Positions 1 to 64,000 of a stretch of DNA of 64,000 nucleotides are shown here, one piece after another. The notes under the pieces are model-generated. The model saw only the letters and a list, made by a program, of their open reading frames with translations. It was not told the origin of the DNA and did not search any database. The stretch is from Candidatus Iainarchaeum sp. (GTDB lineage: Archaea; Iainarchaeota; Iainarchaeia; Iainarchaeales; GCA-2688035), in the NCBI GenBank assembly GCA_017610205.1, contig JAFCCL010000003.1, forward strand, positions 1 through 64,000, written 5' to 3'. The translations under genes and the position numbers were made by a program. Positions within the stretch are counted from its first letter, which is position 1. Each line of letters opens with the position of its first letter.

Positions 1-243
1 ACCCTTAGAAACCCGCTTAACAATGAATTTAATCCGTTTATTCGATAGTTTTGTCATTAAGGTAGTACCAGAAAAAGTGTTTAAATTAAAGCGAAAAAAT
101 ATCGGGATACTACATTTGAGGAAAAAACAGGATTTTCTTTAAAATCCTTTTAGAATTTTAACTAGAAAAAAAGCAGTATATAAAAGAGAATAGAATAGAC
201 AATAAAAAGGTTTACAGGATTAAGGCAATCAGCGAAAAAAAGT

Positions 244-555
244 CTAAAATATACTTCGGTCTGTTCTATATACCTTGTAATTGCCTTTTTTTTGCTTCTT
301 TCTTTTCTGTTGTAGCTTGCTTAGTTTTGCAGTCCCTGTTTTTACTTCAGTATATTTTATTTGACCATCTTTTTTTGAAATGAAGTCTTGTCCAAAAGGC
401 GCTCTTTTGATGTCAGTATGCCCTGTTGCTATTAAATGCATAACGCCTTCAACTTCGCCTCTTTTTCCGCCCCACTTGCTTGCAGTAAATGTTCTTTGCT
501 TCTTTTCCTTCTTTGTTTCTTTTTCTTTCCCAGTCAAATTATCAAATAAACCCAT
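244..555 (-). CDS. small PD-(D/E)XK nuclease-like protein
   Basis: G-x-D...EVKTG...LSKLQ pattern resembles PD-(D/E)XK / Holliday-resolvase-like proteins. Confidence 0.45.
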   Translation of the reverse strand: MGLFDNLTGKEKETKKEKKQRTFTASKWGGKRGEVEGVMHLIATGHTDIKRAPFGQDFISKKDGQIKYTEVKTGTAKLSKLQQKRKKQKKGNYKVYRTDRSIF

Positions 556-561
556 TCACAA

Positions 562-753
562 TCACTTCCTAAATAAGTTCAAAATTGCAACTACTACAAA
601 ACCATTTGCAATGATTAAAAATCCCATAACATTAAAGTTAAGGATTAATGTTGATGTTGGGTCTGTTAGAAATAAATGAACAATAAAATCTGTACAGACT
701 GCTACAAAAATTGCAATAGCAACCAACTTGTATTTGAAAACAATTTCAACCAT
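562..753 (-). CDS. small 2-TM membrane protein
   Basis: 63 aa with two hydrophobic segments; tightly spaced, co-oriented with neighbours. Confidence 0.6.
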   Translation of the reverse strand: MVEIVFKYKLVAIAIFVAVCTDFIVHLFLTDPTSTLILNFNVMGFLIIANGFVVVAILNLFRK

Positions 754-768
754 TCAAATCACTTATTT

Positions 769-1299
769 TTACATTTTGATGTTATTACCGTCTTCTGTAA
801 AAACAACTTTTAAAACCTTTGGAACTTCGATTACAATATTTTCTGGCAGTGTTTCTAAAAACTCTTTACATTCTTGTTTTGTTGGTTCAATTATATACTC
901 TTTATGTTTTTCAATTTTTTTATGTTGGACTTTCCAACGGTCTACAATCTTTCTTGACCACAACACACCCTGTTTGACTATTACTTGCCCTACCCCATCA
1001 ACGTGTACCTTTTGGTACCAATTCCAACAAAGTCGTGTTCCATCTGTTGTTTTTAGACTATGTTTAAGCAGTCCAAGTTTTTCGTCACATTGTGAGCATC
1101 TAATTCTTCTGTTGGTTTTCTTATAACCAATCCAAAAACCAACAATTATAAGGAAATAACCAATAAAAGCGGTGAATGAAGCTACAGTCTTTTCAATAAT
1201 AACAGCATAACAAACAACACCGACTCCGATTACAATGGCAAGTATTTCAATTTTCAAAAAAGAAGAAATAATTTCTTTTGGTTTTGAGTTATATGCCAT
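769..1299 (-). CDS. membrane protein with possible Zn-ribbon
   Basis: two N-terminal TM segments then CSQC...LCWNW. Confidence 0.6.
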   Translation of the reverse strand: MAYNSKPKEIISSFLKIEILAIVIGVGVVCYAVIIEKTVASFTAFIGYFLIIVGFWIGYKKTNRRIRCSQCDEKLGLLKHSLKTTDGTRLCWNWYQKVHVDGVGQVIVKQGVLWSRKIVDRWKVQHKKIEKHKEYIIEPTKQECKEFLETLPENIVIEVPKVLKVVFTEDGNNIKM

Positions 1300-1491
1300 T
1301 CAAATCATTTATTTTGTGCTATGAAACTGCTTTAAATTTGCGTTTTTTGCCAAAATTGTTTGAAAAACCAACCGCTTTAAATGCCTTAAATCCACAATTT
1401 AAAAGAAATGTCACAACTCTGACAGTATTTATATAATATATTTTAATTAATATAAGATAAATAATATAAAAAAAGAAAGAAAATGGGGGTT

Positions 1492-2655
1492 TTAGAGCCC
1501 GCATTCCTTTTTCAATTCGTCTGCCCTGTCTGTCTTTTCCCAGGTAAAGATTTCATCTTCGTGGCCAAAGTGACCGTAGACACAGGCTCTTCTGAAGATT
1601 GGTTTTTTCAAGTCAAGGTATTTTACTATTTCACTTGGTCTCAAATCAAACAACTTCTTTACAGCCTCCTGAATCTTTTTTGGTTCAACCTTGTGGGTTC
1701 CATGAAGGTCAATGAAAAGGCTTACTGGTTCCCTGCTTCCGATTGCGTAAGAAATTTGAACCTCAGCCCGGTCTGCCAAACCTGCCTTAACAATGTTTTT
1801 GGCAATATGCCTTGCCATATAGGCAGCTGACCTGTCAACCTTTGTAGGGTCCTTTCCTGAAAAAGCACCTCCACCGTGGTTGCCTACTCCTCCATAGGTG
1901 TCAACAATTATTTTTCTTCCAGTGCATCCAGTGTCTGCTACAGGTCCTCCAATAACAAACCTTCCGGTGTTATTAATGAGGTATTTTGTATCGTCTGTAA
2001 GCAAATCTCCGCAAACTGGCTTTATTACCTTTTCCTTTATATCTTCCCTTAGCTTTTCAAGTTCTACATCAGGATCGTGTTGTGCTGCAACAACAATTGC
2101 AGTAATACTCTTTGGCTTTCCGCCATCGTATTCAATCGTTACCTGTGTTTTGCCATCAGGTCTAAGGTAAGCTAATGTGCCGTCCTTTCGCACTTCTGTA
2201 AGCTTCATTGCAAGCTTGTGTGCATACATTATTGGAGCAGGCATTAGTTCAGGAGTTTCGTTTGTTGCATAACCAGACATCATTCCCTGGTCTCCTGCAC
2301 CGCCTTCTCCGTCTTTTTCGTCAACACCCATTGCAATATCAGGACTTTGCTCATGAATTGAAGTTAGAATGCCAACACTTTGGCAGTCAAAACCGTATTC
2401 TGGTTTGCTGTAACCAATGTCTTTCAAAACTTCTCTTGCAATCTTTTGCACGTCCACATAGCTTTTTGTTGTTATTTCACCGGCAACAAGAATAAACCCC
2501 ATTCCAGCCATTGTTTCACAGGCAACCCTTGCTTTTGGGTCATCCTTAATTATATCGTCAAGAATTGCGTCACTTATCTGATCGCAGACCTTGTCAGGAT
2601 GGCCTTCTGTCATGGCTTCGCTTGTGAACAAAAATTTTCCGTCTCCTGTTCTCAT
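1492..2655 (-). CDS. metK: S-adenosylmethionine synthetase (bacterial/eukaryal type)
   Basis: [34 protein letters not shown] signatures. Confidence 0.97.
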
Positions 2656-2741
2656 TTGTTCATCATCTCCAAAAAAATTAATCCAATATTTTAAAAAAAA
2701 AGAACCAGATAATGCTTTTAAGTAATTGCAAAATGCATTAA

Positions 2742-2759
2742 TTATTCCGATTAGAATAA
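2742..2759. promoter_or_regulatory. palindromic operator candidate between metK and HTH-CBS gene
   Basis: TTATTC-cgatta-GAATAA inverted repeat in divergent intergenic region. Confidence 0.35.
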
Positions 2760-2792
2760 GATTAAAAGGCTTTTTGGTACAGATATCATCAC

Positions 2793-3350
2793 ATGCTTCC
2801 TAACTTAAACGAAATAAAGGCAAGAAGAATTTCTGCTGGTTTGACACAAAGCAAGCTTGCAGAATTAAGCGGAGTAAGCCAAAGCCTTATTGCAAAAATT
2901 GAATCAGGAAACATTGAACCAAGCTATGGAAGGGCAAAAAAGCTTTTTGACTGCCTTACAAGGCTAAAAACAGGAAAGGAAAAGCAGGCAAAAGATGTTA
3001 TGACAAAACCAGTAAGATTTGTAAAATCAGACGAAAGCCTGAAAAAGGCAATAAAGGCACTGGAAAAGCACGGATTAAGCCAGTTGCCTGTTTTGGATGA
3101 AGGAAAGCAGGTTGGAAGCATTTCAGAAAAAAGCATTTTGGCAAAAATAAATTCAACCCCTGGAATAGATGTTGAAAAAACAACTGCGGAAGAGGCAATG
3201 GAAGAGGCTTTGCCAACAATTCAGCCAAACACCCCGATTTCTGCAATAAAACAATTGCTTAATTTTAATGCAGCAGTTTTGATTGTTGAAAGGGGAAAAA
3301 ACACCGGAATAATAACCAAAAGCAATTTACTTGAACAAATGCTGAAATAG
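2793..3350 (+). CDS. XRE-type HTH + tandem CBS domain transcription regulator
   Basis: [26 protein letters not shown] followed by a CBS pair ([18 protein letters not shown]; GIITKSNLL). Confidence 0.92.
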
Positions 3351-3399
3351 CCGTCACGCCCGGCTAGTGCGAGTGCCATCTTCGCTTGGGCTCGATGAC

Positions 3400-3420
3400 A
3401 CAGGCAAAAAAAGCCTGTTT
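3400..3420 (+). terminator. hairpin terminator candidate
   Basis: ACAGGC-A7-GCCTGT followed by TT downstream of the CBS gene. Confidence 0.4.
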
Positions 3421-3555
3421 CAAGCCAAAACGATATCTTTTTATTTATCCCATGAGGCTATTATATATAACAAAGCAAAGTGAATTAGTTAATTTGATAC
3501 ATAATTTTGAATTAATTTAATGAATGATTTTTGCTTTGAATAGGGGAGTTAAAAT

Positions 3556-4104
3556 TTGAATAAAAGTCTTTGTGCCTTGGCATTGTTTCTGTTGTTTTGC
3601 AGCGTAAGCGCTAATGCAATTTATGTTGATTTTCCTTCAACAATAATTATCCAGCAAGAGCAAGAAGACTTTCCTGTAACAATCAGAAATGATGAAGAAA
3701 TTGCACAGGATTTTTCAGCAAAGATTTCTGCACCATTTGAAGCAATTGTTTCCCCTTCAAACGGAAGCATTGCAGCAGAAAAAAGCACTATTTTAAGCCT
3801 TTCAATTATTCCAAGCGAGGAATTGGAGGGAAACAGTTTTGAAACCACTTTGGAGATTCAGATAGGTGAAGAAAAGGCTTTCAAAAATGTAAGAATTATT
3901 TTTAAAGAAGAAGCAGAAACCGAAGAGGAACCAGAGGTGCAAACAATTGGCACAGGCCTTTTTTCTTTTGCCGACTTTGACGCTTTTACAGCAATTATTT
4001 TTACACCGGAAAATGCTCTTAATGCATTTCTTGCAGTTGTTGCAGCAATTCTTTTAATTGCATTTATTTCACGTTTTGTAAAACGGGTGGAGGGCTCAAA
4101 ATGA
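3556..4104 (+). CDS. membrane-anchored surface protein (Ig-like domain)
   Basis: signal peptide, acidic beta-rich domain, C-terminal TM. Confidence 0.7.
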   Translation: MNKSLCALALFLLFCSVSANAIYVDFPSTIIIQQEQEDFPVTIRNDEEIAQDFSAKISAPFEAIVSPSNGSIAAEKSTILSLSIIPSEELEGNSFETTLEIQIGEEKAFKNVRIIFKEEAETEEEPEVQTIGTGLFSFADFDAFTAIIFTPENALNAFLAVVAAILLIAFISRFVKRVEGSK

Positions 4105-5918
4105 ACAAAACTTTTCTTACAGTGGTTACAGCAATCTTGCTTGTGCTTCTTGCTTCAAACGCATTTGCATCAATTGCATTGCTTCCAAGCGCAGAACAGG
4201 CAAACATTTCCAGAAATGATTCAGTCGGAATACAGTTTCAGCTAAAAAATAATGGATATGAAAGAGCATGCATTGACCTTGAAACAGAACAAAATGCTGC
4301 CTATATTGACACAGGGCTTATAGACAATTATGTGTGCCTTAACGGAGGCGAGTCAACAAATGTTACAGTTACAATAACAACAGAAAATGCACCAAAAGGA
4401 CTGCAGCTTGTAACACTTGAAGCTGAATCAGACCAGGGAAACGCATATGCAAATGTTTCTATTTATGTTTCTGAAGAGCCTGAGATTGAACTTGTTGCAT
4501 ACACAAATGATGTTTGCAGAGGCAAAAAAGACCATGTTAATGTTTTGGTAAGAAACAACAGCGACGAATTCAAAGAGGTTGAACTGCAGGCAGAAAATGA
4601 AATGCTTTTGCCATATTTTGAAAGAGAAGAACTTGATATGGCACCTTTTGAAGAAAGATATGTTGAACTTAAAATTTTTCCTTCACCATACAGTTCAATT
4701 GGAAGGCACTATATTAGCATGTATGCAATTACCGACGGCGAAATAGTTAAGGAAACACTTTCAATCGACGTTGAAAATTGTGGTGAAAAGGATATAGCAG
4801 AATTTTCTGTTTCAATTTCCTCTTCATGCTTTACTGTTGAAAAAGAAGAAGACGAACGAATTTATTTTAAGGTCACAAACAAGCTTGAAGAAGAGCAAAA
4901 TGTTTTCTTCAGCGTTGGCGGAGACCTTTCAGCAAAATTGCAGACTTCAAACGCATGGCTTGAAGAAGGAGAACAGCGTGAATTTTACTTTGAGGTAAAT
5001 GTTGCAAAGGATAAAGAGGTAAAAGACTACGATCTCACATTGCACGTTTGGAATTCGGATCACAGCATTGAAAAAAATATTTGCATCAAGCCTTCAAAAG
5101 AACATTATACAGACATTGTTATTGAAGAAAACAATCTTGAAATAATAGCATGTGAAAACACGGTTTTTGTGATAACATTACAAAATTTTGGAGATTACCG
5201 CGAGGACTTTGAACTCGAAATTGAAAACAACAATAATCTGATTGAAACAGCACTGTCAGAGGATGAACTTGAAGTTGAAAAGCACTCCAAAAGACAGGTT
5301 TATGTAAGCGTTACGGCATTGGAAGGGCTTGCAGAAGGAAATTATAGCATTATATTAAAGGCTGAGACAAACCACGACAAATTTGAAAAAATTCTCAGAT
5401 TCAAGGTAGTTGAAGAACAAATTGTAGAGGAAAAGGGGCTTGTCATTCTAAGCCATACAGGCAATCTTACAATGGATGCAAATTCAGAAAAAGAACTTTT
5501 GGTTGTTCTCAAAAATTATTCCAACAAAACAATTGAAGGAATTTCAATTAACCTAACAGGATTGCCTTTGGGAGTAAGCGCTTCTAACGAAAGCAATATT
5601 TCATTGCAGGCAGGAGAAGAAAGACAATTCAGCCTTACTGTAAACGCAGAAACCGAAACAGCAGGAGAATATACTGCAATACTACAGGCAAGAAACAGTG
5701 ATTACAGCGACACAAAAAACATAAGCATTGTAATTGCAGAAGAAGAGAAGGAAGATGAAACAATTGATATTGGACTTGCAGGACTGTTTGCACTAGGAGA
5801 AGGACTTGCAATTGGCGGCTTAATGCTGATAATTATTATAATTGCCAGCATTTTGCTAGTAAAGGTTTTTAAAACACCACAAGAAAAAGAAATATGGAGG
5901 CGACAATTAAATGGTTAA
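4101..5918 (+). CDS. multi-Ig-like (CARDB/NEW3-like) surface protein
   Basis: signal peptide, repeated ...VxN.G...L..GE..V...G.Y.I modules, C-terminal TM. Confidence 0.75.
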   Translation: MNKTFLTVVTAILLVLLASNAFASIALLPSAEQANISRNDSVGIQFQLKNNGYERACIDLETEQNAAYIDTGLIDNYVCLNGGESTNVTVTITTENAPKGLQLVTLEAESDQGNAYANVSIYVSEEPEIELVAYTNDVCRGKKDHVNVLVRNNSDEFKEVELQAENEMLLPYFEREELDMAPFEERYVELKIFPSPYSSIGRHYISMYAITDGEIVKETLSIDVENCGEKDIAEFSVSISSSCFTVEKEEDERIYFKVTNKLEEEQNVFFSVGGDLSAKLQTSNAWLEEGEQREFYFEVNVAKDKEVKDYDLTLHVWNSDHSIEKNICIKPSKEHYTDIVIEENNLEIIACENTVFVITLQNFGDYREDFELEIENNNNLIETALSEDELEVEKHSKRQVYVSVTALEGLAEGNYSIILKAETNHDKFEKILRFKVVEEQIVEEKGLVILSHTGNLTMDANSEKELLVVLKNYSNKTIEGISINLTGLPLGVSASNESNISLQAGEERQFSLTVNAETETAGEYTAILQARNSDYSDTKNISIVIAEEEKEDETIDIGLAGLFALGEGLAIGGLMLIIIIIASILLVKVFKTPQEKEIWRRQLNG

Positions 5919-8235
5919 AAAAATTATTCTGGCATTAGCTTTGCTTTTCATTATTGGAACAGCAAGCGCAGCAACACTAACAGGAGACTTTTCACTTGAA
6001 ACAAATTGTGCAGTTCCTGACAACGAAACATATATTCTGCACAACGATTCAGGAATAACAAAAACATATACAATAAGCGCAATTGGAGAAAACAGCGACT
6101 GGATAAATATTAACGGGGTTTGGATTGGAGAAAAACCATTGGTTATAACACTAGCCAACCACGACTCCGAAGAGCTTTATGCATTTGTAAAACCCCAAAC
6201 ATGCTATGTTTCTCCAGGAGAATATACTGTAATAATAGACATAAGCGGTGAAAGGAAAGAAATAATTGTTATTGTTGTAGAAAGCAGGCTACTTGAACTT
6301 GATATCCTGCCTGAAAGCCAGAAAATTTCACAATGTAAAAAAGCCGAATTTGAAGTAAAAGTAAAAAACATCGGGGAAATGAATGAAACCATTGTACTTG
6401 AAGTTAAAGGTCTTCCAAATAAATGGGCAAGACTTGGCTTTACTGAAATGTTTTTAGGAAAGGGAGAAACAAAAAATGTAAAGCTTGAAATTCAACCTGA
6501 TTGCGATGCAGAAACAAAAAATTACACATTTAATGTTAAAGCAAGGCTTAATGGCACTGCATTTTTTATAGTGAAAAACGCAGTCCTTGAAATAGAAGAC
6601 AGTCAAGGAATAAGCATTAGTGGCAGTGAAATGACTGCCTGCAACGAAAAAAGCATGCAGGGAACAGTAAAGGTAAAAAACAACGGATTACTTGAAGACC
6701 AACTTAGCTTAAGCATTGAAGGAATTAACTGGGCAAATATTGAACCAGCCAACATTACACTTGCAGCAGGAGAAGAAAAAAATGTTTCAATATTTTTCTT
6801 CAAAACAAACGCAAGCAAAGGAGTATACGATTTTGATTTTTTGGCCAGTTCAACAAAATTCAACAAGGAAACAAAGCAAAAACTTTTTACAGAACTTCAG
6901 GACTGCTACAATGTTTCAATAACAGAAACAAAAATTAACGGAAACATTGAAGGCGAAGCAAAAGCATGCATTGAAGGTAAGGCAGAGTACGAATTTGTTT
7001 TGGCAAACGATGGCATCCAGCCAATTGAAACAGAAATAACAGTACTTGGAATTAATGCAATTGTTTCGCCAGAAACTGTTGAAATCGCAAGCGGCAAAAC
7101 TGCAAATGTTAAAGTCAAAATAGACCTTGCAGGAGAGCAAATGGGAGAAAAGGTTTTTACCCTGCAGGTAAAAGGCGAAAACTTTTCAATGCAAAGAGAC
7201 TATGCCCTTGTTGCAGAAAACTGCTACAATCTTGAAATAGACTGGGACGGCTTAAATGATGAAATTGCATTGGACGCCAACTGCAAAAGCGAGCCATTTA
7301 CAGTAAAGGTTTTAAACAATGGAACAAAAAGCCAGAATATTTCGGTTTCTGTTTCAGGATCTGAATGGATTTACTTTGAGCCAACACAGGCAAGAATTGA
7401 AGCAGGAGCAGAACAGGAAATATACTTTTACATGGCACCACCTTATGACACAAAAGAAGGAAAGCAAACAGCAACCATAACAATTAATGGAAATGGCAAA
7501 ACATTCAGCAAAGAACTTGACATTATTGTATACGGCGGACTTTATGCAGACCTTGGAACAGCAAGTGTTGAAGCAAATGCAGATGTAACAGAAATTATTG
7601 AAAGAACTGAAAAGGCAATTAAGGTTTCAGTACAGGTTTCAAATGACGGAAATTCAATGATTAGAATTACCAAAATTTCTTCACAGGACCTCAACGCAGT
7701 ATTTGAATTTGAAGAAACACTGCTGCAGGCAGATGAATCAATAAAGGTTCCAATGACAGTGTACATTGGAGAAAGCGAGGAAAGAAAATTTGATGTATTA
7801 CTTAGGATAGAAACAGACAAGGGAACAATGGAAAGGGAAATAACAGTTGACCTTGACAAAGAACCAGAAGAACAGGAAATTTTTGTTGGATTGTTTGGAT
7901 TGGGCGACGCAAGCGACCTCGCCCTTGCAGCAATAGTTATTGCGGTAATAATTGCATTTGCGGCAATTGCCCTCAAAGCAGAGGCAAGCGAAAAGCCAAA
8001 AAGAGGCCTGATAAATCTTGCAAAAGACGTTCAGGAACTTCCCGGAAAAAAACTTGAAGAAATAGGAAAACACAGAAAAGGCAATAGTGCAACAGGAAAA
8101 AAGTACGGAAAGGCAACAGCCAAAACAACAGGCAGTAAAAGCAACCTTCAAGACATAGTAAAAGAGGTTAAGAAAAAGCACGTTGTAAAAAAACAAGTGA
8201 AGAAAAAGGCTGCTTCAAGCAAGAAAAAGAAGTGA
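5911..8235 (+). CDS. multi-Ig-like surface protein with Lys-rich cytoplasmic tail
   Basis: signal peptide, repeated beta-sandwich modules, TM, basic tail. Confidence 0.75.
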   Translation: MVKKIILALALLFIIGTASAATLTGDFSLETNCAVPDNETYILHNDSGITKTYTISAIGENSDWININGVWIGEKPLVITLANHDSEELYAFVKPQTCYVSPGEYTVIIDISGERKEIIVIVVESRLLELDILPESQKISQCKKAEFEVKVKNIGEMNETIVLEVKGLPNKWARLGFTEMFLGKGETKNVKLEIQPDCDAETKNYTFNVKARLNGTAFFIVKNAVLEIEDSQGISISGSEMTACNEKSMQGTVKVKNNGLLEDQLSLSIEGINWANIEPANITLAAGEEKNVSIFFFKTNASKGVYDFDFLASSTKFNKETKQKLFTELQDCYNVSITETKINGNIEGEAKACIEGKAEYEFVLANDGIQPIETEITVLGINAIVSPETVEIASGKTANVKVKIDLAGEQMGEKVFTLQVKGENFSMQRDYALVAENCYNLEIDWDGLNDEIALDANCKSEPFTVKVLNNGTKSQNISVSVSGSEWIYFEPTQARIEAGAEQEIYFYMAPPYDTKEGKQTATITINGNGKTFSKELDIIVYGGLYADLGTASVEANADVTEIIERTEKAIKVSVQVSNDGNSMIRITKISSQDLNAVFEFEETLLQADESIKVPMTVYIGESEERKFDVLLRIETDKGTMEREITVDLDKEPEEQEIFVGLFGLGDASDLALAAIVIAVIIAFAAIALKAEASEKPKRGLINLAKDVQELPGKKLEEIGKHRKGNSATGKKYGKATAKTTGSKSNLQDIVKEVKKKHVVKKQVKKKAASSKKKK

Positions 8236-8288
8236 ATTGAAAACTATTTCGACGGCAAGAAAAAAAGGTCTTGACAGTTTAGACAAGC

Positions 8289-8570
8289 CTATTTTTTATA
8301 TATATTGTCGTGATGGTCAAAATCCAGAAACAGAATGAATTGTTTTTCCTTAATATATGAGAATGTTAGCACAAAGCTTTTGTCAATGTGAACTCTTTTT
8401 TCATTTTTTTGACCATATTTTAGATTTTTATAATGCTCAATTGTGTTTTCATCAGAGTTTATAATCTGCTTTACTTTTTTGTAAATTATGTCCGTTCTTC
8501 GCCTGTCTTTCTTAGAAAGCTTGGGGATTAATGCCTTAAGTTTGTCAGAGAAACCATAATCAAAAGACAT
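8289..8570 (-). CDS. RelE/YafQ-like mRNA interferase toxin
   Basis: 93 aa, YKNL...KRVHIDKSFVL...FDHHDNIY RelE-family pattern. Confidence 0.8.
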   Translation of the reverse strand: MSFDYGFSDKLKALIPKLSKKDRRRTDIIYKKVKQIINSDENTIEHYKNLKYGQKNEKRVHIDKSFVLTFSYIKEKQFILFLDFDHHDNIYKK

Positions 8571-8577
8571 TATTTAT

Positions 8578-8829
8578 TCACTTTCCAAATAATTTGTCCA
8601 ATTCTTTATTGCTCATCTTTTTGTACCCGTACTTCTTAAAATGCTCTTCTTCTATTTTAAGAAGCTTTTTGACATAACTTTCTTTTACCTCGGGCTCAAC
8701 TTCATTAGACCCGTAATCTTCAATAAATTTATTCATTGCTTCGCTTTTATCACGCAAATCATATTTTGCTTTGACAACAGCCAAAACCCTGTTGGAATAG
8801 TTATTTAGTTCAACTCTTGCATCAACCAT
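8578..8829 (-). CDS. antitoxin (DUF2683-like)
   Basis: MVDARVELN...RVLAVVKAKYDLRDKSEA; directly upstream of toxin; palindrome TAATATGCATATTA at 8851-8864. Confidence 0.75.
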   Translation of the reverse strand: MVDARVELNNYSNRVLAVVKAKYDLRDKSEAMNKFIEDYGSNEVEPEVKESYVKKLLKIEEEHFKKYGYKKMSNKELDKLFGK

Positions 8830-8906
8830 AATATGCACCTCACATGCATTTAATATGCATATTATATACACGATACAATTTAAAGCTTTTGATAGGCATT
8901 AGGACG

Positions 8907-9595
8907 TGTCTTGTCCCGATATAAGGTTCCCTCTAGGAATAAGGTAAGGTTGAGAGCTTCCTCAATAAAGGAGGAACCTTACATGAGGAAGCTCAATAAG
9001 AAGAAGATTAGGTGGATTATAAAGCATTGGGATTTGGGCGAGTTGAGTCACTGGCGGATTGCAAAACAGCAGGGTGTAACAAAACAGCATGCTTTGAGGG
9101 TTTACAATCGTTTCAAAGATGATAGGCATCCTGTGCTGCATAAGCCCTGGTAGTAGGCTATGGCCTGTTTAATAAAGCAACCTCAGAAAACTCGGTCAAA
9201 GTATTAAACAAGGCCATTCAAAACTATGGCTGCCCCAGACAGCTTATCTCAGATTACGGCACACAGTTCACCAGTTTACCAAAACAAACCTGTGCCAAAC
9301 CAGCAGACAACAGATTCCAAACAAGACTCAAAAAACTAAGAATAAAACACATCAAAGCACGCATAAAACACCCCCAAACAAACGGAAAGCTCGAACGATG
9401 GTGGCAAACCAACAACTTCCTCACCAAACACTTTGGCAACATGCACAAAGCAATCAAATACTACAATGAACAAAGACCCCACATGAGCCTAGAAAACGGA
9501 AGCCTAAGAACCCCCCTGCAAGCTTTCATGGAAAAAGCTTAAAATGACAAAGGACAACCCAGACTATAGAGAGAACATTAAATCAGGACAACACA
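8907..9595 (+). mobile_element. internally deleted IS481-like insertion sequence
   Basis: TGT...ACA ends, 29-bp imperfect TIRs (24/29), flanking direct repeats 8892-8906 and 9596-9610. Confidence 0.85.
8983..9542 (+). pseudogene. IS481-family transposase remnant
   Basis: N-terminal HTH fragment ends at a stop at 9153; a different frame then gives LISDYGTQF...HPQTNGKLERWW...YYNEQRPHMSL. Confidence 0.85.
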
Positions 9596-9618
9596 ATAGG
9601 CATTAGGACATAATAGTG

Positions 9619-9699
9619 TTATAATCTGCCACCCTTTCTTAAAATCTTTGACTTAAGACTGCCCAACTTTGCCTTAGCCTTCTTTAGTCTGGTTCCCAT
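9619..9699 (-). CDS. 26-aa basic micropeptide MGTRLKKAKAKLGSLKSKILRKGGRL
   Basis: read manually; GTGA SD-like motif shortly upstream of ATG; ends a minus-strand operon. Confidence 0.35.
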   Translation of the reverse strand: MGTRLKKAKAKLGSLKSKILRKGGRL

Positions 9700-9718
9700 T
9701 TGAATCACTGAAACAAAA

Positions 9719-9970
9719 TCACTTAGGCGGGTCCAAATCGTTCACAAGACTTTGGCTGATTGTTGCAAGAGGGTTTAGAATAGGGGTATCAGGGGTTACA
9801 GGAGTTGGGCCTACTGGTGGCGGGCTATCAACAAATCCTGGAAAAGGAACCGTCATTGCAGCTGGATCAGAAGCACTTGGAGCGCCCCAGGTAATATTTA
9901 CAGGCACAGAAGCTGAAACAAGCAGTGCCAACATCAGAATAACTAAAACAATCAAAAGTTTGTATTTCAT
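9719..9970 (-). CDS. small secreted Pro-rich protein
   Basis: signal peptide plus Pro-rich body. Confidence 0.6.
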   Translation of the reverse strand: MKYKLLIVLVILMLALLVSASVPVNITWGAPSASDPAAMTVPFPGFVDSPPPVGPTPVTPDTPILNPLATISQSLVNDLDPPK

Positions 9971-11212
9971 TTAAACGCCACCTATAATTAAGTTCTCTTC
10001 TTTTATTTCATCACTTGTACCAGTAACAGAATTTACATACTTATCGCCTACTTTGATTGAAGCAATGTTTAGAATATATTTGCTACCAACTTTTACATCT
10101 TTTAAAATAATAAAGTTTGCACCAGATACCTCGTGTGAAATTTCGCCACTGGTTGTACCTTCCTCTTTCACAGTCAGCGCAGTATTAATCTTTGCAATTG
10201 GATTGCTTACTTTTCCCTCCAATTGAGAAATCCAATCTTTGAAATCAATCTTTACATCACCTGTTTCTGCATTAGGCGGTGGAATTAATTCATAATACTT
10301 TTTCAAAATATCAACATAATCTTGTCCAAGCCTAATTTTGACTTGCTGAACATAAGTTCCTTCATATACAGAAAAATGGTCAAGGTAAAGATTTAATTGG
10401 ACGCCTGAAGATGCGTGAGTGCGCCAATTTTCCACAGTATCTTCAGCAAAATTAATTGTTTCATCTAATTTTCCCAAAACTTTGGTGTCAAAGTCTGCTG
10501 AGCCAACTAGTTTTATACCAGGAACGTGACCACCCCAAAAGCTTGTCCAGCCAGCTACGCCGCCTGCTTTATCATATACTTCACCTATATCAAGAACAAT
10601 TATTTTTTCACCATGCTCTTTTCCAACAAATTCAATAGAGCATTTTCTTTCAACACACTCTATTTCTTCAGCAAAGTCTTGCTGGTCTGGATTTAATTCC
10701 GAAATATAAAAAGTTTTTACTACAGTTGCTGTAGGCTCAGGTCTTTGCCCTTCCATTTTTTCCTGAATGGTTTTTGCATTTTCGTTTGCAACAAAGGCCT
10801 TTAACTTTGGTAAAATATTTATAGGCAACGAAATTTTTAATTCATTAACGTGAACACAATCATTTATATTGCATTCGTCAAAAAATAGGTCAATAAATAT
10901 TTTGGAATCAAAAAGCATCTGTTCACTATGTCTTTGTTCAGGAAAATTCAGAGTTTGGTTTGGATAACCGCCTGCCACGCTTATTTCAAAAGGCATTATG
11001 TCAAGATCTTCATTGTAAGTTTTACATCTAAGTGTTATTAGTACAACATTGTCGTTGATTAACTGAATTGTGTCACTGTTTTCATAACAATCCATACCAG
11101 CGCTTATTTGCTGCCAGGTTCCGGTATCTAAGCTAATTTCGCGATTGAATGTTGATGAAAGAGCGGTTGGAAGCAAAAGAATTAAAATCAAAAACAGGAA
11201 AGCTTTGCGCAT
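9971..11212 (-). CDS. secreted hypothetical protein
   Basis: probable start MRKAFLFL (signal peptide); 413 aa. Confidence 0.7.
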   Translation of the reverse strand: MRKAFLFLILILLLPTALSSTFNREISLDTGTWQQISAGMDCYENSDTIQLINDNVVLITLRCKTYNEDLDIMPFEISVAGGYPNQTLNFPEQRHSEQMLFDSKIFIDLFFDECNINDCVHVNELKISLPINILPKLKAFVANENAKTIQEKMEGQRPEPTATVVKTFYISELNPDQQDFAEEIECVERKCSIEFVGKEHGEKIIVLDIGEVYDKAGGVAGWTSFWGGHVPGIKLVGSADFDTKVLGKLDETINFAEDTVENWRTHASSGVQLNLYLDHFSVYEGTYVQQVKIRLGQDYVDILKKYYELIPPPNAETGDVKIDFKDWISQLEGKVSNPIAKINTALTVKEEGTTSGEISHEVSGANFIILKDVKVGSKYILNIASIKVGDKYVNSVTGTSDEIKEENLIIGGV

Positions 11213-11214
11213 TT

Positions 11215-11862
11215 TTAGATTCCTCCACAACTGTCTTTAAGTTCAACCGTACTTTTTTCCATTTCAAACTGGTTTTCTGCAAGTTCTACACCAAGATTAA
11301 TTACAATAATCTTATCAAGTCCCGAAATTTGGCTTTGAACAGGGTATTTTAAATTAAAGGACGAAATTGAAGAATCAATATTTTCCAGCAAATCTATTCT
11401 TTCCCTGCCAATCAAATCCCTGCTTTCAAACAAGACAGTATAATCGCAATAGTCATTAATACTTAGAGCTGAAACTGCATCAAGCTTTACATCAAATTCC
11501 TGAGTTCTTTCTATAAAGTCAACAAACTGTATAGAAATGTCTGCCATTTCGTCCAAAGCAGCTTTGCTTTCAGAATCATAACTGTTTAGATTGCTTTTAA
11601 AATCTAATAAATTGGAATTAAGGGACGAAAGCTGTGCGGTGTTCAACGAAGTTAAATCAGCCACAAAACCAGGACTAAATAATTCAACTCCTTTTGAGTT
11701 AAAAATATCTTTTAAAACATCTAAACCAGATTCAAAATCATCTTCTAAAATAGGCGCAGGACCAGGACCTGGAACTGGTTCCAATGGTACAAACAAGTAG
11801 ACTGCTGCCACAGCAATAATTATTGCAACAATTATGCCAAGGTTTTTGTATCTTGAATCCAC
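11215..11862 (-). CDS. membrane-anchored helical hypothetical protein
   Basis: N-terminal TM, PGPGPAP linker, acidic helical body. Confidence 0.7.
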   Translation of the reverse strand: MDSRYKNLGIIVAIIIAVAAVYLFVPLEPVPGPGPAPILEDDFESGLDVLKDIFNSKGVELFSPGFVADLTSLNTAQLSSLNSNLLDFKSNLNSYDSESKAALDEMADISIQFVDFIERTQEFDVKLDAVSALSINDYCDYTVLFESRDLIGRERIDLLENIDSSISSFNLKYPVQSQISGLDKIIVINLGVELAENQFEMEKSTVELKDSCGGI

Positions 11863-12004
11863 TGTAGTACACCTCTTAATGTAATAAATTACTCTTTTAT
11901 GTTATATAATAAGGTTGTGTTTTATCCACTTGCATTGTTTGAAGGGAAAGGCAATTGCCGAATTTTTGGAATTGTTTTTTAAGTTGTGCAACAACGCCTG
12001 TTTT

Positions 12005-12421
12005 ATGAAGAAATTTTATGTTGACACAAATATTTGGCCGGATTTTGCTTTAAACAGAAGGGACAGCATTAGGCCGCTTGGAGAATTGGCTTTTTCATTT
12101 TTTAGGAAAGTAGTCAGAAAAAAGTGGCAAATATTATATTCCAACTTTGTTGTAGGAGAATTAGAGCAACATTTAAAGCCTTGGGAAATGCAAGAAAGAT
12201 GCTTTGGAATTGTTTCAGATAAGGGCTTACTGTTTAAAGTTGCACTATCAACAGAACAGTCTTTTGAAGCTGAAAGGGTATCCAAAAAGTTTGGCGTTCC
12301 GTTTGGAGACGCAATACATGCCATTATAGCAAGAGACAGCAAGGCAGTTGTTGTTTCAAGAGACAGACACTTTCAAACACTTCATGAAATAGTCACTACT
12401 TTTTTGCCTGAGGAGATCTAA
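12005..12421 (+). CDS. PIN-domain (VapC-like) toxin
   Basis: FYVDTN...EL...GDAIHAIIA...SRDRHF PIN motifs; start at MKKFY. Confidence 0.9.
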   Translation: MKKFYVDTNIWPDFALNRRDSIRPLGELAFSFFRKVVRKKWQILYSNFVVGELEQHLKPWEMQERCFGIVSDKGLLFKVALSTEQSFEAERVSKKFGVPFGDAIHAIIARDSKAVVVSRDRHFQTLHEIVTTFLPEEI

Positions 12422-12680
12422 GTTTTGCTACCAAATCTCTTGCAACCTCTTCACGCACACGCTCATATTCCTCTTCGGTCGGCTCCTTGTAGCCAGCTCT
12501 TTTGGCAAAGCCCTTTGCCTTTGCAAGTTTTCTAATTGCCAGTTCAGTGCTAAGCCTGTCGTGCAATTCCCTGATTGCCTGCCTGATATACTCTGTTTTT
12601 GTGCTGTAATTGAATTCCTTCAAATCTTTTTCAACAACACTATCAAGCTTTTTTCCAAGCCTTAGACTAATAACATCCAT
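12396..12680 (-). CDS. ribbon-helix-helix protein (VapB/CopG-like)
   Basis: MDVISLRL...YSTKTEYIRQAIRE; palindrome GTAATAC-AAA-GTATTAC at 12681-12697. Confidence 0.8.
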   Translation of the reverse strand: MDVISLRLGKKLDSVVEKDLKEFNYSTKTEYIRQAIRELHDRLSTELAIRKLAKAKGFAKRAGYKEPTEEEYERVREEVARDLVAKLRSPQAKK

Positions 12681-12779
12681 GTAATACAAAGTATTACAAA
12701 GGGGTTAAAAATCTTTCTAAAAGGCTTTAATGCAAAGACAAGCCCTTTTTTAATTTTTTACAATTTATATGCTAATAGA

Positions 12780-13712
12780 ATGAGTGAAGAAATTGTTGAC
12801 GTTGCAATTATTGGTGGGGGGCCTGCAGGAATTACTGCTGCGATTTATGCAAAAAGAAAGGCCTTAAGCGTAAAGCTTTTTGAATCAAAGGCAGTTGGAG
12901 GGCAAACCGCTGACGCCATTTGGGTTGAAAACTACCCTGGAATTAAAAAAATAAATGGAATGGAATTAATGCAGCAAATGTCAGAGCATTTGAATGAATT
13001 TGGAGTTGAACCAGAAGAAGCTGCAGAGGTTACAGGTGTGAAAAAAACAGGCGAATTGTTTGAACTTGACATTGAAAACGGAGAAGAAAAACTTCTTGCA
13101 AAAAGCATTATACTCTGCACAGGAAGCAAATACAGGGAGCTTGGTGTTCCAGGTGAAAAAGAATTGTATGGCAGGGGATTAAGCTATTGTGCCACATGCG
13201 ACGGCCCAGGATTTAAGGATAAGGTTGTTGCAGTTATAGGGGCAGGAAATTCAGGAGCAAACGCAGCTTTGTTCTTTGCAGGAATCTGCAAAAAGGTTTA
13301 CTTAATTGAGTTTGGAAAAAAACCTGTTTTTGATTCAGTTTACTCCAAACCATTAAAGGAAGAGTCAAAGATTGAATTAATGGTAAATATGCAGACTGTT
13401 GGAATTGAAGGAAAGGAAAAGGTTAAGGGCATTAAAATAAAAGACATGAAAAATGGAGCGGAAAAAGTAATTCCTGTTGACGGAGTATTTGTTTATATTG
13501 GAAGTGTTCCACAAAATGCTTTGGCAAAACAGCTTGATCTAAAAATTGACAGAAAAGGGTTTGTTGAAGTTGACAAAGGCAATAAAGCAAGCATTTCAGG
13601 TGTGTTTGCTGCAGGAGACATTACTGGAGAGCTTGCGCAGACAATTGTAGCTGCTGGTTCAGGGGCTGTTGCAGCAACCTCTGTGTTTGAGTTTGTAAAG
13701 GGTTTGAAATAA
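12780..13712 (+). CDS. trxB: thioredoxin-disulfide reductase
   Basis: GGGPAG, SYCATCDG, VIGAGNSG, GVFAAGD. Confidence 0.93.
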   Translation: MSEEIVDVAIIGGGPAGITAAIYAKRKALSVKLFESKAVGGQTADAIWVENYPGIKKINGMELMQQMSEHLNEFGVEPEEAAEVTGVKKTGELFELDIENGEEKLLAKSIILCTGSKYRELGVPGEKELYGRGLSYCATCDGPGFKDKVVAVIGAGNSGANAALFFAGICKKVYLIEFGKKPVFDSVYSKPLKEESKIELMVNMQTVGIEGKEKVKGIKIKDMKNGAEKVIPVDGVFVYIGSVPQNALAKQLDLKIDRKGFVEVDKGNKASISGVFAAGDITGELAQTIVAAGSGAVAATSVFEFVKGLK

Positions 13713-13765
13713 AAGGTATAAAAGACTTGAAGCAAAATGCGTAAAGGACTTGAAGTGGTTGAAAA

Positions 13766-14428
13766 ATGGTTGAGCTAAACGACCAAAACTTTTATTACGG
13801 AAATATTGGCGGAAAACTACTTGGCAACAAGGAAAGGGAAAGTGCTATTCTTGAAGAGCTTGCAACCTTGAAGCGAAATGATTTCTTTTTGGAGGTTGGA
13901 TGTGCACAGGGATATTTTGAAAAAATTGCAAGGCGCTTTTGCCAAAATGTCTTTGGAGGAGACTACACTTTTGAAAAACTCCCGGTTTCTGAAAAAGAAT
14001 TTGCCGGTTGCCATTTTGCAGGAATAGATGCAGAAATGCTTCCGTTCAAAGACAAAAGCTTTGACTTTGTTTTATGCACAGAGGTTTTGGAGCATGTGCC
14101 AAAATGGGGAAAGGCGCTTAAGGAATTGCAAAGGGTTGCAAGGAAAAAAATTCTTGTAACCGTTCCTTTGGAAAAAGGAGTTTTTTGGCAGACACTAAGC
14201 CTCTTTAGGAGAATGGAAACAAGAGGCCACTTGCACAAAATTGGAAGCAGTGATTTAAAACAAGGCATTGGAAAAGACTGGCAGGTTACAAGGCACAAAA
14301 TTGTTGCAACCCCAAGCAGGCATGTAAACAAAGTTGTTGGAAAAAGGCTTGGGGAAATGATTGGAATGTATGCAGTTCTGTTGTTTGAAAAAGACGAAAA
14401 ACACAAAGCAAGTCCAAAAAGAAAGTAA
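13766..14428 (+). CDS. class I SAM-dependent methyltransferase
   Basis: LEVGCAQG, LPFKDKSFDFVLCTEVLEHV. Confidence 0.9.
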   Translation: MVELNDQNFYYGNIGGKLLGNKERESAILEELATLKRNDFFLEVGCAQGYFEKIARRFCQNVFGGDYTFEKLPVSEKEFAGCHFAGIDAEMLPFKDKSFDFVLCTEVLEHVPKWGKALKELQRVARKKILVTVPLEKGVFWQTLSLFRRMETRGHLHKIGSSDLKQGIGKDWQVTRHKIVATPSRHVNKVVGKRLGEMIGMYAVLLFEKDEKHKASPKRK

Positions 14429-14429
14429 T

Positions 14430-14464
14430 TTATATAACATGTTATATAAGATGTTATATAAGAT
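14430..14464. promoter_or_regulatory. operator array upstream of RHH gene
   Basis: perfect 20-bp palindrome TTATATAACATGTTATATAA plus tandem ATGTTATATAAG repeats. Confidence 0.55.
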
Positions 14465-14473
14465 GTATGTTAG

Positions 14474-14737
14474 GTGGTTTGCATTAAGCATTATTCTCTT
14501 GTAATTGACCCAAAGCTTGTAAAGGAAATTGATAAACTGGTTAAAGAACATGGAATTTTCAGCAGCAGAAGCGATTTTATCAGAGACTCTATTAGGGCAA
14601 GGCTTATTGAGGTAAGAAAAAGCCTTTTGAGCAAGGAAGTGGAAAAGCCTGATGAAGAAGAGTTTGAAATTGAAGAAAAGGTTGTTGAAGAGGCAATGGA
14701 AGAATTGGACGAGTACAAATTTGGTGGAGTTCACTGA
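14474..14737 (+). CDS. CopG/RHH transcription regulator
   Basis: YSLVIDPKLVKEIDKLV...SSRSDFIRDSIR. Confidence 0.85.
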   Translation: MVCIKHYSLVIDPKLVKEIDKLVKEHGIFSSRSDFIRDSIRARLIEVRKSLLSKEVEKPDEEEFEIEEKVVEEAMEELDEYKFGGVH

Positions 14738-15243
14738 TGAACAAAAGAAGAGTAACGAAAAACTTTTTGCAAAAGAAACCTGTGGGTCAGATTGAGCTTT
14801 TTACAGGCATTGTAAATAAACAAACTCCCAGAGAACAGGTTTTTGCTGAAAAACTGTATTCAGCAGGGCTTATTCCAGCAACAGTTAGAAGAAAAAGGCG
14901 TAAAAAAGGCAGACCAATGACAATTAATGTTAAAACAGAGGTTTCAAAAGCTGCTGCTGTCCTGTTGAAAGTAAAAGGAGTAAACTTGAATGCATTGTGC
15001 ATTATTTTGAAAAGCAAGGAAAGGCCGAGTGTGGAGTCTGTCCTAAAAAGGGGGGTTGTCGCTGCAATAAAAAGAAGCCCTGAAGAACAAAAGAATCTGA
15101 AGGACGCACTTGAAGTAATTATCTACTTTGCAAATAGGAACAAAGACAGAAAGGATATTGCAAAAAAATTTGCCCCTGATGCAAAAGAAAAAACAGAGAA
15201 GAACAGGCAGAAAAGACATTTGAAAGACATTACAGGAAGCTAA
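14737..15243 (+). CDS. basic hypothetical protein
   Basis: 168-aa ORF coupled to upstream stop (TGATG). Confidence 0.55.
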   Translation: MNKRRVTKNFLQKKPVGQIELFTGIVNKQTPREQVFAEKLYSAGLIPATVRRKRRKKGRPMTINVKTEVSKAAAVLLKVKGVNLNALCIILKSKERPSVESVLKRGVVAAIKRSPEEQKNLKDALEVIIYFANRNKDRKDIAKKFAPDAKEKTEKNRQKRHLKDITGS

Positions 15244-15295
15244 CACTTTGAAAATCATTGTTTTTTAATTGTTTTATATAGTATTATATTCGGGT

Positions 15296-16189
15296 ATGGG
15301 AAAGATAACTGTTTCAGAAAAAGGCGGTGATTTTGCATTGCTTGTCCAGCAACAGGAATTTAAAGAGCTTGGACTTGACTCAAAAGCATGCTATGAGTTG
15401 GTAAAGGCAAAGAAAGGAATTTGGGTTTTGGTTGCATGTGAAAATCCTGTTCAAAAAGAAAATCCTTTGGATAAAAAGATTTTTGCATTGCTTAAGAAAA
15501 AGAACTTAAAAGACAGGGTTGAAAAAAGATTTGAAACATTTTTAAGCACAGAAGAGCTTGTGCGCTTTAACGAACTTTTGAAAGAAGGCGGAGTTGTTGC
15601 ATTCAAATTAAGCCCAAAATACAAAATGGCTGTTTACAAGACAAGGGAAGAAATTGAAAAAAATGTAAAAATGGATTTTGAAACAGGAAATGAAACAAGT
15701 AACAAAACCAAAAATGAAACCAGTGGAGAAAAAATCGCTGAAGGAAAATCCAGTGGAAAAAAAGCCAGCGAAAAAAAAGTTGTTGGAAAAAAGGAATCAG
15801 AAACAGTTGGCACAGGAAAAAAGGAATCAGAATTCTTTGAAGCAAAAGAGAAGCGCCCAGACCAGTACACTTTTGAAAAAGACGGCTTTCTTGTATTCAA
15901 AAATGCACAAAATGCAAAGATTTTGAGCGTCAAACTCAAAAAAGAAATTGATGAAGGCAAGATACGGGGAATTAAAAGCTTTGACGGGTTTTATTATGTT
16001 GTGGAAAATGCTTTATATCAAAGGCACAGGGCAAACGTGCTTTCAGCAATAAAAGAAAAGGCAGCAGGTGTTGCAGGGATTGCTGAACAGATAGAAATTA
16101 GTAAAATGCTTGCAAGAGTTGTGTGCGAGCTTTTGAAGGATGAGGGTGAAATAATTGAAAAAAGAAAAGACAATTTCCAGGCAATCTAA
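15296..16189 (+). CDS. hypothetical protein with C-terminal wHTH-like segment
   Basis: long ORF, low-complexity linker, C-terminal ...AEQIEISKMLARVVCELLKDEGEI. Confidence 0.6.
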   Translation: MGKITVSEKGGDFALLVQQQEFKELGLDSKACYELVKAKKGIWVLVACENPVQKENPLDKKIFALLKKKNLKDRVEKRFETFLSTEELVRFNELLKEGGVVAFKLSPKYKMAVYKTREEIEKNVKMDFETGNETSNKTKNETSGEKIAEGKSSGKKASEKKVVGKKESETVGTGKKESEFFEAKEKRPDQYTFEKDGFLVFKNAQNAKILSVKLKKEIDEGKIRGIKSFDGFYYVVENALYQRHRANVLSAIKEKAAGVAGIAEQIEISKMLARVVCELLKDEGEIIEKRKDNFQAI

Positions 16190-16673
16190 GAAAAATGAGA
16201 AAAAAGCTGCAGAAAAAAAAGCAGTGGCAGGAAAAAAAGGAATTATAGACGCGGAGCAGGTTGAAAAGCCAAAGGGGCCAAAAATTCTTGTTCCGTTGCT
16301 TTCAAAAAGAGAAGGCGAAGAAGGGTTTATTGAAGCTGTTGCCCCGGGAGCAGGTGAGATAATTCTTTTGCTTGTTATTGACACATCTGCAATGGCAGGA
16401 GGGTTTGGGTTTGCTACGGGGGAAATTGCAGTAGGCAATGTACTAATGCAAAAAGTCAAAACAGCTTTTGGAAAGAAAAGAAAAACGTGCAATGACATTA
16501 TTGAATGGGGAGACACTGCAAACAAAATAGAGCATTTGGCACAATTGAATCAGGTTGCAAAAATTTTTGTAGTAAAGCAGGATAACGATTTTTTCAAAAA
16601 ACTGTTGAATGATATGAAGGAAAAATTGCCAAAAATTGAAATTCACGAAATTGAATTGAGTAAAGCAGAATGA
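16155..16673 (+). CDS. universal stress protein-like
   Basis: KILVPL...LLLVID...IIEWGDTANKI resembles a USP fold; start uncertain. Confidence 0.55.
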   Translation: MKKEKTISRQSKKNEKKAAEKKAVAGKKGIIDAEQVEKPKGPKILVPLLSKREGEEGFIEAVAPGAGEIILLLVIDTSAMAGGFGFATGEIAVGNVLMQKVKTAFGKKRKTCNDIIEWGDTANKIEHLAQLNQVAKIFVVKQDNDFFKKLLNDMKEKLPKIEIHEIELSKAE

Positions 16674-16738
16674 TTGAAGAAATTGGATTGACTGAAGCAG
16701 AATAGATGCAAAAAATTAAATCGGGTGAAGAAGAGTAA

Positions 16739-17818
16739 TTAACCGTAAACTATTTTTTTTGCTTTTGGCAGATTTTTTTTTGCTTTTGCCTGATGTTCTT
16801 TAAGGAATTTGCCCAGGTAATCTATTGTAAGTTTTTTGCATTCGCCGCAAAGCCTTTGGCCTGATTTGCATTTTTCCAAAATGTCCTTTAGTTTTGCATC
16901 GCTTTCCAAGTGAAATAAGTCAAGTTTGTACTTTTTGCAAATTTCCGGCTTTCCTCCAAGTCTTCTTTGCTCTTCTGCAGTTGGCCTTCCGCCAGTAAAG
17001 CAATTGCTGATTTTTTTCTTAGCATCCTGTTCACTGTCATTTAAGAAAATTGCAGTTTCAGGATGTGAAGACGACATTTTTCGACCTTCCTTTAATCCTG
17101 ATTGGTGCCTGAAGTAAATAAAACTTGGGGTTTCCAAATCATAAGGAAGCCTTTTTGAAACATCGCGGGTTGCTCTTGCATGGGGGTCCTGGTCAAGACC
17201 TATTCCAGTAATGCTTGGCATCTTTCCGCTGTACTCAGGCAGCTGTCCATGCAATATGTCAGCATACTGCAATAGGTTTGCACTTACTTTCCCCAAATCA
17301 AGGTGACCATAGATTGCTTCAAATGTTTTTGCAGTAATCTTTTTTCCAATCTCAAAAGCAAAGCTATAGTATTCTTTTTCTTTGTTGCCTTGAACATAAA
17401 TGTCTTTTTTGTTCAGACCAAGGGCAAGCGCATCGGCAACGTTTTGCACTGCAATCTCTTTCGCCTGTGCAATTGATTTTATTTTTTCACGACTGCAGTA
17501 TGCGTCAATGTCGCATACACAAAAGTAATTTTTGGCTCCAAGACTTTTAAAAAATACAAAAAGGTCAAGGTCTGCCTTGTGACCCAAATGATAAGGCCCG
17601 GAAGAGGCAATGCCTGTAATATTAATGAATTTCTTTTTTTCTTTAATTCTTTTTAGTACCTTTTCAAAATCACGGTGTGCCACAACAATGTTTCTTTTAA
17701 AAAAACGGTGCTTAAGCTGACTTCTCATGCTTTCAGGAAATTCTGTTAAGCCAAATTTTTTGAAAACATGCTCGTAATCATTTACGGCATTGCTTCCCCA
17801 GGGATCGATTTTTGCCAT
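16739..17818 (-). CDS. trpS: tryptophanyl-tRNA synthetase (archaeal type)
   Basis: IDPW, HLGH, GLDQDPH, KMSSS, FTGGR, CGECK. Confidence 0.93.
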   Translation of the reverse strand: MAKIDPWGSNAVNDYEHVFKKFGLTEFPESMRSQLKHRFFKRNIVVAHRDFEKVLKRIKEKKKFINITGIASSGPYHLGHKADLDLFVFFKSLGAKNYFCVCDIDAYCSREKIKSIAQAKEIAVQNVADALALGLNKKDIYVQGNKEKEYYSFAFEIGKKITAKTFEAIYGHLDLGKVSANLLQYADILHGQLPEYSGKMPSITGIGLDQDPHARATRDVSKRLPYDLETPSFIYFRHQSGLKEGRKMSSSHPETAIFLNDSEQDAKKKISNCFTGGRPTAEEQRRLGGKPEICKKYKLDLFHLESDAKLKDILEKCKSGQRLCGECKKLTIDYLGKFLKEHQAKAKKNLPKAKKIVYG

Positions 17819-17889
17819 TTTTTCACCAAAGACAACTTTTTATTAACTCTTTTTTATTTAATGTTTATTAAGTTAATAAAGCAATTAGG

Positions 17890-18408
17890 TTGATTCAAAT
17901 GTGCCTTTTGGTTGGAAATAATGCGGTTGTTGAGAAAAAGAAGCTGGCAAGCCAGTTTCAGCAGAAGGGATTTGGTGAGCGAAGCGAGGGCGAATTTGTT
18001 TTGGATTTGTACGAAGCACTTTATTTGCTTGAGAAGAAAAAGTTAAAGGTTAAAGACAAAAAAGCCAAGATTTTTTCAAAGAAAAAGTTTTTGATTTACA
18101 GTGAAAAAAAAATAAAAAATTTTTATTTAAAATTTCAGGTTTACAAAGATTTGAGGGAAAAGGGCTTTTGCACCAAGACGGGCTTCAAATTTGGTTTTGA
18201 TTTTCGCGTTTACCCAAGGGGCAAAAAACCAGGGCAGGCTCACAGCAAGTGGGTTGTAAACGCCGTAAGCCAGAATGAAAAAGTTAATATGATTGGATTG
18301 AGCAGGATGGTAAGGCTTTCAGGAAATATTAGAACCAAAATGCTAATGGCTGTTGTTGACTCTGAAAATGACGTAAACTATTATGCTGTTGAAAGGATTA
18401 CACCTTAG
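17890..18408 (+). CDS. endA: tRNA-intron endonuclease
   Basis: EALYL, VYKDLREKG..KTGFKFGFDFRVY, HS, AVVD...YY. Confidence 0.92.
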   Translation: MIQMCLLVGNNAVVEKKKLASQFQQKGFGERSEGEFVLDLYEALYLLEKKKLKVKDKKAKIFSKKKFLIYSEKKIKNFYLKFQVYKDLREKGFCTKTGFKFGFDFRVYPRGKKPGQAHSKWVVNAVSQNEKVNMIGLSRMVRLSGNIRTKMLMAVVDSENDVNYYAVERITP

Positions 18409-18542
18409 AAGAAGACGTTTCTTCAACCTGTTTGAGAGCATAAAACTTGCCTTTTGCAAAATTCTTTTTTGTTTGCTTAATCCCTTTTTTAGTTTTCCCA
18501 CTAAGCTGGCAGTCTTCACTTGAACTCACGGCCATACTTTTT

Positions 18543-18866
18543 TTAAGCTTCAACAACAAGCTTGTCTTTTCCTTCTGGATGAATTAATACCTTTTGACCC
18601 TCTTTGAAATTCAAAAATTCAGCAATTTTCTTTGGAACTCTGACTATAAGACTATTTCCACTATAACCAAGTTTTCCTTCCTGCCTAAGCCCCCAAAGTC
18701 CCATATCTTTAGCTATTTTGTCAATTTTGTCTGATGCCACCTCTGTAAAAAAGACTTCTTTACATTTAGGACATTTTTCTGCATCAAATTCACCCAATTT
18801 TCTGTCATTAAAATAATAGGGTTGGTTTCCTTTCTTCATTTTTTCATTACATGTTGGACAATTCAT
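18543..18866 (-). CDS. YgiT-type Zn finger + AbrB/MazE antitoxin-like protein
   Basis: CPTC...CPKC then SGNSLIVRVPKKIA. Confidence 0.8.
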   Translation of the reverse strand: MNCPTCNEKMKKGNQPYYFNDRKLGEFDAEKCPKCKEVFFTEVASDKIDKIAKDMGLWGLRQEGKLGYSGNSLIVRVPKKIAEFLNFKEGQKVLIHPEGKDKLVVEA

Positions 18867-18873
18867 TTTTCTA

Positions 18874-19095
18874 TCACCTGTTTTTCCAGTAAACGGTTAT
18901 AATAAAATAATTACAAGGCAGCGGCCTGTAAACAACTTCAAATCCCTTAAATACTGAAACAATTTTGTTATGCATTGTTCTTTTTGCTCCCATTAGAACC
19001 GATTCCAGAATCTCAATCTTGCTGATTCCTGTTTCAATCATTTTGTCCTTCGCATGCTGTGAAGGCCTAAAAGAACACCTGTTTGAACCTACCAT
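18874..19095 (-). CDS. DUF4258-like putative toxin
   Basis: SQHAKDKM...GIS...IITVYW; upstream of YgiT-type partner. Confidence 0.7.
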   Translation of the reverse strand: MVGSNRCSFRPSQHAKDKMIETGISKIEILESVLMGAKRTMHNKIVSVFKGFEVVYRPLPCNYFIITVYWKNR

Positions 19096-19231
19096 AATAT
19101 ACAAGTATATACAAGGAAGTTATTAAAAACTTTTACGTTATATCGTTCTTTGCCGAAAAATGTTTTAAAAAAAAATAGTTCTGGAAAAGGGGCAAAATGC
19201 CCCATTCCAAAAAAATAATATTTTCTGATTT

Positions 19232-19408
19232 TTAGAGGTCTGCTGCCCTAACGGTTTTTCTTCCGTTGGCTTTAGCTCTTTCCGCAGCTTTTGTTATAAT
19301 TCCTGCAACTTCTGTGCTCAAAGCGTCTGTTAACTCGCCTGCACAATTGCATCCTGCTGCCTTAACTGCGTCCTTTACTTTGCTTCCAACTACTAATGAG
19401 TCTCCCAT
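19232..19408 (-). CDS. non-canonical histone-fold protein (58 aa, absent from ORF track)
   Basis: MGDSLVVGSKVKDAVKAAGCNCAGELTDALSTEVAGIITKAAERAKANGRKTVRAADL; GGAGG SD upstream. Confidence 0.85.
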   Translation of the reverse strand: MGDSLVVGSKVKDAVKAAGCNCAGELTDALSTEVAGIITKAAERAKANGRKTVRAADL

Positions 19409-19550
19409 AATAGATTCCTCCTTTTGTGTTTAATTGCATTAATTTCACCAATTGAAGGCAAAATTCAAATATAACGCGGGAGAAAAGTAATTTAAAGGCA
19501 TATGGCAAAAAAGGGCAAGAAAGTGCAAAATACAGGGGTTTTGGGCTAAT

Positions 19551-19874
19551 TTAAGGCATTTTTGAAGAATGGCCTACTTTTGCTTTTTTGAACCAAATTC
19601 CGCTACCGGAAAGGGAAAAAAGCCCCAGAAGGGTTAACAACAGAACAGCAAGCATAAAAATATGCAATGCCAATGTTGCAGGGCTTTGGTCAGGAACAAT
19701 AAAGCCAAGGATTTCAAGACCTGCAATTGCAATGGAAAGAACGCAAACAGAGTAAAAAATTATAAAAGCCGGCTTAAAAAGCCCTCCAAAGTTCTTCTGG
19801 GTTTGATGGGCAAGATAAAAGACTACAAGCGCAAGCACAACAGAAACAAGGTCAAGAATAATGATTGGATTCAA
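19551..19874 (-). CDS. small multi-TM membrane protein
   Basis: TTG start after GGTGA; three hydrophobic helices; divergent from signalling operon. Confidence 0.65.
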   Translation of the reverse strand: MNPIIILDLVSVVLALVVFYLAHQTQKNFGGLFKPAFIIFYSVCVLSIAIAGLEILGFIVPDQSPATLALHIFMLAVLLLTLLGLFSLSGSGIWFKKAKVGHSSKMP

Positions 19875-20038
19875 ATTTTTTTCACCACTTCTTTTGTTCC
19901 TATAAAATAGAATGCTAAAAGAAGTATAAATAGATTTGCACAAGCCTTGAAGGGGGGCGTACAAGCCTTGGAGGAAACGAAAGAATTAATAAAACAAAAA
20001 CTGTTATAGAATAGAATAAAGCCTTCAGGAGGAAAAAA

Positions 20039-20392
20039 ATGAGTAAAAGGATTCTGGTAGTTGACGATGATTTTGATGACTTGAAAGCAATGGAGGAATT
20101 GCTTCAAAAGAACGGGTTTGAGACAAAGGCTGTTACAAACGGTGCTGACGCAATTGACTCGTTTAAGGAGAATGCCTTTGACCTGATTTTGATTGATATT
20201 AAAATGCCAACCCTTTCAGGTTATGACCTGTTGAGGCTAATGAGGGAAAAGGTAAATGGCAAGGCCAAAATGGTTTTTGTTTCAATTGTTCCAAAGCAAG
20301 AGGTTGACATGAAGGGAATTAATGGCTTTGTTCAAAAACCGTTTTCTGCGGAAACATTCCTTGCCGAAGTGAAAAAGGCATTGGGAGAATAA
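20039..20392 (+). CDS. stand-alone response regulator receiver
   Basis: ILVVDDD, DLILIDIKMP, VQKPF. Confidence 0.93.
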   Translation: MSKRILVVDDDFDDLKAMEELLQKNGFETKAVTNGADAIDSFKENAFDLILIDIKMPTLSGYDLLRLMREKVNGKAKMVFVSIVPKQEVDMKGINGFVQKPFSAETFLAEVKKALGE

Positions 20393-20406
20393 GGAGGTTG
20401 AAAAAA

Positions 20407-20763
20407 ATGGCAAAAACAATAATGATTGTGGATGATGAGGAAGACATCAGAACAACTGTTAAAACGATTCTTGAAAAGGCAGGCTATAATGTTATCGCAG
20501 CGGTTAACGGTGATGACTGCTTGAGCAAGATTGCGGAAGCAAAGCCGGATTTGATTTTGCTTGACATCATGATGCCTGGAACGCCTGTAAAGGACATTGT
20601 TCCAAAAATAAAGGGAACCAAGATTGCATACCTTAGTGTTGTAAGGGTTGGGGAAGCAGAAAAAGAGGACCTGCTGAAATCAAAGAACATTGTAGACTTT
20701 ATTCAAAAGCCGTTTGGCATAAACAAACTTGTTGAGAGCGTGAAGAAAATTGTTGGTGAGTGA
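20407..20763 (+). CDS. stand-alone response regulator receiver
   Basis: IMIVDDE, DLILLDIMMP, IQKPF. Confidence 0.93.
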   Translation: MAKTIMIVDDEEDIRTTVKTILEKAGYNVIAAVNGDDCLSKIAEAKPDLILLDIMMPGTPVKDIVPKIKGTKIAYLSVVRVGEAEKEDLLKSKNIVDFIQKPFGINKLVESVKKIVGE

Positions 20764-21305
20764 AAGTGGATATTTTAAAAGAGCTTGAAGAAAACCAAAC
20801 TATACTGCTTTTAATGCCTGGCACAGAATACAATGAAATAAGCATTAGCGTGGCAAAACAGCTGAGCGGAAAAACTGTTGGCTACATTACGCTGAACAAG
20901 ACTTTTCCGGCAATAATGGAAAACTTTGAGAAAAAAGGCATTGACACCAAAAACTTTGTTTTTGTTGACGCAATTACAAAAACAATTAAGGAAGCAGAGG
21001 ACACAGACCGCTGCTATTTTGTAAGCAGCCCCGGGGCATTGACTGAATTGGCAATAAAAATAAGCAAACTTTTGAAACACGACTTTGAGTATATGATTTT
21101 TGACAGCCTTACAAACCTTTTGGTTTACCAAAAAAAGGCACCTGTTGGCAAATTTATTTCAAACACTGTTGCAAGGGTAAAGGCAACAAAAAGCAAGGCA
21201 ATAGTCTATGCAATTAAGGTAAGAGAACAGGAAGCCTTGATACAGGAATCAAGCATGTTTGTTGACAGAGTAATTGACATGGGCAAGGCATACACGCCTG
21301 TTTAA
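20760..21305 (+). CDS. degenerate KaiC/RecA-like (DUF835-like) protein
   Basis: YITLNK, FVFVD, IFDSLTNL, VDRVI; no Walker A. Confidence 0.7.
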   Translation: MKVDILKELEENQTILLLMPGTEYNEISISVAKQLSGKTVGYITLNKTFPAIMENFEKKGIDTKNFVFVDAITKTIKEAEDTDRCYFVSSPGALTELAIKISKLLKHDFEYMIFDSLTNLLVYQKKAPVGKFISNTVARVKATKSKAIVYAIKVREQEALIQESSMFVDRVIDMGKAYTPV

Positions 21306-21316
21306 AAGTGTGGCTT

Positions 21317-23464
21317 ATGGAAGAAAACGGATTCAGCATCAAAAAGGCACTGTTTGGAAAAATCAGCAGAAAGATTATTGTCTTGTTTGCTGTTTTAGCC
21401 ATTGTACTGACTTTTTTTGGAATCTACTTCTCTTACCTGAATTCAGAAGCACTTTTAAAAAATGCCATAACAAACCATCTTGAAACTGCCACTGATTCAA
21501 GAGGAGACAATGTTATGACCCTTTTGCAGATGGAGAAAAAAATGGCGGAACAGATGGCTAAAAGCAAGGTAATCAAAAATCTCCTTCAGGCAGAAATAGA
21601 CAAAGAGGGATTTGGGAAAAAGCTTGCAGATGTTTCCGAAAGGCTGAAAAACACAATTGAGAGTGTAAAAGACATTAAAAGCATCTTTGTTTTGGACAAA
21701 AACGGAATAGTTATTGCTTCAAGCAATGAATTAGATATCGGGACTGACAAAAGCTCTTGTTCCTGTTTTTTTGAAGCAAAAAAAGAACCGTTTATCAGAG
21801 AGACCTATATTTCAGATAAAAGAATTGAGGAACTTGATTTTTCTGCACCAGTCACAGACAACGAAGGGGAGTTTTTGGGCGTAGTTGTCGAAAGCTTTTC
21901 AACAGACAAGCTGAACCAGATAACAACAGACAGGAAAGGACTTGGGGAAACAGGCAAAGTTTACATTATAAATAAGGACGGTTACGTGATTACGCCTTTA
22001 TTGTTTGGTGAAGATACTTTTCCAAAGCAAAAGGTCGATACTGAAAATTCAAGAAACTGCTTTAGCATGAAGGTCACCGGCGAAAAACATATAGGCCACG
22101 AAGCAGTAGCAGTTTCTAATGACTACCAGGGAATTCCTGTTCTTGGAGGGCATGTATACATTCCTGAAATGGAATGGTGCCTTCTTGCTGAAATAACTGA
22201 AGAAGAGGCGTTTGGGAAAGCAAAGAAAGAGCTCATATTGTTTGCAATCTTTATGTTTGCTATAACAACAGTTATTGCAATTTTGGCAGGGAGTTTTATT
22301 GCAAGAAGCATTTCAAGGCCTATTGAAAAGATACATTATGCAACAGAACAAATTAAAAAAGGAAACTTTAAGACAAGAGTAAGCATAAAAACAGGCGATG
22401 AACTGGAACAATTGGGAACTTCGTTTAACAAAACAGCCGAAGCCCTGGATAGAATGGACAAAGAACATAAGCAATTAGAGCACGCCAAAACAGAATTTTT
22501 GTCAATCACAAGCCACGAGCTTCGCTCTCCAATGACTCCTATGAAAGCGCAATTGCAGATGCTTGAAGAGGGTTATTTTGGTAAACTAAACGAAAAGCAA
22601 AAGAAATCCATTGACATTGTTTTGAAGAACACAAGCAGGCTTGACAACATTGTGGTTGACTTTTTGGAAATTTCAAGGATTGAGGCAGCAAGGCTAAAGT
22701 TCAGGTTTGTGAAGGCAAATCTGGCAGACAACACCAAAATGGTTGTAGAAGAAATGAATGGATTTATGCCCGAAAAAAGATGCGAGATTGTTACAAATGT
22801 TGGAACGCTTCCGATAATTGAAGTTGACCCTGACAGGACAATGCAGATTTTAAGGAATTTGATTAACAACGCAAAAAAGTTTTCTCCTGCAAACTGCAAA
22901 ATTGTTGTTTCGGCAAAATTGAAAGGCGAGGAAATCGTGTTCTCAGTAAAAGACCAAGGAATTGGAATTGTAAAAGAAAACCAGAAAAGGGTTTTTGAAC
23001 CATTTTTCCAGGAAGAACAGACAATATACAGGGAACATGGAGGGACAGGATTGGGTTTAACCATCTGCAAAGGCATTGTTGAAGGACAGGGAGGAAGAAT
23101 ATGGGTTGAAAGCGAAAAAGGAAAGGGTTCAACAGTTTACTTTACAGTTCCAATAAAGCCAGTGAAGGAAATAAAGCCAATCAAGCTCTTGTTTTCTCCG
23201 CAGGAAAACTTGGAAAAAATGGTTTCCATGCTTTTTGTTGAAATGCTTGGTCCAATGGGAAAAAAAGAATTTGAAGAATGCAAGAAAAACCACCTTTGCA
23301 CAGAGGACAAACTTGATAGATATATTGTAATTCTTCTCAAAAAAGGAATAATCACCAACAAGACCGCAAAAGAATTCAGAAACGGAGTTGACAAAATTTT
23401 TAAGGAAGGCAAAGGAATAAAAACAGGAAAAGACAAACAAGTAAAAAGGACAGATAAAAAATGA
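21317..23464 (+). CDS. membrane sensor histidine kinase (Cache-HAMP-HisKA-HATPase)
   Basis: two TM, HAMP (DELEQLGTSFN), SHELRSP H-box, N/G1/F/G2 boxes (GGTGLGL). Confidence 0.93.
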   Translation: MEENGFSIKKALFGKISRKIIVLFAVLAIVLTFFGIYFSYLNSEALLKNAITNHLETATDSRGDNVMTLLQMEKKMAEQMAKSKVIKNLLQAEIDKEGFGKKLADVSERLKNTIESVKDIKSIFVLDKNGIVIASSNELDIGTDKSSCSCFFEAKKEPFIRETYISDKRIEELDFSAPVTDNEGEFLGVVVESFSTDKLNQITTDRKGLGETGKVYIINKDGYVITPLLFGEDTFPKQKVDTENSRNCFSMKVTGEKHIGHEAVAVSNDYQGIPVLGGHVYIPEMEWCLLAEITEEEAFGKAKKELILFAIFMFAITTVIAILAGSFIARSISRPIEKIHYATEQIKKGNFKTRVSIKTGDELEQLGTSFNKTAEALDRMDKEHKQLEHAKTEFLSITSHELRSPMTPMKAQLQMLEEGYFGKLNEKQKKSIDIVLKNTSRLDNIVVDFLEISRIEAARLKFRFVKANLADNTKMVVEEMNGFMPEKRCEIVTNVGTLPIIEVDPDRTMQILRNLINNAKKFSPANCKIVVSAKLKGEEIVFSVKDQGIGIVKENQKRVFEPFFQEEQTIYREHGGTGLGLTICKGIVEGQGGRIWVESEKGKGSTVYFTVPIKPVKEIKPIKLLFSPQENLEKMVSMLFVEMLGPMGKKEFEECKKNHLCTEDKLDRYIVILLKKGIITNKTAKEFRNGVDKIFKEGKGIKTGKDKQVKRTDKK

Positions 23465-24984
23465 AGTTAAATCAGATAATTATTTTAACATTTATTTTAA
23501 CCGCAGTTATTTCAAGCTTTGGAGCAAACACTTATTATTACTTAAACTCAAACCAGCTGTTTGAGAATAAAATCAGGGACAATTTAAGCTCAACTTCACA
23601 GGCAATGGCAAACCAGGTTGAATTTTTTATTGAAGAGCAAAAAGAAAAAATGGAAATTGCCGCAACACATCAAGAGCTTTCAAATCAGGAGCTGCGGGAA
23701 ATTACAAACAAAAGCGATGAATTTTATGAATTGTTTACAATAGATTCCAATGGGATAATAATCGCCTCAACAAACGAATTGCACATTGGCCAAAACAAAT
23801 CAACAGACCAATATTTTGTCAACGGACGAAATAAAACATATGTCACGAATGCATACATTTCAGACGCAGACAACCAAAAGCTGATTAATATATCAACACC
23901 GCATAATGACGGAGTGCTTGTTGGAAGAATTAAGCTGGAGAAACTTAGCGAAATTGTTTCAGATTACACAGGGCTTGGGAGAACAGGCGAAAGCTACCTT
24001 GTGAACAAAAATTATGTTATGATAACAAACTCAAGGAACTCAAAAGAGCAAACAGAATTAAAGCAAGTTGTTAACACACAAAATACAGAAAACTGCTTTC
24101 AAGATAAGACAGATGAAATCAACCACAAAGATACAGAAGTGTTTTTAGGTTATACAGGAGTCAATGTTTTAGGCAACCATGTTTTGATTCCAGAAATGGA
24201 CTGGTGCTTGCTTACAGAAATTGAAGAAGAAGAGGCATTTGGGTCATTAAGGAAACAAGTGTTTGAAACATCCTTAAACACAGCTATTGCAGCCATGGCT
24301 CTTGTTTTGATAATTGGATTTATTCTTTCAGCAATTATATCAAAACCAATAAAAAAACTAACAAAAGACGTTGACAGTATAACAAAAGGAAAGTTTGACA
24401 CGCAATTGAAGAAAAGCAGAATAACCGAAGTGCAATCCTTAATAGATTCACTAAACAGGATTCTTGCAAGCCTCAAGCTTGCGATTTTGCGGACAGGAGC
24501 GACAAAAGAGGAAATTGGCATAGGCGAAGTTATTAAGAAAAAGGAAGAGGCTGAAAAAAAAGCAATAATGTTTGGCGACGCAGTCAAAACATCCATTGAC
24601 GGAATTAGCATTGCAGACCTTGAAGGGAAAATTATTTTCACAAACAATGCATTTAACAAAATGTGGGGGTATGAGCCTGAGGAAGTAATTGGAAAAAAAT
24701 TAGACGAATTCTGGAAGGAAGACCAGATAAAAAAAGTCAGGACTAAAGTGGTTCCTGCAACTTTGAAAAGCGGCTGGACAGGAAAGCTTGTGGGAAAAAG
24801 AAAAGACAAAAGCAGTTTTGACGCAAGCGTGACAAGTTCTGTTGTCAAGGACAAAAAAGGCAAAACCAGCGCAATTCTCGGCATATTCAGGGAAATTCAA
24901 AAAGAAAAAAAAACAAAATTAGTCCAACACCAGGTTTATGAAAAATGGCGTGAAAAAGGAAAATACAAGTCAAAGCAATTGTAA
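23461..24984 (+). CDS. Cache-HAMP-PAS sensor without kinase domain
   Basis: TM-Cache-TM, HAMP, PAS (NNAFNKMWGYEPEEVIGK); no H-box. Confidence 0.85.
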   Translation: MKLNQIIILTFILTAVISSFGANTYYYLNSNQLFENKIRDNLSSTSQAMANQVEFFIEEQKEKMEIAATHQELSNQELREITNKSDEFYELFTIDSNGIIIASTNELHIGQNKSTDQYFVNGRNKTYVTNAYISDADNQKLINISTPHNDGVLVGRIKLEKLSEIVSDYTGLGRTGESYLVNKNYVMITNSRNSKEQTELKQVVNTQNTENCFQDKTDEINHKDTEVFLGYTGVNVLGNHVLIPEMDWCLLTEIEEEEAFGSLRKQVFETSLNTAIAAMALVLIIGFILSAIISKPIKKLTKDVDSITKGKFDTQLKKSRITEVQSLIDSLNRILASLKLAILRTGATKEEIGIGEVIKKKEEAEKKAIMFGDAVKTSIDGISIADLEGKIIFTNNAFNKMWGYEPEEVIGKKLDEFWKEDQIKKVRTKVVPATLKSGWTGKLVGKRKDKSSFDASVTSSVVKDKKGKTSAILGIFREIQKEKKTKLVQHQVYEKWREKGKYKSKQL

Positions 24985-24985
24985 A

Positions 24986-25053
24986 AGGTTTAAATTAAGC
25001 GGATTCCCTATGCTATTTAGCTGATTAAACACGGCAGAAAAAACTGACTTCAG
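24986..25053 (+). repeat. degenerate duplicate of the kaiC promoter and 5' end (copy of 25539-25603)
   Basis: AGGTTTAAATTAA...TGATTAA...GGCAGAAAAA.CTGACTTCAG shared; ATG changed to ACG in this copy. Confidence 0.8.
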
Positions 25054-25090
25054 CAAGCCAATAGGTGGCAAAAAAATAAGAGGGAAAAAA

Positions 25091-25510
25091 ATGAGCTTGA
25101 TACTGCAATTAAAGGAAGAGCACGCAAATCTTCTTCACTTGTTTGAAGAAGTTAGGGATGGAATTTCTGATAAAAATACAACAGGTCAGGAGCTTATTGA
25201 AAACTTAAGAGACCTAAAAGAGGTATTGGCAGCCCACTTGATTTTAGAAGACAAACTTTTGTATCCAAAACTTGCAACAGCTGAAAACGAAGAGGCAAGG
25301 AAACTGGGAAAAAAGTTTTCTGAAGAAATGCTGAACATTTCACCTATTGTATTCGCGTTCTTTGGAAAATACATCTTGGTTGATGTATCCAAATTAAAAA
25401 ACAATTCAGAATTTGAAAAAGAATTAAGTGGGATAATTGAAGCTGTTGGAAAAAGAATAGAAATAGAGGAAAGCCAGCTTTTTACAGCATATGAAAAATA
25501 CTGCAAATGA
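25091..25510 (+). CDS. hemerythrin/HHE cation-binding domain protein
   Basis: LKEEH...HLILEDKLLYP...RIEIEESQLF. Confidence 0.8.
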   Translation: MSLILQLKEEHANLLHLFEEVRDGISDKNTTGQELIENLRDLKEVLAAHLILEDKLLYPKLATAENEEARKLGKKFSEEMLNISPIVFAFFGKYILVDVSKLKNNSEFEKELSGIIEAVGKRIEIEESQLFTAYEKYCK

Positions 25511-25580
25511 AAAAATGATGGAATTAAACAATTTCAATAGGTTTAAATTAACCGAATTCCATTACTATTGTTGATTAAGC

Positions 25581-26525
25581 ATGGCAGAAAAACCTGACTT
25601 CAGTGGCATTGTAGGCAAGGGAAAAAAAGCCTCTGTTGCCGAAAAAGAGCATGCAAAGTTCATGGCAAAGCCGAAAAAGGCAAGGGAAAAGGCCGCGGAA
25701 GGATTTGACTTCAAGCAGGTAACCTTGCAAATAAAGGAAAAGGCACAGGCAGTTGACAGACCTGTAATGCCAAAGCCATTGGCAAAAAAGATTTCAGCAA
25801 CAATCAAGGAAAAGGTTTTAGGCAAAGGAATTGAAAGAATCAAAACAGGAATTACAGGGCTTGACCAATTGATTGAAGGGGGCTTTGAAAAAAATTCAAC
25901 TGTTTTGCTTGTTGGGAGTGCAGGAACAGGAAAGACATTGTTTGGACTGCAGTTTCTTTACAACGGGGCAAAAGATTACGGCGAGCCTGCTATATTCATT
26001 TCATTTGAAGAAGACAGGAAAAGCCTTTACAGGCACAGTTCTTCCTTTGGATGGGATTTCGAAGCACTTGAAAAAAAAGGATTGTTCAAAGTATTGCAAT
26101 ACAGGCCACACCACGTTGAAAAGCTAATGCGCGAAGGAGGTGGGCCAATAAAAGACCAAATAAGAGCAATGGGAGCAAAAAGGCTTGTGATTGATTCAAT
26201 TACTTCATACGGGCTTCTTTTCAAAGACGATTACCAGAGAAGGGAAGGAATTCTTGAATTTTTTAACATGCTTGAAAAATGGCAATGTACTTCAATGATT
26301 ATTTCGGAACTTTCGCCAAAGGTTGCGGAAATAAAAGAAGGGAGTGTTGGCTTTTTAACAGATGCAATTATTTCACTTTATTACAGCAAGGAAGCCGAAA
26401 AGGGAACAAGGGTTCACAGCTGTGAAATCCTCAAAATGCGCGGAACAAAGCACACCAACAAACTGCTTGCACTTGGCTTTGAAAAAAACGGTTTGACAAT
26501 TTATCCAGAAGTCGAAGTGTTTTAG
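25581..26525 (+). CDS. KaiC/RAD55-family ATPase with basic N-terminal extension
   Basis: TGITGLD, GSAGTGKT, FISFEE, LVIDS, KMRGT. Confidence 0.92.
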   Translation: MAEKPDFSGIVGKGKKASVAEKEHAKFMAKPKKAREKAAEGFDFKQVTLQIKEKAQAVDRPVMPKPLAKKISATIKEKVLGKGIERIKTGITGLDQLIEGGFEKNSTVLLVGSAGTGKTLFGLQFLYNGAKDYGEPAIFISFEEDRKSLYRHSSSFGWDFEALEKKGLFKVLQYRPHHVEKLMREGGGPIKDQIRAMGAKRLVIDSITSYGLLFKDDYQRREGILEFFNMLEKWQCTSMIISELSPKVAEIKEGSVGFLTDAIISLYYSKEAEKGTRVHSCEILKMRGTKHTNKLLALGFEKNGLTIYPEVEVF

Positions 26526-26531
26526 GCAGCA

Positions 26532-27401
26532 GGGCTCTGCAGAAATCATTTATAAATAGAAGAAAAGCGTTCATATAATCGAGGTGATTCCATGAACGCT
26601 TTGTATCCAATAGAGCTTTCAGGTTTTTATAAGTTATGCATTAAGGTTTTGGAGGAAGTTCGCTTTCCCCTATGGTTTTTCTACCGTTCAAAGAAAATGT
26701 ACAACAACTTTGTACAGGTATTTCTGTTAGTGTACAAAAAGAGGTTGAACATTTCATATAGGAAATTTGTAGAGATAGCTGTTGAGAACAAACCGTAGAG
26801 GATGCTTTGCATCAAACGCATTCCACACTATACTACTTTGCAAAAGTTCATGCAACGCATAGACAAGAAGCTGTTTGAGAAGATGGTTAGAGCCTGCAGA
26901 AAACTGTTAAACTTGAAAGAAGTTACTGGCAGTGTTGATGAAACAGGATTTTCAAACACAAACCCCTCATATCACTACCTAAAACGAATAGATAATGCAA
27001 GGGCCAAAAACTATGCAAAAACCGTATTTTTAACCGATAATAAAACAAAGCTTATTTTGAACATCAGAACTCACTCAGGCCATCAAAGCGAAACACTGGA
27101 CTTTATTCCACCAGTAAAAGAACTGAAAAAGGTCTTGTCCTACGTGCTAGCAGACAAAGACTATGACAGCAAAGCCAACAGACGCTATTGTTGGGATAAC
27201 TGTATCGAAGTTCACATTCCTATAAGAGGGCGGAAACAGCACAGGCCAGGGCTATAGCCTAAAGCCATTTCTTAAAAGCAAGTACTGCAAGAAAGCAGCC
27301 AAACTGTTTGACAAAAACAAAAACAACTACAGAAGCCTGATAGAATCAGTAAACTCAGCAATCAAACGAACACTTGGCAGTTATGTTTGCTCTTGCAGAG
27401 T
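26532..27401 (+). pseudogene. decayed IS5-like element / transposase pseudogene
   Basis: IPHYTTLQKF, VDETGF, LADKDYDS, RSLIESVNSAIKR; in-frame TAG at 26796, frameshift near 27255, truncated 3' end; boundaries approximate. Confidence 0.8.
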
Positions 27402-27554
27402 TTTTAATTGCACTGCTTATTTACAAAACCATAAAGAATCAGAGTTTTATAGCACTTATTCTTCTTTTACAAGTATTAGTATTTATTTTTCTGTTTCTAT
27501 TATTTAACAGTATTGTTGGCTGAGGCTTTGCACTTAAAGTCTGATTTTTAAGGC

Positions 27555-27586
27555 ACTTTAGGTGCAGAAAAAATACTTTAGGTGCA
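27555..27586 (+). repeat. left subterminal repeats ACTTTAGGTGCA x2
   Basis: 27555-27566 and 27575-27586, 20-bp period. Confidence 0.9.
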
Positions 27587-27590
27587 AATA

Positions 27591-28055
27591 TTATTCTAGT
27601 TTTGAGACTTCCTCTATTTTAGCAACATGCTCTAAACTTACATTTTGAGAAATCCCTGCTAAAAGAACGATAAAGCCAATTGAATAATTTTTTATGGAAC
27701 AAAGATTTGCTAAATGAACTCGGTCTATCTTTCTTCTTTTTTTTAAAATGGATAATGGGTCGGGTTTTCGGTCTGAACCACTTATGCTAGAATTATAAAC
27801 ATGTATTTCTCTAGCTTTAAGAAACTCGCCTTGTTTAGTACAAGGATTAAGGGTTCTACTTTTAAGTTCTTTTATCTTATTGACAGTCGTTGCTTGGTTA
27901 GCTTCTTTTGATATTGCACAACGAGCATTAGACTCCAATTTCACGCCCGTATTTACTCTGCGAGGTATTTTTTGGCTTATGGATTTGAATTCGCAACCAA
28001 TTACGCAATCATTTTTATCAGTAAATCTATTTTTGAAATAGTCCTTAAATTGCAT
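27591..28055 (-). CDS. transposon cargo hypothetical protein
   Basis: 154-aa ORF coupled (TAATG) to upstream gene; weak PIN-like DRVHLA motif. Confidence 0.5.
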   Translation of the reverse strand: MQFKDYFKNRFTDKNDCVIGCEFKSISQKIPRRVNTGVKLESNARCAISKEANQATTVNKIKELKSRTLNPCTKQGEFLKAREIHVYNSSISGSDRKPDPLSILKKRRKIDRVHLANLCSIKNYSIGFIVLLAGISQNVSLEHVAKIEEVSKLE

Positions 28056-28336
28056 TAAGACATCACAATTAGCTTATTTTCTTGTAGGCGTTTAAGAACA
28101 AACAAGACGTCTTCATAAGGAATGTTTAAATCAGATGATATTTTTGAAGTGGTAGCTTCTTTTTTTTCCTTTAAGTACTTAAGTATTGCTGGTGTATATT
28201 GTTTAATTACTAACTTAAGCTTGTCATGATTTGTTACAACAAGGTCTTCCAATATTGCACCAAATAAATTATATCCCTCATTCAACTCAATTGGATGAAA
28301 TACAAAAAAGTCATTTAACAGGAATAAAGATATCAT
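28055..28336 (-). CDS. small wHTH protein (cargo)
   Basis: ILKYLKEKKEATTSKISSDLNIPYEDVLFVLKRLQENKLI. Confidence 0.65.
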   Translation of the reverse strand: MISLFLLNDFFVFHPIELNEGYNLFGAILEDLVVTNHDKLKLVIKQYTPAILKYLKEKKEATTSKISSDLNIPYEDVLFVLKRLQENKLIVMS

Positions 28337-28743
28337 TCTAGCGCCTCTTTTTTCATTTCTTTTTCTATTTTCATTTCTTCTTCTAATTTTCTTTTTATAA
28401 ATTTTGAAAATTCATCTAATTTATTAGCAAATTCTCTTTTTTCTTTAATACTCATTTCATAAACCCTTTGTGATTCCATGCCAAGTTTAGACGCCTTTAA
28501 TACTATAAGCAACATTGTAGACTTAACTCTTTCTGGAACAGAATCATTATCTGTTATTAACGAGGGGTCGTCTTTTATTTTAAGCATCACTTCATAATGC
28601 TTGGGAAAATTTTCTTGAATATCAGCTAACAGTCTAATTGGAGTCGCACCATTCCGAATTGATGCATCAAAAAATCCAATCATAGCCGTAGCAAATTCTG
28701 GCTCTTCTGAATTAGAAACGGATACTTCTTTAGTTTCGGTCAT
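28333..28743 (-). CDS. transposon cargo hypothetical protein
   Basis: 136-aa ORF with ATGA overlap to next gene. Confidence 0.6.
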   Translation of the reverse strand: MTETKEVSVSNSEEPEFATAMIGFFDASIRNGATPIRLLADIQENFPKHYEVMLKIKDDPSLITDNDSVPERVKSTMLLIVLKASKLGMESQRVYEMSIKEKREFANKLDEFSKFIKRKLEEEMKIEKEMKKEALE

Positions 28744-28812
28744 AGTAATCTACTGAGTTAAAGTCTAAGGTAAGTGGTTTTTAAAACACTTTCTATAATT
28801 ATAACTATTTAA

Positions 28813-30042
28813 TCATCCAAAGTTATAAAATACCTTCTTTTTTGTAAGTAGTTTATCCTTAAAGATAAGTGGTATTCCAAGTTCATATACCTCGTGAATT
28901 AAAACTACTATATTATGTGCTAAGCATTTACAAAGTAGTTCATTCTCTTGCGCAATTCTATTTTTGCTTTTGAGTTTATCACCGAATTTCATTTTTATCA
29001 TGTGGAATGTTGTTTCAACATTTGAACGTTTATGATAGTGTTGGTTAAATTCTTCTTGGTGTAAGGCAAAATAGTGAAACATTTTTCTCCAAAGCTTCCC
29101 TCTGTTTCCAGAACGAACTGTTGCAGTAACATTTTTTTTGAATGGAATGAAAGCTTTGCCACCCACTTCGTTCACAAGATTATAATTTGCTATTGAATTA
29201 TATGCTTTGTCTGCTGAAACATCAACAAGATTAAAACCATTGTCTGCTGTTGCTTGAACAAGAGAAGAAAATTGAGGACAATCTGCACCGTTTGCATCAG
29301 TTACTTCAACGCTTGTAATTACATTGGTTTTAACGCCTGTGCAAATATGAGCCTTTAGCCATTTGTGTTCTTTTTTTGTCCCATGCTTTTCTTTACAGTA
29401 TTCGTTAAATTGTGTTGTTCTGAATCCGCTTGAATCTACTGCAAATTGTGTTTCAACCTCTTTAAGTGGCAAGGCACTCAAACCAATTAACTCTTTTAGA
29501 ATTGGTGTTGCTTCTTTTGTATTCAAAAATTTGGAAGTGGTGTTAAAGTGTGGCGAATTTTTGAGTAAGCCTTTATCTTTTGCATTATTGAATAGGCTTT
29601 TTGCTCTCCTGCTTGAAAGCTGTGAATAAACCTTTTGCACACTACAAAATAACTGTTCTCTTATTGGTGTTGTTGGTCTACCAAAAGAGTATTCTGGTTC
29701 TTGCACGCTTTCAAGCAAATCTCTTAACAATCTGTCAAATTCGTTCACTTCTGTTGTTTGTGCTTGGTTATAAGCGTGCCAAGCCTGTCCGTATGTTAAT
29801 TTGACTTTTTCTGTTGTTCCGTCTGCCTTTTCAACTTGCAAATAGTATTTTACAGCGTAAGCGTGCTTGCAGTATTCGCTTCTTCCTGCTTGGCAATCAG
29901 GACAAGTGCATTTTAAATCCTGTTCTGAAACAAAATAATTTTTGTTACCGTTTTGTGAAGGCACTAAGAAACCGCCTTCAATTTTCTTTATTGTTTTGGT
30001 TTGACTTATTAACAAACCTCTATCCATTCTACTATTTTCCAT
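28813..30042 (-). CDS. DDE transposase (IS5/IS4-like core) with N-terminal SWIM zinc finger
   Basis: CTCPDC...CKH SWIM; FAVDSSGF, SADKAY, YHKRSNVETTFHMIK; intact ORF. Confidence 0.9.
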   Translation of the reverse strand: MENSRMDRGLLISQTKTIKKIEGGFLVPSQNGNKNYFVSEQDLKCTCPDCQAGRSEYCKHAYAVKYYLQVEKADGTTEKVKLTYGQAWHAYNQAQTTEVNEFDRLLRDLLESVQEPEYSFGRPTTPIREQLFCSVQKVYSQLSSRRAKSLFNNAKDKGLLKNSPHFNTTSKFLNTKEATPILKELIGLSALPLKEVETQFAVDSSGFRTTQFNEYCKEKHGTKKEHKWLKAHICTGVKTNVITSVEVTDANGADCPQFSSLVQATADNGFNLVDVSADKAYNSIANYNLVNEVGGKAFIPFKKNVTATVRSGNRGKLWRKMFHYFALHQEEFNQHYHKRSNVETTFHMIKMKFGDKLKSKNRIAQENELLCKCLAHNIVVLIHEVYELGIPLIFKDKLLTKKKVFYNFG

Positions 30043-30056
30043 AAAACCACTTCCTT

Positions 30057-30110
30057 TATTCTATATAGAATAGAGTGCATAGGGTTTATAAACATATTCT
30101 ATATAGAATA
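30057..30110. promoter_or_regulatory. bidirectional promoter with twin palindromic operators
   Basis: TATTCTATATAGAATA at 30057-30072 and 30095-30110, flanking palindromic GTTTATAAAC at 30084-30093. Confidence 0.7.
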
Positions 30111-30116
30111 ATAGTT

Positions 30117-30284
30117 ATGGTAAAAACCTTTGAATACGAAGCAAAAATAAGCAAAACAACCGACAAAAAAAAACTCGCAACAAACGAAACAAAAAACTAC
30201 GATTACGGAACAATAAATCTAAGAAAAACAGAACTAGCCAAACACATTGGAAAAAAAGTAAAAATAACTATACTGGTAGATTAA
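30117..30284 (+). CDS. small AbrB/DUF2080-like transposon-associated protein
   Basis: MVKTFEYEAKI...YGTINL...HIGKKVKITILVD; divergent from transposase. Confidence 0.6.
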   Translation: MVKTFEYEAKISKTTDKKKLATNETKNYDYGTINLRKTELAKHIGKKVKITILVD

Positions 30285-30285
30285 G

Positions 30286-31275
30286 ATGGAAAAAAAGCAA
30301 TTAAACAAAAGAATGCATACTGCGAGAGGGAATAAGAATGATGATTTTTATACCCAACTTACAGACATTGAAAAAGAGTTAAAACACTACAAAAAACATT
30401 TCAAAAACAAAATAGTTTTTTGTAATTGTGATGACCCTCGTGTAAGCAACTTTTTTCATTATTTTTCATACAATTTTGAGAAGTTGGGATTGAAAAAATT
30501 AATTACTACTTGTTATAAAAATCAACAAATGAACTTATTTAGTAAATGTAAATCTGAAAAAGCTATTTACTTAGAATATATAGGTGACAAAAATAAAAAT
30601 AATATCCCAGACCCTAAAGAAATAGGTATTAAATATTTAAAAGGAGATGGCGACTTTCGTAGTAAAGAATGTATTGATTTGTTAAAACAGTCTGATATTG
30701 TAGTTACCAATCCTCCTTTTTCATTATTTAGAGAATATGTAGCTCAACTTATTGAATATGACAAAAAGTTTTTAATTATAGGAAACCAAAATAACATTAC
30801 TTATAAAGACATATTTAATCTGTTAAAAGAAAACAAGATTTGGTTAGGGGTGGATAACGGTGGGACAAAATGGTTTCAAGTTCCTGACAATTATGATATA
30901 GCTACAGAATCAAGAATAAAAATAGAAAATGGCAAAAAGTTTTTTAGTATGGGTAGCGTTGTTTGGTTCACAAACTTGGATATTGAAAAGAGGCACGAAG
31001 ATTTAATTCTCTATAAAACGTACAAAGGACATGAAAAAGAATACCCAAAATACGACAAATACGATATTATTAATGTAGACAAAGTAAGTGATATCCCTAT
31101 TGATTACAAAGGAATTATGGGTGTGCCTATCACTTTCTTAGATAAATATAACCCTGAACAATTTGAAGTCAAAGGAATTGCCAACAGTGCAAGGTGGATT
31201 GGTTTTGAGTGTTATACTTTAATTAAGCGCAAAAAAATATATAACAGAATTCTGATAAGAAACAAGAAACTTTAA
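30286..31275 (+). CDS. M.EcoRI-family N6-adenine DNA methyltransferase
   Basis: KNDDFYTQL, FCNCDDP, GDGDFRS, DIVVTNPPFSLFREY. Confidence 0.9.
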   Translation: MEKKQLNKRMHTARGNKNDDFYTQLTDIEKELKHYKKHFKNKIVFCNCDDPRVSNFFHYFSYNFEKLGLKKLITTCYKNQQMNLFSKCKSEKAIYLEYIGDKNKNNIPDPKEIGIKYLKGDGDFRSKECIDLLKQSDIVVTNPPFSLFREYVAQLIEYDKKFLIIGNQNNITYKDIFNLLKENKIWLGVDNGGTKWFQVPDNYDIATESRIKIENGKKFFSMGSVVWFTNLDIEKRHEDLILYKTYKGHEKEYPKYDKYDIINVDKVSDIPIDYKGIMGVPITFLDKYNPEQFEVKGIANSARWIGFECYTLIKRKKIYNRILIRNKKL

Positions 31276-31300
31276 ATAAGCGTATTTACATTGTTATTCT

Positions 31301-32377
31301 ATGAAAATAGACCTAAAAAGAATCACAGCTGGCGAATTATCAAAGGATTATCAAGACAATGCTGAAGCAGGAGTAGTTGGTTTTGGTGGAAAACTTGATA
31401 TTCGCCCACCATTTCAAAGAGAATTTGTTTATAAGGACAAACAGCGTGATGCAGTAATTAATACGGTTACAAAAGATTTCCCACTTAATGTAATGTACTG
31501 GTCAGTTTGTGATGATGGAAATTTTGAAATAATAGACGGTCAACAAAGAACCATATCTCTTTGTCAATATATCACTGGCGATTTCTCAATTAATGGATTA
31601 GCATTTCACAATCTTCCAAAAGACAAACAAGAACAAATACTAAAATACCCATTAATGATTTATTTGTGTTCAGGAACCGATAGTGAAAAATTGGACTGGT
31701 TTGAAACAATTAACATAGCGGGCGCAAAACTTACTGACCAAGAATTACGAAACGCAGTTTATTCTGGCTCATGGGTTTCTGATGCCAAACGTTATTTTTC
31801 TAAAAATAATCGCCCAAAAATAGGGGATGATTATTTAAGTGGAACTGCAATCCGACAAGAATACTTAGAAACCGCTATCGAGTGGATTTCAAAAGGAAAA
31901 ATAAAGGAGTATATGTCAAAGCATCAACACGACCCAAATGCGAATGAATTATGGTTATATTTTCAATCAGTTATAAATTGGGTAAAAGTAACATTCCCCA
32001 AATATCGCAAAGAAATGAAAAATGTTCCTTGGGGAGTTTTGTATAATTCATTTAAAGATAAAAAGATTGATGCAAAGAAATTAGAAAAAGAAGTAAGTAA
32101 ATTAATGATGGATGATGATGTTACAAAAAAGTCAGGCATTTACATTTATATTTTAACAAAAGAAGAAAAAGTTCTTAATATTCGTTCTTTTACTGCTAAT
32201 CAAAAGAGAGAGGCTTATGAAAGGCAAAAAGGTATTTGTCCAAAATGTAAGAAAAAGTATGAACTTGAAGAAATGGAAGCTGACCATAAAACCCCTTGGA
32301 GCAAAGGTGGAAAAACTACTGCTGAAAATTGCGAAATGCTTTGTATAAAGCATAATAGAGAAAAATCTGGCAAATAA
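31301..32377 (+). CDS. DUF262 (ParB-like/GmrS) + HNH endonuclease
   Basis: PPFQREFVY, IIDGQQRT, FETIN; C-terminal CPKC...EADHKTPWSKGG...NCEMLC..HNREK. Confidence 0.88.
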   Translation: MKIDLKRITAGELSKDYQDNAEAGVVGFGGKLDIRPPFQREFVYKDKQRDAVINTVTKDFPLNVMYWSVCDDGNFEIIDGQQRTISLCQYITGDFSINGLAFHNLPKDKQEQILKYPLMIYLCSGTDSEKLDWFETINIAGAKLTDQELRNAVYSGSWVSDAKRYFSKNNRPKIGDDYLSGTAIRQEYLETAIEWISKGKIKEYMSKHQHDPNANELWLYFQSVINWVKVTFPKYRKEMKNVPWGVLYNSFKDKKIDAKKLEKEVSKLMMDDDVTKKSGIYIYILTKEEKVLNIRSFTANQKREAYERQKGICPKCKKKYELEEMEADHKTPWSKGGKTTAENCEMLCIKHNREKSGK

Positions 32378-32416
32378 ATCTTGCATATTAATACTTGAAT
32401 ATAATTAAGTGATAAA

Positions 32417-32605
32417 ATGGTTAGGGGACTGGAAAGTTTAGAAGCTAACAAGCATTTACATAGCCAACGTTCTCCTGAATTTAAGGCTCTAAAAATGGCT
32501 TCTGAAAATGGCTTCCCTAATTGTAAGGGACTATATCCTGATTGCCCTGACAAACCTGATAAAAAGAACAAGATGTGTAGAACTTGCCCTGTTTTGGATG
32601 AATAA
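32417..32605 (+). CDS. small Cys-containing cargo protein
   Basis: 62 aa, C..C...CRTCP. Confidence 0.5.
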   Translation: MVRGLESLEANKHLHSQRSPEFKALKMASENGFPNCKGLYPDCPDKPDKKNKMCRTCPVLDE

Positions 32606-32624
32606 AAAGAATAATAATCTATAG

Positions 32625-32674
32625 ACTTTAAGTGCAAGTTTCAGACTTTAGGTGCAACCTTTACTTTAAGTGCA
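32625..32674 (+). repeat. right subterminal repeats ACTTTA(A/G)GTGCA x3
   Basis: 32625-32636, 32645-32656, 32663-32674 (the last lies within the TIR). Confidence 0.9.
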
Positions 32675-32849
32675 AAGCCGTTGGCTGATGCTAATTTGAA
32701 AAACTTTCAATTTCAACAAGTTAATATTATGTTTCCATTAAATTAAGTTATAAAAAAAAGTTTCGCGTAGCGTTTTTTTTTGCAAACTTTTTTCTAAAAA
32801 GTTTCGCAAGCATAGTTACCCTGCTGTAAAAAAGAAATTTCGGCAGCCA

Positions 32850-33755
32850 TTATGCTGCCACGTCTATATCTAATCTTTTCTTTAGTTCTCTGTACCTGTT
32901 TCTGATTGTTACCTCTGTAACACCGGCAACATTGGCAACTTCTTTTTGGGTCCTTCTTTCCCCTTTAAGCAGTCCTGCAATGTAAACTGCTGCGGCTGCA
33001 ACTCCTGTTGGGCCCCTTCCTGAAATAAGGCCTTTGTCAATGGCTTGTTCCAAAATCTTTCTTCCCTCTTCCTGGACTTCTCCGCTTAGGTTGAGTTCTG
33101 AAGCAAATCTTGGAATGTAGTGAATTGGGTTTGTCAAAGGTACATCAAGCTTAAGCTCTCTAACCAGGAACCTGTAGGTTCTTCCAATTTCTTTTTTTGT
33201 CAAACCGCTTGCTTCTGCCATTTCGTTCAATGTTCTTGGCACGTGATATGTTCTGCATACTGTGTAAAGAACTGCTGCAACCACTGCTTCAATAAGCCTT
33301 CCTCTGATTAGTCCCTTTTTTACTGTTTTTCTGTAAAGCAATGCTGCTGCTTCAACAAGTGATTCTGGAATGTTCAAATATGATGCAACCCTTCTCAATT
33401 CTGTTAAGGCAATTGAAAGGTTTCTTTGCATGCTTGAGCTAATGCTTGCTCTTTTATGCCATTTAATTAAACGGTACATTTGTGCCCTGCTTTTGCTTGA
33501 AAGCTTGTTTCCCCTAAGGTCGGTTCCACGCCTGTCAATCATTGTCACAAGCCCTTTGTTGAGCTTTACATATTTCATAGGGCTTCCTGTTCTTGCCCTT
33601 TGCTCAAACTGGTCTGAGTCAAAAGAACGCCATTCCTTTCCATAATCTACCATGTCTTCGTTTATAACAAGACCGCAATCCTGGCAAATAAGCTCTCCTT
33701 TTTCAGGATCTCTCCTAATTTTTGTGCTTTTGCACTCTGGACATTTATTAACCAT
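32850..33755 (-). CDS. tfb: transcription initiation factor IIB
   Basis: CPEC...CQDCG Zn ribbon, EWRSF, two cyclin repeats, VTEVTIRNRY. Confidence 0.97.
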   Translation of the reverse strand: MVNKCPECKSTKIRRDPEKGELICQDCGLVINEDMVDYGKEWRSFDSDQFEQRARTGSPMKYVKLNKGLVTMIDRRGTDLRGNKLSSKSRAQMYRLIKWHKRASISSSMQRNLSIALTELRRVASYLNIPESLVEAAALLYRKTVKKGLIRGRLIEAVVAAVLYTVCRTYHVPRTLNEMAEASGLTKKEIGRTYRFLVRELKLDVPLTNPIHYIPRFASELNLSGEVQEEGRKILEQAIDKGLISGRGPTGVAAAAVYIAGLLKGERRTQKEVANVAGVTEVTIRNRYRELKKRLDIDVAA

Positions 33756-34033
33756 TCAAAAACCACCTTTCCAAGGAATTTTTTTTACCAATTTTTCCAA
33801 AATCAGCTTTAACAATTCAAACAAGCCTACAATAATATCTAACAACCATAATTGCCAGAAATTAGATGCTATATTAATTTGCTGTCCCCATCCTTTATAA
33901 AGCTTTCCTTTGAACCGTTTTTTGCCTTAAAAACGCTGATTTAAGCACTTTTAGTACTTTTAAAGCCTTTTTTTTGGCAAAAAATAGGGTTTAAATACTT
34001 GAATAGAACATTTACTTATACGCCTGCAAAACT

Positions 34034-34855
34034 GGTGATAAATCTCCTAACAGAAGAAGGCTTCCAAAACCAGCAAATGTTATTAAACCGCCTTCAAAGC
34101 AGCCCAAGGCCAAAATTGTTTACAGAAATCGTGAAGCTATTCTTTTGAAACCAAAACAAAAATCTTTTAATCGATAGAATATTGAGTGGGTTTCTATCAG
34201 GGGTTTTATTACTAGTGGTGACTATGGAAAAATTTATTGGGCTAAAATGAAGATTAAGGGAAGACCTTCTCCTCAAAGGATTGTTGTAAAGGTTTTTCAT
34301 CCCGACAAGGAGGCCTATCTTGATTTTGCCGAGATTGTAAAGCGCCTTGAAAAAAGCAATGTTCCACCTTCAAAAATGCAGCTTATTTTCTTTACAGACA
34401 GAAAACAGCATGGGATTTTAATGGAGTCATATATTGGAAATTCTAAAGAAAAAAAGGGTAAAATTGAATCAAAGTTAAAACCGGGTTTTCTTTTTTGGCA
34501 ACTGGATTTGAGCAAAAAAAGAGATAGTGCAATTTTTGCACTGTCTGTAAATGCAACAGCAAAACTGGCTAAAACAGGGCTTTATTTTACTCAGATGTAC
34601 ACTGGGAGTTCTGGGCAGAAAAACATGAGTCCTGGGCCTCTTAGAGTGGATGTTTTTAATGTCATGGAAGCCAAAAGCGGGCAAAAGAAAATTCTTGTTC
34701 AGGACATTGATTCTGTCAGGTTAGGTGCCAGTTCTAAATTTTCTTGGAGGAATTCGACAAATGTTTTGCTTAATACTGTTTCTTGCCGTAGGCCTGAGAA
34801 TGCTGAAATTGCCAGAAAAATTATTGGAAAGGTTGGAAAGAGATACCGTTTCTAA
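34034..34855 (+). pseudogene. protein-kinase-like gene interrupted by in-frame TAG (34175)
   Basis: frame upstream of annotated ATG gives ITSGDYGKIYWAK...IVVKVF; later LMESY, VDVFNV, ILVQDID. Confidence 0.5.
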
Positions 34856-34862
34856 AAACTGC

Positions 34863-35270
34863 CTATTTTTCAATTAGAACTGCTTGAACAACGCCTGTTT
34901 GTCCTGGTCTGCTTGTGACTTTTGCAGTTTGTTCTTTTCCTTCAACATTGACCTTTATTTTGGCGCCTTTTGTAATAATGTTTCTTCTGGTAAAAAGTCT
35001 GTTTGCTGCGTTTTCTTCAACGTTTAAAATCTCTGCTTTCATTGCCTTTTTTTGGCCCTTAGCTGTTACTGTGGCAAATTTTGCCCTGTACTGCTTTACT
35101 TTTACAACAGAGCCTTTTACAACCCTGCTTTTTCTTCGCTCGTCGTCTTCTGAAACAATGGTTTTGGCAGGGTCTCCGCCTTTCCATGCAAGCAGTTTGT
35201 CACAGCGCCTTGCGGCTGTCCTGTTTCCGCCTGTTCTTTTCCTTTTGCTCTTTGTATGCCACTGAGTCAT
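34863..35270 (-). CDS. rps8e: 30S ribosomal protein S8e
   Basis: SKRKRTGG...RRNIITKGA...VTSRPGQTG. Confidence 0.95.
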   Translation of the reverse strand: MTQWHTKSKRKRTGGNRTAARRCDKLLAWKGGDPAKTIVSEDDERRKSRVVKGSVVKVKQYRAKFATVTAKGQKKAMKAEILNVEENAANRLFTRRNIITKGAKIKVNVEGKEQTAKVTSRPGQTGVVQAVLIEK

Positions 35271-35417
35271 AAAAACACCAAAAAAAACGAAAATCGCTTT
35301 ACTTGAATAATAATTAATTGAAATGGAAGAATTAAAAAGGCTTGTTTTCGGGATATTTGGATTGTTTAACAGGAACCAGCCTTTATTTTTTGGTTGTAAG
35401 CTTTTTATTAATTTCCG

Positions 35418-35868
35418 CTAAAGTGGTTTTTTCTTAGTCCATGGTAGTGGTGTCTTAGCTCTAGGCAGTCCTTTATTACGCCTTGCTGTTGCTGCTGCTT
35501 TGTATCCTGCATTAATTCTAATCCTTTTTACTTTTCGTTTATACGCTAATAGCTTCTTTTGTTCACGTTTCAGTACCTGGCGATTTGCCTCTGCTACTGT
35601 GACATAATTTTGGGACCCTATCCTGATTTTTCTTAATTTTATTATTTCGTTGACTGTATCTTCTCCCACCTTAAGTCTCCTTGCAAGTTCAGGCATTGTT
35701 ACTAGCTTTCCCTCTATTTTCATATTAAAAACAGTTTCCCCCCATTGCCTTCTCAAATTCCATCCTGCTAAATTTAAACCCACCTATTTTAAGTAAACCA
35801 ATCACTCTGGTTTTTGTAAGTGTTCCTTCTGGTTTAACTAGCGCTATTCTTGAAGGTTTTGCTGCCAT
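35418..35868 (-). pseudogene. basic hypothetical protein frameshifted at a G6 tract
   Basis: ATG 35868 frame (MAAKPSRIAL...) joins the 35418-35783 ORF if one base is removed from C6 at 35738-35743. Confidence 0.5.
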
Positions 35869-35899
35869 ACTATAACATCTACCTTTTAATAGAATTTAA

Positions 35900-38191
35900 T
35901 TATTCCCATTCTGCTTCAACCACCTTTTTTATTTTCTTTGCCTTTTCTTTGCCCATTTTCTCCACTTTTTGTAATTCTTTTGCTTCTGCATTGAAGATTT
36001 TTTTTACACTGCCAAAATGCTTCAAAAGCTTTTTTGCAGTCATTGGTCCGACCAATGGCAGGCTTTCTACTACAAACCGTTGCTGTTCTCCAAGGGTTAA
36101 TCCCTTTCTTCCAATTCGCAGTCTTACATCCGAGCCCTTGCCTTCCTGTTCCCTTTTTGCAATTACGTAAATGTATTGGGCTGTTTCCCTTTTTGATTCT
36201 GTGAAAAGAATTGGAACCCGGTAGTTTAATGCAATAGATGTAAGCATTCCAATTATTGCATTTCTGTGCACGTTTGTTTCAAACAATTTTTCCCGATCTC
36301 CCTCCACTATAACCAAGGGGCGTTCATATGATTCAGCCATGTTAATCAATTGCTTGGAAAGTCTTCTGTCAACAATGCTTGAAACAAAATCTGAAATTGA
36401 TTTTCTTTCAATTACAATTTCCTTTCCTGGAATGTAGTCTCCGACTTCAAGTTGCTTTTCTACAACAGAGCATCCAAGGTCTGCAAGCAATTTTGAAATT
36501 CCTGATTCCCTTTCCCTTACGTCAGCAAACACGACAATTTTTCCACTGCCTTCTGAATCAAAGCTGTTCAAAGTAGTCTGCTTTTCTCCTTTTTTTATTT
36601 CTTCGTTTCCTGTGTCCTTTTTCATCCTATGTAATATCTTATGCATCTTTTTTTCTTTGTTAATACTTGCCCAGTAATATGCTTCGTCTCTGGTATCTTT
36701 TGCCATTAAAATTACTGCTTTTCCTGCAGCAAGCCTTCCTGTTCTTCCCCTTCTTTGAATAAACCTTATTTCGCTTGGAACAGGCTCGTAAAATACTACC
36801 AGGTCAACGCTTGGGATATCTAATCCTTCTTCGGCAACTGATGAGGCTACAAGGCAATTAATTTTTCCTTCTTTTAATTCTTCAATTTTTTCTGCCTGTT
36901 CCTTTTGGCTCATTCCTTTTTCTTTTCCTCTTGCTGCCTGTCCAACAAACCTTTCCGATTTTATTTCCTTGATTTTGTTCAGTTCCTGGTTTAATTTTTT
37001 GATTGAGTCTCTGTAGTGGTTGAATACAATTACACTGCTTTTGGGATTTTCTTCAAATTGCTGATTTAGCACTTTTATAAGGGCATCAAATTTTGGATGA
37101 ATGATTCCTTTTGCTGCAATTTCTTCAGCCATTTCGTTGACCTGAATCATTTCCATGCTTGAAATAAACATTGAGGTTGCCCTGCTTATCTTTCCTGTCT
37201 TTTTTCTTTCCCTTTCAAGGTATAAGCAGAGTGCATTAACTCCTTGGGTTTCAAGCAGTGTATGGGCATGGCTTGCTTTCATTAAGGCTGCTGCTGCTGT
37301 TGCTGCTGCAAAAATGCTCATGTTTTTTCCGTGGCTTGCCTGAATTCTTCTCCTTATTGCTGCCTGCATTTCGATAAGCCTTGCTTTTCCAAAGCCTTTA
37401 AGTGAACTGGTTTTGCTTAGCCTAAATTTGTATAAAACATCGGCCTGTTTTTGCATAAAATGTTCAATAAGTTTTATCATTGACTTGAATTCTGAGGGCA
37501 GTTTAACAACGCGCCATTCAACCTTTATTTTGTGGGAGTAAGGAGTCACGTCCTCATCCTCCAATTCCTTTATTTCAATATTTTTAATGTACAAATTTTT
37601 GCAAATCTCCTTGACATGGTCTTCCTTGCCTCCTGGAGAGGCTGTAAGCGCAAGCACTAGCCCGTTTTTGTTTTTCTTGAATTTTTTTGCAATGTAAACA
37701 TAGGCATATTCTCCCACTGCTCTGTGGGATTCGTCAAAAATTATTAGTGAAATGTCTTTGGCAAAAACACGTTCTTTTCTTAAGTCGTTTTCAATTGTTT
37801 GGGGTGTTGCAACAATTACTACTGCATTTTCCCATTCTTTTGCCCTTTTTTTTGCAGGTGTTGCGCCTGTTAAGAGCGCAACAGAGTCCTTTTCCAACTT
37901 CATTAATTTGAGCATTGTTTTTTTGTGCTGTTCACACAATGGTTTTGTTGGCGCTAGGAAAAGAATTTTTCCAGTTGGCTTTTTTTTCAAAACGTCTGCT
38001 GCAACAAGAACTGCTACAATTGTTTTTCCCAAAGCTGTTGGTGCTACAACAAGACTGTTGCCTCCTTTTGCAACAGATTCTGCAAGCTTTACCTGATAGT
38101 CTCTTTTTTCAACAGCCTTTGCCCTGATAAATTTGTTTTTTACAAAATCTTTTGTCAAACTTCTGTGTTTTTTCTTTTTTTCAGAGGGCAT
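35900..38191 (-). CDS. hef: Hef helicase-nuclease (FANCM/ERCC4-like)
   Basis: APTALGKT, DESH, QRRGRTGR, ERKS nuclease motif, HhH tail. Confidence 0.95.
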   Translation of the reverse strand: MPSEKKKKHRSLTKDFVKNKFIRAKAVEKRDYQVKLAESVAKGGNSLVVAPTALGKTIVAVLVAADVLKKKPTGKILFLAPTKPLCEQHKKTMLKLMKLEKDSVALLTGATPAKKRAKEWENAVVIVATPQTIENDLRKERVFAKDISLIIFDESHRAVGEYAYVYIAKKFKKNKNGLVLALTASPGGKEDHVKEICKNLYIKNIEIKELEDEDVTPYSHKIKVEWRVVKLPSEFKSMIKLIEHFMQKQADVLYKFRLSKTSSLKGFGKARLIEMQAAIRRRIQASHGKNMSIFAAATAAAALMKASHAHTLLETQGVNALCLYLERERKKTGKISRATSMFISSMEMIQVNEMAEEIAAKGIIHPKFDALIKVLNQQFEENPKSSVIVFNHYRDSIKKLNQELNKIKEIKSERFVGQAARGKEKGMSQKEQAEKIEELKEGKINCLVASSVAEEGLDIPSVDLVVFYEPVPSEIRFIQRRGRTGRLAAGKAVILMAKDTRDEAYYWASINKEKKMHKILHRMKKDTGNEEIKKGEKQTTLNSFDSEGSGKIVVFADVRERESGISKLLADLGCSVVEKQLEVGDYIPGKEIVIERKSISDFVSSIVDRRLSKQLINMAESYERPLVIVEGDREKLFETNVHRNAIIGMLTSIALNYRVPILFTESKRETAQYIYVIAKREQEGKGSDVRLRIGRKGLTLGEQQRFVVESLPLVGPMTAKKLLKHFGSVKKIFNAEAKELQKVEKMGKEKAKKIKKVVEAEWE

Positions 38192-38357
38192 ACATTCAAT
38201 TAGTCTGGCGACCTTTTTAAAGCATTTCTTAGTTGGTTTCCGGTGTTTTTTGCCTCAAAACCGCTTTTTTTCCAAAAAAATGGGATAAATTTAAATATTC
38301 CTTTGAAATAACCTTTATTAGGGCTTTAAAGCCAAATCAAAAGGATGTGAAAAGCTT

Positions 38358-38567
38358 ATGGGTGAATTACCGCTTGCAGCTGTTGACAGGATTATTAGAA
38401 AGGCTGGTGGAGGCAGAGTAAGCGAGGATGCTGCTGCTGCCTTGTCAGAGGTTTTGGAAGACAAGGGTATTAAAATTGCACAGCAGGCAACAGAGTTTGC
38501 AAAGCATGCTAAGAGAAAGACTGTTACTGCACAGGACATAAAGCTTGCAGTAAAGGGTCTGCAATAA
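38358..38567 (+). CDS. archaeal histone (HMf-type)
   Basis: [21 protein letters not shown]...[17 protein letters not shown]. Confidence 0.95.
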
Positions 38568-38584
38568 AATTCAAATTCTTTTTT

Positions 38585-39325
38585 TTATTTAATTGCTTCC
38601 CATAAAACCTGTTCTTTTGGTTTTACAATTATTCCATTTTGGGTTATTTCAAAGGGGTGCACGGTTTTGCTGTGTTTTGTTCCGCGCATTTTTCTTACAA
38701 AAATGCTTCTATTTGGTGGCGTAAAGTAGAGCACTATTACGCCGTCTGCCATAAATTCTTCAACACCGTAGGCGCTGAATACGTTTCTTTCGCTTTTTGT
38801 TTCGGCTGTGAAAATTGTAGTGCAGTCAAGTTCTTTTAATCCGTCTGCGAATTTGAACAAAAGGCTTCTGATTGTTGACGGGTCATCTATTAATGATGCA
38901 AACGCTGTTGTGCTGTCAACAGCAATTCTTTTGATTTCAAGCTCTTTTACAATTCCTGTTATTGTTTCAAGCTCGTCTTTTATTAAGCCTCCGAAAGTTT
39001 TTTTTGGGGCAAGGTGCATTCTGTAAATGTTTATTTTTCTTTCTTCCTGAAATTTCTTAATGTCCCATCCAAAATTTTCCATATTCCACGCGATGTTTTT
39101 TGGGTTTGCTTCAATTGTTACAAACAATCCTGGCTCGTTGTAAAGCAGTGCGCCGTTGTAAATATATTGCATGCTGAAGATTGTTTTGCATGTTCCTGTT
39201 CCTCCTGAAAGCAGTGTAGTGCTTCCTTTTGGCAAACCGCCTTCAATTAATTCGTCAAGACCTGTTATTCCTGTTTTTGTTCTTTCCAAAAAATACACCT
39301 CTTTTAATTCTTTAAAGTTAGGCAT
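38585..39325 (-). CDS. KaiC/RAD55-family ATPase
   Basis: TGITGLD, GGTGTCKT, IAVDS, VRKMRGT; start uncertain. Confidence 0.9.
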   Translation of the reverse strand: MPNFKELKEVYFLERTKTGITGLDELIEGGLPKGSTTLLSGGTGTCKTIFSMQYIYNGALLYNEPGLFVTIEANPKNIAWNMENFGWDIKKFQEERKINIYRMHLAPKKTFGGLIKDELETITGIVKELEIKRIAVDSTTAFASLIDDPSTIRSLLFKFADGLKELDCTTIFTAETKSERNVFSAYGVEEFMADGVIVLYFTPPNRSIFVRKMRGTKHSKTVHPFEITQNGIIVKPKEQVLWEAIK

Positions 39326-39332
39326 TTGTTTT

Positions 39333-39908
39333 TTATAAATCTTTTCTTTGCTCTTTTCCAAGGCTTTTTATTTGCTTCAAAACCCCTTCCTTTGTTTCCT
39401 GAATGCTTGCCTTTGTGGTGTCAACCACTATATCGTAATTGCTTTCATTCAAGTAGTCGACATTGTAAAGCTTTAAATACCTGCCTTTATTCATTTCCAT
39501 TCTTTTCTGCATATTTTCAACAGTTTTCTGAACGCTTGCATTTTCTTCTCCGCATCTTTCCTTCTTGTCGCTGCAACTGTCCTTAAAAACGCGTTCAGCA
39601 GCCTTTTTCAAATCAATTTTTACAAAGATTTTTACAGACTTTGGAATAAAATGCCAGGAAAGCCTTCCGTCAATTACAAAATTGTCTTCCTCCAAACCAA
39701 GCTTTTTATTCCTTTCATCCAACTCACGGTCAACACTTTCGTCTTCTTCCATTAGCCTGTGCAATTCCATTACCGGCAGGTCTTTTTCTTTTGCAATCTG
39801 CCTAAGCAAGTCGCCAGCAGAATAATGCTTTAACCCAAGTGCCTTTGCAATTCCCTTTCCCAAAGTGCTTTTTCCAGAACCAGGATAGCCTGTAATAGTG
39901 ATAATCAT
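39333..39908 (-). CDS. cmk: cytidylate kinase (archaeal type)
   Basis: ITITGYPGSGKST, SAGDLLR, DGRLS. Confidence 0.88.
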   Translation of the reverse strand: MIITITGYPGSGKSTLGKGIAKALGLKHYSAGDLLRQIAKEKDLPVMELHRLMEEDESVDRELDERNKKLGLEEDNFVIDGRLSWHFIPKSVKIFVKIDLKKAAERVFKDSCSDKKERCGEENASVQKTVENMQKRMEMNKGRYLKLYNVDYLNESNYDIVVDTTKASIQETKEGVLKQIKSLGKEQRKDL

Positions 39909-39929
39909 TTAATCATCTGCATTGCTTTT

Positions 39930-40850
39930 TCATCTCAAATACTCTAAAGTATTCTGCCATATTCCTGGAGTTATTGCAGGGTCGTAATTGAAGTAAATTG
40001 CCTTTCCAACCAAAAGATTTTTTTCAACAATTCCAGGATAGTTTTTCGTGCCTAAAACACTGTTAATATATGCAACTTGATTCCCTAACGGCTTTACATC
40101 AAATGTTAAAATGCTTAAAGCCCCATATCTTGGGTCTGCCGGCGCTGTTTCAATTCCGTGCATTATTTCGCTGTCTGAGTCAAGCCTTTCAATTTTTCCG
40201 GAAACCATAACAGGCAGTGTGCAGGTAGGCATTCCTTGTATTCCTACATCGCATTCAACAGGAATTACGTCTCCAAATGTTTCCTTCCATCCAATTACGT
40301 CACTGGTAACACTTGTTCCAAATTCTCCGCCGCTTCTGTAAATTCCTGAGTCCATTACTACAACAAGCTTGCCCCCTGTCATAACATAGTTTTCAATTGC
40401 TTCACCCAAAGCTCTTGAAAGGCTTTTGTCATAAGGAGTTGCTCCCATATGTTGGTCAAGCAAAACAACATCAAATTCTGCAAGCTGTTCTGCAGGGTTT
40501 TCATCAAGGTCTGCTGCATCCTTTATTCTGTAATAAACCAAATCGTGCTGGTTGTCAAGGTCTGCAAGCAGGTCAACACTTGGGTTGCCTATGATAAGCA
40601 TTTGTGTTTGGCTGCTGCCTTCAAGCCCTGGAATTTCAATCATGCCAAGCTTGTTTAGCACCAAAATAAGCGGGGCGGAAAAAACAATCATTGCGCCTGC
40701 AACCCCAAGCACAACAATAATCGCAATTACAAGCCTTTTGTCAACCTTCCAAACAGGCTTTGCCCTTCCTTCGGGAATTCCTTCGTCTCCCGGGTATCCG
40801 CCTGCAACTCCTTTGTCTCCTGGAAATACTCCAGGCATTTCGTCATCCAT
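39930..40850 (-). CDS. membrane-anchored hypothetical protein (GATase-like fold possible)
   Basis: N-terminal TM; FDVVLL...YVMTGGKLVV motif. Confidence 0.6.
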   Translation of the reverse strand: MDDEMPGVFPGDKGVAGGYPGDEGIPEGRAKPVWKVDKRLVIAIIVVLGVAGAMIVFSAPLILVLNKLGMIEIPGLEGSSQTQMLIIGNPSVDLLADLDNQHDLVYYRIKDAADLDENPAEQLAEFDVVLLDQHMGATPYDKSLSRALGEAIENYVMTGGKLVVVMDSGIYRSGGEFGTSVTSDVIGWKETFGDVIPVECDVGIQGMPTCTLPVMVSGKIERLDSDSEIMHGIETAPADPRYGALSILTFDVKPLGNQVAYINSVLGTKNYPGIVEKNLLVGKAIYFNYDPAITPGIWQNTLEYLR

Positions 40851-41100
40851 GCATTAAAATACATGCTTTTGCGTTATAAATACTTTTTCATTTTTCGTAA
40901 CTGCTAACAGCCTCTGAGAATTGGCGTGTAATGCGTTTAATAGCTGATTTAATCGTGTCCTATTTTTTGTCCTATCCTGCTTTGTTTTTTCGTTTTTGTG
41001 TTCTTTTGTAAGTTAAACCACAAATTCAGCATTTTAGCTTTTGCAAGAAATTGAAAAACCGTTAGCAATTACCTTTTTTTCAGACCTTGTAAAAATGGCT

Positions 41101-41135
41101 AATAGCCTGATGTATTCAGGGTAATATAGCTTTTT
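41101..41135 (+). repeat. intergenic repeat R1 (3' half only)
   Basis: AATAGCCTGATGTATTCAGGGTAATATAGCTTTTT. Confidence 0.8.
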
Positions 41136-41194
41136 ACCTCATCAAAACTAAGAATTGTTATAAGTTTTAATAACCTTGGTGATTTGATTTTAGT

Positions 41195-41821
41195 ATGAAA
41201 TTTTATTTGTCCTCTTTTAGATTGGGGAGCAAAGCGAGTGAGTTAGTCAGATTAATGTCCAACAATAAAAAAATTGCCTATATTCCAAATGCAGGTGATT
41301 TTTCTAATAGGGATTATGCTAAGAAAAGCAATTGGGAAAAAATAGATATTAAAAGTTTAGAAAAACTTGGTTTAATTGTGGAATATCTTGATTTAAAGAA
41401 TTTTTTTTTTGGCAGGACTGATGAATTACGAAAAAAATTGAATGAGTTTGGTGGAGTGTTTGTAAGGGGGAGCAACACTTTTATTTTAAGGCAAGCAATG
41501 AAATTGAGTGGTTTTGATATACTCTTCAAAGAGCTTCTTAAAAGAGATGATTTTGTGTATGCAGGGTATAGTGCAGGCATATGTGTATTGGTTCCAGATC
41601 TCAAAGGCCTGCAACTTGTTGACAATCCCAAGGATAAACCCTACAAAGAGCTTCAAAAAACAATTTGGGAAGGTCTTGGATTCCTTGATTGCATTATTCT
41701 CCCGCACTATAAATCCAACCATCCTGAGTCGGCAGACATTGACAAAGAAGTTGAATATTGCAATAAAAACAATATTCCGTTTAAAACTCTGAGAGACGGC
41801 GAAGTAATACTTATCGAATAA
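41195..41821 (+). CDS. peptidase S51 (dipeptidase E-like)
   Basis: YIPNA, VRGSNTFIL, GYSAG, PHY. Confidence 0.85.
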   Translation: MKFYLSSFRLGSKASELVRLMSNNKKIAYIPNAGDFSNRDYAKKSNWEKIDIKSLEKLGLIVEYLDLKNFFFGRTDELRKKLNEFGGVFVRGSNTFILRQAMKLSGFDILFKELLKRDDFVYAGYSAGICVLVPDLKGLQLVDNPKDKPYKELQKTIWEGLGFLDCIILPHYKSNHPESADIDKEVEYCNKNNIPFKTLRDGEVILIE

Positions 41822-41896
41822 ATAGCTAATTTTGAAGCTCTAAGGTAAACTTGTAGCAATGTCAATTCTTTAAACCCCATTGCATTCTAATTCTTT

Positions 41897-41952
41897 TGCC
41901 AATGATTATCTGACAATTAGCCTGATGTTATCAGGGTAATATGCTTTTTTTT
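41897..41952 (+). repeat. intergenic repeat R2 (full)
   Basis: TGCCAATGATTATCTGACAATTAGCCTGATGTTATCAGGGTAATATGC-T8. Confidence 0.85.
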
Positions 41953-41967
41953 ATTGTTTCAATTAGT

Positions 41968-42135
41968 CTACTTATTTATCAGTTTATTTTGCTGTCTGCT
42001 CCATTCCTTGTTTGGTGTCTTTTTTACCCATTCCGCATACATGTTGATAAATTCCATGCGTTGTTGCCTGTTTCTTTCCTTTTCTTCTTCAAGTTCTTTC
42101 AGGTCTTTTTCTGTTAACTTTAATCCTTTTTCCAT
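41968..42135 (-). CDS. 55-aa partner of nucleotidyltransferase (not in ORF track)
   Basis: MEKGLKL...RMEFINMYAEWVKKTPNKEWSRQQNKLINK; overlaps upstream gene end. Confidence 0.7.
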   Translation of the reverse strand: MEKGLKLTEKDLKELEEEKERNRQQRMEFINMYAEWVKKTPNKEWSRQQNKLINK

Positions 42136-42731
42136 AAAACCTTCTCCGCCTGTTTTTCAACTCTCAGTTCGCTAATCTGCCTTTTCAATAAACTTATGTC
42201 CAAATGTTCTTTAAAAACCTTATAGAGGTATCTTGCGTCTTCAAAATCTTTGTCAGAGCCAAGATTCAACTTGAAGGCTATTTGCAGTTCAATTTCTGAC
42301 ATCCATAATTTTTCTTTTCCAAGAATCACCTGTATTTTATTTTTCAAGGAATAGGCATTGTATTTGCTTTTTGGAAACTTTAATTCAAAGTTTGGAATGA
42401 ACGTGCCTTTTTCTGCAAATCTCAGTGCAAGCTTTTCTTTTAGGTAGTCATTGAAAGCTCTTTCAGGGCTTGTTTCATTGAGGCATTCAAATTCTTCTTT
42501 TTCAAGTGCAACCCAAAATCTTTTGAATTTCTCAAAACTCGTCTCTTCAATGAACAAATCAACATCCTCTGTATTCCTGCTCCTGCCAAAAAGAATTGCA
42601 ATATATCCTGAAATTATCACATAGTCTATTTCAACTTTATCAAGAATTTTTACAAATTTTATTACAAGCTTATCTAAATCAGAGAGTTCCCGCTCAAATT
42701 TAATCTGGCTCTTATTGAATTCAAATTCCAT
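42120..42731 (-). CDS. nucleotidyltransferase-like protein (putative TA/Abi component)
   Basis: YVIISGY...GRSRNTEDVD...KL..GSDKDFEDA. Confidence 0.75.
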   Translation of the reverse strand: MEFEFNKSQIKFERELSDLDKLVIKFVKILDKVEIDYVIISGYIAILFGRSRNTEDVDLFIEETSFEKFKRFWVALEKEEFECLNETSPERAFNDYLKEKLALRFAEKGTFIPNFELKFPKSKYNAYSLKNKIQVILGKEKLWMSEIELQIAFKLNLGSDKDFEDARYLYKVFKEHLDISLLKRQISELRVEKQAEKVLWKKD

Positions 42732-42783
42732 ATAAAAAAAGTAAACCAAACTTAATTTAACTATTTATATGGCTTATACTTAC

Positions 42784-42841
42784 TGCCAATGATAATCTGA
42801 TAATTACACTGAGTGCAGTCAGGGTAATATGGCTTTTTTTT
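42784..42841 (+). repeat. intergenic repeat R3 (full)
   Basis: TGCCAATGATAATCTGATAATTACACTGAGTGCAGTCAGGGTAATATGGC-T8. Confidence 0.85.
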
Positions 42842-42847
42842 GTTGTT

Positions 42848-43120
42848 TCAGAAAAACTGTTTGTACCATTTTTCGTATTCTTTATGTTTTCCAATGAAGT
42901 AAAAGCGAACTTCTTTGTTTTCTTCAAAAGTTCTGTAAATGATTCTGTTTTGGCCTATTTCATCAACAAAGAATTTTGCGCCTTTCTTGAGGTGTCTTTT
43001 TTCTGGAAATTCAATGATTTTTTTTATCTTTTTTGCAACGCGTTCTTTGGTTGTATTTTCTAAACAGTTAAAGTATTCTCGCCATTTTTCGTCAAAGGAT
43101 TCTTTGTAAATGCTAATCAC
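42848..43120 (-). CDS. RelE/ParE-like toxin
   Basis: 90 aa, RHLK...IGQNRIIY...FIGKHKEYEKWY. Confidence 0.75.
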   Translation of the reverse strand: MISIYKESFDEKWREYFNCLENTTKERVAKKIKKIIEFPEKRHLKKGAKFFVDEIGQNRIIYRTFEENKEVRFYFIGKHKEYEKWYKQFF

Positions 43121-43359
43121 TTCAAATGCTTTGCGTATTCACCCAGAGCCTGGTCTGCGTTGAGAATTTTTCTCTTGCCTGCTTCAATGTCCTGGTCTAT
43201 TCTGTCAAGTTTTTTGTTGACAAGTTCAGCTTCATTGAAATGCTCTTCTCCAAATTGAACTATTGCCAGTCTTGCAGCTTCGGATTGGGTGTTTGCATAA
43301 CCTTTTTCAACCATGCTCTCTAGTATCTGTTTCGTTCGTCCTCTAAAATCTACATTCAT
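43117..43359 (-). CDS. RHH antitoxin
   Basis: MNVDF...MVEKGYANTQSEAARLAI; GTGA overlap with toxin. Confidence 0.75.
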   Translation of the reverse strand: MNVDFRGRTKQILESMVEKGYANTQSEAARLAIVQFGEEHFNEAELVNKKLDRIDQDIEAGKRKILNADQALGEYAKHLK

Positions 43360-43538
43360 ATAAAATCACCTACAAAATACGGTGTGATATATGTATGACA
43401 TATGATTTAAATATGTTTCTATTTGAATCGTGTTTGAACCAGATTTTATCGGTATCTTACCCTGCCATTAACTGCAGTGCCAAATGATGCGTACTTACAA
43501 CTCTATTCTTTAAACCATTTTGGATTATTCTTAATACT

Positions 43539-43577
43539 TGCCGATGATGATTTGACAATTACACTGAGTGCAAGTCA
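43539..43577 (+). repeat. intergenic repeat R4 (5' half only)
   Basis: TGCCGATGATGATTTGACAATTACACTGAGTGCAAGTCA. Confidence 0.8.
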
Positions 43578-43687
43578 AACTCCTATTTTAGGCTTATTTA
43601 TAACGGTTTTTGCATAGTTTGTTTTGCAAAAATCCTTTCCAAATCTTTAAATAATACCTTCTTCTTTATTTTATTTGGTTTTTTTAA

Positions 43688-44968
43688 ATGCCGAACAAAG
43701 CTTACTCTGGATATCTTAATCCAAAATATGTTCCAAAAGCAGATCTTATTGCTGCCTTTTACTTAGAGCCAGCTGCACGCGTTTCGTTTGAAGAAGCGGC
43801 ACAGGCTGTTGCGTCAGAATCAAGCATTGGAACCTGGACAAATCTTGCAACTCTCTCCAAGAAAATGAAGCGCAGGCTTCACGCCAGAGTTTTTTCATTG
43901 AACAAGGGAACAGGAATTGTAAAAATTGCTTACCCCCTTTCCTTGTTTGAAAACGGAAGCATTCCCCAGCTTTTGAGTAGCATTGCAGGCAATATTTTTG
44001 GAATGAAGGAAATCAGAAATCTGAGGCTGCTTGACATAAACTTTCCAAACCGCTACATTCGCTCGTTTAAGGGTCCAGCTTTTGGCATTTCTGGCGTGAG
44101 AAGAACTCTTAAAATTCCAAAAAGGCCTTTGATTGGAACAATTATAAAGCCAAAGCTTGGTTTGAATGAAAGGCAGCATGCAAACACCGCTTTTCAGGCC
44201 TGGCTTGGAGGCTGTGATATTGTAAAAGACGATGAAAATTTGACAAATATGCGTTTTAACCATTTTGACAAAAGGGCAAGGCAAACTTTAAAGCTTAGGG
44301 ACAAGGCTGAAGCAATTTCTGGAGAGCGAAAGGCCTACATGCCAAATGTTACTGCTCCATTTGCAGAAATGGTAAAGCGTGCAAAGTTTGCAAAACAGCT
44401 GGGTTGTGAATATGCAATGGTTGACGTGCTTTCGGTTGGATGGTCTGCTTTGCAGGATTTGAGGGATGAAGATTTGGGTCTAATTCTTCACGCCCACAGA
44501 GCAGGACACGCTGCATTTACCAGTTCAGCAAAACATGGCATTAGCATGCTTGTAATTGCAAAGCTTTGCCGCTTAATTGGAGTGGACCAGCTTCACGTTG
44601 GTGCAATTGTTGGAAAAATGCATGGTGAAAAAAAAGAAGTAAAGGCAATTGGAGAAGAAATTGAGGACACGATTATTTACAAAGGAAAAGGGCACGTGCT
44701 TTCAGAAAACTGGCTTAACCTAAAACCTGTTTTTGCAGTTTGCTCGGGTGGCCTGCACCCTGGAAAAATTCCTGCTTTGGTAAAAGCCATGGGTAATGAC
44801 ATAATTATTCAATTGGGTGGAGGCATTCACGGACATCCTTTGGGAACAAGGCATGGAGCAATTGCCGCAAGACAGGCATTGGATGCAACAGTGGATGGCA
44901 TTTCATTAAAGTATGCGGCAATGAAAGAATTTGAACTGGCACTTGCTTTAAGGAAATGGAAAAATTGA
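43688..44968 (+). CDS. rbcL: RuBisCO large subunit, form III
   Basis: ESSIGTW, IIKPKLGL, DIVKDDE, HAHRAGH, VGKM, SGGLHP, GGGIHGHP. Confidence 0.95.
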   Translation: MPNKAYSGYLNPKYVPKADLIAAFYLEPAARVSFEEAAQAVASESSIGTWTNLATLSKKMKRRLHARVFSLNKGTGIVKIAYPLSLFENGSIPQLLSSIAGNIFGMKEIRNLRLLDINFPNRYIRSFKGPAFGISGVRRTLKIPKRPLIGTIIKPKLGLNERQHANTAFQAWLGGCDIVKDDENLTNMRFNHFDKRARQTLKLRDKAEAISGERKAYMPNVTAPFAEMVKRAKFAKQLGCEYAMVDVLSVGWSALQDLRDEDLGLILHAHRAGHAAFTSSAKHGISMLVIAKLCRLIGVDQLHVGAIVGKMHGEKKEVKAIGEEIEDTIIYKGKGHVLSENWLNLKPVFAVCSGGLHPGKIPALVKAMGNDIIIQLGGGIHGHPLGTRHGAIAARQALDATVDGISLKYAAMKEFELALALRKWKN

Positions 44969-45039
44969 CATAGAATTCAAAGGAATATTTCAAGTTCCAA
45001 AAACAACAGAAAGCTATTTAATGTCTTTTTACCCCTTTT

Positions 45040-45792
45040 TTGTTAATTCAGGTGCTGTTTTTGGATTGTGAAAAACACTACAATGAAATTGTTGCCTCTG
45101 CAAAAGAGTTTTTCAGCCAGGCTGGCTTTTCAAGAGCCGTTTTGGGCTTAAGCGGGGGTCTTGACAGTTCTTTGACTGCATGCATTCTTACAGAGGCTCT
45201 TGGAAAAGAGAATGTAACCTGCCTTTTAATGTCTGACTCTGAAGTAAACAACAAGCAGGATTTGGATGACGCTGTTAAACTGGCAAAAATCCTTGGAGTT
45301 AAATCAATACAAGTGCCAATTGACAGAATTATTAAAGCAGTTAAAAAAAGTGTTGAGTGGAAGCAGGACAGGGTTTCAAAAATGAATATTACAGCAAGAG
45401 CAAGAATGATTTTATTATACAATTTTGCAAACTGCAACAAGGCACTGGTTGTTGGAACAGGAAACAAAAGCGAATTAATACTTGGCTATTTTACAAAGTT
45501 TGGAGACGGAGCAGCAGACTTTTTTCCATTAAAAAATCTGTTCAAGACCGAAGTTTTTGAGCTTGCAAAATTCAAAGAATTGCCCAAAAGCATTATCAAA
45601 AAAAAGCCAAGTGCAGGTCTGTTTGAAGGGCAGACCGATGAAGGCGAACTTGGAGCAGACTACAAAACAATTGACTCATTTCTTCAGGAATTTGAAAAAG
45701 GAACAGACAAAGAAGAACTTGTTAAAAAATTTGGCAAAAAACTTACAGATTCCCTGCTTCAAAGAATCGGTGCAAGTGAGCACAAACGATAG
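45040..45792 (+). CDS. nadE: NH3-dependent NAD+ synthetase
   Basis: LGLSGGLDS, GTGNKSE, GYFTKFGDG, PSAGL..GQTDE. Confidence 0.93.
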   Translation: MLIQVLFLDCEKHYNEIVASAKEFFSQAGFSRAVLGLSGGLDSSLTACILTEALGKENVTCLLMSDSEVNNKQDLDDAVKLAKILGVKSIQVPIDRIIKAVKKSVEWKQDRVSKMNITARARMILLYNFANCNKALVVGTGNKSELILGYFTKFGDGAADFFPLKNLFKTEVFELAKFKELPKSIIKKKPSAGLFEGQTDEGELGADYKTIDSFLQEFEKGTDKEELVKKFGKKLTDSLLQRIGASEHKR

Positions 45793-45800
45793 GTGAAAAA

Positions 45801-46625
45801 ATGCTTTCCTTGAAAATGAAACAAACTCTGAAACAGATTTTGGCAGAAGATGTTGGCAAAGGCGATATTACAAGTTCTTTGATTCCAACAAAGCAATGCC
45901 GAGCCAAAATCTTTACAAGGGAGCCTTGTGTTGTTGCGGGTTTGGAGGAAGCAAAGTTTTTGTTCAAAAGCAGGGGTGTGAAAGCCACAGGCTCTTTTAA
46001 GGATGGAGACAGGTTAAAAAAGGGCTCTGCTGTTCTTCGATTGCGTGGGTCAAACAAGGCAATTTTTTCAGTTGAAAGAACCGCTTTGAATGTTTTGGGG
46101 AGAATGAGCGAGGTTGCAACAACCTGTGCTGAAGCAAAAAAAATCACCGGTTCAAAGGCAACTGTTGCAATAACAAGAAAAACAATGCCTGGCTTTAATC
46201 TTTTTGACAAAAAGGCTGCAAAAATTGCAGGGGTTTGGCCCCACAGATTAAACCTTGGCGATGCCATTCTCTTGAAGGAAAATCATTTGAAGTTTTTTGC
46301 TTCTCCATCCAAAGCCGTGGAAGCCGCAAAAAAGAAAGCAGGCAAGGCAAACTTTGCTGAAGTTGAAGTTGAGTCCTTAGCAGAGGCTTTTGATGCAGCA
46401 AAGGCAAAGCCAAACATAATAATGCTTGATAATTTTTCTCCTGCAAAGGCAAAATCTGCAATTAAGAAACTCAGGCCTGTGTTCAATGGCAAGATTGAGT
46501 TAAGCGGGGGCATAAATTTGAAAAACTTGAAGAGTTATGCAAAGGCAAAGCCTGATATTATTTCAATGGGCTGTCTTACCTATGCAACAAAGTGGCTGGA
46601 TTTTAGCCTTTTGCTTGAGAAGTGA
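45801..46625 (+). CDS. nadC: nicotinate-nucleotide pyrophosphorylase (quinolinate PRT)
   Basis: ED...GDITS, TRKT, HR..L.D..L.KENH, EVEV, MLDNF, SGGI. Confidence 0.93.
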   Translation: MLSLKMKQTLKQILAEDVGKGDITSSLIPTKQCRAKIFTREPCVVAGLEEAKFLFKSRGVKATGSFKDGDRLKKGSAVLRLRGSNKAIFSVERTALNVLGRMSEVATTCAEAKKITGSKATVAITRKTMPGFNLFDKKAAKIAGVWPHRLNLGDAILLKENHLKFFASPSKAVEAAKKKAGKANFAEVEVESLAEAFDAAKAKPNIIMLDNFSPAKAKSAIKKLRPVFNGKIELSGGINLKNLKSYAKAKPDIISMGCLTYATKWLDFSLLLEK

Positions 46626-46631
46626 TTTTTG

Positions 46632-47210
46632 ATGAGGATTGCTTTGTTTGGAGGAACATTTGACCCTGTACACAACGGTCATGTAAATGCTGCAAAAGAA
46701 ATTTTAAGACAGGGTCTTGTTAACGAAGTCTGGTTTATTCCTGTTTGCTGGCATGCTTTTAAGAAAAACAGCAATGTTTCTTCTCTGGAGCACAGAAAAA
46801 AAATGCTTGAGCTTGCACTTCAAAACGAAAAATGGCTAAAGGTTGTTGATTTGAATGGCAATCCAACTTATACTCTTGATACAATTCTCAATGCAAAGAA
46901 ACGTTTTCCAAACAATGAATTTTTTTGGCTTATGGGAACAAACCTTGTGGAAGAATTTGCATTGTGGAAAAGCCCTGAACAGATTTTAAAAGAGGTAAAA
47001 TTAGTATTGTTTCCTGTTCCTGGTTCAGAGCTTGAAAAAAATTCATTGCTCAACGCAGGCAATTCAATAAGGGTGCAGGCAAAAGAAATTGACTTAAGCA
47101 GTACAATTGTAAAGGAATGGCTTTTGAATGGCAAAAATATCCAAAGCCTTGTTGGAAACCATGTTTTGAATTATATTACTGAAAACAGGCTTTATTCTAT
47201 TAGCAAGTAA
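46632..47210 (+). CDS. nadD: nicotinate-nucleotide adenylyltransferase
   Basis: FGGTFDPVHNGH, LSST. Confidence 0.9.
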   Translation: MRIALFGGTFDPVHNGHVNAAKEILRQGLVNEVWFIPVCWHAFKKNSNVSSLEHRKKMLELALQNEKWLKVVDLNGNPTYTLDTILNAKKRFPNNEFFWLMGTNLVEEFALWKSPEQILKEVKLVLFPVPGSELEKNSLLNAGNSIRVQAKEIDLSSTIVKEWLLNGKNIQSLVGNHVLNYITENRLYSISK

Positions 47211-47215
47211 TTTTT

Positions 47216-47539
47216 TTGGACAACTCTTGGATTAAGTTTAAATGCTTAAAAAGCGTTTTTTATTCAGTTAGAAGGTTTTTTTATGCCAGATTTGCAGGAA
47301 ATATTGGGTCATTAAAAAGAAAGAGAAAACTGATTGCAAAAAAGCGAAAGCATCCTGCAAGTAAAATTAAACTATCGTATGTTACTGAAAGGTTGCCAAC
47401 AAGAGTTGTTAGTAAAAGAAATACTAAAATTTCTCGCGGTACCAAAGTTAGGCGAAGAGCTGGCGAGTCACCTGAAGAACTGATACGCCGGTTTAAAAAA
47501 GCTAGTAAAAGTTATAGGCTGCCAAGATTAAAGCGTTAA
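47216..47539 (+). CDS. very basic hypothetical protein
   Basis: 107-aa ORF filling an intergenic gap; start uncertain. Confidence 0.35.
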   Translation: MDNSWIKFKCLKSVFYSVRRFFYARFAGNIGSLKRKRKLIAKKRKHPASKIKLSYVTERLPTRVVSKRNTKISRGTKVRRRAGESPEELIRRFKKASKSYRLPRLKR

Positions 47540-49059
47540 TTTCTATTTTTTCTTGCAACAATGTTCAACATCTTTTCAGTTGCTTTTACTGCTGCCATTA
47601 TTTGGTCTGAGTCAACTCCTATTGTGGAAAAGTTTTTCTCTTCATTTTCCCATGTAATAATTGTTTCAACAAGAGCATCTGTTTTTCCACCTGGGGGAAT
47701 TTTTACCTCATAGTTTGCCAGTACTGGTAGTTTTATTCCTGCTTTTTTGCTTACTTTTGTCAAAGCGTTCATAAAAGCATTGTAACCTCCGTCTCCGACA
47801 GCACTTTCACTGAACTTGTTGCTATTGGCTTCAAGTGTGAACGAAGCACTTGGCTTTATGCCTGTGCCTGAATAAACTTTGCAGTTAACAATTTTGTAAA
47901 AGCTTTTTTCAGGTGTACCAAGAAGATCTGATACAATGAATGGAAGGTCTTCAACTGTCACTGTATTTTTCTTGTCTCCAAGTTCAATAATTCTTTTTAG
48001 TAATTTTTTCTTTTCTTCTTTGCCAAGGCTTAATCCGAGCTTTTCAAGGTTTTGGTCAATGCTTGCTTTTCCGCTTAGTTTTCCAAGAGCATACTGTCTT
48101 TCTTTTCCAAATCTTTCTGGTTTGAGTTCGCTTTCATAAAGTCCTGCTTTTTTGTCTCCGTCTGCATGAATGCCTGCAGTTTGAGTAAAAACATTATCTC
48201 CTGTAATTGGTTTGTTTGCAGAAATTCTTTTTCCTGAAAATGCTTCAACAATTTTGCTTGCTTTTGAAAGCATTTTTTCATCAATATTGCAGCCAAATTC
48301 TGTCTTGTCGTTTAATACAACTGCTAATTCGTCAAGTGGTGTGTTTCCAGCTCGTTCTCCAAGACCGTTTACTGTTGCATGTACTGTGGCACATCCTGCT
48401 TTTACTGCGACCAAACTGTTTGCAACTGCAAGACCATAATCATTGTGTGCGTGAAATTCAAATGCAATATCCGGAAAGTTTGTTACCATTTCTCCAACAA
48501 GCGTTTTTGTTTCTTCTGGTGTTAAAATGCCAAGTGTATCACAAAGGCTTGCTCTTTTTACGCCTTTTTCTTTTGCGGTTTCAACAAGTTGTTTTACAAA
48601 TTCTTTGTTTTCAAACATTCCACTGCTCCAGATTTCTATTCCAAGATTAATTTTCAAACCCTTGCTTTTTGCATAATCTATTGTTTTGCCAAGTTCTTCC
48701 AAATGCAGTTCAGGGCTTTTTTTCAGTTGTTCTTTTATATGAAGCAGGCTTCCTTTTGCAAGAAGCCACATTGTTTCAACTCCTGCTTCAACAGCCCAGT
48801 CAACACTTTTGTTGCTGTCAACAAAGCCGAGAACGCTTAGCTTTTCAAGAAACCCGTTTTCTTTTGCCCATTTGGAAATTTTTTGAACTGCTTCAAGTTC
48901 TCCTTTACTGACTCTTGTGCTGGCAACTTCAATCCAGTCAACTTTTACTTCTGAAAGCAGTATTTTTGCAATGCTGAGTTTTTCTTTTGGAGTAAATGAA
49001 ACTCCCTGGGTTTGTTCTCCATCCCTTAAAGTGGTGTCAAGAATTGTTATTTTTTTCAT
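47536..49059 (-). CDS. cimA: citramalate synthase / alpha-isopropylmalate synthase family
   Basis: DTTLRDGEQ, HAHND, GLGERAGN, AGIHADG, LeuA-type regulatory domain; IEVAS.RVS.GE typical of Leptospira/Bacteroidetes CimA. Confidence 0.8.
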   Translation of the reverse strand: MKKITILDTTLRDGEQTQGVSFTPKEKLSIAKILLSEVKVDWIEVASTRVSKGELEAVQKISKWAKENGFLEKLSVLGFVDSNKSVDWAVEAGVETMWLLAKGSLLHIKEQLKKSPELHLEELGKTIDYAKSKGLKINLGIEIWSSGMFENKEFVKQLVETAKEKGVKRASLCDTLGILTPEETKTLVGEMVTNFPDIAFEFHAHNDYGLAVANSLVAVKAGCATVHATVNGLGERAGNTPLDELAVVLNDKTEFGCNIDEKMLSKASKIVEAFSGKRISANKPITGDNVFTQTAGIHADGDKKAGLYESELKPERFGKERQYALGKLSGKASIDQNLEKLGLSLGKEEKKKLLKRIIELGDKKNTVTVEDLPFIVSDLLGTPEKSFYKIVNCKVYSGTGIKPSASFTLEANSNKFSESAVGDGGYNAFMNALTKVSKKAGIKLPVLANYEVKIPPGGKTDALVETIITWENEEKNFSTIGVDSDQIMAAVKATEKMLNIVARKNRN

Positions 49060-49270
49060 GACTTTGCCTCCTTTCAAAAAGTGTTTTATTGCTTAAATTG
49101 GTTAAAGGGTTAAAATTAGTTAAAATTAGAAAAAAGTTATAGTAGAATCCGTAAATTCCTTCTTAGAGTCATAATAACTATTGCGTATTTGAAGTTTTTA
49201 AATCTAAGCCTTTTTTTGGGCAATTTTCGTGCTAAAACCCTTTTAATCTTTTTCAATCCCAATTAATGCT

Positions 49271-52264
49271 ATGGAAGTCAATCTTTGCAGAATAGAGGTA
49301 AGTTTTCAGAATGATGCAAGGGCTAAAATTGCAAAAAAGTCCATTGAAAGGGCTGGCTTTGGCAAAATAAGTGCTGTTTCCCTAAATGATGTTTATACAA
49401 TTTCTTCACAGTTTCAGGAAAAAGACCTTGAAAAATGCGCTTTTTTGCTTCACAACCCTGTAACACAGCAATTTTCAATTGGAAAACCACTGCCTTCAAA
49501 AGAATTTGACTGGGCAATCGAAATTGGTTTTCTTCCAGGAGTAACTGACAATGTGGGAAAAACTGCTGCCGAAACTTTGCAGGATTTTTTCGGAGAAGAA
49601 GCAAAGGAAACCGCGGTTTTTAGCTCTCAGCTTTTCTTTATCAAAGGTGATTTTTCCAAAGAGGAAGCAGGAAAGATTGGTGAAATTTTTGCAAACCCGC
49701 TAATTCAGGGAATTTACATTAAAACCAGAGAGCAATTTGAAGCAGATTCCGGAATGGATGTTATTGCTCCCATTGTAAAGCTTCATGAAGAACCAAAAGC
49801 CCGCGAAGTCAATCTTGAGATTTCAGACGAAGAACTTTTAAAACTTGGCAAGCACGGAATTCTTGACCATGTTGAATCAGACGGAACAGAGGCAAGGCGC
49901 GGCCCTCTTGCACTTGATCTTTCTTCCCTTCACATAATAAGAGATTATTTCAAAAAAGAGAGCAGAAAACCAACAGATATTGAGATTGAATCCCTTGCAC
50001 AAACCTGGAGCGAGCACTGCAAGCACACAATTTTTGCAGCAGAGCTTGATGATTTGGAAAAAGGACTTTACAAGGGACTAATAAAGGACGCAACTGAAAA
50101 AGTCAGGGAAAGCAAGGGCAAAGAAGACAATTGTGTTTCTGTTTTTGTTGACAACAGTGGCGGAATAGATTTTGACAAAGAAAACATTGTTTCTGACAAG
50201 GTTGAAACCCACAACAGTCCGTCTGCACTTGACCCCTTTGGCGGAGCAATAACAGGAATTGTTGGTGTAAACCGTGACACAATGGGTTTTGGAATGGCTG
50301 CAAAGCCAATAATTAACAGGTATGGATTTTGCTTTGCAGAGCCAAAAGATGCAGAACTGCTTTACAGAGCCAAGGAAAAAGGAAATTCAATTCTTCCTCC
50401 TGAACGCATAATGCTTGGAGTAATAGACGGAGTGCAGGTTGGCGGAAACTGTTCAGGAATTCCTACTCCTACAGGTTTTATGTATTTTGATGAAAGATAC
50501 AAGGGCAAGCCACTTGTGTTTGTTGGAACAGTTGGATTAATGCCAAGGCTGGTTAATGGAAAGAAAGGGCATGAAAAAAAGGCAGAACCAGACGATGTTA
50601 TAGTAATGGTTGGCGGCCGCGTTGGCCTTGACGGAATCCACGGCGCAACCTTTTCTTCAGAAGCACTGTCTTCAGGAAGCCCTGCAACAGCTGTGCAAAT
50701 AGGTGACCCGATTACTCAGAAAAAGATGTCTGATGCAATTGTAAAAGAAGCAAGGGATTTGAATTTATACACAAGCATTACCGACAATGGTGCAGGTGGC
50801 TTAAGCTGTTCTGTTGCAGAAATGGCAAAAGAATGCGGTGGATGCAGTGTTGACTTGGAAAAGGTTCCTGTAAAATATCAGGGAATGTCTCCTTGGCAAA
50901 TTTGGGTTTCTGAAAGCCAGGAGAGAATGACTCTTGCAATTCCAAAAGAAAAAACAAAGCAGTTTATTGACCTTATGACCCAACGCGGTGTTGAAGCAAC
51001 AGCAATAGGTGAATTTAACGATTCGCAAAGATGTGTTGTTAAATTTAACAATAAAAAAATAATGGACATTGACATGCATTTTTTGCACGATGGGCTTCCA
51101 AGAAAAAAGCTTGCAACAAAGCCAATGTACCCGTTTTTAAAAAACCCTTCTTTTGAAGAGCCTTCAAATCTTGGAAGAACATTGCTTGAAATGCTTTCAA
51201 GGCTGAATATTTGCAGCAAGGAATTTATTTCTGCACAATACGATCACGAAGTTCAGGGTTCCTCTGTGCTAAAACCCTTGCAGGGCAAAGGCAGAGTAAA
51301 TGCAGACGCTGCGGTTGTAAGGCCGTTGCTTGAAAGCCAAAAAGGAGTTGGCGTTTCGCACGCGCTTTATCCTGGTTATGGTGACATTGACACCTACTGG
51401 ATGGCTGCAGCAGCAATTGATTCTGCTGTTAAAAATCTTATTGCTGTAGGGGCAAAAATGGAGGATATTGCTTTGCTTGACAACTTTTGCTGGTGTTCAA
51501 GCAATGAGCCTGAAAGGCTTTGGCAATTAAAGAAAGCAGCACAAGCCTGCAATGATTTTGCAATACTTTACAAAACGCCTTTTATTTCAGGCAAGGACAG
51601 CATGTTTAATGATTTTAAGGGATTTGATTCAGATTCAAATGCATTAAAGATTTCGGTTCCTCCAACTTTGCTGATTTCATCAATTGCAGTAATTTCTGAC
51701 AGCAGAAAATGCGTTTCAATGGATGCCAAAATTGAAGGAGACCTTGTTTACGCAGTTGGCTTTACAACCGGCGAGCTTGGTGCTTCCGAATATTACAGAA
51801 TGCAGGCAAAAAAGGCAAATGACAAAAATGCAACTGGCGGAACAGTGCCGACGGTTGATGGAAAAAAGGCACTGGCTTCATACAACGCGCTTTCAAAAGC
51901 AATTGAAAAAGGACTTGTCGCGTCAGTTCAGGCTGTTAGCCTCGGAGGCCTTGGGATTGCAATAGCAAAGAAATGTATTGCAGGTCGCATTGGGGCAAAA
52001 ATTGATTTGAAAAAGGTTCTATCAGTTGGAATTAATAGAAATGACAGCATTTTGTTTAGTGAAAGTCAAAGCAGGCTTTTGGTAACGGTTGCTTCTGAAA
52101 ACAAATCTGGTTTTGAATCTGCAATGAATGGAATCAGGTTTTCTAAAATTGGAATTGTTTCAGGCACCAAGCTTGAGATAACAGGAATTGCTGGCAAGCA
52201 GAAGATTTCGCTGCCTGTTTCAGAACTTGAAGAAGCTTACAAAAAAACTTTGAGGGATTATTAA
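49271..52264 (+). CDS. purL: phosphoribosylformylglycinamidine synthase large subunit with N-terminal PurS-like region
   Basis: WSEHCKH, VETHNSPS, DGIHGATFSS, SESQERM. Confidence 0.95.
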   Translation: MEVNLCRIEVSFQNDARAKIAKKSIERAGFGKISAVSLNDVYTISSQFQEKDLEKCAFLLHNPVTQQFSIGKPLPSKEFDWAIEIGFLPGVTDNVGKTAAETLQDFFGEEAKETAVFSSQLFFIKGDFSKEEAGKIGEIFANPLIQGIYIKTREQFEADSGMDVIAPIVKLHEEPKAREVNLEISDEELLKLGKHGILDHVESDGTEARRGPLALDLSSLHIIRDYFKKESRKPTDIEIESLAQTWSEHCKHTIFAAELDDLEKGLYKGLIKDATEKVRESKGKEDNCVSVFVDNSGGIDFDKENIVSDKVETHNSPSALDPFGGAITGIVGVNRDTMGFGMAAKPIINRYGFCFAEPKDAELLYRAKEKGNSILPPERIMLGVIDGVQVGGNCSGIPTPTGFMYFDERYKGKPLVFVGTVGLMPRLVNGKKGHEKKAEPDDVIVMVGGRVGLDGIHGATFSSEALSSGSPATAVQIGDPITQKKMSDAIVKEARDLNLYTSITDNGAGGLSCSVAEMAKECGGCSVDLEKVPVKYQGMSPWQIWVSESQERMTLAIPKEKTKQFIDLMTQRGVEATAIGEFNDSQRCVVKFNNKKIMDIDMHFLHDGLPRKKLATKPMYPFLKNPSFEEPSNLGRTLLEMLSRLNICSKEFISAQYDHEVQGSSVLKPLQGKGRVNADAAVVRPLLESQKGVGVSHALYPGYGDIDTYWMAAAAIDSAVKNLIAVGAKMEDIALLDNFCWCSSNEPERLWQLKKAAQACNDFAILYKTPFISGKDSMFNDFKGFDSDSNALKISVPPTLLISSIAVISDSRKCVSMDAKIEGDLVYAVGFTTGELGASEYYRMQAKKANDKNATGGTVPTVDGKKALASYNALSKAIEKGLVASVQAVSLGGLGIAIAKKCIAGRIGAKIDLKKVLSVGINRNDSILFSESQSRLLVTVASENKSGFESAMNGIRFSKIGIVSGTKLEITGIAGKQKISLPVSELEEAYKKTLRDY

Positions 52265-53064
52265 TGGTTAAGGCAATTCTTTTGGCAGGATATGGCATAA
52301 ACTGTGAGGAAGAAACAGCGTTTGCATTCAAAAAGGCAGGGGCTGAAACAGAAATAATTCATATAAATGACTTAATTGCAAACCCAAAAAAGCTTTCAGA
52401 AGCCCAGATTTTTGCATTTCCAGGCGGCTTTTCTTACGGTGATAATACTGGTTCAGGAAATGCTCTTGCAAATAAGATTCGGAACAATTTGTGGACCAAG
52501 CTTGTTGAATTTATTGAAGCAGAAAAGCTCATTCTTGGAATTTGCAACGGCTTTCAGGTAATAACAAACTTGGGAATTTTGCCAGGAATTGAAAACAGGC
52601 AGGCAAAAAGAACAGTTGCCTTAAGCCACAATAACAGTGCAAGATATGAGTGCAGATGGGTCTCCCTAAAATCTTTTTCAAAGAAATGTGTTTTTACTAA
52701 AGGCATTGATTTAATCAGAATGCCTGTTGCTCACGGTGAAGGAAAGTTTGTTGCAGATGAGAATATCTTAAAGCAGTTGAAGGAATCAGACCAAATTGCT
52801 TTTAAGTATGTTGATGAAAACGGAGAACCTGCAAATAGTGTTTTTCCACAGAATCCAAACGGTTCTTTGGAGGATATTGCAGGAATTTGCAGTAAGGACG
52901 GAAGGGTTTTTGGATTAATGCCACACCCTGAAAGAAATATTTTCTTTACACAGCAGGCTGATTGGACTTTGCAAAAGGAAAAGTTGAAGAGAGCAGGCAA
53001 GGAAATTCCTGAAGAAAGTGCAGGAATGCAAATTTTTAGAAATGCGGTTGAATATTTTAAATGA
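52264..53064 (+). CDS. purQ: FGAM synthase glutaminase subunit
   Basis: GGFSYGD, GICNGFQ, HGEG, MPHPER. Confidence 0.95.
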   Translation: MVKAILLAGYGINCEEETAFAFKKAGAETEIIHINDLIANPKKLSEAQIFAFPGGFSYGDNTGSGNALANKIRNNLWTKLVEFIEAEKLILGICNGFQVITNLGILPGIENRQAKRTVALSHNNSARYECRWVSLKSFSKKCVFTKGIDLIRMPVAHGEGKFVADENILKQLKESDQIAFKYVDENGEPANSVFPQNPNGSLEDIAGICSKDGRVFGLMPHPERNIFFTQQADWTLQKEKLKRAGKEIPEESAGMQIFRNAVEYFK

Positions 53065-53095
53065 TGGAATGATTGATAATTGTGAGGCAAAATTT

Positions 53096-54175
53096 ATGAA
53101 ATACTCTGACATAGTGGATTATGGCAAACTTGACCCTGTTAAAAGGGCTGCAATTGAAAGCTTTTCAGGCACTGTAAAAAACACTGAAAGGCTTGGAATA
53201 AAGGTTGTAGCTGAAACAATGGGTGAGTCGGCAATTGCATTGGATGTTGTTGGCCAAGACTATATGCTTGCCTTTAATGTTGAAGGGCTTGGGACAAAAA
53301 ACCTGATTGCTGACGCAATGTTTTCTGATTCAAGAGGAAAGGGTATAAAATATTATGAATCAATTGGCAAAGACTGCCTTGCAATGTCAACAAACGATCT
53401 TGCATCAATTGGTGCAGACGCACTTGTCTACGGAGACATTTTGAGCAGTGGTGACAGCAACTGGTTTGCCAATTCAGAAAAGGCAAAAGCAATTATTAAA
53501 GGATTCAAACAGGGTGCAAATGAAATAGGACTTGCAATTCCATGCGGTGAAACTCCAACACTCAAAGGGGTTGTTAATGATAGTACAATTGATATGGCTG
53601 GAGCATCAATTGGCATAATCAAGCCAAAGGAAAATCTTACTTATGGTCAGGATTTGGCTGACGGAGATATTTTAATAGGTCTTGGAAGTTCTGGCATTCA
53701 CTCAAACGGTGTTTCGCTTGCAAGAAAGGTTGCAGACCAGCTGAAGGAAGGTTATTTTTCCGAGCTTCCAAGCGGAAAGCTTTTTGGAGAAGAATTGCTT
53801 GAACCAACAATTCTTTATACAAGAGTGTTAATGGACTTGCTTAATGCATGCGAAATACACTATCTTTCTCCTATTACAGGCCATGGGTGGAAAAAAATCA
53901 TGAGGCCAAAAAAGCCTTTTACTTACAAGGTCGATTTTGTTCCAGAGCCGTCAGAATTGTTTAAATTTCTTATTGAAAAATCAAGGGTTTCTGAAAAAGA
54001 GGCTTACTTTACCTGGAACATGGGTCTTGGATATGCAGTAATGGCTCCAAAGGAAAGCAGGGAAGCAATATTCAAAGCAAGTGAAAAGCACGGCATTAAA
54101 GCATTTGACCTTGGTACTGTAAGAGAAGGAAAAAAAGCTGTTGCAATAAAACCAAAAGACATTATTTTTGAATAG
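53096..54175 (+). CDS. purM: phosphoribosylaminoimidazole (AIR) synthetase
   Basis: EGLGTK, NDL, GET, SSGIHSNG, ITGHG, WNMG. Confidence 0.9.
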   Translation: MKYSDIVDYGKLDPVKRAAIESFSGTVKNTERLGIKVVAETMGESAIALDVVGQDYMLAFNVEGLGTKNLIADAMFSDSRGKGIKYYESIGKDCLAMSTNDLASIGADALVYGDILSSGDSNWFANSEKAKAIIKGFKQGANEIGLAIPCGETPTLKGVVNDSTIDMAGASIGIIKPKENLTYGQDLADGDILIGLGSSGIHSNGVSLARKVADQLKEGYFSELPSGKLFGEELLEPTILYTRVLMDLLNACEIHYLSPITGHGWKKIMRPKKPFTYKVDFVPEPSELFKFLIEKSRVSEKEAYFTWNMGLGYAVMAPKESREAIFKASEKHGIKAFDLGTVREGKKAVAIKPKDIIFE

Positions 54176-54226
54176 GGAAAATTACAGTGTTAAAAAAAAT
54201 ATTTTTTTTTAAAACAGGTCTTGTTC

Positions 54227-55720
54227 ATGAAAAAAAAAGAAGAACTGTACAAAAAAGAAGAACTGTGCAGGCTTTTGGAAAATTCAATCAAAAAAAATGC
54301 TCCAAAGAAAAAATTCGGAATTCTTTTCTCGGGCGGAATTGACTCAGCACTGCTTGCAGTTCTTTGCAAAAAATTAAACTTGAATTTTACATGCTTTTTT
54401 GGTTATGTTAAAGGAAAAGCCAGACCAAAAGATCTTGAATTTGCAAAAAAGGCAGCAAAAGAGCTTGGGGCAAGCCTTGAAATTGCTTCAATTTCTTTGA
54501 AAGAGTCAGAAAGGCTTATTGCAAAAGTTGTTCCATTAATAGCTTCACATTCCCCTGTTCAGGTTGGTGTTGCCATTCCAATTGCAATTGCCTGCAAAAA
54601 AGCACAGGAAAAAGGAATTTCGACAGTATTTTCCGGGATGGGTGCTGATGAAATGTTCTGTGGCTATGCCAAATTCAAAAATTCAAACGACCTTGCACTT
54701 GATTCATTAAAGCTGATGCAACAGCTTTCCGAAAAAGACTTAAAGCGCGACCTTGCAATTGCTTCAGGCAACGGTCTTGAATTAAAAACTCCTTTTCTTA
54801 ATGCTGCAATTTTAAAGTTTGCCTTGTCCTTGCCAAAAGACCAAAAGCTTTCAGGTCGCAGAAACAAAATTATTCTTCGCGAGCTTGCCTTAAGCCTTGG
54901 TCTTTCAAAAGAAATCGCTGAACGGAAAAAGCTTGCTGCACAGTATGGAAGCAATTCAGACAAGGCAATTGAAAAACTTTCAAAGAAGGCAAAGAAAACT
55001 AAGTCTGAATATCTTGTTTCCTTTTCGGAAAAGAAAAAAATTGCAGTCCTTTTTTCAGGCGGAAAAGACAGCTGTCTTGCTTTGTGGAAAATGCAGCAGC
55101 AGGGCTTTGAAGTAAGCTGTCTTGTTTCAATAATTCCAAAAAATCCTGATTCCTTTATGTACCACAAGCCAAATTTGAAAATTTTAGGGCTTCAGTCAAA
55201 GGCTCTTGGAATTCCCCTTGTAACTGAAAAAACAGTTGGTGAAAAGGAAAAAGAGCTTGCTGAACTGAAAAAGGTTTTGACAAAAGTCGGGAAAGAATTT
55301 GGAATAAGCGGCGTTGTCTCCGGTGCCTTGTACAGCGAGTACCAACGCAAGAGGATTGAAAAAATCTGTAAAAACCTTTCACTTGAACTTTATTCGCCTT
55401 TATGGCATTTAGACCAGCTTGATGAGCTGTTGGAGCTTTCAAACAACGGCTTTGTTTTTGTAATGGAAAAGATTGCCGCCCTTGGCTTGAGCAGTGAATG
55501 GCTTGGAAAGCCTGTTGGAAGCGCAGACATTGCTGCACTTGAGGCTTTGAACAAAAAATTCGGATTTAATGTTGCCGGAGAAGGCGGAGAGTATGAATCC
55601 CTTGTATTGGATGCTCCAAATTTTAAAAAGAGCATAAAAATCACTGAAAGCAAAAAGCACCTAAAAAACAATTTTACAGGGCTGCTTGAAGTAACTAGTG
55701 CCATTTTTGAAGGCAAATGA
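54227..55720 (+). CDS. fusion: asparagine synthetase C-terminal domain + diphthine-ammonia ligase (Dph6-like)
   Basis: FSGGIDS...SGMGADEMFCGY...PFL then LFSGGKDS...GEGGEYES. Confidence 0.85.
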   Translation: MKKKEELYKKEELCRLLENSIKKNAPKKKFGILFSGGIDSALLAVLCKKLNLNFTCFFGYVKGKARPKDLEFAKKAAKELGASLEIASISLKESERLIAKVVPLIASHSPVQVGVAIPIAIACKKAQEKGISTVFSGMGADEMFCGYAKFKNSNDLALDSLKLMQQLSEKDLKRDLAIASGNGLELKTPFLNAAILKFALSLPKDQKLSGRRNKIILRELALSLGLSKEIAERKKLAAQYGSNSDKAIEKLSKKAKKTKSEYLVSFSEKKKIAVLFSGGKDSCLALWKMQQQGFEVSCLVSIIPKNPDSFMYHKPNLKILGLQSKALGIPLVTEKTVGEKEKELAELKKVLTKVGKEFGISGVVSGALYSEYQRKRIEKICKNLSLELYSPLWHLDQLDELLELSNNGFVFVMEKIAALGLSSEWLGKPVGSADIAALEALNKKFGFNVAGEGGEYESLVLDAPNFKKSIKITESKKHLKNNFTGLLEVTSAIFEGK

Positions 55721-55730
55721 TTTTTTTTTT

Positions 55731-56972
55731 TTACCCAAGCTTGTAGAACACAAGTCCGCTTAACAGCTTTGGGTAAAAGAAAGTGCTTTTCTGCGGCATT
55801 GCCTCGCCGGCAAGCGAAACATTCTCAAACTGTTTTATGCTGGCTGGTTGCACGAAGAATACTGCTTCAAATTCACCAGCTCCTGTCAATTCAATTAATT
55901 TCTCAGCATTTTTTTCAAATGAAATGTTGTCCAAGTCAGTGGCAAGTATTTTTTTAAACACAATTGTGTCAAGTGCCACAGTAGCCAAATCCCTTAAAAC
56001 AATTGGCTTTTCTTTAAGCGCTTCATTTGCTTTTCCCTTATTTTTTAGCAAGTGAAATTTTCCTTCAAAGAGCATTCCAATGCAGGGCTTTTTGCCTACT
56101 TTGGTTGCCTGCATCATCCTTTCTTTTTCACATTCTTCAACTTCAAAGAACTCGCTGAGTTTTTTGACAAAGCTTTCCTTTTCTGTCACTTTTTTCAGAG
56201 CCCTGTGTGTTGGCAGAATACGCAGGCCATTACTGTTCAAATTTATAATGCAAACCATTTTGTATTTTGAAGCCTTGCTGCCGTCAATTTCAGAAAACTT
56301 TTCCGCTGTCTCATACCTATGGTGGCCGTCGGCAATGAACATTTTTTCGCCAGAAAGCATTTTTTTAATCTGCATTATCTTTTCCCTGTCTTTTAAAACC
56401 CATAGCCTGTGTCTGCCGGTTTCATTTTCAAAATCCATTTCAGGCTTTTCTTTTGTTTTACTTTCAAAAATAGTTTCAATTCCACTGCCCTGCAGGCTAT
56501 CAAGCAGCATTATTGGCTCAAAATCGCATTTTGTTTCTTTCAAAAGTTCTAATCTGTCCTGTTTTGGCTTTGGCAGTGTTTTTTCGTGAGGAAGCACTTT
56601 ACCGTTTTCAAATGGCTCAAGCCTTAGGAGGCAAAATAATGCTTTGATTGACGCATTTTCTCCTCCAAACGAGTAATCGTTTTTGTAAACATAGAAAGCA
56701 GGCTCTTTTTCCTGCACTAAAATCTCTTTTTGTAGCCATTCATTGACCAGCTTGGCAGCTTTTGTGTAATTTTCCGCTATATGGTTCTTTTCAAACCCCT
56801 GGTTTCCAAGGCTAAGCCTTGCAAAATTGAATTGGTTTTTTTTCAAAAGAAGCTTTCTTTCCTTTTCACTTATGATATCGTATGGAGGTGCCACAAGCTT
56901 TGAAAAACTGCCTGCCTTTTCACTGCAATACTTTACACCTTTAAACGGCTTTACTTCAACCAATGCTTTCAC
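55731..56972 (-). CDS. DUF1015 family protein
   Basis: APPYDII, PHEKT, IADGHHRYE, PTHR, MPQKSTFFYPK. Confidence 0.9.
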   Translation of the reverse strand: MKALVEVKPFKGVKYCSEKAGSFSKLVAPPYDIISEKERKLLLKKNQFNFARLSLGNQGFEKNHIAENYTKAAKLVNEWLQKEILVQEKEPAFYVYKNDYSFGGENASIKALFCLLRLEPFENGKVLPHEKTLPKPKQDRLELLKETKCDFEPIMLLDSLQGSGIETIFESKTKEKPEMDFENETGRHRLWVLKDREKIMQIKKMLSGEKMFIADGHHRYETAEKFSEIDGSKASKYKMVCIINLNSNGLRILPTHRALKKVTEKESFVKKLSEFFEVEECEKERMMQATKVGKKPCIGMLFEGKFHLLKNKGKANEALKEKPIVLRDLATVALDTIVFKKILATDLDNISFEKNAEKLIELTGAGEFEAVFFVQPASIKQFENVSLAGEAMPQKSTFFYPKLLSGLVFYKLG

Positions 56973-57077
56973 CTGAAGAAAAAGAATTCTTAAACAATTA
57001 AAAACCCGATTGCTTTTTTTTTTTAAGAATCCTTAAATAGAAACAATTAAATTCACTGGCTTGGAAATATTTATTAC

Positions 57078-57992
57078 ATGGCTGGCAGAAAAATTAGTCA
57101 CCGAAGAGGCTTTTTGATGCCTGATCAAATTGTTGAAATATTAAAACAAAGAGGTCTTAAAGCAAACGAAAAAACTATTTCAGATTACGCTCATTCAGGA
57201 AAGATTCCTTTTGGACAGTCTGTTCCTGGGAATAAAAAAGGAATAATGTTTCCTGAAGAAAATCTTGATAGCGTGCTTGCAAAAGTTCCAAAAAAGATGA
57301 TTTTGGCCGAAGGCCAGATTACAAAGCATTGGCTTGTGAAAAAAGCAAGGGAAATGGGTCTTTCAATGAACACAGCAAACATTGATACCTATCTTAAAAA
57401 AATTGCTGAAGGAAAAGAGCCTGTGCCAAAAGGTCTTTTCTTTGACAAATTTGATTCGCACAGAAGGGTTGTAATTCCAAAAGCCGTGGCATTCAAGCTT
57501 CTCAAAGATGCAAAAAGAAGGAAAGCATTGCCAAAACTGCTTGAAACAGGAAAAATTGTTCCGCTTTCCAAAATTGCAACAGATTTAGGTCTAAGCCCAC
57601 GATCTCTTCATGGGAAAAAAGGGCATGGTATCAGCTCTTTTAGAATTGGCAATGGCAGATATGTTGCTGCCAAAGAAGCAGAAAGGTTTAAGGCAGAATT
57701 TATTTCACTGCGTGAAAATGGAAGGCGTTATAAATCGCTAGTGCAAAAAAAGCCTGTGTCAACAGTCGGTGTGAAAAATGCGGCAAAGCCTGTTGGCAAA
57801 AAGACAGCAAGGCCAAAGCAAGTTCAGTCGGCAAATTCGTTGATGCAGAATTGGTTTAATGAAAATTCAAGCAATATGTCTCAAGGCAGGCGTAAGCTGA
57901 TTGAACGGGTTATTAGGCAAAGCAAAAATGTTTCTGTGGAAGAATACTATGAAACTGTACTGCCATTGTTTGAAAGAATTTTTTATCGCTAG
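57078..57992 (+). CDS. basic hypothetical protein with several HTH-like segments
   Basis: 304 aa; EKTISDYAHSGKIP and LSKIATDLGLSPRSL segments. Confidence 0.6.
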   Translation: MAGRKISHRRGFLMPDQIVEILKQRGLKANEKTISDYAHSGKIPFGQSVPGNKKGIMFPEENLDSVLAKVPKKMILAEGQITKHWLVKKAREMGLSMNTANIDTYLKKIAEGKEPVPKGLFFDKFDSHRRVVIPKAVAFKLLKDAKRRKALPKLLETGKIVPLSKIATDLGLSPRSLHGKKGHGISSFRIGNGRYVAAKEAERFKAEFISLRENGRRYKSLVQKKPVSTVGVKNAAKPVGKKTARPKQVQSANSLMQNWFNENSSNMSQGRRKLIERVIRQSKNVSVEEYYETVLPLFERIFYR

Positions 57993-58029
57993 AACTAATT
58001 GAATTTAAGTCTTTGCAAAAAGAAAAATC

Positions 58030-58236
58030 TTAAACATAGCCTCTTTTGTAGAAGAATCCAATTGTGACAATTCCTGCAATGTTTACCGCTGTGAGAACAG
58101 AAAATGCTATTATGCATTTTGAAATGCCTGCCATAAAAAAAAAGATTGTGATTGAAAGGCACAGTGCTCCAAGGACTGCATGCATTGCCGCAACTTTTTT
58201 CATTTTTTCTTTAATTTTTGATGTGAATTTTACCAA
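58030..58236 (-). CDS. small 2-TM protein
   Basis: two hydrophobic helices. Confidence 0.45.
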   Translation of the reverse strand: MVKFTSKIKEKMKKVAAMHAVLGALCLSITIFFFMAGISKCIIAFSVLTAVNIAGIVTIGFFYKRGYV

Positions 58237-58382
58237 AATAAAAACCTATTTAATAAACTATTTTGTCTTTTTATTCTTTTTGTTTGCAATTTGTTTAATC
58301 ATTTTTTGTAGCCTGCAAAATAGTTTCCAGTAAACTTAAATAAACCAAAGTTGTTTGTTTTTAGAATTGGAAGCGGTAGTTT

Positions 58383-59846
58383 ATGGGTGGAAGCAAATTG
58401 TTTTTTTCGGTTTTGTTCCTTTTTCTTGTAATTCCTTTTTCGCATGGACTTGAATGTCAGTATACTGAAATTGCTTCAAGTGAAAGAAAGGTAATGTCTG
58501 TTTATGATATTAATACAAATCAGCTTATTGGCATTGAGGACGACATTGCTTTTGAAGGAGTTGATAATCCGCCAAATTCAACTTTTTTTAATATTATTAA
58601 TCCGTTTAATGTGGCTTTGACCGTTGGCTTGTCTTACAACTATGTTTATAGAGAGCCTTATACTGTACAGGAAACAGTTTTTGTTGAAGAAACAGTAGAG
58701 CTTCCTGCACTGGATTCTGTTACAATTTCTCAAAAACTGATTGGCTTTCCAACCGATTTTAGAATTTTGCCTGAAAGTATAATTTTTGAATTTTTGGACA
58801 ACAATTTTGTTTTTGTTGGTTTTGAATTTATTGAGAAAACAACAGAAGTTTGTGCGGATTGTGTTGGAGTTCCATGTCTTAATGACGGTGCGTCATGTTC
58901 AACCGGTTTTGAGTGTGGCGGTGGCTTTTGCATTGGAGGAATATGCAGCAACCAACTTGTTTGCTACAACAATGATTGTGAATGCAATCCTTTAACTGAA
59001 TTGCAATGTCCTGATAATACAAAATGTGTTTCAAGAGCAAGCCTTCCTGTTGGTGCAAAGCCTATTTGCTTAATTGAAGAATGTGAAACAGGTTTTGTTG
59101 GCTCAGACGGGTTTTGCTCAAAAAGAGACGGGGAAATTTGTTCAAGTGCTCAGGAATGCAGTGGGGGCTATTGTGTTAGTGGAAAATGCAATTCCTTTCC
59201 AATGTGCTATAATTATGATTGTGAATGCAATCCTTTAACTGAATTGCAATGTCCTGATAATACTCGCTGTGTTTTGAAGAGTTTTCTTGCAATTGGCGCA
59301 AGACCTGTTTGTAGTTCCGAGGAATGTACTACAAGTTATGTTGATGAGGAAACTGGTTTGTGTGCTGTGCCATTGCCACCTACTCTAAACAATGATGTTC
59401 CATTACCGCCTGCTAATGGTGCTGTTCCATTGCCTTCTGTTAATGGGAATATTCCAACAGATAGTGTTCGGGATTCCACTCTCACCTATGTTATTGTTGG
59501 ATTTGCACTTATTTTTGCTGTAATTGCAGCCTTTGCAATATTTGGTTTTTTGAAAGCTGAAGGTGAAAAGTCTGCAAGTGAATCCAAACTTTCAAGACTT
59601 AAATTTAAGCTTAAGTCAGATGAAGCACTTTTGAAATCACACGGGCTTTTGAAGGCAAGGAAAAAATACAGGCCAAAAAAAAGAAAGTCAAAGGCAAAAA
59701 CCAAGGCTGAAAGGGAAAAAATGCACGCTGAAATAACTGAGCAGACTGCGAGAGCAGTTAAAAAACAGGAGAGAGTTGTTGCAAAACAAGCTGCAATTCT
59801 ACGCGTAAGAAAAGCTATGTTGAAAAAGGAAAAAAGGCAGGATTAA
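58383..59846 (+). CDS. Cys-rich repeat surface protein, single-pass, basic tail
   Basis: signal peptide, duplicated 81-aa Cys-rich unit, Pro-rich stalk, TM, K/R-rich tail. Confidence 0.8.
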   Translation: MGGSKLFFSVLFLFLVIPFSHGLECQYTEIASSERKVMSVYDINTNQLIGIEDDIAFEGVDNPPNSTFFNIINPFNVALTVGLSYNYVYREPYTVQETVFVEETVELPALDSVTISQKLIGFPTDFRILPESIIFEFLDNNFVFVGFEFIEKTTEVCADCVGVPCLNDGASCSTGFECGGGFCIGGICSNQLVCYNNDCECNPLTELQCPDNTKCVSRASLPVGAKPICLIEECETGFVGSDGFCSKRDGEICSSAQECSGGYCVSGKCNSFPMCYNYDCECNPLTELQCPDNTRCVLKSFLAIGARPVCSSEECTTSYVDEETGLCAVPLPPTLNNDVPLPPANGAVPLPSVNGNIPTDSVRDSTLTYVIVGFALIFAVIAAFAIFGFLKAEGEKSASESKLSRLKFKLKSDEALLKSHGLLKARKKYRPKKRKSKAKTKAEREKMHAEITEQTARAVKKQERVVAKQAAILRVRKAMLKKEKRQD

Positions 59847-59868
59847 GCAGTTTTTGAAATTATCTTCT

Positions 59869-61653
59869 TTAGAATCCAAAATGCTGTCTTTCTTCTTTTG
59901 CTTTTTCATGCAGGTATTTTAGGTATTCGTCCTGCAGGTTTACAACAGTGCTTAGTTTTCCTGACTCCAAAAACTTCCCAATATTTTCCAGAAAAATGTT
60001 TCCGCCGATGATGTGTGGCATGCATACAAAGTCTACGCCATTTTCATAAAGTTTTAATGAATCGTTGTAATAGTGTGCTCTTGCAAAAACAGGGACTTTT
60101 TTGTTTTCTTTTTTTACAAAATCAAGTACTTTTAATGCTGCTTTGATATTTGGAATTGCCAGTATTACAAGCTTTGCTTCTTTTGGGTTCGTTTTTGAAA
60201 GAATATCTATTTCTTCTGCGTCTCCATAGCTTGCCTTTATGCCTTGCCTTATACAGCTGTAGACAACTTCTGAATCCTGGTCAAGTACCAATGTTGGGTA
60301 ATGTTTGTACACTGCTTTTGCAATGTTTATGCCCATTGTTCCTCCTCCCAAAATAAGAATATGTCCTTTTAATTTTGAGGGAATATTTTCAAGGCTTGAA
60401 AGTTTTGCGCCAAATCTTTTTCTTTTGAGTTTTTTTGGCAGGTGTATTGATGCTTTTTCAAACACTTTGTTCATTTTTGTATGCGATCTCATAAGATATG
60501 GTGCAAGAATCATTGAAATTGTTATTGCCAGAATTGTGACTGAAAAAAGTCCTTCTGACAGAATGCTTGCTGCAGAGTTTGTTGGATCAAAACCCATTTG
60601 TGCAACTATGAGGCTGAATTCGCTTACGTTTGCAAGAGCAAGTGCAACCATTAGGCTTACTCTGCTGCCATATCCTGAGAACAATGTAAAAAGATAGTAA
60701 AAAAGTGGCTTTATGATAAGGACCATTGCAATTATGAAAACTATTAGAGCAAGTGGTATTGCTGCAAAGGAAAATGTAAGCTGCATTCCAAGTGAAACAA
60801 AGAAAATTATTACAAAGAAGTCTCTCAAGCCCCTGATTTTGTTGAATATTTCTGTATTGTATGGAAGGGTTGAAAGAGCAATTCCTCCAACAAATGCGCC
60901 AATGGCTACTGGTAAGTCCATTAGAATTGCAAGTGCAATAAAAATAAAGCAGCTGCTTAAGGCTGCAAGGTAAAATTCTTCCTGGTAATCGAGGCTGAAT
61001 TTAAAAATGCGTGGCAGAAGATGTCTGTTTATTACTGCTGCTGCAGCAATCAAAATCATTATTTTTATTAGAACCATAGCAAGTACGCTTGGTGCGAGTA
61101 TGTTTCCAATATCCTGAAGCAGGGGTATTGCAAGTATCACCAGAAAATCCTGTACCAGGAGAAATCCAATCAATAGTCTTCCGTGCAAGGTGTTTATTTG
61201 GTAATTGTCTCCCAAGAGCTTTATTACCACCATTGTTGAGCTGAATGCAAGAATTACTCCAAGGAAAATCGACTGTTGAAATGAAATAATGCTTGGAAAA
61301 AGCATGCTGAAAAGAATTACAATAGCTATTGTTATTGCAACCTGAATTGTTGAGCCTATTACAACAAGCTTTCCTATGTTGAAAAATTTCCGGATATCAA
61401 GCTCTACTCCTATGCTGAACAGCAGGAAAGCTATTCCAAGTTCTGACAAAATCCTAATGTCCTGCATGTTTGAAATTCCAATTGGAAGGCCCTGGAAACT
61501 GTAGCCAAGTGCCCCAATTCCTATTGGCCCTATTACTATTCCTGCAATGATATATGCAAGCAAGCTTGGTTGTTTCAAAAGTCTTGCAATGTATCCAAAT
61601 CCAGTTGCAGCAACAACAATCAGTCCAAGGTCTATTAATAGAGTGAATTCCAT
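59869..61653 (-). CDS. CPA2 cation:proton antiporter with TrkA-N domain (KefC-like)
   Basis: ~12 TM, FSSTMVV, QD, SEFS, ILGGGTMG, YGDA. Confidence 0.92.
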   Translation of the reverse strand: MEFTLLIDLGLIVVAATGFGYIARLLKQPSLLAYIIAGIVIGPIGIGALGYSFQGLPIGISNMQDIRILSELGIAFLLFSIGVELDIRKFFNIGKLVVIGSTIQVAITIAIVILFSMLFPSIISFQQSIFLGVILAFSSTMVVIKLLGDNYQINTLHGRLLIGFLLVQDFLVILAIPLLQDIGNILAPSVLAMVLIKIMILIAAAAVINRHLLPRIFKFSLDYQEEFYLAALSSCFIFIALAILMDLPVAIGAFVGGIALSTLPYNTEIFNKIRGLRDFFVIIFFVSLGMQLTFSFAAIPLALIVFIIAMVLIIKPLFYYLFTLFSGYGSRVSLMVALALANVSEFSLIVAQMGFDPTNSAASILSEGLFSVTILAITISMILAPYLMRSHTKMNKVFEKASIHLPKKLKRKRFGAKLSSLENIPSKLKGHILILGGGTMGINIAKAVYKHYPTLVLDQDSEVVYSCIRQGIKASYGDAEEIDILSKTNPKEAKLVILAIPNIKAALKVLDFVKKENKKVPVFARAHYYNDSLKLYENGVDFVCMPHIIGGNIFLENIGKFLESGKLSTVVNLQDEYLKYLHEKAKEERQHFGF

Positions 61654-61687
61654 TGCTTATCAGTTAATAGAAACAGATTTGCTTTAT

Positions 61688-62005
61688 TTAAATCTTTCCA
61701 GACTGTTTTTTCTCTTTAGCCATTCTAATTTCAGCTTCTTCTTTTATCAACTTTTTATAAAATCTTCTCAATCTAAAAGCAGCATCAGAGTCTGGGTCAT
61801 CTCCAAGTTGGAAACTATTCCATTTTTGTTTTTTCATGACTTTTTTCATTGTTTTCGTTAGTAACTCATCTGTAAAAATTTGATTCTTTAACATGTTACG
61901 CATTTTGGCAGTTTTTTGTATTTTTGGGTTTCTTCTGAGTATTTTTAAATTTTGTTTTCTTTGCGATACTGATTTTGGACCAGGCTTTATACTTTTTTTC
62001 TTCAT
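61688..62005 (-). CDS. basic hypothetical protein
   Basis: ATGA overlap with cysS stop. Confidence 0.5.
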   Translation of the reverse strand: MKKKSIKPGPKSVSQRKQNLKILRRNPKIQKTAKMRNMLKNQIFTDELLTKTMKKVMKKQKWNSFQLGDDPDSDAAFRLRRFYKKLIKEEAEIRMAKEKKQSGKI

Positions 62006-63393
62006 TTTACAACTTTCCACTTTGTGCCCTTTTCAGTATCGTCTAAAAGAATTCCTTTTTCCGCAAGCTTTTCCCGTATCTTGTCTGATTCAGCCCACTT
62101 TTTTTCAGCCCTCAACTTTTCTCTTTGTTTTATTAATTCAAGTTCTGTTTTTCCAATTTCCTGCTTTTGCTCAAAGTCCATTACTGCAAAAACACTATTG
62201 AGCTTTTTTAAAAATCCCAATGCAAGTTTTGAATCTTTTTTGCCAATTTTTTTTGTATCAAGAAGCGAATTGCATTTCCTTACAAATTCAAACAATGCGG
62301 CAAAAGCCAGTGCTGTGTTTAGGTCGTCGTCCATTGCTTTTTCAAACTTTTTTCCGGCTTTTTCAATTACCTTTTTTACATTTCCCAAATCCCTTCCGTC
62401 TGCTGTTTCAAGTTTTGAAATAAGTTCGTTCAGCCTGTCAATTGAGTTCTGTGCCGCTCTCAGTCCTTCAAAAGTAAAATTAAGTGGTTGCCTGTAGTGT
62501 CCTGAAATCATCAGGTATCTTACAGCAATTGGGTTGTTGTCTTTTAAGTCTTGCAGGGTGTAAAAGTTTCCAAGGCTTTTGCTCATCTTTTCCCCATTCA
62601 CCTGCAAAAATGCGTTGTGTATCCAGTATTTTGCAAAAGGCTTTCCTGTTGCTCCCTCTGACTGTGCTATTTCGTTTTCGTGGTGTGGAAAAATCAGGTC
62701 TTGTCCTCCTGAGTGGATGTCAAAACTTTTGCCCAAATGCTTCATGCTCATTGCACTGCATTCAATATGCCATCCTGGTCTTCCTTTTCCAAGTTCTGTT
62801 TCCCAGAAAACAGAACCGTCGTTTTTGTCCCAGGCTTTCCATAATGCAAAATCCTGCGCTTCGCCTTTTTCATATTCATCCTGTTTTACTCTTGCCCCTG
62901 CTTTTAATTTCCTAAAATCAATGTGTGCAAGTTTGCCATAGTCTTTGAATTTTTTTATATTGTAGTAAACGCTTCCGTCTTCTCCTTTGTAAGCGTAGCC
63001 TTTTTTCAAAAGCTTTGCAATTAATTCAACCATTTCTTTTATGTGCTCTGTTGCTTTTGGGTAAATATCTGCCGGTAACACTCTTGAGGCTTTCATATCT
63101 TCAAAGAAGGAATTGGTGTATTTTTCAGTGAATTCTTTTAAGGAAATTCCTTCCTTTTGCGAGTCCCTAATGGTTTTGTCGTCGACATCAGTAATGTTTC
63201 TTACGTGTTTTACTTTAAATCCCTTGTAAAGCAAATAGCGCTTTAAAATGTCTTCTGATAAAAAGCTTTTCAAATTGCCTATGTGAATAACGTTGTAAAC
63301 AGTTGGCCCACAGGTGTACAATCCAACATTCTTTCCTTTTAACGGCTTGAATTCCTCTTTCTTTCTGCTTATTGTGTTGTACAGTTTAAGCAT
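62002..63393 (-). CDS. cysS: cysteinyl-tRNA synthetase
   Basis: CGPTVY, HIGN, GRPGWHIECSAM, FPHHENE, KMSKS. Confidence 0.97.
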   Translation of the reverse strand: MLKLYNTISRKKEEFKPLKGKNVGLYTCGPTVYNVIHIGNLKSFLSEDILKRYLLYKGFKVKHVRNITDVDDKTIRDSQKEGISLKEFTEKYTNSFFEDMKASRVLPADIYPKATEHIKEMVELIAKLLKKGYAYKGEDGSVYYNIKKFKDYGKLAHIDFRKLKAGARVKQDEYEKGEAQDFALWKAWDKNDGSVFWETELGKGRPGWHIECSAMSMKHLGKSFDIHSGGQDLIFPHHENEIAQSEGATGKPFAKYWIHNAFLQVNGEKMSKSLGNFYTLQDLKDNNPIAVRYLMISGHYRQPLNFTFEGLRAAQNSIDRLNELISKLETADGRDLGNVKKVIEKAGKKFEKAMDDDLNTALAFAALFEFVRKCNSLLDTKKIGKKDSKLALGFLKKLNSVFAVMDFEQKQEIGKTELELIKQREKLRAEKKWAESDKIREKLAEKGILLDDTEKGTKWKVVK

Positions 63394-63462
63394 TTTAAAT
63401 CAATAAATTAATGAATTAAAGAATATTAAAATGCTTGGGTTAGTGGCAAATGCCTATTCTGT

Positions 63463-64000
63463 TTAAATCCTGAACTGTGCCTTCCAGTACTTGCATACTT
63501 CCAGTGTTTTCTTTTCTGCAATTCCTGTGTATTTTTCAGGGTTTTGAAGGATTTCTTTTTGCTGTTTTCCAAGCTTTTCAATGAAAGGCGTTATTTCTTC
63601 ATCTGCAAGTACAAGGTCCATTAGCTTGTTTCCGCTTTTTTCTGCTTCAAGCGTTTTTTTCCTTACATACTCGTGTGCGTCAGGGTATCCTTTTGCTGCA
63701 AGTAGCAGGTAAAGTGGTTCTGCTACAATGCCTTCTTTGCAGGAATCAAAATTCCTTTTCATGCTTTCTTTGTCAACAACCAGATTTGAGCAAACCTTGT
63801 TTAGCCTTTTAGCGCTTGCCACAACTCCTGCAAAAAGTTCCGGTACAAACCTTTGCGAAGCACTGTTGGTAAGGTCCCGTTGGTGTTCGCTTATTGCATC
63901 CATATTAAAGGTTATTGCGCGTGGCATGAATTCTTTCCAAAGGCTTTTCACGTTTTCAAAATTTATAGGGTTTCTTTTGTGCGGCATGGTTGAACTTCCA
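63463..64000 (-). CDS. purB: adenylosuccinate lyase, C-terminal part (runs off window)
   Basis: GSSTMPHKRNP signature, HQRDLTNS. Confidence 0.92.
   Translation of the reverse strand, partial: GSSTMPHKRNPINFENVKSLWKEFMPRAITFNMDAISEHQRDLTNSASQRFVPELFAGVVASAKRLNKVCSNLVVDKESMKRNFDSCKEGIVAEPLYLLLAAKGYPDAHEYVRKKTLEAEKSGNKLMDLVLADEEITPFIEKLGKQQKEILQNPEKYTGIAEKKTLEVCKYWKAQFRI

Follow-up and report, generated by a model that had tools for sequence, protein, structure and literature searches.

The closest described systems to the archaeal element reported here are bacterial insertion sequences of the NF033579 type (annotated as ISAba10-family and ISBvi6-family), which we take to be the IS903 group of ISfinder, with its 9-bp repeats and GGC ends. 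These insertion sequences and the archaeal element have in common a DDE_Tnp_1 core with a YREK motif, GGCTTTG termini, a 9-bp target site duplication (TSD) and a transposase encoded as a single unframeshifted open reading frame (ORF). The bacterial elements differ in that their transposases are ~310 aa long and SWIM-less, their terminal inverted repeat (TIR) is single and they leave no room for cargo. Their NF033579 scores are 364–380 bits, versus 131–141 bits for the archaeal proteins.

Other systems match parts of the design. Mu, Tn7 and Tn552 have multiple transposase-binding sites at differently arranged ends and produce a 5-bp TSD. The archaeal element resembles them in having several binding-like repeats per end and two ends arranged differently, but its transposase is of an unrelated family and its TSD is longer, at 9 bp. 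A Tn7- or Mu-like identity was rejected because the eight ORFs encode no TnsB/MuA-type or ATPase/target-selector domains and because of this TSD length. A SWIM finger (CxCxnCxH) is also combined with a DDE transposase in the Mutator-like (MULE/FAR1) group of eukaryotes, and PIF/Harbinger elements are IS5-related. The MULE/FAR1 core is of the Mutator/IS256 type, whereas the archaeal SWIM finger is N-terminal on an IS5-type core, and we found no evidence for a direct relationship of the element to either MULE/FAR1 or PIF/Harbinger.

Carriage of passenger genes also has precedents. IS231-subgroup elements of the IS4 family carry them in extra DNA that separates the transposase gene from one of the TIRs, and they range in size up to ~5.4 kb (De Palmenaer et al. 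2008, PMC2266710). As far as the portion of that paper used here goes, the likeness extends to cargo placement, size range and a YREK-type DDE core, and the differences are membership of the IS4 family, CAT ends, 10–12-bp repeats and bacterial hosts; that portion makes no mention of a SWIM domain or of arrayed subterminal sites. Among archaea, casposons carry passenger genes, have TIRs and TSDs and use Cas1 as their integrase along with a PolB polymerase, and aloposons, which also carry cargo, insert into the genome at tRNA genes and code for giant proteins (PMC6563490 and PMC8813620). Both resemble the present element as archaeal mobile elements with passenger genes, casposons also in their TIRs and TSDs; in the portions of these two papers used here, neither has a DDE transposase of the IS5 type.

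We analysed a 64-kb stretch of Candidatus Iainarchaeum DNA, hereafter the window. In all likelihood, positions 27524–32679 (5156 bp) constitute an intact, single-copy, IS-derived unit transposon with passengers, an IS5-family SWIM transposase, asymmetric six-site ends and a cargo bay. The TIRs are complementary at 17/17 positions: GGCTTTGCACTTAAAGT at 27524–27540 (+ strand), the end 3' of the transposase gene, which includes the terminal 12-mer at 27529–27540, and its partner at 32663–32679 (− strand), the end 5' of the transposase gene, or cargo-bay end. Each adjoins a copy of GTTGGCTGA (27515–27523 and 32680–32688), a 9-mer with exactly two copies in the window. The pair alone is not significant (at least two matches in 15/100 shuffles), and it carries weight as a TSD because of its placement against the TIRs. 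Within the element lie the transposase gene, three ORFs to its left (154, 93 and 136 aa), four to its right (69, 329, 358 and 62 aa) and six 12-mer sites, with a GC content of 0.28–0.36 versus 0.37–0.40 in the flanks. With a single transposase gene, TIRs, a TSD and genes for other functions enclosed by the TIRs, it qualifies as a unit transposon, or an insertion sequence with passenger genes. An earlier note on this DNA had described the perfect 17-bp TIRs, the exact 9-bp duplication, seven further ORFs on both sides of the transposase gene and a unit transposon with a SWIM and DDE transposase; re-reading the sequence, counting the ORFs and matching the domains bore out each of these. Immediately to the left of the element, a different insertion sequence has left a remnant at 26532–27400.

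The transposase gene (28813–30042, − strand) encodes 409 aa. Its DDE_Tnp_1 match (E 4.5e-27) covers an IS5-type core with the triad D203, D278 and E343 and the motif Y336-x2-R339-x3-E343-x6-K350, the Y-x2-R-x3-E-x6-K signature as defined in the portion of PMC2266710 used here. The N-terminal SWIM finger (PF04434; C45-x-C47-x10-C58-x-H60) scores 21.5 bits against a gathering cut-off of 19.6. Residues C45, C47, C58, H60, D203, D278, E343, Y336, R339 and K350 are invariant in an alignment of 24 sequences. In an AlphaFold model (mean pLDDT 82), residues 19–67, which include the SWIM finger, form strands and a helix; by fold, the model is most similar to DDE transposases in the PDB, and TnsB is a weak match. 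The closest transposase found is 90% identical, and the nearest bacterial relatives, which have no SWIM finger, align at ~25% identity over residues 74/88–391. Against the NF033579 cut-off of 140 bits, the window transposase scores 133.0, 7 bits short, and archaeal relatives L128, L064 and L067 score 131.6, 138.9 and 141.2; four bacterial relatives reach 364–380. The protein is IS5-family by Pfam and by database names, and the GGCTTTG termini and 9-bp TSD of its element are also those of the bacterial insertion sequences that define NF033579, so that the suggestion of a possibly unclassified family overstates the case. Our verdict, as read from these sequences, is that the transposon is best placed as a variant within the IS5 family.

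How far this variant departs from its bacterial counterparts is seen in eight relatives without SWIM, which are insertion sequences of 1023–1059 bp with GGC(T/G/A)TTGTTGCA termini, four of which are flanked by a perfect 9-bp TSD. None of the eight carries additional sites at the 5' end or has room for cargo; one has a possible inverted copy at position 51. The window element has the GGC-start termini and 9-bp TSD of an IS5/IS903-like element. Neither it, at 5156 bp, nor its family, at 2326–9146 bp, conforms to a compact ~1-kb insertion sequence with simple TIRs and no passengers. The earlier note had made its reading depend on homologues not falling within a described IS family with the same end structure: a described family does hold them, but the arrayed ends, the SWIM finger and the cargo are all absent from the eight bacterial relatives.

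The cargo includes a restriction–modification (R-M) system. On the + strand, a Type II N6-adenine DNA methyltransferase of the EcoRI-methylase family (329 aa, 30286–31275; Pfam EcoRI_methylase E 3.9e-130, PADLOC MTase_II E 1.1e-125) is followed by a Type II restriction endonuclease with GmrSD_N (DUF262) and HNH domains identified by Pfam (358 aa, 31301–32377; PADLOC REase_II PDLC03418 E 8.6e-147, residues 1–358 on profile positions 1–372 of 372). The two genes are adjacent and both are full-length PADLOC matches; judged by sequence, they are a complete Type II R-M pair, in agreement with the defence-gene cargo proposed in the earlier note. Elements L077 and L081 carry the same pair. A 69-aa ORF with a putative start codon (30075–30284, +; no Pfam, PADLOC or PHROGs match) stops 2 nt ahead of the methylase start, and a 62-aa Cys-rich ORF (CxxxxxxC...CxxC; 32417–32605, +) was called downstream of the nuclease gene. 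A coding stretch paralogous to the latter occurs at G000:C14:41906–42009, beside the end of a methylase-like ORF. Between the divergent transposase and R-M genes lie two copies of an A+T-rich palindrome, TTATTCTATATAGAATAA (30056–30111; arms 30056–30072 and 30095–30111, 17/17 complementary), which are possibly TATA-box or operator sequences. The remaining ORFs are on the transposase strand: a 136-aa ORF (28333–28743, −) and a 154-aa ORF that is last in the gene string (27591–28055, −), both without a match in Pfam, NCBIfam, PADLOC or PHROGs, and a 93-aa ORF (28055–28336, −) whose overlaps with the adjacent ORFs are 4 nt and 1 nt long and which has a possible winged helix-turn-helix (TrmB E 0.0013, DUF4423 E 0.0012, both below cut-offs). 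Just two homologues of the 154-aa ORF (67% and 58% identity) emerged from the candidates that were scored in a set of 5.8 billion proteins.

The 12-mer core ACTTTARGTGCA has six matches in the window with at most one mismatch, versus 1.26 expected, and 0/100 shuffles reached six. The copies, at 27529, 27555, 27575, 32625, 32645 and 32663, all lie within 63 bp of the element ends. At the right end, inner sites U3 (32625–32636, +; family position 44) and U2 (32645–32656, +; family position 24) are oriented as the terminal site, giving three copies in the same orientation at spacings of 20 and 18 bp. At the left end, D2 (ACTTTAGGTGCA, 27555–27566, +; family position 32) and D3 (27575–27586, +; family position 52) are inverted with respect to the terminal copy, at spacings of 26 and 20 bp. 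The ends are therefore asymmetric. The earlier note had seen that the 12-mer recurs twice inside each end, and these arrays are conserved across the family; the spacing of 18–20 bp that it gave is right for the right end but not for the left, with its 26-bp interval and inverted inner copies.

We delimited a family of archaeal relatives by an exact 9-bp TSD and TIRs matching at no fewer than 13/17 positions around a transposase gene. Such pairs were found in 48/80 genome and 15/65 metagenome loci (63/145 in all); decoy geometries gave 4 and 2 matches in the same 145 loci. No pair was found at 32/80 genome and 50/65 metagenome loci, most of which are cut by contig ends, about eight of the genome loci having ample flanks. 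Including that of the window, there are 62 distinct elements, from many archaeal phyla, with a median size of 4.6 kb and termini of the form (G/A)GCTTTGC. None is near the ~1.5 kb that we estimate a transposase gene and ends to need, and one of 4933 bp (L096) consists of two 2.46-kb copies in tandem. The elements share a single end design: at the 5' end, relative to the transposase gene, three direct sites occupy positions 6, 24 and 44, and at the 3' end a terminal site is accompanied by two inverted sites at 32 and 52. At these set positions, U2 is within two mismatches of the terminal core of its own element in 51 of the 62 elements, U3 in 43, D2 in 39 and D3 in 38.

Close relatives swap cargo, mostly DNA methylases or R-M systems. 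In L128, L129 and L046, whose transposases are 74–90% identical to that of the window, the DNA in common with the window is limited to the transposase gene and, at the two extremities, the first 55 bp and the last 70–78 bp, and the cargo is instead an N6_N4 methylase with a 218-aa ORF or a D12 methylase with a 173-aa ORF. Two copies within one Methanoregulaceae genome repeat this pattern of shared ends and transposase with different cargo. Pfam matches among 114 cargo ORFs of 150 aa or more include N6_Mtase (16), Eco57I (10), Methylase_S (8), N6_N4_Mtase (6) and further methylase and nuclease families; the cargo of about half of the elements has no recognisable methylase. The comparison with homologues suggested in the earlier note thus finds similar TIRs, subterminal arrays, 9-bp TSDs and variable cargo all recurring.

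We suggest that the four inner sites, which have the 12-mer without the terminal GGCTT, are extra transposase-binding sites lacking this cleavage-proximal sequence, and that the SWIM domain may have a role in binding them. Alternatively, they may not be transposase sites: the inverted pair at the 3' end might fold back on the terminal copy as a hairpin, either in single-stranded DNA or in the transcript of the transposase operon, or all four could bind another regulator or host protein. On either strand, the 3'-end sequence does form a much more stable fold than its shuffled versions (z −4.87 and −5.91; 0/200 shuffles as good), which the 5' end does not (z +0.55 and +1.38), and a stable single-strand stem-loop of the inverted 3'-end sites is compatible with a structural role. 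Counter to this, the two direct inner copies of the 5' end cannot pair, and the inner pair spacing is 20 bp at either end. The inner copies also co-vary with each element's own terminal core, with a mean of 2.0–2.9 mismatches to it versus 4.0–4.8 to the cores of other elements and 9.3 off-register; 0/2000 permutations matched the observed fit, in a test that ignores kinship among the elements. This covariation argues for the binding-site reading because one protein recognising both kinds of site predicts it. Together with the pairing and spacing arguments and the absence of the terminal GGCTT from the inner copies, it leads us to regard a purely structural or regulatory role as rather unlikely.

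The element may be recent and still active, as the earlier note supposed, or it may be a fossil, inserted once, immobile and kept for a useful or addictive R-M pair. It is single-copy in a 92%-complete genome and therefore offers no within-genome evidence of recent movement. The empty site that the earlier note proposed to look for was not found among six same-genus genomes, all of which lack the left flank, homology to them starting 134–140 bp right of the element. These observations count for a fossil, as does the 90% identity of the closest transposase found. The repeats, however, remain exact (TIRs 17/17, TSD 9/9), the 409-aa transposase ORF is open with all invariant catalytic and zinc-binding residues kept, and the GC content is still unlike that of the host; although none of these features proves activity, we hold a fossil to be improbable. 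Much less probable still, indeed barely credible, is that the boundary is accidental, with a short ordinary insertion sequence beside unrelated genes and outer repeats that arose by chance or from a two-IS composite. The remnant directly to the left (26532–27400) counts for that reading. Against it, the element contains a single transposase gene, no insertion sequence is present twice within it, and the layout of end, cargo, transposase and end with exact 9-bp TSDs recurs in 63/145 other loci versus 2–4/145 decoys.

For the transposon as we read it, we propose a mechanism by analogy with its family. The transposase would bind the ends and cut at the GGC termini, and the cut ends would be joined to target DNA with a 9-bp stagger, the repair of which would yield the GTTGGCTGA duplication. 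The inner sites could assemble a complex of several protomers in which the two ends can be told apart, much as Mu and Tn7 do, without accessory ATPase genes. The cargo bay is the interval that separates the transposase gene from the tri-site end, and here it is occupied by a complete Type II R-M system, which would protect its host and make losing the element costly. In the sub-clade of the window element, variable small genes are also found in the space after the transposase gene.

As far as our literature search reached, no published description of this archaeal cargo-transposon family was found. We tentatively put forward, as a possibility short of an even chance, that it represents a pan-archaeal, undescribed class of DDE unit transposons, combining an IS903-type transposase fused to SWIM with six-site asymmetric ends, a Mu/Tn7-like higher-order complex formed without helper ATPases, and a conserved cargo bay, through which the family would be a main vehicle for R-M systems and defence genes yet to be recognised, moving them among DPANN-type archaea, methanogens, Thermoplasmata and the viruses of these groups.

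The DNA between 27524 and 32679 is a real unit transposon of 5,156 bp. Its outermost 17 bp, GGCTTTGCACTTAAAGT, are perfectly complementary at 27524–27540 and 32663–32679, and each of these terminal inverted repeats (TIRs) abuts one of just two copies of the 9-mer GTTGGCTGA in the window (27515–27523 and 32680–32688). By itself such a pair is not improbable, as 15 of 100 shuffles had at least two matches; the weight of this target-site duplication (TSD) therefore lies in its position against the TIRs. The 12-mer core ACTTTARGTGCA, with up to one mismatch, occurs six times in the window against 1.26 expected (none of 100 shuffles contained six), and all six copies lie within 63 bp of the element ends. 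An earlier note had proposed the perfect repeats, the exact 9-bp duplication and two further 12-mers inside each end, 18–20 bp apart; all of these stand, apart from the spacing at the left end. The three right-end copies share one orientation at spacings of 20 and 18 bp. At the left end the spacings are 26 and 20 bp, and the inner pair runs opposite to the terminal copy. GC content is 0.28–0.36 in the element versus 0.37–0.40 outside. A composite transposon was rejected because only one insertion-sequence copy is present, as was an integrase-type island, there being neither an integrase nor a tRNA gene. Rfam found no RNA element in the window.

The element encodes a single transposase of 409 aa (28813–30042, minus strand), in which Pfam recognizes both parts expected by the earlier note: an IS5-type catalytic core (DDE_Tnp_1, E 4.5e-27) and a SWIM zinc finger that scores over the Pfam cut-off. 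On the opposite strand lie a 69-aa ORF, a methylase, a nuclease and a 62-aa cysteine-rich ORF. The EcoRI-family methylase (30286–31275) and the GmrSD_N plus HNH nuclease (31301–32377) are full-length PADLOC matches to a Type II methyltransferase (E 1.1e-125) and a Type II restriction endonuclease (E 8.6e-147), so the cargo includes a complete restriction–modification (R-M) system, and the defence cargo proposed in the earlier note is supported. Downstream of the transposase, on its strand, are three small ORFs of 136, 93 and 154 aa, which overlap by 4 nt and 1 nt where one stops and the next starts. None of the five small ORFs is matched in PHROGs or PADLOC, and for the three on the transposase strand family searches gave only a weak winged-helix hit, in the 93-aa ORF. 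Just two homologues of the 154-aa protein were found among the candidates scored from 5.8 billion proteins.

The 62-aa ORF (32417–32605) closes the cargo. Its C-terminus (FPNCKGLYPDCP...CRTCPVLD) has a paralogue elsewhere in the host genome (contig C14, 41906–42009), also beside the end of a methylase-like ORF; the protein may be a small zinc ribbon that travels with methylases. The region separating the divergent transposase and R-M genes contains two copies of an 18-bp A+T-rich palindrome (TTATTCTATATAGAATAA), 38 bp from each other (30056–30111), the second within the annotated start of the 69-aa ORF. These palindromes may be TATA-box or operator elements. The upstream regions of four close relatives aligned too poorly to define a transposase promoter.

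Relatives of the transposase are numerous. At least 7,396 of 8,000 scored candidates match at E up to 0.001, and when cluster representatives at 50% identity were searched exhaustively, 4,958 proteins passed an E-value limit of 1e-3, 2,516 one of 1e-10 and 771 one of 1e-30. The 120 best relatives are 387–431 aa long with query coverage of 94–99%; the few that are named come from Micrarchaeota and Iainarchaeum and are labelled 'IS5 family transposase' or simply 'transposase'. In the ESM Atlas, the query falls among clusters whose automatic name is 'Transposase DDE/SWIM zinc finger'; some of these have bacterial labels that rest on few members. Species-representative genomes contain 190 stretches encoding relatives, and the best 80 of these are nearly all archaeal, with a handful of contigs bearing a bacterial label. 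Their hosts include Micrarchaeota, Diapherotrites, Aenigmatarchaeota, Altiarchaeota and Nanohalarchaeota, as well as Methanothrix, Methanoregulaceae, Methanosarcinales, Methanoperedens, Methanocellaceae, Thermoplasmata, Bathyarchaeia, Hadarchaeota and Halobacteriales.

We delimited elements around these genes by requiring identical 9-mers to the left and right of the transposase gene, each abutting a 17-nt inverted repeat with at least 13 matching positions. The rule delimited 48 of 80 genome loci and 15 of 65 metagenome loci, and the similar TIRs and 9-bp TSDs that the earlier note had suggested looking for in homologues do recur; two decoy geometries applied to the same 145 loci succeeded 4 and 2 times. 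Most undelimited loci are cut by contig ends, and about eight genome loci have ample flanks. Including the one in the window there are 64 elements, 62 of them distinct, which range from 2,326 to 9,146 bp (median 4.6 kb). None is near the approximately 1.5 kb that we estimate for a transposase gene with its ends. In a Methanothrix contig (L096, 1–4933), two 2.46-kb copies stand head to tail, 9 bp apart, within one outer TSD pair. Relatives of the transposase also occur at fifteen loci on contigs of the IMG/VR viral collection, five of which (four distinct: L203, L206, L208/L209 and L212) contain TSD- and TIR-bounded elements of 2.0–6.7 kb. Viruses or proviruses may carry the family, or some of the DNA in these contigs may come from hosts.

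The arrayed ends, which the earlier note had likewise suggested looking for in homologues, are also a family trait. Family termini read (G/A)GCTTTGC, and the consensus of the 5' end (the right end in the window, relative to the transposase gene) is gGCTTTGCacnTAAAgT-6-TGCaCnTAAAGT-8-TGCncnTAAAgT; at the 3' end, the terminal site comes first and two copies in inverted orientation lie further in, at positions 32 and 52. With no more than two mismatches from the element's own terminal core, the inner sites are present at their fixed positions (24 and 44 at the 5' end, 32 and 52 at the 3' end) in 51, 43, 39 and 38 of 62 elements. Mean mismatches are 2.0–2.9 against an element's own core, 4.0–4.8 against the cores of other elements and 9.3 off-register. 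None of 2,000 permutations fitted own cores as well, in a test that is inflated by the relatedness of the elements. In element coordinates five sites point in one direction and the 3' terminal site alone is inverted, which makes the two ends non-equivalent. One relative (L118) has its transposase gene in the opposite orientation with respect to the ends.

The inner 12-mers correspond to the inner part of the TIR minus the terminal GGCTT, and judged from their sequence they fit binding-only sites that would recruit extra transposase protomers. Alternatively, the inverted copies at the 3' end could act as a hairpin, with which fold statistics are compatible; however, a hairpin leaves the direct copies at the 5' end unexplained. 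The element would move by DDE-catalysed cleavage at the GGC ends, followed by integration with a 9-bp stagger, through a pathway that could be either cut-and-paste or partly replicative. IS5-family elements use both, according to a published account (PMC11708052).

The element is a variant within the IS5 family, and the earlier suggestion of a possibly unclassified family was not upheld, given the affinity of its core, termini and 9-bp TSD. The best NCBIfam model for the transposase is NF033579 ('IS5 family transposase'), at 133 bits versus a cut-off of 140. Among 72,556 plasmids, the best matches were bacterial IS5-family transposases of about 25% identity, none of which reaches 80% of the query. 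These matches cover only residues 74/88–391, and the SWIM segment is therefore an addition. Eight bacterial IS5-family relatives are 1,023–1,059 bp long, with GGC(T/G/A)TTGTTGCA termini and a perfect 9-bp TSD in four; none has extra 5'-end sites, and a lone inverted copy occurs in one of them, at position 51. Four of the bacterial relatives score 364–380 bits against NF033579, compared with 131–141 bits for the archaeal proteins. The archaeal clade shares the catalytic core, terminal heptamer and 9-bp stagger with this bacterial subgroup, which we take to be the IS903 group of ISfinder, but differs in its SWIM finger, end arrays and cargo. Because of the shared features and the lower model scores, we place it as an outlying branch of the subgroup. 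For the AlphaFold model (pLDDT 82), Foldseek gave only generic DDE transposases and integrases (ISCth4, piggyBac and Tn5, E 2e-4 to 3e-3), and no PDB chain matched the family profile at E up to 1.

The insertion lies between an insertion-sequence remnant (26532–27400) and the 3' side of a TFB gene (32850–33755). The flanking genes, TFB together with those for ribosomal protein S8e and a Hef-type helicase-nuclease, are archaeal. The element is single-copy in the host genome (1.37 Mb, 24 contigs, 92% complete). An open 78-aa fragment on host contig C10 (117066–117278) is 54% identical to transposase residues 331–401 over a 71-residue match, and is probably a decayed second family member. The remnant is a different small insertion sequence, with a 68-aa ORF, a 151-aa ORF matching the first half of DDE_Tnp_1 and possible CTCTGCA inverted ends; the related genomes G017 and G020 contain copies of it at 69–91% identity.

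The earlier note had called for an empty site, with a single GTTGGCTGA, but none could be reconstructed from flank matches among 40 related genomes. The left flank (26592–27523) has matches in just 4 of the 40, and in none of six of the same genus, and these matches belong to the adjoining remnant; the right flank has matches in 37 of 40, with homology beginning at 32822–32828. A paralogous stretch on C10 (46626–46806) aligns with the right flank from the TSD onward and not with the left flank (score 40; shuffle mean 37.5, maximum 53). This C10 stretch includes 57 bp that are 91% identical to window 32707–32764 and, 21 bp downstream of these, 103 bp that are 96% identical to the first part of the remnant (26543–26645); in the window the two pieces are 6 kb apart, in reversed order. 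Intergenic DNA at 32755–32810 contains repeated AAAGTTTCGC-like units, with short matches (80–100% identity over 22–55 bp) at many sites in related genomes, up to nine in G028, and has the look of a short intergenic repeat that is dispersed. Four 12-mer copies make up an element end in a related genus (L045, contig G016:C17, 10560–10720), which lies about 170 bp from the homologue of the same TFB gene, on its other side; a duplicated 28-bp stretch precedes this end and the contig stops 250 bp later.

Variable cargo was another feature that the earlier note had suggested looking for in homologues, and cargo does vary among even close relatives. The transposases of L128, L046 and L129 are 90%, 83% and 74% identical to that in the window, and the elements have only three DNA segments in common with it: the first 55 bp, the transposase gene with 14–35 bp upstream, and the last 70–78 bp. 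Their cargo is instead an N6_N4 methylase with a 218-aa ORF or a D12 methylase with a 173-aa ORF. Elements of Methanoregulaceae display the same modularity, including two copies within one genome. The methylase and nuclease of the window recur as a pair in L077 (Micrarchaeota) and L081 (Altiarchaeia), and all-against-all blastp of cargo ORFs left 135 of 188 as singletons. In the 114 cargo ORFs that reach 150 aa, Pfam identified N6_Mtase (16), Eco57I (10), UPF0020 (9), Methylase_S (8), N6_N4_Mtase (6), NYN (4), MmeI_Mtase (4), GmrSD_N (3), HNH (3), EcoRI_methylase (2), D12 methylase (2), BsobI endonuclease (1) and C5 methylase (1). The (D/N/S)PP(Y/F/W) motif is present in 24 of the 117 cargo proteins, belonging to 23 of 48 elements, versus 7 of 724 flank ORFs. 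The 25 elements that lack it encode three further methylases, and Pfam assigns no family to most of their remaining proteins.

The architecture and cargo behaviour of the family appear to be undescribed in the literature searched, where no paper brought SWIM together with IS5 or DDE insertion sequences; an ISfinder entry for a member is possible. Bacterial IS231-type insertion sequences offer a precedent for cargo between TIR and transposase gene, and aloposons are unrelated elements. Furuta et al. 2010 report that their repeat-flank screen retained no R-M system of archaea. A survey of archaeal integrated elements (Krupovic et al. 2019, PMC6563490) states that transposons with passenger genes had not been detected in archaea. 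This contrasts with the 62 delimited, cargo-carrying elements that one transposase family accounts for across many archaeal lineages, in which cargo turns over between near-identical backbones. If this holds, it would explain by a concrete mechanism why R-M systems are distributed so patchily among archaea, and provide a ready means to mine unknown defence genes, as about half of the cargo is not assigned to any family. Furthermore, a compact single-protein transposon with distinguishable ends could become a genetic tool for archaea.

What the first reader, a model, noticed from the sequence alone, without database searches (positions are those of the whole stretch)
41101..43577. Cassette-like array: three unrelated modules delimited by an unannotated ~55-bp double-hairpin repeat
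Seen: four related intergenic sequences, all in the same orientation. R1 (41101-41135) is the 3' half only, R2 (41897-41952) and R3 (42784-42841) are full, and R4 (43539-43577) is the 5' half only. Consensus: TGCCAATGATnATyTGAyAATTA(GC/CA)CTGA-N5-6-TCAGGGTAATAT(G)GC-T-run. They separate an S51 peptidase, a nucleotidyltransferase pair and a RelE TA pair. Each full copy holds two adjacent imperfect inverted repeats. R1/R2 share one core variant and R3/R4 another. Inference: half-sites outside and full sites at junctions is the pattern expected from sequential site-specific capture of gene cassettes (integron- or pdif-like logic). The sites lack the attC RYYYAAC/GTTRRRY ends and no recombinase is adjacent, so this may be a new archaeal cassette system acting in trans.
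Basis: partly seen in the sequence, partly recalled or inferred. Interest (0 to 1): 0.82.

Follow-up and report, generated by a model that had tools for sequence, protein, structure and literature searches.

The report
Mobile gene cassettes bounded by sRNA-like modules
A tiny (DPANN) archaeon keeps small mobile gene cassettes, mostly toxin-antitoxin pairs, between copies of a 55-base module derived from a methylation-guide small-RNA gene. This looks like a cassette-shuffling system unrelated to bacterial integrons.

Summary
The four repeats are real and non-random. Each is a copy of a roughly 100-bp module. It has a TATA-like box about 25 nt upstream, a box-C-like 5' half homologous to a genuine C/D box sRNA gene, a hairpin whose arms covary, TAATAT, and often a T-run.

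The module occurs at only four loci in this genome and in 16 of 151 genomes of the order.

Cassette mobility is well supported. The CMP-kinase/rbcL and NAC loci hold different cassettes in this genome and a congener, and are empty in other relatives. The same cassettes sit at different loci in different species. Cassette genes are 89-95% identical between species, against 68-87% for flanking core genes.

The "primary" array lies between an ABC-F gene and the genuine sRNA. It carries different cassettes in all five genomes examined.

The sites are not attC (0 of 38 carry RYYYAAC or GTTRRRY), and no recombinase is linked to them.

How the cassettes move is unresolved. It could be structure- or site-specific recombination at the hairpin in trans, with XerA the only ubiquitous candidate. 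It could instead be homologous recombination between modules.

The "half-sites" are a degenerate full copy (R1) and a decayed sRNA copy (R4).

The parts
39333..39908 (-). CMP kinase gene. This is the left chromosomal flank; in relatives with an empty locus it lies about 70-95 bp from rbcL.
   Evidence: Pfam PF13189/PF02224. tblastn synteny in 10 relatives.
39930..40850 (-). 306-aa protein with no family match. It is present here only in this genome and in G004, so it is part of the inserted block.
   Evidence: No Pfam or NCBIfam hit. Found in G004 only among the 10 relatives' loci examined.
41082..41136 (+). R1, the left-terminal module copy. It has a complete hairpin (arms 41100-41110 and 41116-41125, loop TGTAT), a degenerate 5' part with no box C, and a short T5 run.
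   Evidence: E 2.7e-6; 34.8 bits, model positions 1-55.
41195..41821 (+). Cassette 1: S51 peptidase, on the same strand as the modules. The same cassette lies beside the genuine sRNA in G003, with 93.6% nt identity.
41869..41874 (+). TTTAAA, a TATA-like box 28 nt upstream of R2.
   Evidence: 24 of 38 sites have such a hexamer at -36..-22, against 110 of 2000 random positions.
41897..41952 (+). R2, a full module: box-C-like AATGATTA, CTGACAATTA, hairpin 41916-41940, TAATAT and a T8 run.
   Evidence: E 2.5e-18; 80.1 bits.
41968..42135 (-). Cassette 2, gene b: 55-aa protein that always accompanies the DUF2204 gene.
   Evidence: co-occurs in G004 C41 and C76.
42120..42731 (-). Cassette 2, gene a: DUF2204-type nucleotidyltransferase. 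The likely start is the ATG at 42731-42729 (MEFEF...), as in the G004 homologues.
42755..42762 (+). AATTTAAC, the promoter-like variant upstream of R3. This variant travels with DUF2204 cassettes (4 of 4 copies whose right side is available).
42784..42841 (+). R3, a full module: hairpin 42803-42828 and a T8 run. It shares the 16-nt block AATTACACTGAGTGCA with R4.
   Evidence: 62.5 bits.
42848..43120 (-). Cassette 3, toxin: 90-aa RelE/ParE-like protein.
   Evidence: 94.9% nt identity to the G004 copy.
43117..43359 (-). Cassette 3, antitoxin-like 80-aa protein. It overlaps the toxin gene by 4 nt.
   Evidence: 95.5% nt identity to the G004 copy. No family hit.
43509..43514 (+). TTTAAA, a TATA-like box 30 nt upstream of R4.
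43539..43600 (+). R4, the right-terminal copy. It has box C (GATGATGA), a guide-like stretch, CTGA and a GTGCAAG loop, then a decayed 3' part. It is a degenerate paralog of the genuine C/D sRNA. Its G004 orthologue keeps the sRNA-type guide CTGACGATGAT.
43688..44968 (+). RuBisCO large subunit gene (rbcL), the right chromosomal flank.

Best explanation
R1-R4 are copies of a portable junction module that separates mobile gene cassettes.

The module is a paralog of a genuine C/D box methylation-guide sRNA gene. It keeps that gene's promoter, box C and the first part of the guide. The 3' half has been replaced by a 9-11-bp hairpin followed by TAATAT.

Cassettes are about 0.6-2.6 kb. They carry toxin-antitoxin pairs, an S51 peptidase, a nucleotidyltransferase, transporters or lipoproteins. 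They are exchanged by recombination inside the module, so a free cassette would be a circle carrying one complete module. Landing pads are the genuine sRNA gene downstream of an ABC-F gene (the primary locus) and decayed copies of it at a few other loci, including the one upstream of rbcL.

My favoured mechanism is strand exchange at the hairpin, which has the stem-loop-stem layout of a tyrosine-recombinase core, by an enzyme acting in trans. The hairpin would be recognised by its shape rather than its sequence.

Shown: the anatomy of the module, its homology to the sRNA, hairpin covariation, cassette variability and cassette movement between loci and species.

Inferred: the circular intermediate, the point of exchange, the enzyme, and that the module is transcribed.
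For: Distribution:
- In this genome the module occurs at four loci only, all holding cassettes. These are contigs C17, C10, C19 and C12.
- It is found in 16 of 151 genomes of the order, spread over 10 families.

rbcL locus, 10 relatives examined:
- In 5, the CMP kinase and rbcL genes are adjacent.
- In 4, other inserts without any site lie between them.
- G004 has an array with the RelE-like pair, then DUF5680, then the PIN pair that in this genome sits on C10.

NAC locus:
- In 13 of 21 relatives the two flanking genes are no more than about 110 bp apart (16 bp in G002).
- This genome holds a PIN pair there, and G004 holds two nucleotidyltransferase cassettes.

Primary locus (ABC-F to sRNA): the content differs in all 5 of 5 genomes examined, namely G000, G003, G004, G005 and L099.

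Cassette genes are more alike between species than core genes are. Identity is 94.9/95.5%, 92.5/91.4%, 89.8/89.2% and 93.6%, against 68.0-87.3% for seven flanking core genes in the G004 comparison (77.0% and 81.5% for rbcL and ABC-F against G003).

Hairpin: 91.9% of cells are paired, 5 of 9 pairs carry compensatory changes (21 cells), and 0 of 500 shuffles reach this. Slid controls are 28-59% paired. Different arm variants coexist within one array (CCTGA/TCAGG and CCAGA/TCTGG in G005). This argues for recognition of shape, not of arm sequence.

Position of the exchange:
- The promoter variant stays with the cassette on its left and the T-run tail with the cassette on its right. This places the exchange within about 40 bp that include the hairpin.
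- The G000 R4 switches from cassette-type to sRNA-type sequence at CTGA/GTGCAAG, where the partners share only microhomology. G004 keeps the ancestral form.

Homology to a genuine sRNA:
- The sRNA has boxes C, D', C' and D.
- Its D' guide matches SSU rRNA at 11 of 11 positions in two genomes of the order.

Known parallel: tRNA anticodon stem-loops resemble tyrosine-recombinase core sites (PMC8371274, passages read).
Against: - No recombinase is adjacent to any array seen.
- The 396-aa integrase family is found in 72 of 151 genomes and was not found at E<=1e-20 in six site-positive genomes: G003, G004, G030, G033, G034 and G038.
- No circle or excision joint was observed, because no sequencing runs were listed.
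- Module copies beside orthologous cassettes are less alike (about 75%) than the cassettes themselves (about 95%). For the RelE-like and PIN146 cassettes the high-identity block ends at the T-run or stop codon and at or before the module's TATA box, not at the hairpin. This fits homologous exchange or gene conversion at least as well.
- In G004 the PIN146 cassette has no module on its left.
- Hairpin covariation and the fixed-distance promoter could serve an RNA function alone.
- The alignment used for covariation was fitted to the model. Within the family alone only 1 pair covaries.
Confidence: 0.5

Rival explanations
1. The module is simply a dispersed family of small-RNA or promoter-leader units. 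Cassettes move by ordinary homologous recombination or gene conversion between these 55-100-bp repeats. A circle is looped out between two direct copies and re-enters at any other copy. No dedicated recombinase or site-specific step is involved.
For: - No recombinase is linked to the arrays.
- The promoter-like box sits at a fixed distance in 24 of 38 sites, against 110 of 2000 random positions, and box C is present in 30 of 38.
- High-identity cassette blocks end at the promoter or the T-run rather than at the hairpin.
- Modules beside the same cassette differ between genomes, as expected if they are converted locally.
- All secondary loci already carry a decayed sRNA copy that could have provided the homology.
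- A T-run of 6 or more follows the module in 12 of 19 cases where the next cassette is antisense, and in 3 of 18 where it is sense. This is my manual curation, with 3 sites dropped. The automatic tally was 10 of 20 against 5 of 19. It suggests the module acts as a promoter/leader for sense cassettes.
Against: - Perfect-match blocks between modules are short, at most about 25-29 nt.
- The G000 R4 junction lies where the partners share only microhomology.
- Arm variants of the hairpin covary, and the exchange is confined to the roughly 40 bp around it.
- Some left-end copies lack most of the homologous 5' half (R1 and C19_a).
Confidence: 0.33
2. The cassettes are non-autonomous, single-strand-transposing elements (PATE/REP-like). 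They would be mobilised in trans by the IS200/IS605-type Y1 (HUH) transposases of the genome, which recognise DNA hairpins.
For: - PF01797 gives 7 matches in this genome, 5 in G004 and 3 in G005.
- 9 of the 16 site-positive genomes have a match, against 35 of 135 site-negative ones. I made this count by comparing, and related genomes are not independent.
- The hairpin is conserved by shape.
Against: - There is one hairpin per junction, not one at each cassette end.
- The module profile gave no match (nhmmer --max, E up to 10) near the Y1 transposase matches of this genome (coordinates compared by eye).
- No match was found in G003 or G008, which carry cassettes, or in the complete genome G038, which holds a single site and no cassette. 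G003 and G008 are only 81% complete.
- No conserved tetranucleotide target was seen.
Confidence: 0.07
3. A canonical integron array without its integrase (CALIN), as described for Archaea.
For: - Tandem short cassettes are separated by structured sites about 55 bp long.
- Toxin-antitoxin cassettes are inverted, as I recall for Vibrio superintegrons.
- Archaeal CALINs are known (PMC9668308, passages read).
Against: - 0 of 38 sites carry RYYYAAC or GTTRRRY on either strand.
- The exchange point is inside or left of the hairpin, not 6 nt from the site's 3' end.
- No integron integrase was found among the two recombinases tested. The XerA-like protein scores 227 bits against the 265-bit cut-off of TIGR02249 but passes the XerA model (275.7 against 220). 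One of the three larger integrases scores 54.5 bits on TIGR02249. The other two were not scanned.
- The sites carry promoters.
Confidence: 0.02
4. Ordinary intergenic terminators or regulatory repeats beside fixed, syntenic genes, with no mobility.
For: A hairpin plus T-run follows R2 and R3.
Against: - Gene content between the repeats differs between congeners, and the loci are empty in others.
- The repeat is limited to four loci rather than being genome-wide.
- The downstream genes mostly face the other way.
Confidence: 0.02

Closest known systems
Integron gene-cassette arrays with attC sites, including archaeal CALINs (Ghaly et al. 2022, PMC9668308)
   Same: - Tandem small cassettes, often toxin-antitoxin pairs, are separated by short structured sites that are alike within a genome.
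- The inner stem of the site is conserved by pairing rather than by sequence.
- Cassettes are shared between species.
- No recombinase needs to be adjacent.
   Different: - There are no R''/R' boxes (0 of 38 sites).
- The exchange point is not at the 3' edge of the site.
- Each site carries a promoter and a box-C-like sRNA 5' half.
- Most cassettes lie antisense to the sites.
- There are several small arrays at separate loci.
- No IntI was found among the recombinases tested.
Integration of archaeal and bacterial elements into tRNA genes, where the element carries part of the gene and rebuilds it (review PMC8371274)
   Same: - The landing pad is a small stable-RNA gene.
- A stem-loop of that gene has the layout of a tyrosine-recombinase core.
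- The incoming DNA supplies a copy of part of the gene, so an sRNA-like gene is re-formed at one end and tandem insertions accumulate.
   Different: - The target is a C/D box sRNA gene, not a tRNA gene.
- The elements are 0.6-2.6-kb cassettes without an integrase.
- The part supplied is the promoter and 5' half, not the 3' end.
Xer-dependent modules (IMEX elements at dif; pdif modules of Acinetobacter plasmids; recalled, not read here)
   Same: - Cassettes without their own recombinase could use a host housekeeping tyrosine recombinase.
- The core has inverted arms of about 11 bp around a 5-7-bp spacer.
- XerA is the only PF00589 protein found in G038 (complete genome) and in G003.
   Different: - Sites occur at four loci and are all in direct orientation, whereas pdif modules alternate.
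- Arm sequences vary with compensatory changes.
- Similarity to the organism's dif site could not be tested.
Mobility of C/D box sRNA genes in Pyrobaculum (Lui et al. 2018, PMC6009581, passages read)
   Same: C/D sRNA genes duplicate, transpose, become circularly permuted and give rise to MITE-like repeats. This provides a precedent for decayed sRNA copies seeding new loci.
   Different: In the passages I read, those elements carry no protein-coding cassettes and do not form arrays.

Membership tests
Integron attC site / CALIN | Inverse core R'' (RYYYAAC) and core R' (GTTRRRY) at the two ends of the site | tested here: not met
   0 of 38 aligned sites contain either motif on either strand.
Integron attC site / CALIN | Imperfect palindrome whose structure rather than sequence is conserved | tested here: met
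   Hairpin 91.9% paired, 5 of 9 pairs with compensatory changes, 0 of 500 shuffles as high. The alignment was fitted to the model.
Integron attC site / CALIN | Integron integrase (IntI, with the extra domain) in the genome or adjacent | tested here: not met
   - No PF00589 gene is beside any array.
- The XerA-like protein scores 227 bits against the 265-bit cut-off of TIGR02249 and passes the XerA model.
- The 396-aa integrase scores 54.5 bits.
- The two other integrases of this genome were not scanned.
Integron attC site / CALIN | Crossover between G and TT of R', so that almost the whole site stays at the 3' end of its cassette | tested here: not met
   The promoter and 5' half stay with the upstream cassette, and the hairpin/T-run with the downstream one.
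Archaeal C/D box sRNA (methylation guide) | Box C (RUGAUGA) near the 5' end | tested here: met
   30 of 38 sites have ATGATGA with at most 1 mismatch in the first 14 nt.
Archaeal C/D box sRNA (methylation guide) | Box D (CUGA) near the 3' end with a terminal stem, and internal C'/D' boxes | tested here: not met
   The module ends in a hairpin plus UAAUAU, with no 3' CUGA and no C' box. The right-terminal copy at the primary locus (G000 C10:63250-63316) does have C, D', C', D and a GCC/GGC stem.
Archaeal C/D box sRNA (methylation guide) | Guide complementary to rRNA or tRNA | tested here: not met
   The module's guide-like 11-mer has no match with at most 1 mismatch in the SSU rRNA and partial LSU rRNA of G038 and G037. 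The genuine sRNA's D' guide matches SSU rRNA at 11 of 11 positions in both.
Xer/dif-type site (IMEX, pdif) | Two ~11-bp inverted arms around a 6-bp spacer | tested here: inconclusive
   The arms AATTAGCCTGA / TCAGGGTAAT(A) surround a 5-7-nt loop, but the arm sequences vary between copies.
Xer/dif-type site (IMEX, pdif) | Similarity to the host's own dif site; one site per chromosome near the terminus | not testable with these tools
   The dif site of this lineage is unknown, and the sequences in PMC2958812 are in figures only. The module occurs at four loci in G000, which argues against it being dif itself.
Integrative element at a stable-RNA gene | The element encodes its own integrase | tested here: not met
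   Cassette proteins are PIN, RelE-like, NYN, DUF2204, S51, DUF5680, MntP, lipoprotein-like or unassigned. None is a recombinase.
IS200/IS605-derived PATE / REP element | A subterminal hairpin at each end and a Y1 transposase that matches them | tested here: not met
   There is one hairpin per junction. Y1 transposase genes exist, but the module profile gave no match near them (coordinates compared by eye).

The most novel reading that the evidence does not exclude
This would be an integron-like but evolutionarily independent cassette-capture system of DPANN archaea.

Its recombination site is a domesticated half of a C/D box sRNA gene, recognised as a folded hairpin. Each circular cassette carries the promoter and 5' half, which rebuild the sRNA gene on insertion. 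The reaction is carried out in trans by the housekeeping XerA or by an as yet unrecognised enzyme. The module also serves as a portable promoter/leader for sense-oriented cassettes.
Probability: 0.3. Interest if true: 0.9.

Novelty: new variant of a known kind. Interest (0 to 1): 0.72.

Why it matters
Gene-cassette platforms are known mainly as bacterial integrons. The archaeal ones reported so far were found with bacterial attC models.

Here a different kind of site, derived from a methylation-guide sRNA gene, bounds cassettes that demonstrably move between loci and between species of small-genome archaea. Those cassettes are mostly toxin-antitoxin modules.

If the exchange is site- or structure-specific, this would be an independent invention of cassette capture and a new use of a small-RNA gene as an attachment site.

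If the exchange is homology-driven, it shows how a dispersed sRNA/promoter module can organise accessory-gene flux in reduced genomes.

Either way it gives a concrete, searchable marker (covariance model R1) for accessory-gene hot spots in these archaea.

Tried and rejected
- **Rfam:** an E-value scan of 40000-45000 gave no match on any repeat. There were only six weak hits elsewhere, all far below gathering scores.
- **Sequencing runs:** none was listed for 40000-44500, so circles and joints could not be examined and read laying was not used.
- **Metagenome scans:** a scan for the rbcL-upstream 31-mer gave 0 hits. A scan for a 25-mer of the site gave 1 hit, L099.
- **Species-genome scan:** a strict 38-42-nt pattern gave only 5 stretches, so the pattern was too strict to define the range.
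- **Integrase co-occurrence:** a 396-aa integrase family of this genome is found in 72 of 151 genomes and is not linked to site-positive ones.
- **Serine recombinase (PF00239):** found in 1 of 5 array-bearing genomes, as a broken gene.
- **D guide of the genuine sRNA:** no exact target in five genomes other than the sRNA gene itself.
- **rRNA genes:** none found in this assembly, so targets were tested in G038 and G037.
- **Alternative pairing:** pairing of the first CTGA element with the hairpin's right arm shows no covariation above shuffles.
- **Folding energies:** single copies are unremarkable for R3 and R4 (z 0.23 and -0.43) and modest for R1 and R2 (z -3.09 and -2.50).
- **Other inserts at the rbcL locus:** those in G001, G005, G013 and G015 contain no site even with filters off (best 7.8 bits).
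- **Loop matching:** comparing loop sequences on the two sides of each cassette gave same-loop pairs in about 5 of 12 cassettes. This is not decisive because TGTGC is common (my reading).
- **Earlier notes of this scan:** the notes on this genome do not cover this feature.


Full report
**1.

The four sequences lie at the stated coordinates, all on the + strand.
- The 5' motif occurs 3 times in the window and never in 100 shuffles.
- The 3' motif occurs 4 times against 0.19 expected.
- A profile of four full copies recovers R1-R4 and, in the whole 1.37-Mb assembly, only three further loci: C10, C19 and C12.

So this is not a genome-wide terminator.

The genes between the copies are as follows.
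- An S51 peptidase, PF03575.
- A DUF2204 nucleotidyltransferase plus a 55-aa protein.
- A RelE/ParE-like 90-aa protein with an 80-aa partner.

**2. Anatomy of the module**

Aligning 16 full copies from four genomes, and then 38 copies from 15 genomes and one metagenome contig, gives this layout.
- A TATA-like hexamer starts 22-36 nt upstream in 24 of 38 copies, against 110 of 2000 random positions.
- (T)GCC plus a box-C-like GATGATGA is present in 30 of 38 copies.
- W-CTGAC-AATTA follows.
- Next comes a hairpin of 5 + 4 pairs around a 5-7-nt loop.
- The unit ends in TAATAT(A), followed by a run of 5 or more T in 24 of 38 copies.

The hairpin is 91.9% paired. Five of nine pairs show compensatory changes (21 cells), no shuffle of 500 reaches this, and slid controls are 28-59% paired. 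The caveat is that this alignment was fitted to the model. Within the family alone only one pair covaries.

Arm variants coexist in one array, for example CCTGA/TCAGG and CCAGA/TCTGG in G005. Distant genomes have GACGCTGA/TCAGCGTC, CTAGA/TCTAG and ATAGA/TCTAT.

**3. The module is a paralog of a genuine C/D box sRNA**

Arrays end on their right in a copy of this sRNA. At the primary locus the copy is genuine; I saw it there in G000, G003, G004, G008, G047 and L099.

The genuine copy starts with the same promoter, the same TGCCGATGATGA and CTGAC. It then continues as a canonical C/D box sRNA: guide CTGACGATGAC, D', a GCGCAAG loop, C', guide AGATGGGCGGA, D (CUGA) and a closing GGC. Its D' guide is complementary at 11 of 11 positions to SSU rRNA in two genomes of the order.

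The D guide found no exact target. The module's own guide-like stretch found none either.

At the other loci the right-hand copy is decayed.
- **rbcL locus.** R4 is the decayed copy. In G004 its orthologue still reads CTGACGATGATTCGGAGTGCAAG, like the sRNA of G038. In this genome it reads GACAATTACACTGAGTGCAAG.
- **C12 locus.** The copy there shares R4's 3' tail.
- **NAC locus.** The copy keeps traces of the second guide.

R1 is a full-length but degenerate copy rather than a bare half.

**4. The genes between modules are mobile cassettes**

rbcL locus. Of 10 relatives whose locus I fetched:
- 5 have the CMP kinase and rbcL genes adjacent;
- 4 carry other inserts without any site;
- G004 carries hyp306, a module, the same RelE-like pair, a module, DUF5680 plus the PIN pair that in this genome sits on C10, and then the R4 orthologue.

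NAC locus. In 13 of 21 relatives the two convergent genes are no more than about 110 bp apart (16 bp in G002). This genome has a PIN pair there, and G004 has two nucleotidyltransferase cassettes.

Primary locus (ABC-F to sRNA). The content is different in each of the five genomes examined.
- G000 holds a PIN pair and a 493-aa gene.
- G003 holds MntP and the S51 peptidase.
- G004 holds a PIN-like gene and a RelE-like gene.
- G005 holds a 92 + 101-aa pair.
- L099 holds only a 125-bp cassette remnant.

G004 contig C41 is one array of five modules.

Cassette genes are more alike between species than the core genes beside them.

| Gene(s) | nt identity between species |
|---|---|
| RelE-like pair | 94.9% / 95.5% |
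| PIN136 pair | 92.5% / 91.4% |
| PIN146 pair | 89.8% / 89.2% |
| S51 peptidase (G000 vs G003) | 93.6% |
| KaiC, CMP kinase, hyp306, rbcL, NAD synthase, ABC-F, 405-aa gene | 68.0-87.3% |
| NAC (core-gene exception) | 89.5% |
| Nucleotidyltransferase copies (probably paralogs) | 75.6% |

**5. Where exchange happens**

The promoter and its spacer stay with the cassette on the module's left. DUF2204 cassettes carry AATTTAAC in 4 of 4 copies. The T-run and what follows stay with the cassette on its right.

For the S51 cassette, identity between G000 and G003 begins at the left arm of the hairpin (TAGCCTGATGT) and ends just before the next TATA box. R3 and R4, which flank the RelE-like cassette, share 16 identical nt spanning the left arm and loop. 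The G000 R4 switches from cassette-type to sRNA-type sequence at CTGA/GTGCAAG.

These results place exchange within about 40 bp around the hairpin.

Against a clean site-specific picture, three things stand out.
- The modules beside the RelE-like cassette are only about 75% alike between G000 and G004, while the cassette is about 95% alike.
- About 100 bp upstream of the right-hand module are only about 65% alike.
- The PIN146 cassette in G004 lacks a module on its left.

**6. Enzymes**

No recombinase is adjacent to any array.

This genome has an XerA (NF040815, 275.7 bits; below cut-off for the integron-integrase model), three 396-455-aa integrases and a pseudogene. The integrase family is common (72 of 151 genomes) and unlinked to the sites.

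G038, a complete genome with one site, and G003, with two cassettes, show only XerA-type PF00589 matches.

Y1 (HUH) transposases are present in 9 of 16 site-positive and 35 of 135 site-negative genomes. That is a weak, non-independent enrichment, and the anatomy does not fit IS200/IS605 ends.

A serine recombinase was found in 1 of 5 array-bearing genomes.

**7. Reading**

The data show a cassette system whose junctions are sRNA-gene paralogs.

I favour strand exchange at the hairpin by an enzyme acting in trans, with recognition of shape. tRNA stem-loops are a known precedent for such cores (PMC8371274, passages read).

Homologous recombination or gene conversion between modules remains a strong rival.

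The module is probably also a transcription unit. A T-run of 6 or more follows it in 12 of 19 cases where the next cassette is antisense, but in only 3 of 18 where it is sense. This is my manual curation, with 3 sites dropped for lack of a credible gene. The automatic tally was 10 of 20 against 5 of 19. It suggests read-through into sense cassettes. The contrast is confounded by phylogeny, since sense cases are mostly in other families.

**8. Comparison and novelty**

- The sites are not attC: 0 of 38 have the boxes.
- The archaeal integrons in print were found with attC models (PMC9668308, passages read).
- C/D sRNA gene mobility, circular permutation and MITE-like derivatives are described for Pyrobaculum (PMC6009581, passages read), but without protein-coding cassettes in the passages I read.
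- My searches for cassette arrays bounded by sRNA-like sites, or for sRNA genes as attachment sites, found nothing. Supplements were not available, and subscription literature is not covered.

Noticed in passing
G000 contig C10:63250-63316 (- strand), outside the window; orthologues at L044:11460, L045:1536, L078:3110, L082:3765, L099:2329 and L094:1505-1560: A genuine, order-wide conserved C/D box sRNA. Its D' guide matches SSU rRNA at 11 of 11 positions in G038 and G037. Its D guide (AGATGGGCGGA) has no exact target in the five genomes searched.
   Followed up: partly
window 39909-43687, and the same locus in L018, L036, L038, L040: The CMP-kinase/rbcL intergenic region is a general hot spot. 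Four relatives carry unrelated inserts there without any module. These are a 233-aa gene, a 74-82-aa zinc-ribbon-like gene, a 4.9-kb block with a putative methylase, and a 266-aa gene.
   Followed up: partly
38 module copies in the window and loci L001-L099: A long T-run follows the module mainly when the next cassette is antisense. This suggests the module's promoter reads into sense-oriented cassettes as a 55-nt leader.
   Followed up: partly
G000 contigs C3, C5, C10, C16, C19 (outside the window): Seven matches to the IS200/IS605 Y1 transposase family in a 1.37-Mb genome. None is near the cassette arrays.
   Followed up: partly
G000 contig C12:904-2310 (locus L001): A fourth cassette locus holds an NYN-domain gene and, beside it, three overlapping short ORFs that look like a frameshifted gene. 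Its right-hand module shares R4's decayed 3' tail.
   Followed up: partly
L079 (G033) and L044 (G004): The ABC-F ATPase gene itself is flanked by module copies in two genomes of different families, so it may once have been, or may behave as, a cassette.
   Followed up: no
window 39930-40850: A 306-aa protein with no family match, shared only with G004 at this locus (80.7% nt identity). It may be a further cassette that has lost its left module.
   Followed up: no
window 20881-20895: A 2-mismatch match to the 3' motif on the - strand. It has no other module features and is taken as chance.
   Followed up: no
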